Source of the DNA: Candidatus Peregrinibacteria bacterium | GTDB taxonomy: Bacteria > Patescibacteriota > Gracilibacteria > Peribacterales > Peribacteraceae | Direction of reading: 5' to 3' | NCBI GenBank assembly: GCA_016215715.1 | Contig: JACRIG010000072.1 | Location: 1 to 25,757, forward strand | Length of the DNA: 25,757 nt | Part shown: piece by piece, positions 1 through 25,757 of the stretch | Layout of the letters: each line of letters starts with the position of its first letter | Position numbering within the stretch: position 1 is the first letter of the stretch | Notes under the pieces: model-generated | Databases searched by the model: none | What the model saw: the letters and a program-made list of their open reading frames with translations, nothing else | Told to the model about the DNA's origin: nothing | Position numbers and translations under genes: made by a program

Positions 1-21
1 ATTGTTCTTAGCGCAAGTGTG

Positions 22-301
22 GTTGTTGGCGAATGTCGGTCGCCAGCAGCAAATTGACGATGTGCATAATCTATGATAAAAAGTACTACTCGGAATTCAC
101 AAGACGAATTCCGGGCGATCCTTTACATCAACGCTTTGAAATACAGTCCAAGATTTTTTTTCATATCTTTTTCTGGTGACAGCAATGTGCCTATATTTTT
201 GTAAGTACATTGCTGTTACCAGGAAATGTTCCTGACCCCCGCCATGCGGCGGGGATTTTATTTTTACCGCTCTCAGGTCTTCTGTGTAAAAAGACTGTGA
301 G
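22..301 (+). promoter_or_regulatory. Structured leader or putative sRNA upstream of the EhpF/GriC-like gene (five hairpins)
   Basis: Stems 22-32/40-50, 89-98/106-115, 173-190/205-222 (18 bp), 237-243/248-254 and 272-281/291-301 (one bulge). All mismatched pairs are G-U on the + strand. Confidence 0.45.
237..265 (+). terminator. Intrinsic terminator-like hairpin
   Basis: CCCCGCC-ATGC-GGCGGGG followed by ATTTTATTTTT. Confidence 0.6.
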
Positions 302-327
302 CAAAACCTAATGGAGGAGTGTCTGAC

Positions 328-1431
328 ATGAGTGATCGCATCCGAGAAGCCGCTGAAGCGCGCGATGCGCACCTGCGTAAGGTGATCGCGTGGCACTTCG
401 GCGAGGACACGGGCTGTGAGTTTTGGCTGAGCCAAAAGAAGACGCTGGGCTTTGACCCGATCGGGAAAATCCATGGGCTTGACGATCTCGTTGAGCACTT
501 CGGAAATTTCGACGGTGATCTGCACCTGCGTACGGTGCCTGCCAAAGACTGGAAGCCAAGGGGAATGGCCGAAGACCAGGGGACCATGTGGTGGACCGGC
601 GGCACGACCGGCGCTCCGAAACGGCGCTGGGGCCGAAGGAGCATGGATCCGAACAAGTCCGACTACGCCTGGGATTACACGACGTTTTCCCAGATGCTGC
701 CGGCAGAAGGGTTCCCGCACGGAGGCTCCTGTCTCTACATCGGCCCCGGCGGTCCGCGTCGGTTGCCCCGTGGCGTCGAAGTCCTCGCGCACATTCGCAA
801 GGCCGAATTCAACCTCATCGACATGGATGTCGGATGGATGAAGAATCCCAACAACACCTGCGAGAACGCCTACAAGAATGAACTCGTCCAAAGGGCCATC
901 GGAGCCATCCGTCGTGACAAGCCGGATTGGATCTTCTGTCCCCCCATCCTCGTCGAGGCCATCGGCGAGCTCATCGACTGGACGCAAACGGGCGTCAAAG
1001 GCGTGTTTGCAGGCGGTACCGAAATGATTCCCGAGATGGTCCGCAACATGATGCTGAATCTGTTCAAGGGCAAGATCCATTTCGTTCCGGCCTTCGGCAA
1101 CGCATTGGTCGGGCTGGCAGCGCCGAGGACGATCGCAACCTTCGATCAGCCGATCGCGGGACAGCGGCCGTTCTCCATCACTTATCAGCCTCTCCAGCCG
1201 CGTACGCTCCTGCGTGTCACCAACCCGAAAGACCACCGTCAGCTCGTCGAGTACGGTACGCGTGGCCGCATGGAAATCACGACCGCCACATACGAATGGT
1301 TCATGCCGCGCTTCGTTGAGCGTGACGAGGCCGAGCGTGTGGCACCGACGGATGACTATCCGTGGGATGGCGTGTGCGAAGTCGGCCCTCCTCCTGAGCT
1401 CAGGGGCGTGGGCAGGGTCGGCGTCTATTAA
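328..1431 (+). CDS. EhpF/GriC-like short adenylate-forming enzyme (PaaK/LuxE-related), 367 aa
   Basis: Motifs WHF..TG..FWL...LGFDPI, P-loop TGGTTGAPK (595-621), GGTE, VEYG.RG, PRFVERD.A.R and C-terminal GVY match the EhpF/GriC family as I recall it. SD GGAGGAG (313-319) favours ATG 328 over GTG 319. Confidence 0.8.
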   Translation: MSDRIREAAEARDAHLRKVIAWHFGEDTGCEFWLSQKKTLGFDPIGKIHGLDDLVEHFGNFDGDLHLRTVPAKDWKPRGMAEDQGTMWWTGGTTGAPKRRWGRRSMDPNKSDYAWDYTTFSQMLPAEGFPHGGSCLYIGPGGPRRLPRGVEVLAHIRKAEFNLIDMDVGWMKNPNNTCENAYKNELVQRAIGAIRRDKPDWIFCPPILVEAIGELIDWTQTGVKGVFAGGTEMIPEMVRNMMLNLFKGKIHFVPAFGNALVGLAAPRTIATFDQPIAGQRPFSITYQPLQPRTLLRVTNPKDHRQLVEYGTRGRMEITTATYEWFMPRFVERDEAERVAPTDDYPWDGVCEVGPPPELRGVGRVGVY

Positions 1432-1471
1432 CCAGATCGAAAACAACAAACAAGAAAGGAGACGATAAGAA

Positions 1472-2896
1472 ATGATCACGAACGCTCGCATCCCCATTCT
1501 CCGCTTCGGCGAAGAATATCACAGCGTCACTCAGCTTCCGGTTGCTGACCTGGGAACAGGTGAGCAGCTGGCGACGCTGAGTCAGGCGCTGGAAAGCATG
1601 ATCGCAACGGACTGCCTGCGAGGAGGAAAATTGCAACTGGCGTCGGAGACGCTCCGAAACATCCCAGTCCGCCGCCGCATCGCTATGTCAGTCGCGGCCG
1701 CGGACATCTTCCGAAACGAAACGCTCGATTGCGGCGGGGTTCCCCAGAGCCCCGACGACTACATCGGGCTGCTGGCACAGACGAGCGGATTGTCCCATGC
1801 ACTCGCACGGGCCAACACCGACCGCATCTGTACGGCACTGGTCAACACCGCAGACATCATGAAAGGACTCTCGCGCGACCTGCCACTCGAGATCCTCGAC
1901 ACCGGCCTTGGCGTGCAGGGCAACTCAACCGTCCGGCTCATTCCGCGAATTCCGGCACTGGGCTGCTGCATGCCCAACAACTCACCGGGCGTGAATGTGA
2001 TCTGGCTGATCGCACTTCCGTTCGGTATCCCGGTGCTCATCAGGCCGGGAAGCAGCGAGCCTCTCACCCCGTATCGTCTGATCCAGGCGCACATCAAAGC
2101 GGGGTATCCGCCGCAGGTGTTCGGCTTCTATCCGTGCGGTCACGAAGGAGCAAATCGCATCCCCCTTCTCACACAGGGTGCGATCGTGTTCGGTTCCGAC
2201 GCAACAGTAAGGCAGTGGGCGGGCAATCCGCTCGTGCAGATCCACGGCGCAGGGTTCAGCAAATTGTTCATCGGCGATGACCGCATCGGCGACTGGCAAT
2301 CGCTGATTCCTGCGATCGCGGACAATGTCGGTGCCAACAGCGGTCGTAGCTGCTTCGCTGTTTCCACCGTCAACGTTCCCCGTCATGGCAAGGAGATTGC
2401 TGCGGCACTGGCCGCGAAACTTGCCACGATGGTGCCGTTGCCGCTGGATGATCCTAACGCGATGCTGTCCGCCATGGCCATGCCGAATGCGGCGGCAGGC
2501 TGGAGCGCGGAAATCGATGAAGCCCTGAAGAGCGGCGGCGCGGTCGACATGAGTGCGGCGCATCGGCCTGATCGGCTCGTCACATTCCAGGGACGAACCT
2601 ATCTGCTGCCGACGGTCGTGTTCTGCGACAGCAACGCACATCCGCTCGCCCGCAAAGAGTACCTGTTCCCGTACGTCTGCGTCGTCGATTGTCCGACGGA
2701 CACTGCCTTTGCCGAGATGGGTCCAACCCTTTCGCTCGCCGTCTATACCAAGGACGCCGCGCTGAAGGGGAAGGCCCGACGGAGTAAGGCACGTCTCGTC
2801 AGTATCAACCAGCCAACGTTCAGGCTGGACCGTACCCAACCGCATGAAGAAGAACTCTTCCCACTGTTTTGGGAGCGGCTCAGCTACGTCGTGTAG
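1472..2896 (+). CDS. ALDH-fold acyl reductase, EhpG/GriD/LuxC-like, 474 aa
   Basis: PNNSPGVN, VFGSD, catalytic-Cys motif NSGRSC (Cys codon 2351-2353), EYLFP. HGAGFSK sits where hydrolytic ALDHs have ELGGK. SD AAGGAG at 1456-1461. Confidence 0.8.
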   Translation: MITNARIPILRFGEEYHSVTQLPVADLGTGEQLATLSQALESMIATDCLRGGKLQLASETLRNIPVRRRIAMSVAAADIFRNETLDCGGVPQSPDDYIGLLAQTSGLSHALARANTDRICTALVNTADIMKGLSRDLPLEILDTGLGVQGNSTVRLIPRIPALGCCMPNNSPGVNVIWLIALPFGIPVLIRPGSSEPLTPYRLIQAHIKAGYPPQVFGFYPCGHEGANRIPLLTQGAIVFGSDATVRQWAGNPLVQIHGAGFSKLFIGDDRIGDWQSLIPAIADNVGANSGRSCFAVSTVNVPRHGKEIAAALAAKLATMVPLPLDDPNAMLSAMAMPNAAAGWSAEIDEALKSGGAVDMSAAHRPDRLVTFQGRTYLLPTVVFCDSNAHPLARKEYLFPYVCVVDCPTDTAFAEMGPTLSLAVYTKDAALKGKARRSKARLVSINQPTFRLDRTQPHEEELFPLFWERLSYVV

Positions 2897-2925
2897 AAGG
2901 ACGTATTTCAAACGTTGATGTAATC

Positions 2926-2961
2926 GCCCCCTCCCGCACAGTCGCGGGAGGGGGCATTTTT
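2926..2961 (+). terminator. Intrinsic terminator of the reductase pair
   Basis: Perfect 12-bp stem GCCCCCTCCCGC (2926-2937)/GCGGGAGGGGGC (2944-2955) followed by ATTTTT. Confidence 0.85.
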
Positions 2962-2988
2962 GCAGAAAATTTCAGACTATTTTTCCTG

Positions 2989-4197
2989 TTACTCCGGCAA
3001 CATCGGCCCCGCCGGAATTTCTTCCGTGGCGGCTGCGTGTGTCGGAATCAGAACTGTCCCGAAGTGCTGCACCCACATGCCGTCCCGGATGCCGAAGCCG
3101 ACTTCTTTGTAGTCACTGCTGAGGATGGCGGCGCGGTGGGCGGGGGATTCCATCCAGGCCATCATCGCATCCCGCGACGTGCGCGCACCGCGCACGAGAT
3201 TTTCGGCCAGCAGGTAACCCTTCACGCAGAAGCAGTCCGCGCTGAAGGTGCGGTTGCGGTACCCCGCGCGTTCCATACGCTCTTTGAGTGTTTCGCCTTC
3301 GGGACTCGTGTGGTTGAAGTAGCCGCGCGACACCATGTCTTCGGCATACGACTGCGCGGACGTTTCGAGTCGGGTGCTGTACCGCAGCGGCCGCAGTGCC
3401 TGCGCAGTGCGGACATTATTCACGAGCATCATCATTTCCATCCGCATCTCCGGAATGCTCTTCGGGGGCTCGGGCGGAGGGGCGGGAGCGGGCGGCGGCG
3501 CCTTCGCAATCTCCTTTGGAGAAGGTTCGAATGTGACTTTCAGGCGCTTCGTCGAGACGACGAGGTAGAGCTGGAGATCGTTGAGCCCGTCGTTTTCCAT
3601 CCGTTCCCGGGGCGTTCCCTGCGTACTGCGTTTTATAGCCTCCGGCGTAAAGAGCCCGCGGCTTTTGAGAATCACTTCGAGTGCGTGCGACGCCTCCTGC
3701 TGCGTGAGCAATTGATTCGGCGAGAGAGCGAAGGAGTCCGGGTCGTGCGGGAAGAGATTCCACTGCGTAGCGATGCCGACGTACTTCGCATACCACGCGT
3801 CCGATGGGACGTCGGTGTAGATGGTCGGGAGATTTTCAGGCAGACGGAACGTGCGGCTGAGCATCGTCAGGTACTCCGCGCGCGTGACGGCCTCTTCCGG
3901 AAACACGCGGTGTTCGCTGTCTGCCTCTACGATGCCCTCGTGTTCCGCAGCTCTCATGTACGGGTCGAACCATGCATCTGCGGGGAGATCCGCGAACTGC
4001 TTTCCTGAGTCGTAGGAGGGGAGCGCTGCACTGCGCGACAGCAGCAGCGAGGTCGCGGCCTGCGCTCTGCTGACTGTCTCGCCGCCCGCGGGAGCGGCTG
4101 CTCCCATGAGGAGCGGCAGTATCATCATGATCAACCCGATGAGTGCAATACGCCGTTTTGGCATTGTTTTTGTGTCTGAAGGGTATATTTCCTCCAC
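2989..4197 (-). CDS. Secreted protein with S-layer homology (SLH) repeats, Pro-rich linker and C-terminal CAP (SCP) domain
   Basis: Signal-like MPKRRIALIGLIMMILPLLMGAAA (alternative start ATG 4164). SLH motifs FADLPADAWF...TRAE and YTDVPSDAWY. CAP motifs YFNHTSPEG, AENL, WMESPAHRAAIL, VGFG. Confidence 0.85.
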   Translation of the reverse strand: MEEIYPSDTKTMPKRRIALIGLIMMILPLLMGAAAPAGGETVSRAQAATSLLLSRSAALPSYDSGKQFADLPADAWFDPYMRAAEHEGIVEADSEHRVFPEEAVTRAEYLTMLSRTFRLPENLPTIYTDVPSDAWYAKYVGIATQWNLFPHDPDSFALSPNQLLTQQEASHALEVILKSRGLFTPEAIKRSTQGTPRERMENDGLNDLQLYLVVSTKRLKVTFEPSPKEIAKAPPPAPAPPPEPPKSIPEMRMEMMMLVNNVRTAQALRPLRYSTRLETSAQSYAEDMVSRGYFNHTSPEGETLKERMERAGYRNRTFSADCFCVKGYLLAENLVRGARTSRDAMMAWMESPAHRAAILSSDYKEVGFGIRDGMWVQHFGTVLIPTHAAATEEIPAGPMLPE

Positions 4198-4202
4198 TTA
4201 TT

Positions 4203-4211
4203 ATTATATCA
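4203..4211 (-). promoter_or_regulatory. Extended -10 promoter TGa-TATAAT for the SLH-CAP gene
   Basis: Consensus TGnTATAAT on the - strand ending 5 nt before GTG 4197. Confidence 0.6.
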
Positions 4212-4266
4212 TAAAATTACTGTTCTAACAATCATCTTCCTTCTCCTTTCAGGTCTGTAAAATGCC

Positions 4267-4299
4267 TTTACGGGTGTATTCTCTGCCAGTAGGATGTCG
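4267..4299 (+). promoter_or_regulatory. Putative sigma70 promoter for rplO-secY
   Basis: TTTACG (4267-4272), 17 nt, TAGGAT (4290-4295). Confidence 0.5.
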
Positions 4300-4321
4300 G
4301 TCCAATCTGACTTCTCTTTCC

Positions 4322-4762
4322 ATGCTTCACACCCTCCGTCCGGCATCCGGCTCAAAATTCAGACGCAAGCGCGTCGGACGCGGCAGTGCCGCGGGCGGGG
4401 GAACCACCGCCGGACGCGGAGGAAAAGGCCAGCAGTCGCGCACGGGCAAGGGTCGCCGCTTCGGCTTCGAGGGCGGACAGATGCCGCTCCTGCGCCGTCA
4501 GCCCAAGCTCGGAGGATTTAAGCGCCCGCGCCGCGTGACCTTTGAGCCGCTCAATCTCGATCTGCTCGAAGCGCGTCTCGAGGCCGGTACGTATGATCTG
4601 GCAGCGCTGCGTGCGAAGCGGATTCTGAAAACGGACAGGCCGGTGAAGCTGCTCGGCAACGGCAAACTTACCAAGAAGTTTGCTATCGAAGTCCATGCCG
4701 CATCGAAGAGTGCGAAGAAAGCGCTGGAGGCGGCGGGCGGGAAAATCACGATCGTGCGATAG
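4322..4762 (+). CDS. rplO: 50S ribosomal protein L15
   Basis: LRPASGS.FRRKRVGRG...GGTTAGRGGKGQ.SR, GFEGGQMPL.RR.PK.GGF, KLLGNG.L. Start set at ATG 4322. Confidence 0.97.
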   Translation: MLHTLRPASGSKFRRKRVGRGSAAGGGTTAGRGGKGQQSRTGKGRRFGFEGGQMPLLRRQPKLGGFKRPRRVTFEPLNLDLLEARLEAGTYDLAALRAKRILKTDRPVKLLGNGKLTKKFAIEVHAASKSAKKALEAAGGKITIVR

Positions 4763-4770
4763 TTCATCCT

Positions 4771-6048
4771 ATGCTCACCTACCTCCGACAAATCTGGCAC
4801 ACCGAGGATCTGCGCAAACGCATTCTCATCACGGTCTTCATCCTGACGCTCTATCGTCTGCTCGCGCATACGCCGATCCCAGGCGCCGATCCGTTCGCGC
4901 TCAAACAATTTCTGACCAACCGCGAAGCGGGCGGATTCCTCGGCGTCTTTGCGGCGCTCACCGGAGGAGCGGTCGATAACTTCTCCATCGCGCTTCTGGG
5001 ACTCAGCCCCTACATCAACGCCTCGATCATCATCCAGCTGTGCACCGTCATCTTCCCGAAACTGGAAGCGCTCAGCAAAGAAGGCGTGCAGGGACAGCAG
5101 GAGCTCAATCGCTACATGCGCTACCTCAGTGTCCCGCTTGCGTTCCTCCAGAGTTACGGTTTCCTCCTGATTCTCGCGCAGGGCGGTGCGAACATTGTCG
5201 ACACGACATTCCCGGGAGTGCTCCTGCCGATGATCTTTGTGACGACGGGTTCACTCCTCATCATGTGGCTGGGGGAACTCATCACCGAGAAGGGCATCGG
5301 CAACGGCATCTCGCTCATCATTTTCGCGGGCATTGTCGCCAGCATCCCCGCAAGCATCAGTTCGATGTTCCTCGCGGGAGGTGACAAGCTCGGTCCTTTC
5401 TACTTTTTTGCGCTCGTCTCGGTGGGGCTTCTGATAGCCGTCGTTCTCTTTACCGACGCCCATCGCGCACTGCCGCTCACCTACGCCAATCAGGGCTCGG
5501 GTCGGGGGGTGCAGGGGACGCTGCCCATCCGGCTCAATCAGGCGGGCATGATTCCGATTCTCTTCGCGATTTCCCTGCTCACGTTCCCGACCATCCTCGC
5601 GCAGTTCATGGTTACGTCTCCGCGCTTCGAGAGCGTGGCGCAGTTCATCACCATCTACATGAATCCCCAGACGCCCAGCTACGCGTACATCGGGATGTAT
5701 TTTGCCCTCGTCGTCGCCTTCACTTTCTTCTACGTCTCGGTGACCTTCAAGCCGCACGACCTTGCCGAGACCATCCAGAAGCGCGGCGGGTTCATCCCCG
5801 GTGTGCGTCCCGGTCCGCAGACGGCGAAAGTGCTGGAGCAGACGAGTCTGCGTCTCAACCTCTGGGGTGGTCTTTTCCTCGGCGTGGTGGCGGTCATTCC
5901 GCTCTTCTTCACGAAGTTCTCGACGCTCAGCAGCAGTGACCTGATTCTCTCGGGCTCGGGACTGATCATCATCGTCGGCGTCGTCATGGAACTCATCCGT
6001 CAGGTGAACGCGCAGATGCTGGCGCATGATTATGAGAAGTTGGTGTAA
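4771..6048 (+). CDS. secY: Preprotein translocase SecY
   Basis: SIALLGLSPYINASIIIQL, WLGELITEKGIGNGISLIIFAGIV, P+RLNQAGMIPI+FA, GGFIPGVRPG; multi-TM. Confidence 0.98.
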   Translation: MLTYLRQIWHTEDLRKRILITVFILTLYRLLAHTPIPGADPFALKQFLTNREAGGFLGVFAALTGGAVDNFSIALLGLSPYINASIIIQLCTVIFPKLEALSKEGVQGQQELNRYMRYLSVPLAFLQSYGFLLILAQGGANIVDTTFPGVLLPMIFVTTGSLLIMWLGELITEKGIGNGISLIIFAGIVASIPASISSMFLAGGDKLGPFYFFALVSVGLLIAVVLFTDAHRALPLTYANQGSGRGVQGTLPIRLNQAGMIPILFAISLLTFPTILAQFMVTSPRFESVAQFITIYMNPQTPSYAYIGMYFALVVAFTFFYVSVTFKPHDLAETIQKRGGFIPGVRPGPQTAKVLEQTSLRLNLWGGLFLGVVAVIPLFFTKFSTLSSSDLILSGSGLIIIVGVVMELIRQVNAQMLAHDYEKLV

Positions 6049-6104
6049 TCATTAAGGCCTGAATATTTGTATGTAAGCGCTATGCAGTGCTACACTTTCA
6101 TCCT

Positions 6105-6470
6105 ATGCGTCCCCGAAAGAATCGTACACAATCGACAGGAAAGGCGAGAGAAACGACCTCATTTTCGGCATTAGTACCGCGGAATTTCCGTTTACCGGCC
6201 AGATTTAATGCGGCGGTAGGTCGAAACGCCGATGGGAAACCCGTGTGGTTCCTTTTCGATCTCATCGCATTTTGGGAATTCATCTGCAACATTGATGAGC
6301 GAATGCATGAGTCTCTGTCCGATGAAACGTATGAAAAATTATCGCTCGGTCCCATCATTGATGGATTGGAAAAAGATTGGCCCTTTGATAAGAAATTCAT
6401 GGCGAATGTGCAGAAGTCCTATAAAAAAGCCCTTCGCGATATCAAGGCAGGGAAAACACGTTCCCTCTGA
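6105..6470 (+). CDS. Putative type II antitoxin (divergent, possibly Phd/YefM-like core)
   Basis: Lies immediately upstream of a RelE toxin (3-nt gap). GRNADGKPVWFLFD resembles the Phd beta-segment. The end SYKKALRDIKAGKTRSL resembles common antitoxin C-termini. TGc-TACACT at 6088-6096 supports ATG 6105. Confidence 0.65.
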   Translation: MRPRKNRTQSTGKARETTSFSALVPRNFRLPARFNAAVGRNADGKPVWFLFDLIAFWEFICNIDERMHESLSDETYEKLSLGPIIDGLEKDWPFDKKFMANVQKSYKKALRDIKAGKTRSL

Positions 6471-6473
6471 ACG

Positions 6474-6737
6474 ATGAAATATCGTTTCATTCTCACACAT
6501 ACAGCTCAGCACAATTTGAGCAAGTTGGAACCCCGCATCCGGTTGATGATAGAAAAGAAATTGAAGCAATATCTTTCCTCTGACAATCCGATGCGTTTTG
6601 CCGTGCCTGTTGTGCACCTTCCTCCGGCTACGCATCGTTTTCGTGTCGGCGATTATCGGGTGATGTTCTTTCGGGAAGAGAGTATTTTCTGCATTATTTG
6701 CGTCGAGCGTCGCGATAAAGTGTATCGCATGCCATAA
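6474..6737 (+). CDS. relE: RelE/ParE-family toxin
   Basis: 87 aa, basic; Y.F.LT..A...L.KL, HRFRVGDYRVMF, VERRDKVYR. Confidence 0.88.
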   Translation: MKYRFILTHTAQHNLSKLEPRIRLMIEKKLKQYLSSDNPMRFAVPVVHLPPATHRFRVGDYRVMFFREESIFCIICVERRDKVYRMP

Positions 6738-6750
6738 CTTTTTTCTTTCC

Positions 6751-7320
6751 ATGGACCTCGTCCTCTTCGGTATCCAGGGCTCCGGCAAAGGAACGCAGGC
6801 AAAATTGCTTGCGAAGGAATTTGGGTATCATATTTTTGAAACAGGTGCGGAGCTGCGGAAAATTGCGGCATCGGGAACGGAACTCGGCAACAGCGTGAAG
6901 TCGTATATTGATGCAGGGAATCTTGCGCCGCATGAAATTGTGATGGAAGTGGTGCGCGAAGCGGTGGCCGCGATTCCTCCGGATCAAAAAATTCTCTTCG
7001 ACGGCATTCCGCGTGATCTCGTGCAGATGGCTGACTTCGATCGTGTCATTACGGAAGCGGGGCGCAGCTTTCGCTGTCTTCAGATCGTTGCGGATGCAGA
7101 GCTCTGCATTCAGCGCATCCTCTCTCGCGCGCAGAAGGAAGGAAGAGCGGATGATCAGCAGGAAACATCCATCCGCCGCCGGATGCAGCTCTTCACCGAT
7201 AAAACGGTGCCGGTGATTGAGACGTACCGCGCGCAGGGGAAAATGATTGATGTGGATGGAGAGGGGACGGTGGAGGAAGTGTATGGGAGAGTGAAAAATG
7301 CGTTAGATGAAAAATTTTAA
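6751..7320 (+). CDS. adk: Adenylate kinase (short-LID type)
   Basis: GIQGSGKGTQA P-loop, FDGIPR, GRADD. Confidence 0.96.
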   Translation: MDLVLFGIQGSGKGTQAKLLAKEFGYHIFETGAELRKIAASGTELGNSVKSYIDAGNLAPHEIVMEVVREAVAAIPPDQKILFDGIPRDLVQMADFDRVITEAGRSFRCLQIVADAELCIQRILSRAQKEGRADDQQETSIRRRMQLFTDKTVPVIETYRAQGKMIDVDGEGTVEEVYGRVKNALDEKF

Positions 7321-7325
7321 AAACT

Positions 7326-7427
7326 AGCAGCAGCCCTCCGTGGCTGCGGGAGGGTGAGCAACCGCGTGTATCTTGCTGACGCCGCAGCCGGGGACGGTCC
7401 TGCGGGACCCCTGCGGGGGCTGCTGCT
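7326..7427. other. GC-rich multibranched inverted-repeat element between adk and map
   Basis: Outer 11-bp stem 7326-7336/7417-7427; inner stems 7342-7349/7382-7389, 7357-7361/7373-7377 and 7396-7400/7405-7409. Confidence 0.6.
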
Positions 7428-7469
7428 GGGTACTTTAAAAATTGCAGGATCAAATATCAGACAACATTC

Positions 7470-7478
7470 TGGTAGACT
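7470..7478 (+). promoter_or_regulatory. Extended -10 TGg-TAGACT, leaderless-type promoter for map
   Basis: Hexamer ends 6 nt before ATG 7485; no SD. Confidence 0.55.
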
Positions 7479-7484
7479 CCCCCC

Positions 7485-8231
7485 ATGGGTCATTTCCAGG
7501 TTTTCACGGACGCCGAGCTCGCTTCCATCCGCAGAGGCGGGAAAATTCTCGCGGCCTGTCTGCAGATGCTTCGCGGAGAAGTACACGAGGGGATTACGAC
7601 AGGAGAACTGGATCGTATCGCCGAGAAATTCATTCTCGACGAAGGCGGCATCCCTGCATTCAAGGGCTATCACACGTTTCCTGCCACGCTTTGTACTTCA
7701 GTGAATGAAGAGTGTGTCCACGGCATTCCGGGGAAGCGCGTTCTCGCAGACGGCGATATCGTTGCGCTCGATTGCGGTGTGATCATGGATGGTCTCTACA
7801 CCGATGCGTGCATTTCCGTTGCGGTTGGTGCAGTCAGTCCGGATGCAGCGAAACTTTTGAAAGTCACGGAGGAAGCGCTCGAGCGAGCGGTCTCTGTCGT
7901 CCACGCGGGGGCGAAAGTCGGCGATATTTCGGGGACGATTCAGGAGTACGTGCAGTCACACGGTTGTTCCTGTGTGGATGCTCTCACCGGTCACGGACTT
8001 GGTACAACGCTCCATCAGTTTCCCGATATTCCGAACGTCGGACGAAAGGGGACAGGGCCGGTGCTTCCCGTCGGTGCCCTGATTGCGGTCGAACCGATTG
8101 TCGCGCTGGGCAAAGGACGGATTCATCAGGAGGATGACGGATGGACGATCAGAACCTCTGACCGCAGTCTCGCGGCGCATTTTGAACACACGCTTTTGGT
8201 GACGGAGGGAGGGTGTGAGGTTATTGCGTGA
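7485..8231 (+). CDS. map: Methionine aminopeptidase type I
   Basis: CTSVNEECVHGIP, DCG...DG.YTD, GHGLG..LHQ.P, EP, AHFEHT. Confidence 0.97.
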   Translation: MGHFQVFTDAELASIRRGGKILAACLQMLRGEVHEGITTGELDRIAEKFILDEGGIPAFKGYHTFPATLCTSVNEECVHGIPGKRVLADGDIVALDCGVIMDGLYTDACISVAVGAVSPDAAKLLKVTEEALERAVSVVHAGAKVGDISGTIQEYVQSHGCSCVDALTGHGLGTTLHQFPDIPNVGRKGTGPVLPVGALIAVEPIVALGKGRIHQEDDGWTIRTSDRSLAAHFEHTLLVTEGGCEVIA

Positions 8232-8312
8232 TCCTTTAATTATTATTAAATAACAAAATGTAATTTATGCAAGACAATTTTTGGATAATCCCTCCTAATT
8301 CCACCCATACGC

Positions 8313-8345
8313 TTGCTGATGCTCAAATAGCTTAGTAGGATGTCG
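8313..8345 (+). promoter_or_regulatory. Putative sigma70 promoter for infA-rpmJ-alpha operon
   Basis: TTGCTG (8313-8318), 17 nt, TAGGAT (8336-8341), preceded by an AT-rich tract. Confidence 0.5.
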
Positions 8346-8382
8346 CGGCTCTTTCCCGCGTTTTTCCCCTTTCTTGCCATCT

Positions 8383-8676
8383 GTGTCCAAGGATGTCATC
8401 GAGCTCATCGGGATTGTGGAAGAGACCTTCCCGAATGCAACTTTTCGCGTTCGTATCCTCAGCACGCAGGCGAAGGATCATGAGCTCCACTGCCATCTCG
8501 CGGGTCGCATGCGCGTGAACCGCGTCCACATTCTCCCCGGTGACCGGGTACGCGTGGAAATGACCCCCTACGATTTACAGAAAGGGCGGATCACCTATCG
8601 CTTCCGCTCCGATCAGCCACTGCAACTCGATGGCTCCCCCAACGTTCCGATGCCTCCTCCCGCTCCCGCCAAATGA
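8383..8676 (+). CDS. infA: Translation initiation factor IF-1 with C-terminal Pro-rich extension
   Basis: [23 protein letters not shown]+[23 protein letters not shown]. Start GTG 8383 (alternative TTG 8374). Confidence 0.95.
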
Positions 8677-8801
8677 AAGTCCGCGCCTCCGCCAAACGCA
8701 TCTGCAAGGATTGCTCCATCATCCGCCGCCGCAATGGTCGTGGCCAGCGCATCGTCCGCGTCATCTGTAAAAATCCGAAGCACAAGCAACGACAAGGTTA
8801 A
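8673..8801 (+). CDS. rpmJ: 50S ribosomal protein L36 (Zn-ribbon type); not in the ORF track
   Basis: Hand translation [42 protein letters not shown]; ATGA overlap with the infA stop. Confidence 0.97.
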
Positions 8802-8836
8802 TTTATTCCTGGCCCTCACCCCAACCCTCACTCTTT

Positions 8837-9217
8837 ATGGCCCGCATCTCCGGAATCGTCCTCCCCGGCAAAAAGCGTATCGTGATTGCTCTTACGGCGA
8901 TCAGAGGCATCGGTCAGCCGCTCGCGCAGCGGATACTCCACGATGTGGCCATCAGCCCCGATCTCCATACGGAGGCGCTCACCGAGGAACAGGAAGCGAG
9001 GCTCCGCGCGCGCGTCGAGCGCGAGACGACGGAAGGGGAGTTGCTGCGCAAAGTGTCTCTCGATGTGAAACGTCTGCAGGATATCGGCACGTGGCGCGGG
9101 ATGCGTCACCGCAAGAAATTGCCCGTCCGCGGACAGACCTCGCGCCGCAATGCTCGCACGAAGCGCGGCAAGAAGAAGACAGGATTGTCCGGTCGCACCG
9201 TCCTTACCAAGACATAA
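8837..9217 (+). CDS. rpsM: 30S ribosomal protein S13
   Basis: MARISGI.LP..KRIVIALTAI.GIG, RG.RHRKKLPVRGQ.SRRNART. Confidence 0.97.
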   Translation: MARISGIVLPGKKRIVIALTAIRGIGQPLAQRILHDVAISPDLHTEALTEEQEARLRARVERETTEGELLRKVSLDVKRLQDIGTWRGMRHRKKLPVRGQTSRRNARTKRGKKKTGLSGRTVLTKT

Positions 9218-9284
9218 TGCCCGCAGGCAGGAATGCCTGCTCCTGATTATTTTCCCCTAGCCCTAGCCCCAACCCTAGCTCACC

Positions 9285-9710
9285 ATGGCTACTCCTACTC
9301 CCGAAGTTACCACCGAATCCGAGGCTCCCAAGCCGAAGGTCCGTAAAAAGCGCGTCAAGCGCACGGTGCCCCATGCACGCGTGTGCATTCATGCGGGGGA
9401 GAACAATACGATCGTGACATTCACCGATCTTGAAGGGCATGTGCTCGGCTGGTGCTCCTCCGGCTCCGCCGGATTCGAAGGGACGCGCAAATCGACCCCG
9501 TATGCAGCGAAGGTCGCGGCTGAGACGGCCGCAGGAAAAGTCGCGGCCTTCGGCATCGAGTCGGTGCAGGTGGAAATCAAAGGCCTCGGTCCGGGACGTG
9601 AGCAGTCACTCCGTGGACTGCAGGCGGCGGGTCTCAATCTTGATGCGATCATCGATGTGTCTCCCATTCCTCACGGCGGATGCAGGCCGTCGCGCCGGCG
9701 CCGCGTTTAA
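9285..9710 (+). CDS. rpsK: 30S ribosomal protein S11
   Basis: NNTIVTFTD..G, GF.GTRKSTPYAA, G.GPGRE, D.SPIPHGGCRP..RRRV. Confidence 0.97.
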   Translation: MATPTPEVTTESEAPKPKVRKKRVKRTVPHARVCIHAGENNTIVTFTDLEGHVLGWCSSGSAGFEGTRKSTPYAAKVAAETAAGKVAAFGIESVQVEIKGLGPGREQSLRGLQAAGLNLDAIIDVSPIPHGGCRPSRRRRV

Positions 9711-9747
9711 ATCGTCTTCATCTTTTCATTCTTCTCCTTCCTTACTC

Positions 9748-10365
9748 ATGAAATATAACGGTCCCAAAGCACGGCGCTGTCGCAGACACGGCATGAACCT
9801 GTACGTCGCCGATAAGTACGACAGGATTCTCCAGCGCAAGCCCTACGGGCCGGGCAAGAGCGCGAAGACGCGTTCCGGACGTGACTCCGAGTACGCGAAG
9901 CAGCTGAAAGAGAAGCAGCGCGCGCGCGACATGTATGGACTCTCGGAGAAACAATTCGCAGGCCTGTACAAAGAAGCGACGCGTACGAAGGGAAAGACGG
10001 GTGACACGATGAAGCAGCTGCTGGAGCAGCGTCTCGACAATGCCATCTATCGCGCGGGGTTCGCGATGACGCGCCTCCAGTCGCGCCAGTTTGCCGGTCA
10101 CGGGCTGTTCCTCGTCGATGACCAGCGCGTCACGACGCCGTCCTACAGGCTCAGGCCCGGACAGAAAGTGACGATCCGCAGCAAGACGAAGGACTCCCCG
10201 ACAATTGCCGCGATCCTTGAGCGCCACGAAAAATATCTGCCGCCGAAGTGGATGAAGATCAATCCCGCTTCACGCACCATCGAAGTGATCGCCGTCCCCG
10301 GTCCCGAAGATGCGGAACAGGCCGTCGACATGCGCCTCGTCGTCGAGTTCTACTCCCGCACATAA
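9748..10365 (+). CDS. rpsD: 30S ribosomal protein S4
   Basis: MKYNGPKARRCRR, SEYAKQLKEKQR.R..YG, LEQRLDN.IYR.GFA; the true start lies inside the 9430 ORF. Confidence 0.96.
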   Translation: MKYNGPKARRCRRHGMNLYVADKYDRILQRKPYGPGKSAKTRSGRDSEYAKQLKEKQRARDMYGLSEKQFAGLYKEATRTKGKTGDTMKQLLEQRLDNAIYRAGFAMTRLQSRQFAGHGLFLVDDQRVTTPSYRLRPGQKVTIRSKTKDSPTIAAILERHEKYLPPKWMKINPASRTIEVIAVPGPEDAEQAVDMRLVVEFYSRT

Positions 10366-10433
10366 TCCCCAGCCACGTCACATTAATGTGACGTGGCGAA
10401 CCCCCGTCTTCCATCCACATCCCCCATACCCGT

Positions 10434-11435
10434 ATGCACATCATTCAGGAAGAAATCGGACTGCCCGTCTTCTCTACGTCGAAAGGGACGAAAGGCGACG
10501 ATTCCCACAAGGTCTTCACCATCTCGCCGCTCCCCCCGGGATTCGGCATGACGCTCGGAAATGCCCTTCGTCGCGCGCTTCTCAGCAGTCTGCCCGGTGC
10601 TGCCGTCACCTCGATCCGCGTGCAGGGTGCGCAGCACGAGTACACGACGGTGAAGGGGGTGACGGAGTCCGTCGTCGATATCATGCTCAACCTCAAGGAA
10701 CTGAAACTGCGCAAGCACAGTAAGGGTCCGGAGGTCATCACGCTCGACGTGAAAGGGCCGAAGGAAATCACGGCGAAGGATCTGAAACTCACGTCCGACA
10801 TCGAAGTCCTCAATCCCGATCTCCATCTCTTCACGATCGAGAAGGGAGGGTCCGTGAACATGCAGCTCACGGTCGAGAAAGGAGTCGGCTACGAGCCGGC
10901 CGCCGAGCGTAACCGCAAGCACCACGAGCCGGGTCTGATGTACATCGACGCGGCGTTCAGCCCCGTCGAGCGCGTCCGTTTCGACGTCGAGTCCGCACGC
11001 GTCGGTCAGCGCACGAACCTCGATAAACTGGTGATGGAAGTCGTCACGAACGGCTCCCTCACCGCCGAGGAAGCGATGCAGTTTGCGAGCCAGCTGCTCA
11101 CGAGTTACTTCACCTACTTCGGCTCCGACCAGAAGACCGTCGAGCCCGAGTTCATGGCTGACTTCACGCGCACGGCAGCACGCCCGGCCGAGGAAGTGAG
11201 TACCGGCGGTGCCGCACCCGTGAAGGAAAGCTACACCCCCATCGAAATCCTCAACCTCTCGCCGCGCACCCTCAACGCTTTGATCAACGCGGGAGTCGGT
11301 TCCATCGAGCAGCTCACCAAGTGCACGGAGTCGATCCTCAGCAATTTCCGCGGCTTCGGCGCAAAGGCCCTCGACGAAGTGAAAGACACGCTCGCGACCC
11401 GCGGACTGAAGCTCAGCGACGAAAGCGAGGATTGA
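10434..11435 (+). CDS. rpoA: RNA polymerase alpha subunit
   Basis: PL.PGFG.TLGNALRR.LLSSLPG.AV, HEYTT+.GV.E, alpha-CTD L.LS.RT.NAL..AG+, NFRGFG.K.L.E. Confidence 0.98.
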   Translation: MHIIQEEIGLPVFSTSKGTKGDDSHKVFTISPLPPGFGMTLGNALRRALLSSLPGAAVTSIRVQGAQHEYTTVKGVTESVVDIMLNLKELKLRKHSKGPEVITLDVKGPKEITAKDLKLTSDIEVLNPDLHLFTIEKGGSVNMQLTVEKGVGYEPAAERNRKHHEPGLMYIDAAFSPVERVRFDVESARVGQRTNLDKLVMEVVTNGSLTAEEAMQFASQLLTSYFTYFGSDQKTVEPEFMADFTRTAARPAEEVSTGGAAPVKESYTPIEILNLSPRTLNALINAGVGSIEQLTKCTESILSNFRGFGAKALDEVKDTLATRGLKLSDESED

Positions 11436-11477
11436 TTTTTGCTGTTCCCGTCGCTATTCTCCCGCTCCCCTCAGAAT

Positions 11478-11498
11478 CCCATAACCCGTAACCCGTAA
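11478..11498 (+). repeat. Heptamer tandem CCCATAA-CCCGTAA-CCCGTAA
   Basis: Read directly; ends 6 nt before the rplQ ATG. Confidence 0.8.
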
Positions 11499-11504
11499 CC
11501 TCCC

Positions 11505-11972
11505 ATGTTCCACCGACGCGCCGGTCACAGGCTCAATCAGAAACCCGCTCACGCCCGCTCTCTTGAGCGGAACCTCGTCACGTCCCTCGTTCTCTACGAG
11601 GCGATCCGCACGACCCGCAAGCGCGCACGTGTGATCCAGCCGATCTTCGACGGGCTGATCACGGCCGTAAAAAACAAGGAGCCGCAGCTCGCGATCCGCT
11701 ACCTCAACAAAGTCGTCACTGACCGCAACGCCAGCCGCAAACTGATGGAAGTTCTGAAAGATCGCTTCTCGCAGCGCTCATCGGGCTACACACGCATCGT
11801 TGCTGTGGGAAGCCGTAAGGGTGACGGAGCGGAACTTGTCGATTTGACGCTCCTCGACGCGGACAGCGGACAGCGGACAGCGGACAGAGGGCAAACGAAA
11901 AAAGTTCCGAAGTCCGAAGTCCGAAATCCGAAGTCCTCAACTCGTGCTGCGAAATCTTCTTCCCCCGCATGA
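11505..11972 (+). CDS. rplQ: 50S ribosomal protein L17 with repeat-encoded C-terminal tail
   Basis: MFHR..GH+L, RNL+TSL+LYE.I.TT..+A+, R.SGYTRI+..G.R.GDGAE.+.+.L. Confidence 0.96.
   Translation: MFHRRAGHRLNQKPAHARSLERNLVTSLVLYEAIRTTRKRARVIQPIFDGLITAVKNKEPQLAIRYLNKVVTDRNASRKLMEVLKDRFSQRSSGYTRIVAVGSRKGDGAELVDLTLLDADSGQRTADRGQTKKVPKSEVRNPKSSTRAAKSSSPA
11859..11936 (+). repeat. Two heptamer arrays inside rplQ: (GCGGACA)x4 and (TCCGAAR)x4
   Basis: 11859-11886 four perfect units plus GAGGGCA; 11906-11933 TCCGAAG, TCCGAAG, TCCGAAA, TCCGAAG. Confidence 0.9.
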
Positions 11973-12400
11973 AAACTTCCACGATTCCCGTATCGGCCCC
12001 CAAATGGCTGATCATCGATGCCGCGGGGCAGACGATCGGCAAAGTTGCGGTGAAGGCTGCACATCATCTGAAGGGAAAGCATCGCGCAAGCTACTCACCC
12101 CATCAGCTCTGCGGCGATCACGTGATCGTTGTGAATGTCAGCAAGGTCGCACTTCCTCCGAAGAAGGGGCTCCGGAAGACCTACCATCGCCATACCGGCT
12201 GGCCGGGCAACATGAAGGTCGCGAGTCTCACATGGATGCTCGAAAAGAAACCGACGTACGTCATCGAACACGCAGTGAAGGGCATGCTTCCGAGCAACCG
12301 TCTCGCCGGTGATATGATGCGCCGCCTGCATGTCTACGCCGACGACAAACATCCCTACGCGCCGCAGAAACCCGAAGCTCTTTCCCTCGCCCGATCATGA
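11969..12400 (+). CDS. rplM: 50S ribosomal protein L13
   Basis: W.+IDA.GQT+GK+A..AA..L.GKH+..YSPH..CGD.V+VVN, AVKGMLP.NRL. Confidence 0.97.
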   Translation: MKTSTIPVSAPKWLIIDAAGQTIGKVAVKAAHHLKGKHRASYSPHQLCGDHVIVVNVSKVALPPKKGLRKTYHRHTGWPGNMKVASLTWMLEKKPTYVIEHAVKGMLPSNRLAGDMMRRLHVYADDKHPYAPQKPEALSLARS

Positions 12401-12798
12401 GTGATTCCAAAAAGCAGTACTTCGGCTCCGTCGGGAAGCGCAAGACCGCGATTGCCCGCATCAAGCTGTACCAGAGCGGGACCGGAGCATTCACCGTGAA
12501 CGGTATGCCGCTGAAAGTCTATTTCACAGGTGTGCAGATCGAAAACGCTGTTGCGCCCCTTGCCCTCATTGGTGCGAAGACCGGGTATGACCTCGACGCG
12601 TACGTCGTCGGCGGCGGGAAAATGTCACAGTCGGATGCTGTCCGTCACGGCGTCACCCGCGCATTGCTTCTCGCAAACCCCGACATCCGCAGTGACCTCA
12701 AGCGCGCAGGGTTCCTCCGCCGCGACAGCCGCATCAAAGAGCGCAAGAAGCCGGGACTCCGCAGAGCGCGCAGAGCGCCGCAGTTTAGCAAGCGGTAA
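12397..12798 (+). CDS. rpsI: 30S ribosomal protein S9
   Basis: GKRKTAIAR, GGG..SQ.DA+RHG+TRAL, RD.R.KERKKPG..+AR+APQFSKR. Confidence 0.98.
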   Translation: MSDSKKQYFGSVGKRKTAIARIKLYQSGTGAFTVNGMPLKVYFTGVQIENAVAPLALIGAKTGYDLDAYVVGGGKMSQSDAVRHGVTRALLLANPDIRSDLKRAGFLRRDSRIKERKKPGLRRARRAPQFSKR

Positions 12799-12980
12799 AT
12801 TCTCCCTTCTCATATTCAGGAGCAGGCGTTCGGCCTGCGGGCGTGGCGAGAAAGCGCGTAGATTTTGCTATGTTGCAGGGGGGGCACGTTGACAGGAATA
12901 AAAATCAGTATCAATCTGTTCTTTGTGCAGACGTTCTGCACGTGGTTTGTTATCGGATCCTTGTCTTCACAGGAGCTGCC

Positions 12981-13328
12981 ATGACTCACGTCAAACAGGA
13001 GCCTACCAAGATCGACGAAGTCGGAGATGTCACACGGGTACGTCTCTTGCCCAAAAAACTTCTCGCCGAAGATCTGGTCGATCGTGTGGGGGGAGACCTC
13101 ATTGCCCTTGCCGGTAAAAAACAGAAGATCGCCGTCGATTGTTCAGCCGTTGAATGGATGTCCAGCAGGATGCTTGGGCATTGGCTCGATGCTAACAAGA
13201 AGAAGGGCTGCAGGGTCGTATTCTACGGCATCTGTGATGCGATCTTCGAGGTCTTTGTCATTTCTAAGCTCGACAAACAACTCACATGCCGCAAGACCGA
13301 AGGCGAAGCTCTCGCGGCACTTACGTAG
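12981..13328 (+). CDS. STAS-domain anti-sigma factor antagonist, 115 aa
   Basis: IAVDCSAVEWMSSRMLG (STAS phospho-Ser region), I.EVF.I+KLDK, EALAAL; SD AGGAG (12971-12975) before ATG 12981. Confidence 0.8.
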   Translation: MTHVKQEPTKIDEVGDVTRVRLLPKKLLAEDLVDRVGGDLIALAGKKQKIAVDCSAVEWMSSRMLGHWLDANKKKGCRVVFYGICDAIFEVFVISKLDKQLTCRKTEGEALAALT

Positions 13329-13354
13329 GCAGGATGCCGACAAACCACTCACCA

Positions 13355-13388
13355 GCCGGTTTTCCTCCCAAGGAAGACCGGCGCTTTC
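13355..13388 (+). terminator. Terminator-like hairpin after the STAS gene
   Basis: 11-bp stem 13355-13365/13372-13382 (one G-U) with only a weak T-tract. Confidence 0.45.
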
Positions 13389-13482
13389 AAAAATCTTCAC
13401 ACAATTCGGAGCCTGTATCAGCGAAAAAAGGTTCAAACGACCCTTGGATACACGATGTGTTTTCGATGATGTCGGCTTTCTT

Positions 13483-13842
13483 TCAGGCTGCGACTGCTAT
13501 CTTCACGTAATAGACGCTCTTGCCTTCCGGCGTGTCGAGAATGAAACGTGCATCGATGGTGGTGAGCTGCACGATGGTCTGGCACATCCGGAGGAGCATG
13601 CGGGGCGGCAGGCTGATGCCGGCCTCGAGGCACAGCGCGCAGAGTCCTGCGGAGTCTTTGGAGCGGATGTAGGGGTCGCCCTTTTTCTGGATGATGCCAT
13701 AGAGCGCCTGCTGGACCTGTGTCACGTAGCGCTCAACGTAGATTTCCAGCTGCTCCACCGGCAGATCCTGAATTTCAGGGAGTGCCTCGACGATGTCGAG
13801 GTCGCGGTGGATGGCATGCGCTATGCAGGTTTCGATGGACAT
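13483..13842 (-). CDS. Hypothetical protein, 119 aa
   Basis: Natural-looking helical sequence. TGc-TACAAT (13883-13875) ends only 2 nt before the annotated TTG 13872, so ATG 13842 is preferred. Confidence 0.7.
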   Translation of the reverse strand: MSIETCIAHAIHRDLDIVEALPEIQDLPVEQLEIYVERYVTQVQQALYGIIQKKGDPYIRSKDSAGLCALCLEAGISLPPRMLLRMCQTIVQLTTIDARFILDTPEGKSVYYVKIAVAA

Positions 13843-13938
13843 GTGTGTTTGGGGTGTGTTTGTGAAATCCAATTATTGTAGCACGAAACCTCTCCGGACT
13901 CAATGCCTTGAGGGGGCTATTATCATGCCTCCGGCCCT

Positions 13939-14109
13939 TACTTTCTTTTCTCGGCCAAAGAAAAGAAAGTAGCCCTTCGTCGTCGGCCCCTTCTTTGTCA
14001 CCCCGATGCGGAGACGAGGGGCGGCAAAGAAGGGGCCCGCTCAGGATAAACTCCGAAAAGTTCGCCGCCGGCTGTGCATTCCCGCTGGCCGACCCCCCCG
14101 AGCCGGCGG
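13939..14109. repeat. Three consecutive inverted repeats (REP/MITE-like element or structured RNA)
   Basis: 13-bp stem 13939-13951/13959-13971; 13-bp stem 13985-13997/14025-14037 (extends inward); 9-bp stem 14065-14073/14101-14109. Confidence 0.65.
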
Positions 14110-14126
14110 AGCCCCTCCACCAGCGT

Positions 14127-15323
14127 TTAGCCTCTTGTGATTATCTTTTTATTCAAATAAAGAATTGCAATCAAACCAGCGATACAGAGGTTTCGCAGAT
14201 TCAGCACAATCACAGCCAAAAACGACCGAAAATGCAGCAGATCGTCGTACAGAACAGGATAGATCCAGTGCGTCAGGGCGGCCGTTACAATCGTGAGGCC
14301 GGGGAGGAGCCAGGGCAGGATACGACGGGGATTGTTCAGAAGTTGCTCTGCGTCGTACACAAGGAGAAGCGGAATGATCCAGACAAAATACTGCGGGGAG
14401 AGAACGGGGGTCGTGAACAGGACCCAGAGCAGGGGGAGAAACAAGAAGGAAGGATCAAATGCGGAGCGCATATTTTGCTTTTCGCTCTTGTTCCGGAAGA
14501 AGAGAAAAATCAGACCCGCGACGGTTGTGACGGATGCGATGATGGCAAGAATCGGATGCCCCGTGATCTCGTATGCCTGCGCTGTTGAGTCAATGGTGAG
14601 GATCGTTCCCGAGATTGCTGACCAGAGGAGGAGTGCGCCTGCCCAGCTACTTTCCACCTGAATGCCGCGGACTTCGTGGTAACTGAGCATGTAACTGACG
14701 TTCGCCACCACGGCCTGCGGGCCTATGATCAACAGAGGAATCGCTATGCCGAGGAAGAGTCCGCCGATACATCCGAGCAGCACACCGCTGCGTTTATCAT
14801 TCGGAGATTGCAGCCACAGGAAGGGCAGAACGAGAATCGGGACGATTTTGAGTGAAGCGCTGAGGCCGAGGGAAACGCCGGCAAGGAAATGGCGATTACG
14901 TTCCCATGATTGCCACGTCAGAAAGAGGAGCAGGGCGATAAGGATGTCGTACCGTGCGAGCATAAGTTCATTCCCGAGCAGCGGTATGCAGAGGAGGAGT
15001 GCAGCGGGAAGGAGCGCAGCCTTCCGACGACTTCCCGTCAAAAACGTCCAGAGGCATGAAAGTACGATCGTCAGGAGGAGAAATCCCTTCCACGTATTAT
15101 TGAAAGACACACGAAAGGGATTTTCCTGAAAAATGTAGAAGAGCGCGGATGCGAGCGGCGGATACTCGCTCCTCAGCTCCGCGATCGTCCCGCTCTTCAG
15201 ATCCCGCACCTGCATCCCGATACGGACGAAGGGTCCCATCGTGATGCGCGTCTGCATCGTGACGACCGCAAAAGCACCGATGAAAAGCGCCGTCAGGAAG
15301 CCGGCGATGAAGACGCGCTGCAT
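14127..15323 (-). CDS. GT87/DUF2029-like GT-C membrane glycosyltransferase
   Basis: EYPPLA, RYD+L, LKIVP+LVLP, YH..RG+QVES, VLSPQY..W; multi-TM. Start ATG 15323 lies downstream of a - strand TGg-TACACT. Confidence 0.8.
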   Translation of the reverse strand: MQRVFIAGFLTALFIGAFAVVTMQTRITMGPFVRIGMQVRDLKSGTIAELRSEYPPLASALFYIFQENPFRVSFNNTWKGFLLLTIVLSCLWTFLTGSRRKAALLPAALLLCIPLLGNELMLARYDILIALLLFLTWQSWERNRHFLAGVSLGLSASLKIVPILVLPFLWLQSPNDKRSGVLLGCIGGLFLGIAIPLLIIGPQAVVANVSYMLSYHEVRGIQVESSWAGALLLWSAISGTILTIDSTAQAYEITGHPILAIIASVTTVAGLIFLFFRNKSEKQNMRSAFDPSFLFLPLLWVLFTTPVLSPQYFVWIIPLLLVYDAEQLLNNPRRILPWLLPGLTIVTAALTHWIYPVLYDDLLHFRSFLAVIVLNLRNLCIAGLIAILYLNKKIITRG

Positions 15324-15333
15324 AAACAGAAAA

Positions 15334-15343
15334 AGTGTACCAT
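15334..15343. promoter_or_regulatory. Overlapping divergent -10 elements
   Basis: + strand TACCAT 15338-15343 (6 nt before ATG 15350); - strand TGg-TACACT 15342-15334 (10 nt before ATG 15323). Confidence 0.5.
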
Positions 15344-15349
15344 GGCCGT

Positions 15350-17023
15350 ATGCGGCTTTTTTCTGACAGACAGAAACTCCACTCATTCCTGCTGATCGGG
15401 ACCATCGTGCTCCTCGGCGCTTTTCTCTACCTTCCCTCAATCGGGAACCAGTTCGTCAGCTGGGACGATGAAATGCTCATCTATGGCAATCCTTGGTTGC
15501 GCGCGCTAAACATCAGCACCATCACCCACATCTTCACCCACTTCGACCCCGAACTCTACGACCCGCTGACACTGTTTGCGTGGCAGGCGATCGTTGCAGT
15601 CGCAGGATTTCAGCCGGTCGCTTTCCATCTGGCGAGTCTGCTTCTCTTCCTCGGGAGCACGGTCCTTGTTTTCGTCATTACAGAGAGGCTCACGAAGAAC
15701 CGCACCACGGCGGTGATTGTGACGCTTCTGTGGGCCCTGCATCCGCTCAACGCGGCCGCGGTGCTGTGGGCGAGTGCATTCAAAGACGTCCTATCGTCGT
15801 TCTTCTTTCTGAGCTCACTTTTGACTTACCTTTATTTTCGCGGCAGCGGCGCGCGGAGCACGTATGTTTTCAGCATCCTGCTTTTCCTTCCGGGGCTGCT
15901 CTCCAAAGTGTCGGTCGTTTTTCTGCCGCTGATCCTCATTCTGATTGATCTCCTGCAGAAGCGAAGACTCACCCGCGGAGCGATCGTCGAAAAGATTCCC
16001 TACGTTCTGCTGAGCATTCTCTTTCTCATCATCGCATTTTTCGGGAAAGGCCAGACCATCGCGTCGCTCACCGCAGCCGAAACAATGGCGCTGTCGCTGC
16101 GCGCGATTCTCTTCAGCGCACTTCATATTGTCTGGCCATGGCCGCTTGCGATCATCTATCCGGTCACCACGCCGGTCCATCTCGTGAGCCTGCCTACGGC
16201 CCTCTCAGGGCTCGCAGGCGTCGCCTTTCTTCTGATTGCTATCTTGCTACGTAGGCGCGTTCCATGGCTCTCCTTCGGGCTCCTCTGGTTTCTGATCCTC
16301 CTTGTTCCAAGCTTCGCGACTTTCCTGAAGGGCACCGGCGTCACACTCACGTCCGACCAGTATTTGATGCTGCCGATGATCGGGATCCTCCTGCCGCTCG
16401 CGGTGGCACTCACCCGTCTTGCGCAGCGCCGGCGAGCCATTGCAATCGTCTGCATGCTAATCGTTCTTCTTCCTCTCAGTCTCGTCACGGCGTCGCGCGG
16501 GCGGGTGTGGCGAGACAGCATCAGTCTCTACCGTGACACCATCGCGCACTTTCCGGACGTCATCGCGATGCACTACAACCTCGGACTTGCCTATTCCCAC
16601 GTGCGGGATTTTCCGATGGCGCTGAGCGAGTTCGACCGTGTCCTCGCGCTGGACCCCGCGCATGCCGCGGCGCATACGGATAAAGGATACGTGTTCCAGC
16701 TGCAGGGGAAGAAAGAGGATGCGATGAAAGAATTTCGCACTGCGATCGCGCTCGACGCCCGCAGTAGCGAAGCGCATAACAACATCGGTACGCTCTTCTT
16801 TGACGCGTATCAGTACGACAAGGCGATTGCGGAGTTTGAGGCCGCCGTTGCAATCAATCCGCGCTACGTGCAGGCATGGAATAACCTTGCTGCCGCCTAC
16901 GGCAAAGTCGGGAAGCACCGCGAAGGCCTGATGGCGATGCGTTCGGCATTCCTGCTGGATCCCTCGAAGACAGCGCAGGTGAAGCAGATCGATGAAACAC
17001 TCGCGGCGCAGCAACAAAAGTAA
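15350..17023 (+). CDS. TMTC-like GT-C membrane protein with C-terminal TPR repeats (putative protein O-glycosyltransferase)
   Basis: FVSWDD..I..NP acidic loop, HPLN...V.W, LLSK.S.V.LP, VW+DS.+L+..T, several TPRs (HYNLG.A, AH.N+G.L, AWNNLA.AY). Confidence 0.85.
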   Translation: MRLFSDRQKLHSFLLIGTIVLLGAFLYLPSIGNQFVSWDDEMLIYGNPWLRALNISTITHIFTHFDPELYDPLTLFAWQAIVAVAGFQPVAFHLASLLLFLGSTVLVFVITERLTKNRTTAVIVTLLWALHPLNAAAVLWASAFKDVLSSFFFLSSLLTYLYFRGSGARSTYVFSILLFLPGLLSKVSVVFLPLILILIDLLQKRRLTRGAIVEKIPYVLLSILFLIIAFFGKGQTIASLTAAETMALSLRAILFSALHIVWPWPLAIIYPVTTPVHLVSLPTALSGLAGVAFLLIAILLRRRVPWLSFGLLWFLILLVPSFATFLKGTGVTLTSDQYLMLPMIGILLPLAVALTRLAQRRRAIAIVCMLIVLLPLSLVTASRGRVWRDSISLYRDTIAHFPDVIAMHYNLGLAYSHVRDFPMALSEFDRVLALDPAHAAAHTDKGYVFQLQGKKEDAMKEFRTAIALDARSSEAHNNIGTLFFDAYQYDKAIAEFEAAVAINPRYVQAWNNLAAAYGKVGKHREGLMAMRSAFLLDPSKTAQVKQIDETLAAQQQK

Positions 17024-17101
17024 TACTGCACACACCTGCGAGCTCCAAAACCGATGAAGAGCACCCAGTGTGAAAACCGGGTGCTCAGGGGCAGGAATAA
17101 T

Positions 17102-17557
17102 TCAGGGGCGTTCATTGGCGACGCCCTCCAGATCGAATCTGATCCAACGGGTGTTTCCCTCAGGATCTTCGACCTTCAGATGGAACATCTGGTCGAAGTT
17201 TCCCGCGCCTTGCGTTTCACACTCAACGACAATGTGTACGCTTTCGCCGGGTCGCAGAGTGATCGGCAAATCTCTCGCACGGAGAGTGTGGACATTCCAC
17301 TCTCAGCACGCTTTACCGAAGCTCACGATCCGTGCCGGTCGCCGCACATCCGTGTTGCGCGCGACGATCACGAATGTGAATTTTTCTTCTGCAGGGACGT
17401 CTTTGAGTTCGATTTTTACGCGATCGAATTCAATCGTTCCTGCCTCCACGGGTTCACATTCATTCGTGGAGTCGGGGAAGAAGAAAAATAGTCCCACGAA
17501 GACAACGGAAGGCGCAAACAGAATCAGGGACGCGAGCATTTTTGGCCAGTGACGCAT
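17102..17557 (-). pseudogene. Membrane-anchored Ig-like (DUF1573-like) gene with a single in-frame TGA at 17305-17303
   Basis: The 84-aa ORF continues in frame for 66 protein-like residues (EWNVHTLRARDLPITLRPGESVHIVVEC...FDLEGVANERP) to TGA 17104-17102; SD AAAGGAG 5 nt before ATG 17557. Confidence 0.65.
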
Positions 17558-17806
17558 GATGGCTCCTTTGTATGATTCGACAATAAATTCGTCCGGAAGG
17601 TTTCCTCATTCCTGCCGGTGCTGCAAAGGTGCAGTGGGTTCACTATCTGCCTGCACGGGTGGTTTGTCCAAAGCATATGGAGCGATCTGCGTACCCGTTC
17701 TGACCGGGTATAGAACCTATTTTATGCCTTTCCGAAGAGCAAAAGTCGCATAGGCCCAAAGAATTTGGAACACATGCACTCTGTGTGTAGTATCGTGGGT
17801 CCATAT

Positions 17807-18082
17807 ATGAAAAAGAATCCGACATCAAAGGCCAGAGGAATTACACTTCGCGATGTAATTGCGCACATTCAGGCGATGCGAAATGATCTGTCCGGAAGAA
17901 TGGATCGACTTGAAATAAGAATGGACCGTCTGGAAGTACAAATGGTGTCTCTGACGAAAGAGGTCAGAATGACCCAAATGCAGGCCGGCAATCTTGACGG
18001 GAGATTGGATGACATCGAAATCAATCATCTTCCGAAAATCGAGAGGAAAGTATTTGGCCGGCTGATTGCGGGGAGGAAATGA
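17807..18082 (+). CDS. Small coiled-coil hypothetical protein
   Basis: Heptads RMDRLEI-RMDRLEV, encoded by a degenerate 21-nt tandem repeat; ATG 17807 preferred over TTG 17765. Confidence 0.7.
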   Translation: MKKNPTSKARGITLRDVIAHIQAMRNDLSGRMDRLEIRMDRLEVQMVSLTKEVRMTQMQAGNLDGRLDDIEINHLPKIERKVFGRLIAGRK

Positions 18083-18210
18083 TAGGTGCACTCTGAATGC
18101 GGGAATCATCTGAAATATGCAGCATTCACAATATGCAGTGAATACGCACATTTTCGTGCAAATTCACAGTACATGGACCGTATTCTTTATCTGCTGTAGA
18201 TTGCTTCGCC

Positions 18211-18915
18211 ATGCATCACTCCGACGCCCAAAAAAGGCATGAAACATTGATCCATTCTGATTACTCGGTACAGCCTGACGCCGTGAGATTTTTTGATCTT
18301 GGCATTTACGAAGTTCTGGAACAATTTTCATTGCAACTGAAACAGATGAACAATGAGACCGACAACAAGAGAGACCACGTCGCTTTTCGGTGCGACAGTC
18401 TCGGAGATATCTTCACTGTGCACGTTCCGAAATCCATTGAACAATGCACATGTAATAATCTCGGAAAAACAGTGAGGGTCACCGTTCCCCGCTCCGTTCA
18501 GGATTGTGTACACGCCGCTTGTGTTGCTCTTCTGCTCCGCATCGACCGCATGTATACAGAACTCGAAAATACACCTGAAGATGTTCGAAGCGCATGTCGG
18601 GGAAAGAAAGAAGTGTGGGAAGCTTTAAATCGATGTCTGCGTAAACGTCCATCTGGATCAGAGAAGAAAGAGGATCCGAACAAGCCGAATGCAGGGGGTG
18701 TTCTTTATGACGTAACGATGAGTCAAGCAGATGCGTTCGTTGAGGTTCAATGGGACATGCCGGCGACGAAAAACGGGCACATCGAACTACTCGATCCGAA
18801 TGTGGGGAACATCCTTGTACAGGCAGGCCTGAAAAAGGGAGATAGCTTCACGTGCACGCTGCAAACTACACATGGACAATCCACGGGAATCTCGAATGTA
18901 AAACGTGCGAAATAG
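18211..18915 (+). CDS. Hypothetical protein, 234 aa
   Basis: Long ORF in an AT-richer region; candidate promoter TGGACC (18174-18179), 17 nt, TAGATT (18197-18202); no family recognised. Confidence 0.7.
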   Translation: MHHSDAQKRHETLIHSDYSVQPDAVRFFDLGIYEVLEQFSLQLKQMNNETDNKRDHVAFRCDSLGDIFTVHVPKSIEQCTCNNLGKTVRVTVPRSVQDCVHAACVALLLRIDRMYTELENTPEDVRSACRGKKEVWEALNRCLRKRPSGSEKKEDPNKPNAGGVLYDVTMSQADAFVEVQWDMPATKNGHIELLDPNVGNILVQAGLKKGDSFTCTLQTTHGQSTGISNVKRAK

Positions 18916-19096
18916 TTAAGTGTATGTCGTGCTTTTACCAAGGAACATAAAGGATCACTGAACGCACCACGGGGACAGGAAAATTGCTGCTCTCACCACA
19001 TAAATGTATTTTCTTTTGGTAGTGCGCTGATTATCTGTACACTGGGCCAAGTATTCGGTTCTGGGTACAGTAAGAACGGGTACAGCATGTGTAAAT

Positions 19097-19171
19097 GCCG
19101 CCTTAGCTCAGTGGTAGAGCATCGGTATCGTAAACCGAGGGTCCGGGGTTCAAATCCCCGAGGCGGCTCCA
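19097..19171 (+). tRNA. tRNA-Thr (CGT), CCA encoded
   Basis: Acceptor GCCGCCT/AGGCGGC, D stem GCTC/GAGC, anticodon stem TCGGT/ACCGA with loop ATCGTAA, T arm CGGGG-TTCAAAT-CCCCG. Confidence 0.96.
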
Positions 19172-19244
19172 CGTAAAATCGCTCGCAGCGAAGCGAGAAG
19201 CTATTTTACGTGCCCCGTGGCGAGCGTAGCGAGTTTTACGGGGC
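19170..19244. repeat. Paired hairpin element directly 3' of the tRNA
   Basis: CACGTAAAAT (19170-19179)/ATTTTACGTG (19203-19212) enclosing CTCGC/GCGAG; GCCCCGT (19212-19218)/ACGGGGC (19238-19244); motif AGCG(A/T)AGCGAG occurs twice, each followed by TTTTACG. Confidence 0.55.
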
Positions 19245-19300
19245 TGCTTGCGATCACGTGGCGCGGCCACCGGCATTTTAATTTTTGCTAGACTCTTTTC

Positions 19301-20386
19301 ATGGATCAAAAGACAGCCCTTCTTTGGTGGCAGCTCAATGTGCTGAGCAAGCGCAGGTACGAGGCGATTCTGGAGGTGTATGGATCGCTTGATGAGGCCT
19401 CGAAACACGTTGGGGAAGAATTTCTGCGCGGGCTCGGTGTACGGGATGATGCTGTCCGCGCGGCACTCATCCGGCTGGAAACATTCGATGCGGATACAAT
19501 GGCGAAGAAACTGATTGAGAAAGAAGTCACGCTTCTCTCCATCGACGACGAAGCGTTTCCGGCGATTCTCCGTCAGATGGGGGATCCGCCGATATTCCTG
19601 TCGTACCTGGGAGATTTGTCCTGTCTCACACAGCCATTGATTGCGGTTGTCGGGACGCGCGGGATGACTGCGTACGGGAGACGTGTGGTCGGGGAATTCG
19701 TCCCGCGCTTTGTGCAGGCGGGGTGCGTGACCGTGAGCGGGCTGGCGCAGGGGATTGATACGGTGGTTGCGCAGGAAACACTCCGTGCCGGCGGCCGGAC
19801 GGTGGCGGTGCTGGGGCACGGGCTCGGGAATATTTTCCCGACGAACAACGTGAAACTCGCAGACGAGATTCTTGAGAAAGGCGGACTGCTCCTCAGCGAA
19901 TTCCCCATCGACATGTCCCCGGATTTCTACACGTTCCCCTCACGCAACAGGCTCATCGCGGGCTTGGGGCTCGGCACATTGGTCATCGAGGCGCCCGCGA
20001 AAAGCGGGGCGCTGATCACCGCCGAACTGGCACTGGACTACGACCGCGACGTCTTTGCCGTGCCCGGTCCGCTGTTTGATCCGAATGCGGTAGGGGTCAA
20101 TGACCTGATTGCCCGCGGACTTGCACGATTGGTGACGGCTCCCGACGACGTTCTGCGGGAGATCGGGATTGTCGCACCTGACGGAGCTCAGGCGACCTCC
20201 TCCTACACCCCCGAAACGGAGGACGAAAAGAAGGTCTGGAAGGCGCTGACGACGATGCCCCAGCCGGTGGATGATCTGGTCGTGGCCTCGGGGCTTCCTG
20301 CTCCGGCCGTGGCGGCTACGCTGACGATGATGGAGCTAGCCGGAGTGACCAAAAAGGTGGGGGCGGGGAGGTGGGTGCGGGGGTGA
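19301..20386 (+). CDS. dprA: DNA processing protein DprA/Smf
   Basis: IAVVGTR..T.YG, VSGLA.GID, FP.RNR+IAG, EA..KSGALITA..A...+RDVFAVPG; TGc-TAGACT 6 nt upstream. Confidence 0.96.
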   Translation: MDQKTALLWWQLNVLSKRRYEAILEVYGSLDEASKHVGEEFLRGLGVRDDAVRAALIRLETFDADTMAKKLIEKEVTLLSIDDEAFPAILRQMGDPPIFLSYLGDLSCLTQPLIAVVGTRGMTAYGRRVVGEFVPRFVQAGCVTVSGLAQGIDTVVAQETLRAGGRTVAVLGHGLGNIFPTNNVKLADEILEKGGLLLSEFPIDMSPDFYTFPSRNRLIAGLGLGTLVIEAPAKSGALITAELALDYDRDVFAVPGPLFDPNAVGVNDLIARGLARLVTAPDDVLREIGIVAPDGAQATSSYTPETEDEKKVWKALTTMPQPVDDLVVASGLPAPAVAATLTMMELAGVTKKVGAGRWVRG

Positions 20387-20388
20387 AA

Positions 20389-20425
20389 TTACGGGTTACG
20401 GGTTAGCTGGTTACGGGTTATTGGG
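20389..20425 (-). repeat. Heptamer-based array (TTACGGG x2, TTAGCTGG, TTACGGG, TTATTGGG on +)
   Basis: Read directly; begins 2 nt after the dprA stop. Confidence 0.8.
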
Positions 20426-20474
20426 TATTTCTTTGGGCTCAAAGGGAGGAGCCTGGGCTCATAGGGAAAAACCT

Positions 20475-20512
20475 CCTTCTCCCAGTGGGAGAAGGTCGGG
20501 ATGAGGGGAGTG
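20475..20512. repeat. BoxC/REP-like palindrome
   Basis: CCTTCTCCC-AGT-GGGAGAAGG followed by TCGGGATGAGGGG; resembles the widespread CCCTCTCCC..GGGAGAGGG..GGGGTGAGGG repeat type. Confidence 0.5.
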
Positions 20513-20531
20513 GGTGTCAGGGAGAGAGGAT

Positions 20532-21044
20532 TTAAGGAATTTTTATCCTCCACCCCACCCCAACCCCATGATTGTCGGTAAATCCGGCAGCCACTTCCAG
20601 TGCCGACAGGGCCTCTCCCTGAGAGGAATAGGTTGTGCAGGGGTCGGCGGTGCAGGGGGTCATCGTGGCAAAAGACACAAAATTCCCGGTGGTATCGAAG
20701 AAGAGAACATCGAGGGGAATCAGGGTATTTTTCATCCAGAAAGTCAGCTGCCGTGGCTCTGAAAAGGTGAAGAGCATGCCGCTGTCTGGCGCAAGAGCGG
20801 TCCGGTACATCAGCCCCTGCTCCTGCTCCGACGGCGTTGCGGCAATTTCGGCGTGGACGATGAGAGTTTCTCCGGAGGGACTGATCAGGTGAATATCCTG
20901 AACCGGCAGCTGAGCAATGTGCGAAGATGCGGACGAAGATTCCTGAGCCGATGAGGGAACCGATCCCTGAGCGGATTCCTGCGTTGCACTCCGCGCGCAT
21001 CCGGCGAGAAAGAGAATGCCGGCAAAAAGAAGTACGCGTTTCAT
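20532..21044 (-). CDS. DUF192-family lipoprotein
   Basis: Lipobox LAGC; E+A.TP.EQEQGLMYR, GMLF.F, FWMKNT.IPLD+.F. Confidence 0.9.
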   Translation of the reverse strand: MKRVLLFAGILFLAGCARSATQESAQGSVPSSAQESSSASSHIAQLPVQDIHLISPSGETLIVHAEIAATPSEQEQGLMYRTALAPDSGMLFTFSEPRQLTFWMKNTLIPLDVLFFDTTGNFVSFATMTPCTADPCTTYSSQGEALSALEVAAGFTDNHGVGVGWRIKIP

Positions 21045-21682
21045 TGTCCGGCTGCACGAAGATTCTTAATCGCGGCAGCACGATTTGCCGACTGAAAAAT
21101 GTAACTGCCCGATACAAGATTATCCGCACCTGCCTTCACACATTCTTGCGCGGTCACATCATCGATGCCGCCATCCATCTGAATCATCAGCTCGGGGAAT
21201 TTTTTGCGGAGAGCCGTTACCTTTTTCAGAACCGACGGGAGGAAACTCTGTCCGCCGAAGCCGGGCTCAACGGACATGATGAGGACGAGATCCACTTCCT
21301 CCACGATGTCATCGATTGCGATGGGGGAGGTGCCGGGGTTGAGGGCGATGCCAACGTTGGCGCCACCGGCGCGGATGCGTTCCATGAGGTTTTGACGTGC
21401 CGCGGTGTCGGTGACAGCTTCGGCATGAAAGGTGATGTTTTTCGCTCCCAGCTTTAAAAATTCATCAATGCGGTCGGCGGGGTTACTGACCATCAGATGG
21501 ATGTCGAGCGGGAGAGAGGTCCGCAGATTCTTCAGAACCGGCGCGCCGAAGCTGATGTTCTTCACGAAGTGCCCGTCCATGACGTCGACCTGTAGCCAGT
21601 CGGCGGAGCGGACGAAGTCCACTTCTTCCTGCAGGTGCGTGAGATCGGCGGAGAGTATTGACGGGGTTATAAGAAGAGACAT
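21041..21682 (-). CDS. rpe: Ribulose-phosphate 3-epimerase
   Basis: PSILSAD, VDVMDGHFV.N+SFG, DIHLMV, FHAE, +MSV.PGFGGQ.F, DGGI. Confidence 0.97.
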   Translation of the reverse strand: MSLLITPSILSADLTHLQEEVDFVRSADWLQVDVMDGHFVKNISFGAPVLKNLRTSLPLDIHLMVSNPADRIDEFLKLGAKNITFHAEAVTDTAARQNLMERIRAGGANVGIALNPGTSPIAIDDIVEEVDLVLIMSVEPGFGGQSFLPSVLKKVTALRKKFPELMIQMDGGIDDVTAQECVKAGADNLVSGSYIFQSANRAAAIKNLRAAGQ

Positions 21683-21688
21683 ATGGGG

Positions 21689-21766
21689 TTGCTGGTTAGC
21701 TGGTTGCTGGTTATGAGTGAAATGTTACGGGTTACGGGTTATGAGTTACGGGTTAAAAGTTATGCT
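21689..21766 (-). repeat. 11-unit heptamer-phased array spanning most of the rpiB-rpe gap
   Basis: + strand units TTGCTGG, TTAGCTGG, TTGCTGG, TTATGAG, TGAAATG, TTACGGG, TTACGGG, TTATGAG, TTACGGG, TTAAAAG, TTATGCT. Confidence 0.85.
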
Positions 21767-22199
21767 CGAGATCATCGATGCGCTTTTGATGTCGGCCACC
21801 TTCGAATGCTGTCGATAAAAATACGTCGACCATTTTCTTTGCGAGCTCTGGTTCGAGCATCCGGCCGCCGAGACTCAGAACATTTGCGTCGTTGTGCTTT
21901 CGGCAGAGCTTCGCATCTTCGGTCGTGCAGCACCGAGCGGCGCGGATACCTTTTACTTTATTCGCTGCGATCGATTCGCCGATGCCGCTGCCGCCGAAGA
22001 TGATGCCGGGCATTTTTTGCTCCAGCACCGCGGCGCAGGCTTTCCGCATGATGGCGGGATAGTCGACGGGTTCTTCGCTCATCGTTCCGACGTCGAAGAT
22101 GTCTATGCCCTGCGCGATCAGGTGCTCTTTGATGGCTTCTTTCAGAGCAAAACCCGCATGATCAGTGCCGAGGATGACGCGGGGAGGAGCTTTACTCAT
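21753..22199 (-). CDS. rpiB: Ribose-5-phosphate isomerase B
   Basis: G.DHAGF.LK, DYP, GSGIGESIAANKVKGIRAA, HNDANVL.LG.R, F.GGRH..RI. Confidence 0.97.
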   Translation of the reverse strand: MSKAPPRVILGTDHAGFALKEAIKEHLIAQGIDIFDVGTMSEEPVDYPAIMRKACAAVLEQKMPGIIFGGSGIGESIAANKVKGIRAARCCTTEDAKLCRKHNDANVLSLGGRMLEPELAKKMVDVFLSTAFEGGRHQKRIDDLEHNF

Positions 22200-22262
22200 G
22201 GCAGCATTCTAGCGGAGAGTATGCGTGCTGCCACCGTGGTACACTTTCCGCGACTCGCTCCC

Positions 22263-22970
22263 ATGCCCCGCACCAGACTCATCGCAGCAAACTGGAAAAT
22301 GAACCCGCCGCCGGCGGGATGGAATGAGGCCGATTCTCCGTACCGGCCGCGAACGGGTCTTGATGTGGTTGTCTTTCCGTCATTCGTTGATCTCGATACG
22401 TGCATGAAGGCGGGACTGACTGCGGGTGCGCAGTGCGGACGCAGCGAAGAAAAGGGGGCGTTCACGGGGGATGTGAGCATGCGGATGCTCAAAGGGCCCG
22501 GCTGCCGGTACGTGCTCTGCGGACACAGCGAGCGGAGGAAATTTCATCGTGAAACGGATGGTGATGTCGCAGCACAGGCGGCTGCGGCGTTTGCCCTCGG
22601 TATCACGCCCGTCCTGTGCATCGGCGAGAGTGCGGAGGAACGTGAGAGCGGAAACGCTCAGAAAAAAGTACGGGAGCAGCTTCAGAATATTTCATTCCCG
22701 GTGGTGATCGCGTACGAACCTGTATGGGCGATCGGGACGGGAAAATCTGCTGATCCCAAAAATGCTCAGGAAATGCATGCGTTCATCCGCTCACTTCTTG
22801 CCTCAGCGGAAGGTAAGCGGACGCGGATTCTCTATGGCGGATCCGTGAACGAAAAAAACGCGGCGGGGTTTCTGGCAGAGCCCGATATTGACGGGTTTCT
22901 GGTCGGTGGCGCATCGCTCGATCCGGCTGCATTCCGGGCCATTGTAGAGGCAGCCGCTCAAAGGCCGTAA
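22263..22970 (+). CDS. tpiA: Triosephosphate isomerase
   Basis: AANWKMN, GAFTGDVS, GHSERR, AYEPVWAIGTG, LYGGSV, LVGGASL; true start ATG 22263 inside the 21894 ORF. Confidence 0.97.
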   Translation: MPRTRLIAANWKMNPPPAGWNEADSPYRPRTGLDVVVFPSFVDLDTCMKAGLTAGAQCGRSEEKGAFTGDVSMRMLKGPGCRYVLCGHSERRKFHRETDGDVAAQAAAAFALGITPVLCIGESAEERESGNAQKKVREQLQNISFPVVIAYEPVWAIGTGKSADPKNAQEMHAFIRSLLASAEGKRTRILYGGSVNEKNAAGFLAEPDIDGFLVGGASLDPAAFRAIVEAAAQRP

Positions 22971-23097
22971 AAAGGCTTTTTGAGGCTGGAGTCTGACAGG
23001 AAAAGAGAGTGATCAGGGTTGTCATCCGAAGCCTTTTTTGCTACAATAAAGGGATTTCTCTTCAAAGGAGCCTGAGGCTCCACCCACAAAAATACAC

Positions 23098-25757
23098 ATG
23101 ACACTTCTCCCGCAGGACATCGGCAATATGGATGATCTGCGGCGGCAGAAGGAACGGATGTCCGGAGCCGCGGCACCGGAAGCGACGACCGAAGAAAAAA
23201 CGGCATATATCAGGACGATCCTTGCGCGTCTGAATTACGATCATCTGTCGCGGGCTGACAAAGGTCTCGTGCGGCATTTTTTGCAGACTGCAACCGGCTA
23301 CTCGCGCGCGCACGTGCAGCGGCAGATCGAGCAGTACCATCATCTGTCTGCAGAGAGCGATGTCGTCTCCGCTCTTTCTCCCGCGCGTACCTTTGTCATA
23401 CCACGCCTATCGCACCGGCATGCATCACTCATACTCACACTCGCGGCGCTTGCGATCGCCGGTTCTGCGACGCATCGTCTGCCCGCGGCTCTCACGGCGC
23501 GCGTCTGGAGCAGCGGCTCCGCGGCTGTCCGTTTCCATCTTGCGAAAACAGTCGTTCCCGTTGCCGCGTCGCAGTCGGGGATTACGACGGATATGATCCT
23601 TTCGGCCCGGGTACGCGAACGCCGACTGCAGCGACTGCAGGCCCGTGCTCATGACAATGACACTGCACCGTCCGGCGCGGTGACGGGGGGTTCATCGAAT
23701 CTGACGGCATCCCTTAACAGCGGGTTTGATACGCTTGCGACCGGGAAAGACGGGCAGGTGCTCATGGTGCAGAACGGCCGACCAATCTGGGTGACTCCTC
23801 CGTCCGCTCTGCGTCCCAGCGCCGGCATCGAGAATTCAGGAGCGGGACGGAGACCGGCGAGTGAAGGCGGGACGCGGACGTATGGAGGTGGCGGAGGAGG
23901 AGGTGGCGGCGGATCGACGACGATCACGAATATCACCAACGGGATCGTGCAGGCGGATGCCGACGGCCGGTACGTCAATGTCGGAGGGGATACGGTCGCC
24001 GGTCAACTGAGCATTGAAGCCAGCGGCATCGCGCTGCGCGTGACAGGGACAACTTCCGGAAAAATGCTGCATACGGAACAGGGCATCACGTCGTCCGGGG
24101 GATTGGTTCTTGAAGGAACCCTCAGTGGCGCCACCATCGGTGGCTTCGGCCTGCCGTCCGGCGGATGCACGGGCAGCGCCAACAAGCTCGTGTGGGATGC
24201 GTCGACGCAAAAGTTTGCCTGTGCCGCCGATCAGACGGTCGGATCGGGACTCTCGCAGACGACGGGTGATGAACGGTACCTGAAGCAGTCCGGCGGCACT
24301 CTCACCGGTGCCCTCACGGTCCGTGTTACCAGTGGTGTGTACTCGACACTCGGCCTCGAAGTGGAAAATACCCTCTCCGGTGCCGTCATCCGCGCATCGC
24401 AGACGCTCGCTTCTTCGGGAGGACTCGTGTTTGAAGGGGCGGGATCGGGCGCCTCCCTCACCGTCTCCACGGCCTTCGATGGAGCGGGCTTGAGTGATTG
24501 TGATACCGCCGGCACCAGCAAGCTCCTCTGGGACGCAACGACGAAACGTTTCAGCTGCGGCACGGATCAGAACAGCGGCGGCGGCACCACCTTCGGTTCC
24601 GGTCAGGTGCTCAACATCGGAGATGCACGGTACCTCAGACAATCCGGAGGAACACTCACCGGTGCACTGACCATCAATGTGACGAACGGCAATCGTGCAA
24701 CGCTGGATCTCGAAGTGACACATCTGCTTTCCGGCTCCGTCATCCGGGCGCAGGACACACTCGCTTCCAGCGGAACTTTGGTTTTCGAAGGCGCAGGTTC
24801 AGGAGCATCGCTCACGGTTTCCACGTCTCTCGAGGGAGCGGGTCTCACCGACTGTGATACCGCCGGCTCCAGCAAGCTCCTCTGGGACACCACCACCAAG
24901 CGGTTCAGCTGCGGAACCGACACTGACACCGATACCAACACCACCTACACCGCCGGACAGGGTCTCACCCTCACCGCCACCTCCTTCAAAGTGAATGCCA
25001 CGCTCACCGGTACCACGCTGAAGTTCGCCACCACCTCGGGCTCCATCATTCATGCCGACAACGAACTCCGCAGCTCCGGCACGCTCGTCATCAACGGTGC
25101 CGTGACCTTCAAGTCCACTCTTGCGGTCACCAGCACCAGCATCTTCAGTAACAACATCACGCTCCGCGGGCGTCTCTCCGGCTCCATCCTGCACGCCGAC
25201 AATCAGCTTCGGTCTTCCGGTTCCCTGATTGTAGAAGGCAACATGTCGGGAGCGACACTTGAGGGCGCGAACCTTACGGACTGTGATACTGCGGGCACAT
25301 CCAAACTTCTCTGGGATGCGACAACCAAGAAGTTCAGCTGCGGCTCGGATCAGAACAGCGGCGGCGGTACCACCTTCGGTTCGGGGCAGGTCCTCTCGAT
25401 TGGTGACGCCCGCTACGTCAATACCTCCGGCGACACGATGACCGGAGCGCTGACCATCCGTGTCACCGGCGCCACCCGCATGTCGCTGGCTGCGGAAGTC
25501 GAAACCCTCCTCTCCGGCTCCATCCTCCGCGCGCAGGACACCCTCGCCTCTTCGGGCACCCTCGTCTTCGAGGGAGCAGGCTCCGGCTCCGTCCTCACGG
25601 TCAGCGGACAGTTCGATGGTGTGGGTCTCACCGACTGCGACGGTGCCACGCAGACACTCGCGTGGGACACCACCACCAAACGGTTCTCCTGCGGCACCGA
25701 CAGTGACACCACCTACACCGCCGGACAGGGCCTCACCCTCACCGCGACGGCCTTCTC
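23098..25757 (+). CDS. Giant Gly/Ser/Thr-rich tail-fibre/adhesin-like repeat protein (3'-truncated by the window, >886 aa) with N-terminal HTH-like segment and hydrophobic anchor; not in the ORF track
   Basis: Hand translation shows no stop from ATG 23098 (or 23128) to the window end. Poly-Gly 23884-23913; RYxxxxGxTxxGxL motifs at 23968, 24274, 24628, 25411; C...LxWD...F.C modules. Extended -10 TGc-TACAAT at 23039-23047. Confidence 0.9.
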   Translation, partial: MTLLPQDIGNMDDLRRQKERMSGAAAPEATTEEKTAYIRTILARLNYDHLSRADKGLVRHFLQTATGYSRAHVQRQIEQYHHLSAESDVVSALSPARTFVIPRLSHRHASLILTLAALAIAGSATHRLPAALTARVWSSGSAAVRFHLAKTVVPVAASQSGITTDMILSARVRERRLQRLQARAHDNDTAPSGAVTGGSSNLTASLNSGFDTLATGKDGQVLMVQNGRPIWVTPPSALRPSAGIENSGAGRRPASEGGTRTYGGGGGGGGGGSTTITNITNGIVQADADGRYVNVGGDTVAGQLSIEASGIALRVTGTTSGKMLHTEQGITSSGGLVLEGTLSGATIGGFGLPSGGCTGSANKLVWDASTQKFACAADQTVGSGLSQTTGDERYLKQSGGTLTGALTVRVTSGVYSTLGLEVENTLSGAVIRASQTLASSGGLVFEGAGSGASLTVSTAFDGAGLSDCDTAGTSKLLWDATTKRFSCGTDQNSGGGTTFGSGQVLNIGDARYLRQSGGTLTGALTINVTNGNRATLDLEVTHLLSGSVIRAQDTLASSGTLVFEGAGSGASLTVSTSLEGAGLTDCDTAGSSKLLWDTTTKRFSCGTDTDTDTNTTYTAGQGLTLTATSFKVNATLTGTTLKFATTSGSIIHADNELRSSGTLVINGAVTFKSTLAVTSTSIFSNNITLRGRLSGSILHADNQLRSSGSLIVEGNMSGATLEGANLTDCDTAGTSKLLWDATTKKFSCGSDQNSGGGTTFGSGQVLSIGDARYVNTSGDTMTGALTIRVTGATRMSLAAEVETLLSGSILRAQDTLASSGTLVFEGAGSGSVLTVSGQFDGVGLTDCDGATQTLAWDTTTKRFSCGTDSDTTYTAGQGLTLTATAF
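24166..25757 (+). repeat. Internal protein repeat modules with 354-nt and 783-nt periods
   Basis: First Cys of each module at 24166, 24499, 24853, 25282, 25636; TTYTAGQGLTLTA encoded almost identically at 24943 and 25708. Confidence 0.85.

Follow-up and report, generated by a model that had tools for sequence, protein, structure and literature searches.

What does an adenylating enzyme encoded next to an ALDH-fold protein contribute to a tiny, host-dependent groundwater bacterium of the Peribacteraceae (CPR), and how does such a pair come to lie among ribosomal protein genes? The two genes form a 2.6 kb cassette in the window, i.e. the whole 25,757-nucleotide stretch of DNA analysed here. The enzyme type itself is known already; the form found here is a stand-alone cassette, with a conserved RNA leader and an insertion site in a ribosomal operon. 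An earlier note, made from the sequence without database searches, had described the pair, and all the sequence features it named were found in place.

A two-gene cassette in the spc operon

The features of the cassette and its leader are as follows, with ORF1 and ORF2 separated by an intergenic gap of 40 nt.

155-272, + strand: conserved, structured RNA motif of the 5′ leader, with a long hairpin (about 169-226) as its core (covariance model R1)
237-264, + strand: terminator-like hairpin and T-tract within the leader, about 60 nt ahead of the start codon, a possible attenuator (sequence)
313-319, + strand: Shine-Dalgarno sequence of ORF1, GGAGGAG (read from sequence)
328-2961, + strand: two-gene operon comprising ORF1, ORF2 and its own terminator
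328-1431, + strand: ORF1, GriC/EhpF-type truncated ANL adenylating enzyme, 367 aa (ATG at 328, TAA at 1429-1431)
1456-1461, + strand: Shine-Dalgarno sequence of ORF2, AAGGAG (read from sequence)
1472-2896, + strand: ORF2, GriD/EhpG-type ALDH-fold reductase, 474 aa (ATG at 1472, TAG at 2894-2896)
2926-2961, + strand: intrinsic terminator closing the operon (12-bp stem with 11 GC pairs at 2926-2955, then ATTTTTG)

Downstream of the cassette the window carries an SLH-CAP gene, rplO and secY. Upstream, rpsE is the neighbouring gene in the syntenic contig L015, and contig C37 of the same assembly as the window ends at rpsE. The insertion point is thus the gap between rpsE and rplO in the ribosomal (spc) operon. 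No phz/ehp or griE-I genes adjoin the cassette, either downstream in the window or upstream as judged from L015 and C37, and no lux genes lie nearby. The description of the pair as stand-alone therefore holds, and the gene upstream is rpsE, not the biosynthetic cluster that the earlier note had allowed for. Nor is the arrangement an assembly chimera, since L015, an independent groundwater contig, shows the identical order. Among sequencing runs a single DNA run, probably the source sample, contains the locus, and no RNA run does. The depth of the Logan contigs over the locus is even (4.7-6.9) but does not count as independent support.

The assignment of the host to the CPR was borne out by the window SecY, which is 72-75% identical to those of Peribacteraceae/Peregrinibacteria MAGs, and by the assembly size of 0.70 Mb at 85% completeness (relatives, 0.7-1.9 Mb). 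Composition gave no clear signal of foreign origin: the GC content of the cassette is 0.606 against 0.557 for the genome, its GC3 is secY-like, and its tetranucleotide distance lies at the 90th percentile.

A GriC/GriD- and EhpF/EhpG-type protein pair

The likeness to GriC/GriD and EhpF/EhpG proposed in the earlier note is upheld by the homology of both ORFs and by the fold of ORF1. The following motifs of ORF1 are relevant here.

595-621, + strand: P-loop (A3) TGGTTGAPK, residues 90-98 (sequence)
1318-1326, + strand: hinge-like ERD motif, residues 331-333 (sequence)

ORF1 has no match in Pfam, and no NCBIfam model matches it. Among PDB sequences EhpF matches at E 3e-21, with residues 6-358 of the query aligned to residues 9-353 of the 366 of EhpF, and this end-to-end alignment indicates that the ANL C-terminal domain is absent from ORF1. 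The ORF1 family profile matches EhpF at 3.6e-90 and PaaK at 3e-9, and identity to the GriC orthologue of Streptomyces (L008) is 34% (E 7e-51). In the AlphaFold model (pLDDT 94), EhpF (3hgv) is the best fold match (TM 0.77/0.82), whereas coverage of the PaaK targets reaches only TMt 0.55-0.59. Residues conserved family-wide are G91-G92-T93 (with T94 in most), G95, P97 and E331-R332-D333, the P-loop and ERD residues being kept in 90% or more of the family members (n = 53). The P-loop is preceded by MWW in ORF1 and by VYES in EhpF, so that the contrast between WW-T and YES drawn beforehand was correct. Adenylation by ANL enzymes normally requires a Lys from the C-terminal domain, the very domain that ORF1 lacks.

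In ORF2 the relevant positions are these.

1979-1981, + strand: Asn170, oxyanion residue (family alignment)
2243-2245, + strand: His258, at the position of the general-base Glu (family alignment)
2342-2353, + strand: GRSC motif (sequence)
2351-2353, + strand: Cys294, catalytic residue (family alignment)

ORF2 matches Pfam Aldedh with 41.5 bits (cut-off 23), matches just ALDH equivalogs in NCBIfam, far below cut-off, and is 27% identical (E 2e-26) to the GriD orthologue that adjoins GriC in L008. Its model (pLDDT 92.6) has a generic ALDH fold (TM 0.74-0.79). Cys294 and Asn170 are kept in 121 of 121 family members, and the hydrolytic Glu is absent from all of them: His258 takes the place of Glu268 in 120/121, the GriD orthologue has Arg there, and in ORF2 IHGAGFSK stands at the site of ELGGKS in ALDHs. 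NAD(P)-binding elements of ALDHs are retained, namely FG(S/D)xxT at 240-245, an invariant E396, and F399 in most members. At the position aligned with ALDH Glu195 the family members have Ser, Arg, Lys or Thr, a pattern suggestive of NADPH as the cofactor.

Proposed reaction and alternative explanations

On this evidence we consider it likely that the pair is a two-protein carboxylic acid reductase of the GriC/GriD (EhpF/EhpG) type, independent of CoA and of a carrier. ORF1, consisting of the N-terminal ANL domain alone, would spend ATP to convert a carboxylic acid to acyl-AMP, and the acyl group would then pass to Cys294 of ORF2, in which the thiol nucleophile and the oxyanion Asn are kept. 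With His in place of the water-activating Glu, the resulting thioester would escape hydrolysis; instead NAD(P)H (probably NADPH) would reduce it, with release of the aldehyde. A complex prediction for ORF1 with ORF2 scored 0.00 with controls not run, and speaks neither for nor against binding. Identity to the characterised relatives is low (34% and 27% to the GriC and GriD orthologues, about 22-28% to EhpF). In profile searches of the 85%-complete assembly ORF2 is the sole Pfam Aldedh match, and Pfam AMP-binding has zero matches, ORF1 itself scoring below that model; the acid used by the pair would therefore have to come from the host or the environment. A search of the assembled genome for enzymes that might use the aldehyde gave no ADH, AKR or confident SDR, which would make a reactive aldehyde the end product, an odd outcome for a minimal cell. 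None of the evidence favours phenazines as the substrate, or detoxification, signalling or lipid-precursor supply as the role, all of which the earlier note had put forward as possibilities.

Other readings of the pair have to be set against this. That an ordinary PaaK lies beside an ordinary aldehyde-oxidising ALDH, as catabolic neighbours with separate substrates, is scarcely credible and largely refuted already: PaaK does rank second, by structure and by sequence, among the neighbours of ORF1, and ORF2 matches generic ALDHs, but ORF1 has no C-terminal CoA-ligase domain and its match to EhpF is better by about 80 orders of magnitude, no member of the ORF2 family has a hydrolytic Glu, and the pair is kept as a unit across phyla despite changing flanks. 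A fatty acid reductase of the LuxE/LuxC type, supplying fatty aldehydes for ether lipid, wax or alkane from scavenged host lipids, would follow the same reaction logic, and CPR bacteria rely on host lipids; moreover, a weak Pfam LuxC match (E 6e-4) was obtained for the L010 homologue of ORF2, and some members of ESM Atlas neighbour clusters are tagged LuxC or LuxE. We nevertheless regard it as improbable. Pfam LuxE (PF04443) is absent in ORF1 and LuxC (PF05893) in ORF2, the PDB matches listed include no Lux protein, whether the comparison was by sequence or by fold, and neither luxD, luxAB nor lipid genes are adjacent, while the characterised relatives use aromatic acids. The more distant kinship with LuxE/LuxC that had been suggested at the outset is thus weak.

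The absence of a detected aldehyde consumer from the genome lends some weight to two readings in which no aldehyde would be made, both of which we judge very unlikely. The pair might run in the opposite direction, an aldehyde being oxidised on Cys294 with NAD(P)+, the acyl group transferred to AMP, and acid and ATP made by ORF1 from acyl-AMP and PPi, as a CoA-free form of substrate-level energy conservation in an energy-poor fermenter. With the Glu replaced, hydrolysis would not be open to an oxidatively formed thioester, which would have to be passed to an acceptor; by our own estimate the reaction as a whole lies close to equilibrium, and AMP-forming acetyl-CoA synthetase is reported to run backwards in Syntrophus. 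Against this, GriC/GriD act reductively, the fusion partners and neighbours seen across the wider family consume aldehydes (aminotransferase, Zn-ADH, Fe-ADH), and we know of no precedent for an acyl-AMP-forming ALDH. Equally doubtful is a non-reductive acyl transfer, with ORF1 adenylating the acid and ORF2 acting solely as carrier (through a Cys thioester) or transferase of the acyl group, an amine or hydroxyl being the acceptor, for example at the cell surface. Such a role would suit the homologous cassettes in surface-glycan or variable islands and the SLH-CAP gene adjoining the cassette here; however, ORF2 still has the ALDH elements for NAD(P) binding, and the flanks differ in every genome, so that no acceptor-related partner is conserved. 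The reductive, CoA-independent reaction thus remains our preferred reading.

A conserved leader RNA

The operon appears self-contained, with a structured leader bearing a terminator-like hairpin, two genes each led by a Shine-Dalgarno sequence, and a strong terminator, the GC-rich stem and ATTTTTG tail of which agree with the earlier description of a pair closed by a terminator of its own. Covariance model R1 matches upstream of ORF1 in the window and in L015, L002, L005, L009/L028, L010 and L011, with scores of 66-102 bits on the + strand and at most 39 bits on the - strand. Base pairing is preserved in 95.8% of cells, 9 pairs change on both sides, and none of 500 shuffles reaches this level of covariation; RNAalifold recovers the same helix, and the folding energy of the leader is -73.2 kcal/mol (z -8.3). 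A scan of positions 1-3100 against Rfam at permissive E-values gave only chance-level miRNA and sRNA matches and no known riboswitch. An integron attC site or repeat element was also considered for the leader hairpin and rejected, as the motif occurs just once in the genome, accompanies the genes on their upstream side, and has much the higher scores on the + strand, with G-U pairs.

The second hairpin, at 237-264, reads CCCCGCC-ATGC-GGCGGGG, then ATTTTATTTT, and may act as an attenuator. L002 and L005 have analogous hairpins in the corresponding position, with a weaker T-rich tail.

Distribution, proposed acquisition and allele exchange

Homologues of ORF1 and ORF2 are adjacent in 9 of 9 distinct close loci (including L002/L003, L004, L005/L006, L009, L010, L011 and L015), and also in Planctomyces (L012), Verrucomicrobia (L014), Streptomyces (L008) and on a haloarchaeal plasmid (L025); a further indication comes from about 27 homologue pairs in which both members are on contigs of equal length, and so apparently on one and the same contig. 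The pairing is not due to chance. Its conservation had been set beforehand as a test of the assignment, and the two genes do stay together across phyla while their flanks change. The closest relatives (69-72%) come from 3-4 Mb Oligoflexia/Bdellovibrionales MAGs and not from antibiotic producers. Fusions to a class-III aminotransferase or a Zn-ADH, enzymes that both consume aldehydes, occur in distant members of the family. Among the Patescibacteria surveyed, 0 of 400 other genomes had the cassette, which is rare in this group, accessory and horizontally exchanged. A literature search for further characterised members returned citations of GriC/GriD only.

Several of the homologous cassettes sit in surface-glycan or variable islands, and those of L004 and L005 are flanked by TIR, SMODS, AbiEii, MmeI and SocA genes. 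PADLOC gave no match for ORF1 or ORF2 at E values up to 1, and a role as a defence system was rejected because the flanks differ everywhere.

The tree history of ORF1 differs from that of ORF2 and the flanks (AU test, p 2e-6), and this discordance indicates that the adenylase allele was swapped within the cassette. Grouping of the window ORF1 with the whole of clade A was not rejected (AU test, p 0.124), and the placement of ORF2 relative to L015 gave p 0.256 once the first 60 residues were removed; of the tree discordances, that of ORF1 alone is firm. The cassette would have been acquired horizontally by the Peribacteraceae lineage into the rpsE-rplO gap, and its adenylase gene exchanged for another allele afterwards. 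It could be speculated, with a low probability in our view, that host-dependent CPR bacteria and Oligoflexia/Bdellovibrionales lineages share the cassette as a mobile, riboregulated module turning acid into aldehyde, that its leader is a new cis-regulatory RNA, either riboswitch or attenuator, sensing the acid or the aldehyde, and that adenylase swaps retune it to the host- or prey-derived carboxylate at hand. In a bolder variant, the pair of this module would run in reverse and yield ATP from aldehyde, AMP and PPi.

To our knowledge, two-protein carboxylate reductases have been characterised in two antibiotic pathways only. Here the same machinery would be pared down to two genes with their own regulation, in a bacterium that has hardly any metabolism itself. 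A small cassette with no need for a carrier protein or phosphopantetheinylation should be easy to express and is a possible biocatalyst, and the leader RNA offers a direct route to the identity of the substrate by ligand screening. The presence of the cassette in Peribacteraceae and in Oligoflexia/Bdellovibrionales MAGs, with its adenylase apparently swapped, indicates that CPR genomes take part in an active exchange of accessory metabolic modules, even within a ribosomal protein operon.

Comparison with known systems

GriC and GriD of Streptomyces griseus reduce 3,4-AHBA through acyl-AMP, in the account given in PMC10179220 (citing Suzuki et al. 2007). The comparison was made with the orthologous pair in the grixazone-type cluster of S. 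vilmorinianum (L008), which comprises a type II DHQS, a DeoC aldolase, an aspartokinase, MelC1 and a tyrosinase. In both systems an adenylase that lacks the ANL C-terminal domain (about 350-370 aa) stands directly ahead of an ALDH-fold protein (about 460-475 aa), and the two systems share the P-loop, the ERD motif, the catalytic Cys, the oxyanion Asn and the lack of a general-base Glu. The window pair is not surrounded by a 3,4-AHBA pathway (GriH, GriI, GriE and GriF are all absent), and it differs further in having His rather than Arg at the Glu268 position, a structured leader RNA of its own, and a 0.7-0.8 Mb CPR bacterium as host instead of an antibiotic-producing actinomycete.

The EhpF/EhpG system, from the D-alanylgriseoluteic acid phenazine cluster of Pantoea agglomerans, was compared on the EhpF side (3HGU, 3HGV, 3L2K). 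ORF1 aligns with EhpF over its full length and has it as best fold match; it is set apart by the low identity, by WWT in place of YES ahead of the P-loop, and by the lack of phz/ehp genes beside it. The type I CARs of Nocardia and Mycobacterium (A-PCP-R), like LuxC/LuxE, would have the same net reaction, from acid, ATP and NADPH to aldehyde; unlike the CARs, the window pair lacks a carrier domain, phosphopantetheine and a reductase domain of the SDR type.

Nearer than GriC/GriD are the EhpF/EhpG-like pairs of Planctomycetota and Verrucomicrobiota (L007, L012, L014), with identities of 37-41% for ORF1 and 39-45% for ORF2. They share with the window pair His258 and a C-terminal PHE(G/E)N-LF motif. 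These pairs belong to larger conserved gene sets, often with Fe-ADH (alcohol dehydrogenase) and PQQ-type beta-propeller proteins, and lack the leader motif, whereas the cassette of the CPR/Oligoflexia clade consists of the two genes and their leader.

Gene content and the two predicted enzymes

Two genes in one direction make up the region (both Shine-Dalgarno sequences were read from the sequence):

313-319, plus strand, Shine-Dalgarno sequence GGAGGAG of ORF1
328-1431, plus strand, ORF1, ATG to TAA, 367 aa, putative adenylase
1456-1461, plus strand, Shine-Dalgarno sequence AAGGAG of ORF2
1472-2896, plus strand, ORF2, ATG to TAG, 474 aa, putative ALDH-fold reductase
2926-2961, plus strand, terminator hairpin closing the gene pair, 12-bp GC-rich stem followed by a T-tract

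The start of ORF1 was placed at 328, since a GTG codon at 319 falls within its Shine-Dalgarno sequence and homologues begin with MSD. A 466-aa minus-strand frame antisense to ORF1 (97-1497) is a shadow ORF of this GC-rich region (60% GC) and no gene, and the remaining overlapping frames are likewise shadow ORFs.

ORF1 has no match in Pfam or NCBIfam, and a search of PDB sequences matched it end to end with EhpF (E 3e-21). With a profile built from 36 family members, EhpF came up at 3.6e-90, ahead of PaaK, the next family, at just 3e-9. The nearest fold to the AlphaFold model of ORF1 (pLDDT 94) is also EhpF (3hgv, TM 0.77/0.82); PaaK enzymes rank after it, with coverage limited to their N-terminal domain. 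The full-length EhpF match and the N-terminal coverage of PaaK bear out the earlier note, which had described ORF1 as lacking the ANL C-terminal domain; its remark that WWT precedes the P-loop where EhpF has YES was right as well, according to the PDB alignment. Conserved throughout the adenylase family are the P-loop (TGGTTGAPK) and an ERD motif.

ORF2 scores 41.5 bits against Pfam Aldedh (cut-off 23 bits). Solved ALDHs match it weakly (1e-8 by sequence, 3e-20 by profile), which places it in a subfamily without a solved structure. In the alignment with KauB, Asn170 is the oxyanion Asn, Cys294 is the catalytic Cys, and His258 occupies the general-base Glu position. The catalytic Cys without general-base Glu, as first read from the sequence, is thus a family trait: all 121 family sequences compared have Cys294 and Asn170, and the general-base position holds His in 120, with Arg in the GriD orthologue. 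His458 is likewise invariant, and a PHE(G/E)N-LF motif near the C-terminus is kept. At the place of ALDH Glu195 the family has Ser, Arg, Lys or Thr; residues other than Glu there favour NADP(H) in ALDHs, a preference that the ORF2 family would be expected to share. On a 1.25 Mb contig (L013, 10001-11422), a 60% identical ORF2 homologue lies behind a SnoaL-like gene with no adenylase adjoining it; the reductase may thus stand alone, or else have its adenylase gene at another site.

Conservation of the pair

Close ORF1 homologues (48-73% identity) comprise about 45 proteins, all metagenomic, and every one on a contig long enough to check is directly followed by an ORF2 homologue. A Planctomyces MAG has a remoter pair, and so do Verrucomicrobia, together with PQQ-type propellers, and locus L007, with an Fe-ADH as well. 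An archaeal example of a stand-alone pair, in a context of uptake or catabolism, is found on plasmid 2 of Halalkalicoccus jeotgali (L025, 4493-8551): a sodium:solute symporter gene is followed by one for an EhpF-like and one for an ALDH-family protein, and an SDR and an IclR regulator are encoded in the vicinity. The adenylase family is small: of 1.84 billion cluster representatives searched exhaustively, just 295 match at E<=1e-10. The distant EhpF-like adenylases P0254 (824 aa) and P0320 (725 aa) carry a class-III aminotransferase or a Zn-ADH as fusion partner, and are Rosetta-stone links between the adenylase family and aldehyde-consuming steps.

At two loci (L004 and L005), the cassette lies within defence-rich islands (TIR, SMODS, AbiEii-like, MmeI-type RM, SocA/Panacea, Fic), a setting compatible with insertion into variable genomic islands. 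PADLOC models match neither cassette protein.

Insertion into a ribosomal protein operon

The window's SecY is 72-75% identical to those of Peribacteraceae/Peregrinibacteria MAGs, which, with an assembly of 0.70 Mb (85% completeness), upholds the assignment to a CPR genome. The window is an entire contig, and its upstream side was read through L015, an independent groundwater contig (SecY 97%, L15 90%, SLH-CAP 87% identical) with the order L16...L18-S5-(ORF1-ORF2)-SLH-CAP(-)-L15-SecY-Adk-Map and no L30 gene between S5 and L15. In this assembly a 1.2 kb contig (C37; 1236 bp) with the L18 and S5 genes breaks off at the stop of S5. Together these make rpsE the upstream gene, and the biosynthetic cluster that was looked for there is absent. 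About 100 nt downstream of rpsE are missing between C37 and the window; in the corresponding stretch of L015, 38 nt also match contig C4 (4478-4514) in reverse, which suggests that a short repeat caused the assembly break.

The spc junction was compared in the region upstream of L15 in eight other Peribacteraceae genomes, with S5 within reach in six. The S5-L15 gap measures 1-4 kb in these six, an SLH-CAP homologue lies in the gap in 4/8 genomes, and the cassette is absent upstream of L15 in all eight. As the gap is present and cassette-free elsewhere, the cassette is a lineage-specific insertion at an already open spot of the operon. The Peribacteraceae rpsE-rplO junction is an open gap, often with an opposite-strand SLH-CAP surface-protein gene (window 1-4762; L015 4416-9891; L016-L023).

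Lateral transfer and probable allele exchange

Searches of 40 relatives, 24 of them of the same family, and of 400 more Patescibacteria species genomes (338 at least 90% complete) gave no homologue of ORF1. Outside CPR, the cassette occurs in G041 and G042, MAGs labelled Oligoflexia and Bdellovibrionales (3.4 and 4.1 Mb), and 4 of 124 genomes from the phylum of G041 have an ORF1 homologue. In these two MAGs ORF1 is 72% and 69% identical to that of the window, against just 36-43% for SecY, which shows cross-phylum transfer of the cassette. Another Peribacteraceae contig (L002), with flanks 67-84% identical to our assembly, has the cassette at a different locus.

DNA identity between the window and L015 is uneven along the locus (window 336-3060, L015 5480-8180):

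up to nt 335, leader, 85-100%
ORF1, ~60%
nt 1500-1620, start of ORF2, 82-95%
remainder of ORF2, ~68%
from nt 3060, flanks, ~90%

Such a mosaic indicates allele exchange within the cassette. NG86 dN/dS values are 0.39/1.37 for ORF1, 0.24/1.09 for ORF2 and 0.014-0.07/0.5-0.73 for the flanks. In the ORF1 tree, the L015 copy groups with those of L002 and Peregrinibacteria CG10 (100/100), with the window outside; constraining window and L015 together, a grouping chosen by synteny and not from the ORF1 tree in a test run after the trees were seen, was 126 lnL units worse (AU p 2e-6). ORF2 of the window and L015 are sisters (98/93), a signal mostly from the first 60 residues, without which this placement is no longer supported. 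The simplest reading of these sequence comparisons is replacement of the adenylase gene by an allele of the other clade, the one to which the Oligoflexia and Bdellovibrionales copies belong too; the bulk of ORF2 may have been exchanged too or merely be fast-evolving. The L015 allele of ORF1 (5472-6578) has a deviant P-loop, TGGTLGDPK, and the stem branch of its clade is long (0.58 substitutions per site), which may mean that this allele has shifted in function.

A conserved leader RNA

Seven distinct cassettes, drawn from both phyla, share a hairpin of ~20 bp (window 169-226) ahead of ORF1:

window 155-272, leader motif
window 237-264, terminator-like hairpin and T-tract after the conserved hairpin
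L015 5296-5417, leader motif
L002 9828-9944, leader motif
L005 9828-9947, leader motif
L009 9851-9956, leader motif
L010 5841-5950, leader motif
L011 375-483, leader motif

Nine pairs vary on both sides and 95.8% of cells are paired, a level reached by 0/500 shuffles, with slid controls at 25-56%. Scored with the covariance model, the motif reaches 66-102 bits on the plus strand and no more than 39 bits on the minus strand; L004 and the PVC-type, Streptomyces and archaeal loci give no match. The leader (folding z -8.3) occurs once in the genome and matches no Rfam family. It is a candidate new cis-regulatory RNA, which would presumably act by attenuation.

Possible role and relation to GriC/GriD

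Within the 85%-complete assembly, ORF2 is the sole Pfam Aldedh match, and no protein matches Pfam AMP-binding. Searches for Fe-ADH, Zn-ADH and aldo-keto reductases gave nothing, and those for SDRs sub-threshold matches only. Since aldehyde-consuming enzymes were not found, the aldehyde may be an end product, be used by the host, or cyclise or react spontaneously; the pair might also run in reverse. The one pointer to phenazines, proposed in the earlier note as possible substrates, is family resemblance.

The ORF1 homologue P0046 comes from Streptomyces vilmorinianum, where its gene cluster also encodes type II DHQS, DeoC aldolase, aspartokinase, MelC1 and tyrosinase. As these neighbours are the grixazone gene set, P0046 and the next ALDH gene were taken as GriC/GriD orthologues; identity is 34% (E 7e-51) between P0046 and ORF1, and 27% (E 2e-26) between the ALDH and ORF2. 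Some plasmid-borne Streptomyces family members are named 'arylcarboxylate reductase' in RefSeq. According to PMC10179220, citing Suzuki et al. 2007, GriC converts 3-amino-4-hydroxybenzoate into its acyl-AMP, and GriD reduces this intermediate to the aldehyde. The adenylase/ALDH-fold pair recognised at the outset is confirmed as a whole, and ORF1 and ORF2 probably form a GriC/GriD (EhpF/EhpG)-type enzyme, an assignment well supported by homology. The enzyme type is of an already known kind; what marks this copy is its conserved leader RNA, its position in a ribosomal operon, the sharing between CPR and Oligoflexia/Bdellovibrionales, and the apparent adenylase swap.

What the first reader, a model, noticed from the sequence alone, without database searches (positions are those of the whole stretch)
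23098..23463. Transposase-like HTH fused through a hydrophobic anchor to a giant tail-fibre-like surface protein
Seen: residues at 23191-23337 (EEKTAYIRTILARLNYDHLSRADKGLVRHFLQTATGYSRAHVQRQIEQY) precede a short hydrophobic stretch (ASLILTLAALAIAG, 23422-23463) and more than 750 aa of downstream sequence, largely adhesin/tail-fibre-like repeats. From memory, the segment closely resembles the N-terminal helical/HTH region (Y..L.+.+KG+V..YL...TGYSRAQ+.RLI.QY) of a family of integrase-core IS transposases; no DDE core follows. Inference: a domesticated transposase DNA-binding domain on the cytoplasmic side of a membrane-anchored filament. This would be a one-component link between the chromosome and a host-contact appendage, for example DNA tethering, contact-responsive regulation or DNA delivery/uptake; dprA is about 3 kb away.
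Basis: partly seen in the sequence, partly recalled or inferred. Interest (0 to 1): 0.72.

Follow-up and report, generated by a model that had tools for sequence, protein, structure and literature searches.

The report
Giant surface fibre with DNA-binding head
An ultra-small groundwater bacterium (Peribacteraceae, CPR) makes a giant phage-tail-fibre-like surface protein whose inner, cytoplasmic tip is a DNA-binding domain borrowed from a transposase, and the DNA palindrome it most likely recognises sits on the gene's own promoter in about 30 related genera, so the fibre probably controls its own production from the membrane.

Summary
ORF 23098-25755 (+) runs off the contig end. It begins with an 85-residue four-helix domain, then one membrane helix, then tail-fibre-like repeats.

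The head is homologous to the N-terminal HTH domain of integrase-core (rve, IS481-like) transposases: hhalign 99.8%, and AlphaFold DB matches at 1.4-2.8 A rmsd. No DDE core follows.

The fusion is a conserved, single-copy, syntenic gene in about half of the Peribacteraceae genomes sampled, with proteins up to 5006 aa. The head is under purifying selection (dN/dS about 0.2-0.35). Flanking charges put it in the cytoplasm.

New here:
- A palindrome, TGAGCCT-N-AGGCTCA, lies between the -10 box and the ATG of nearly all orthologs (window 23067-23081). Close matches elsewhere in these genomes are confined to this locus.
- It shows no compensatory changes of the kind an RNA stem would show.
- The one genus that lacks it has also lost the conserved GYSRAQ recognition helix.

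Best reading: a membrane-tethered, self-regulating transcription regulator whose ectodomain is the fibre. DNA binding is inferred, not shown.

Contig C62 probably holds the 3' end, with a phi29 gp12-type autochaperone domain. I found no support for a link to dprA.

This scan has noted the same principle before, on other CPR genomes. I found no publication describing it.

The parts
23019..23047 (+). Sigma-70-type promoter: -35 TTGTCA (23019-23024), 17-nt spacer, TG-extended -10 TGCTACAAT (23039-23047)
   Evidence: Promoter scan gives 10 of 12 matches with TG before the -10, against 0.0 expected in shuffles. A GCTATAAT-like -10 box sits at the same relative place in 29 of 31 orthologous upstream regions.
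23067..23081 (.). Operator-like palindrome GGAGCC-TGA-GGCTCC, the local form of the family consensus TGAGCCT-N-AGGCTCA, about +14 to +28 from the predicted transcription start
   Evidence: It is the only GAGCC-N3-GGCTC in the 697-kb genome. GGCTCA/AGGCTCA/ATGAGCC are the commonest 6- to 8-mers in 31 orthologous upstream regions, with 64 half-sites seen against 1.8 expected. Matches with at most 1 mismatch in 5 near-complete relatives lie only at this locus. No compensatory changes occur in stem pairs 2-7. As RNA it would fold at -10.6 kcal/mol.
23082..23097 (+). A/C-rich leader without a Shine-Dalgarno motif (ACCCACAAAAATACAC)
   Evidence: Read from the sequence. A similar CACAAACACCCAC-type leader precedes the ATG in most orthologs.
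23098..25755 (+). 5' part (886 codons) of the giant fibre gene, cut off by the contig end
   Evidence: ORF listing and translation. The window is the whole contig C47.
23122..23376 (+). Cytoplasmic four-helix head (residues 9-93) derived from a transposase N-terminal domain; helices 11-21, 31-44, 52-66 and 70-93
23251..23337 (+). Helix-turn-helix core (residues 52-80: DKGLVRHFLQTATGYSRAHVQRQIEQY); recognition helix starts at S69-R70
   Evidence: Invariant L42, Y47, G56, Y68 and R75, and nearly invariant R52, R59, G67, S69 and R70, in 41 family members. GYSRA is kept in 29 of 31 orthologs and lost only where the palindrome is absent.
23413..23472 (+). Single transmembrane helix (residues 106-125), N-in orientation
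   Evidence: The model predicts a helix at 106-125. A hydrophobic segment aligns here in about 50 relatives. K+R averages 2.7 on the N-side against 1.2 on the C-side, with N>C in 28 of 34.
23473..23967 (+). Extracellular stalk, including a Gly10 tract (residues 263-272, 23884-23913)
   Evidence: Translation and coordinates. In G015 the gene is split exactly at the corresponding poly-Gly tract.
23968..25755 (+). Tail-fibre-like repeats of about 120-140 aa (GGTLTGALT ... CDTAGxSKLLWD ... FSCGTD), each with a Cys pair
   Evidence: Motif positions. The same repeats occur in orthologs at 30-53% identity. PHROG tail-fibre hits at E 5e-7.
20449..20460 (.). Second, N2-spaced copy of the palindrome (GAGCCTGGGCTC, with a further GGGCTCA half-site 10 nt upstream), between the 3' ends of dprA and DUF192
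   Evidence: Genome-wide pattern count. Relatives also carry extra copies 1-3 kb from the fibre gene, in neighbouring intergenic regions.

Best explanation
The gene encodes the start of a giant, probably trimeric, phage-tail-fibre-like surface fibre of a Peribacteraceae (CPR/Patescibacteria) bacterium. The protein has at least 1764 residues if contig C62 holds its 3' end. One N-in transmembrane helix anchors it in the cytoplasmic membrane. Its cytoplasmic tip (residues 9-93) is a homeodomain-like helix-turn-helix domain, taken once from the N-terminus of an IS481-like integrase-core transposase without the catalytic core.

Shown: the homology, the architecture, the conservation, the synteny, the orientation bias, and a gene-specific conserved palindrome.

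Inferred: the head binds the half-sites (A)TGAGCC(T) of that palindrome, which lies just downstream of the gene's own -10 box, and sometimes further half-sites upstream. The fibre protein would then regulate its own transcription from the membrane. Repression is the likeliest direction, because the site sits at about +14 to +28.

The head is the first part of a very long protein to leave the ribosome. It could therefore act in cis and co-translationally, as transposases do, and hold the gene at the membrane while the fibre is exported. This makes the protein a transmembrane transcription regulator in the broad sense, with the fibre itself as its outer part.
For: - Homology of the head to transposase N-termini: phmmer, hhalign 99.84% and E 2.3e-30, AlphaFold DB hits at rmsd 1.4-2.8 A over 77-86 residues, homeodomain-like fold.
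- No rve domain in P0001.
- One origin: 54 of 55 TM-linked heads lie on one side of a 99/93 branch.
- Distribution: one copy per genome in 30 of 64 family genomes, and none with a TM or giant ORF outside the family.
- Synteny: the gene lies next to the DUF192-rpe-rpiB-tpiA-dprA block.
- Purifying selection: dN/dS 0.18-0.35.
- Orientation and charge: positive-inside in 28 of 34, and a basic HTH core with pI mostly 9-10.
- Palindrome frequency: it tops an unbiased k-mer count of 31 upstream regions, with 64 half-sites seen against 1.8 expected.
- Palindrome specificity: it is unique in the own genome. Matches with at most 1 mismatch occur only at this locus in 5 near-complete genomes. The family scan gave 26 sites against 1 for the control, and every site with a TNA centre lies beside such a gene.
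- Half-sites upstream of the -10 box, probably in untranscribed DNA: 20 seen against 1.1 expected.
- No compensatory changes in stem pairs 2-7; departures from the consensus break pairing.
- The only orthologs without the site (genus g11: G010, G145) are the only ones whose recognition helix lost GYSRAQ, reading AYSLPH and GYSVSH.
Against: - DNA binding is not demonstrated, and no tool here tests protein-DNA contacts.
- The palindrome would also form a stable 5' RNA hairpin (-10.6 kcal/mol) and could act at the RNA level or be bound by another factor.
- The spacing between half-sites varies (N2, N3, N12), which is unusual for a rigid dimer.
- The joint loss of helix and site is a single phylogenetic event.
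- A trimeric fibre does not fit neatly with a two-fold symmetric site.
- The window's own head is less basic than most (pI 7.5), and its site is a variant (G...C flanks).
- Extra copies of the palindrome lie between convergent genes in some relatives, which plain autoregulation does not explain.
- The homodimer prediction gave no verdict.
Confidence: 0.6

Rival explanations
1. The head is a cytoplasmic protein-binding or anchoring module, as in RodZ, where an N-terminal HTH binds MreB rather than DNA. On this reading the conserved palindrome is unrelated to it: a 5'-terminal RNA hairpin that stabilises a very long mRNA, or the site of some other regulator.
For: The stem-loop is stable as RNA and lies near the predicted 5' end of the transcript. 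Spacing varies (N2, N3, N12), which a hairpin tolerates better than a dimeric operator does. HTH-TM proteins whose HTH binds a protein are known (RodZ, from my own knowledge). The homodimer prediction gave no verdict.
Against: Among 16 distinct site sequences there are no compensatory changes in stem pairs 2-7, and variation breaks pairs. Half-sites are also enriched upstream of the -10 box. The stem sequence itself is conserved across genera whose other intergenic DNA cannot be aligned. The site is specific to this gene, so any other regulator would have a regulon of one locus. The recognition helix and its basic residues are the most conserved part of the head. Site and helix are lost together in genus g11.
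Confidence: 0.2
2. The protein is a proteolysis-activated membrane-tethered regulator (Notch/SREBP/RIP logic). Fibre engagement, signal-peptidase cutting or intramembrane cleavage would release the head into the cytoplasm, where it regulates the palindrome-bearing locus. Host contact would thereby be coupled to gene expression.
For: It rests on the same architecture and operator evidence as the main explanation. Small residues follow the TM helix in many members (AG|S, IA|G). The head-linker-TM module is conserved in front of quite different ectodomains, such as LVIVD/beta-propeller in P0009 and P0013 and fibre repeats here.
Against: No cleavage site, protease partner or released form can be shown with these tools. 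The linker between head and helix is short and variable. Nothing here shows a response to contact.
Confidence: 0.12
3. The head tethers or handles DNA for uptake or delivery through, or beside, the fibre, in functional connection with dprA about 3 kb away.
For: dprA lies within a few kb of the gene in the window and in several relatives. CPR bacteria are thought to depend on imported nucleic acids (general knowledge).
Against: Housekeeping sugar-phosphate genes (tpiA, rpiB, rpe), DUF192 and sometimes purC lie between dprA and the fibre gene, and no competence or pilus genes are adjacent. DprA acts on incoming single-stranded DNA in the cytoplasm and needs no fibre. The palindrome points to a sequence-specific site at the gene itself.
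Confidence: 0.04
4. The fusion is an artefact: an IS remnant or misassembly joined in frame to a fibre gene whose real start, or a cleaved signal peptide, lies downstream.
For: Some relatives carry the head-TM part and the fibre in two overlapping frames (G003, G376, G015). Gene callers often mis-start at the ATG inside the palindrome, giving 'MSLRL...'.
Against: The same continuous head-TM-fibre ORF occurs in many independent assemblies, up to 3919 aa in genomes and 5006 aa in metagenomes. The head is under purifying selection. The gene is single-copy and syntenic with no DDE core or IS ends. The N-terminus aligns from residue 1.
Confidence: 0.02

Closest known systems
Transmembrane transcription regulators (ToxR, TcpP, CadC and others; surveyed by Demey et al. 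2023, PMC10269533)
   Same: One polypeptide with an N-terminal cytoplasmic DNA-binding-type domain, a single TM helix and an extracytoplasmic part. It is inferred to act on DNA from the membrane. Single-pass forms with HTH domains are the commonest type in that survey.
   Different: The head is a transposase-derived homeodomain-like HTH that no Pfam model detects. It is not the OmpR/PhoB winged helix of ToxR/CadC. The outer part is a giant tail-fibre-like structural protein of thousands of residues rather than a small sensor domain. The only conserved target appears to be its own locus. The survey's main text holds none of the words transposase, giant, Patescibacteria or Candidate Phyla.
N-terminal domain of IS481-like integrase-core (rve) transposases (for example P0110, 420 aa)
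   Same: Homologous over about 87 residues, including the first helix and the KG...TGYSRAQ..RLI helix-turn-helix. The same IS group is present in Peribacteraceae and other Patescibacteria.
   Different: There is no DDE/rve core, no terminal repeats and no multicopy behaviour. The gene is single-copy, syntenic and followed by a TM helix. The heads of the fibre proteins form their own clade.
RodZ (N-terminal cytoplasmic HTH, one TM helix, periplasmic domain)
   Same: The same three-part layout with a cytoplasmic HTH in front of a signal-anchor helix (from my own knowledge).
   Different: The RodZ HTH is of the XRE type and binds MreB, not DNA. No RodZ-type family matched. RodZ has no giant ectodomain and no known cognate palindrome at its promoter.
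Bacteriophage phi29 gp12 tail spike (pre-neck appendage) with its C-terminal autochaperone (PDB 3GQH; Pfam Peptidase_G2)
   Different: It is a cellular, membrane-anchored protein, not a virion part. The domain is followed by about 450 more residues, including a Ser/Pro/Glu-rich tail. Pfam PF11962 is not detected at E 0.01. Autocleavage and trimerisation are untested.

Membership tests
Transmembrane transcription regulators (broad sense, Demey et al. 2023) | A DNA-binding-type domain in the polypeptide | tested here: met
   HTH domain homologous to transposase DNA-binding N-termini, with a homeodomain-like fold. No Pfam DNA-binding model matches, so a Pfam-based census would miss it.
Transmembrane transcription regulators (broad sense, Demey et al. 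2023) | At least one transmembrane helix in the same protein, with the DNA-binding domain on the cytoplasmic side | tested here: met
   Predicted helix at 106-125, conserved in about 50 relatives. The positive-inside bias favours an N-in orientation in 28 of 34. This is a prediction, not an experiment.
Transmembrane transcription regulators (broad sense, Demey et al. 2023) | Binds DNA and regulates transcription while membrane-bound | not testable with these tools
   Indirect evidence only: a gene-specific conserved palindrome at the promoter, lost together with the recognition helix in genus g11.
ToxR/CadC family proper | OmpR/PhoB-type winged-helix DNA-binding domain (Trans_reg_C) | tested here: not met
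   No Trans_reg_C or other Pfam hit on residues 1-260 at E 10. The fold is a homeodomain-like three-helix HTH preceded by an extra N-terminal helix.
IS481/IS3-superfamily integrase-core transposase | DDE catalytic core (Pfam rve) | tested here: not met
   No rve in P0001. The head is followed by a linker, a TM helix and fibre repeats.
IS481/IS3-superfamily integrase-core transposase | N-terminal HTH domain of the family | tested here: met
   hhalign 99.84% over 87 columns. AlphaFold DB 'Integrase' N-termini match at rmsd 1.4-2.8 A.
IS481/IS3-superfamily integrase-core transposase | Mobile element: terminal repeats, variable location, often several copies | tested here: not met
   One copy per genome and conserved neighbours across genera. 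The IS copies in related genomes carry different subterminal direct repeats.
Phage tail spike/fibre with gp12-type (Peptidase_G2) intramolecular chaperone | C-terminal autochaperone fold | tested here: met
   [not shown]
Phage tail spike/fibre with gp12-type (Peptidase_G2) intramolecular chaperone | Sequence membership in Pfam PF11962, and autocleavage | tested here: inconclusive
   Pfam finds no PF11962 at E 0.01. Atlas leads point to Peptidase_G2 clusters. An invariant Asp aligns with gp12 D692. Cleavage cannot be tested here.
   No such hit on P0003.
RodZ | XRE-type HTH plus the RodZ C-terminal domain | tested here: not met
   No matching Pfam or NCBIfam family. The head is transposase-type.

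The most novel reading that the evidence does not exclude
The fibre is itself the sensor. Mechanical or chemical engagement of the giant fibre with a host cell would be passed through the single helix, or through regulated cleavage, to the transposase-derived head, which sits on its own gene's operator. Surface contact would then be wired directly to the chromosome. Alternatively, binding in cis by the nascent head tethers the gene to the membrane as an obligatory step in exporting a protein of thousands of residues. Either would be a new regulatory principle, and one that seems to recur with different HTH types across CPR bacteria.
Probability: 0.2. Interest if true: 0.88.

Novelty: new variant of a known kind. 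Interest (0 to 1): 0.72.

Why it matters
CPR/Patescibacteria live attached to other cells. Their giant surface proteins are prime candidates for host contact, but nothing is known about how these proteins are controlled.

Here a giant fibre carries its own DNA-binding-type head, recruited once from a transposase. The matching palindrome sits on the gene's own promoter in about 30 genera. This yields a short, concrete and testable circuit of a 98-residue domain and a 15-bp site, which can be studied in vitro or in E. coli without cultivating the organism.

It also shows three further things:
- It is a clean case of a transposase domain recruited into a structural protein.
- Pfam-based censuses of membrane-bound regulators miss this class, because the domain has no model.
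- Gene callers often mis-start these genes at the ATG inside the operator.

Tried and rejected
- **Pfam and NCBIfam on the head:** no hit even at E 10.
- **Word-indexed protein search of residues 1-200:** only the protein itself.
- **Profile search of PDB sequences:** nothing.
- **The search for related loci with the alignment:** I used the genome search instead.
- **Homodimer prediction of residues 1-98:** no verdict, and no evidence either way.
- **Rfam on 22900-23250:** no family.
- **RNA data:** only one groundwater DNA metagenome holds the locus, so neither expression nor a transcription start could be checked.
- **Palindrome as a relic of the IS terminal repeat:** the related IS copies carry direct subterminal repeats (for example ...ACAAGATGAGACTGAAC...). 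These share at most an ATGAG core with the site, so I make no claim.
- **Functional link to dprA:** rejected as unsupported.
- **S74 chaperone:** not found; the domain is gp12-type.
- **Terminator function for the palindrome:** no T-run and no terminator-like site.
- **Downstream start:** rejected by N-terminal alignment and conservation.
- **Whole C-terminal model:** poor overall (mean pLDDT 49.6). I used only the confident 137-280 and 367-451 stretches.
Full report
**1. The observation**

The window is a whole contig (C47) of a 697-kb, 85%-complete, 55.7% G+C genome in 118 contigs. ORF 23098-25755 (+) is open at the contig end and gives 886 residues.

- Residues 32-80 are encoded at 23191-23337.
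- The hydrophobic stretch, residues 109-122, is at 23422-23463.
- A further 764 residues follow.

ATG 23098 is the first start after an in-frame TAA. The first 20 residues (MTLLPQDIGNMDDLRRQ) align with the N-termini of relatives such as MDFDPRKLGSLDDVRAYL. The head therefore belongs to the protein.

**2. The head is a transposase N-terminal domain without the transposase**

Pfam and NCBIfam see nothing in residues 1-260. An exhaustive phmmer search of residues 1-140 against 1.84 billion representative proteins found 130 relatives at E below 1e-3, always matching at their N-termini. They fall into two groups.

- **Group A (about 50 clusters).** These have the same domain, a variable linker, a strong TM helix at about residue 100-135, and then long sequences of up to 3482, 4240 and 5006 residues.
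- **Group B.** These have no TM helix, begin 'MIVTLQTERLRTLEQVRxFL...' and include integrase-core transposases. P0110 (420 aa) hits rve at E 1.4e-5 and the IS481 model at 48 bits, far below its cut-off. One of its sequences sits on 21 contigs, as expected for an active IS.

A profile-profile comparison of the two N-terminal alignments gives 99.84% probability and E 2.3e-30 over 87 columns. The match reaches beyond the HTH into the first helix.

An AlphaFold2 model built on the group A alignment is confident, with pLDDT above 90 for residues 11-90. It shows four helices followed by a helix at 106-125. Its best matches in AlphaFold DB are the first 80-odd residues of proteins named 'Integrase' or 'Integrase, catalytic region', at rmsd 1.4-2.8 A and probability 1.00.

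A tree of 121 domains puts 54 of 55 group A heads on one side of a 99/93-supported branch. This fits a single recruitment event. The tree has two limits:
- Seven rows were assigned to group A by HMM score rather than by the presence of a TM helix.
- The constrained one-clade test did not finish.

**3. The fusion is a conserved cellular gene**

Source names place the relatives in Candidatus Peregrinibacteria / Peribacteraceae.

| Sample | Result |
|---|---|
| Same GTDB family | 30 of 64 genomes carry the head-TM gene, nearly always one copy; open frames up to 3919 aa |
| 336 genomes of other families in the class | 5 matches, all short ORFs of transposase length |
| 390 genomes of other families in the phylum | 9 matches, almost all ORFs of transposase length (about 300-440 aa) or short fragments |

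The neighbours are conserved. The gene lies beside DUF192, rpe, rpiB, tpiA and dprA, and sometimes purC. Compared with G017, the window has the four-gene block tpiA-rpiB-rpe-DUF192 inverted.

The head evolves under purifying selection, with dN/dS 0.18-0.35. The least saturated pair gives 0.22. The head is also better conserved than the linker or the ectodomain.

Lys+Arg counts in the 15 residues either side of the helix average 2.7 on the N-side and 1.2 on the C-side, with N>C in 28 of 34 proteins. The head is therefore predicted to be cytoplasmic. Its HTH core is basic in most members (pI 9-10), but only 7.5 in the window's protein.

**4. The rest of the protein**

The window holds fibre repeats of about 120-140 residues, each with a Cys pair. 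PHROG tail-fibre hits to them are weak.

In the own genome these repeats occur in only two places: the end of C47 and the open end of contig C62. The head occurs only on C47. A conserved C-terminal domain occurs only on C62. That C-terminal domain also ends the full-length relatives P0066, P0013, P0054 and G023. C62 is therefore most likely the 3' end of the same gene, which gives at least 1764 residues.

Other family members have different ectodomains, such as the LVIVD/beta-propeller domains in P0009 and P0013. The head-TM module is thus a portable N-terminal unit.

**5. A gene-specific palindrome on the promoter**

I lined up the 160 nt upstream of 31 orthologs. This revealed a GCTATAAT-type -10 box, then a palindrome with consensus (A)TGAGCCT-N-AGGCTCA(T), then an A/C-rich leader without a Shine-Dalgarno motif.

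In the window the elements are:
- -35 TTGTCA at 23019
- TG-extended -10, ending at 23047
- GGAGCCTGAGGCTCC at 23067-23081
- ATG at 23098

*Frequency and specificity*
- An unbiased k-mer count ranks GGCTCA (27 of 31 regions), AGGCTCA (25) and ATGAGCC (24) above the -10 box. Half-sites number 64, against 1.8 expected from the genome's own frequency.
- GAGCC-N3-GGCTC occurs once in the own genome.
- In five near-complete relatives, matches with at most 1 mismatch lie only at this locus. Two-mismatch matches are no commoner than the reversed-pattern control.
- Across 71 family genomes the exact 15-mer occurs 26 times, against once for the control. Every site with a TNA centre lies beside a head-TM gene, including four genomes I had not examined before.
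- Some genomes have extra copies 1-3 kb away, in neighbouring intergenic regions. The window has an N2-spaced copy at 20449, between dprA and DUF192.

*DNA site or RNA hairpin?*

As RNA the element would fold at -10.6 kcal/mol. Three observations favour recognition of the sequence as DNA:
- Among 16 distinct versions there is no compensatory change in stem pairs 2-7. Variation breaks pairs.
- Half-sites are also enriched upstream of the -10 box, with 20 seen against 1.1 expected.
- The stem sequence itself is conserved between genera whose other intergenic DNA does not align.

*Link to the head*

The only two orthologs without any site (G010 and G145, one genus) are also the only two whose recognition helix has lost GYSRAQ, reading AYSLPH and GYSVSH. 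This is one evolutionary event, so it is suggestive only.

**6. Mechanism and its limits**

The simplest account is that the head binds these half-sites. The fibre protein would then regulate its own gene from the membrane, probably by repression given the site's position at about +14 to +28. It may act in cis as the nascent chain emerges.

Not shown: DNA binding, the sign of the regulation, any signal, the oligomeric state, or whether the helix is cut.

Points against this account:
- The spacing between half-sites varies (N2, N3, N12).
- A probably trimeric fibre does not match a two-fold symmetric site.
- Some extra copies lie between convergent genes.
- The window's own head is only weakly basic.

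Rivals are listed with their odds in the Rival explanations section.

**7. Comparison with what is known**

Transmembrane transcription regulators are an established class (PMC10269533). That survey's main text contains none of the words transposase, giant, Patescibacteria or Candidate Phyla. The Peribacteria genome paper reports large, Cys-rich extracellular proteins that vary between strains, but it does not mention a DNA-binding head (PMC4736985). I found no paper describing this architecture.

Earlier notes of this scan report the same principle on other CPR genomes, with transposase-type and MerR/excisionase-type heads, several with promoter palindromes. I found the palindrome before reading them. 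They are unchecked AI notes, not independent evidence. One of them describes a two-gene form. I did see split forms in G003, G376 and G015.

**8. Verdict**

The gene is a new variant of the membrane-bound regulator idea: a transposase-derived head on a giant, phage-fibre-like surface protein with a cognate-looking site on its own promoter. It is directly testable with a 98-residue domain and a 15-bp site.

Noticed in passing
window 20449-20460 and 20386-23098: A second, N2-spaced palindrome (GAGCCTGGGCTC, with a further GGGCTCA half-site 10 nt upstream) lies between the 3' ends of dprA and DUF192. Compared with relatives such as G017 (dprA+, tpiA-, rpiB+, rpe+, DUF192+, fibre+), the window has the four-gene block inverted, and palindrome copies lie near both ends of the inverted block. 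Orientations in this block also differ among other relatives (G436, G021, G419). The palindromes may mark recombination points.
   Followed up: partly
L025, L023, L055, L058; proteins P0005, P0007: Gene callers often start these genes, and sometimes neighbouring ones such as rpiB in G021, at the ATG inside the palindrome (ATGAGCCTGAGGCTC = MSLRL). This gives false 'MSLRL...' N-termini in which the A/C-rich leader is translated.
   Followed up: partly
L007 (G015), L062 (G003), L063 (G376): In some relatives the head-TM part and the fibre lie in two overlapping frames. G015 is split exactly at the poly-Gly tract. Four separate representatives (P0027, P0078, P0102, G376) end the first ORF with a conserved ...KP(L/I)ACC(R/E). 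The frame offsets differ (+1 in G003 and G015, -1 in G376). The cause could be real two-gene forms, frameshifting or assembly errors, and remains open.
   Followed up: partly
G020:C38:4056-4727 (L011) and G236:C11:1805-2809 (L053): The head is duplicated in tandem (two copies in G020, three in G236) in front of the TM helix. G236 also has two extra direct AAATGAGCC half-sites upstream of its -10 box. In G020 the half-sites are 12 nt apart instead of 3.
   Followed up: partly
[not shown]
   Followed up: yes
L017 (G010:C4:140000-159999): In G010 the 2715-aa head-TM-fibre ORF is followed, with a 313-nt overlap in another frame, by a second ORF of at least 2511 aa that carries the gp12-like C-terminal region. 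It may be one gene of more than 5000 codons broken by a frameshift. This genus also lacks the palindrome and the GYSRAQ helix.
   Followed up: partly
L044-L050 (IS copies in Peribacteraceae and other Patescibacteria): The related integrase-core transposase genes are preceded by pairs of direct subterminal repeats about 20 nt long (for example CTCATACAAGATGAGACTGAAC twice in G345). These are probably transposase binding sites. They share at most an ATGAG core with the fibre-gene palindrome.
   Followed up: partly
window 23884-23913: A Gly10 tract encoded by mixed GGN codons (ggaggtggcggaggaggaggtggcggcgga) lies just before the fibre repeats. It is not a homopolymer, so slippage would change its length rather than the reading frame.
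   Followed up: no
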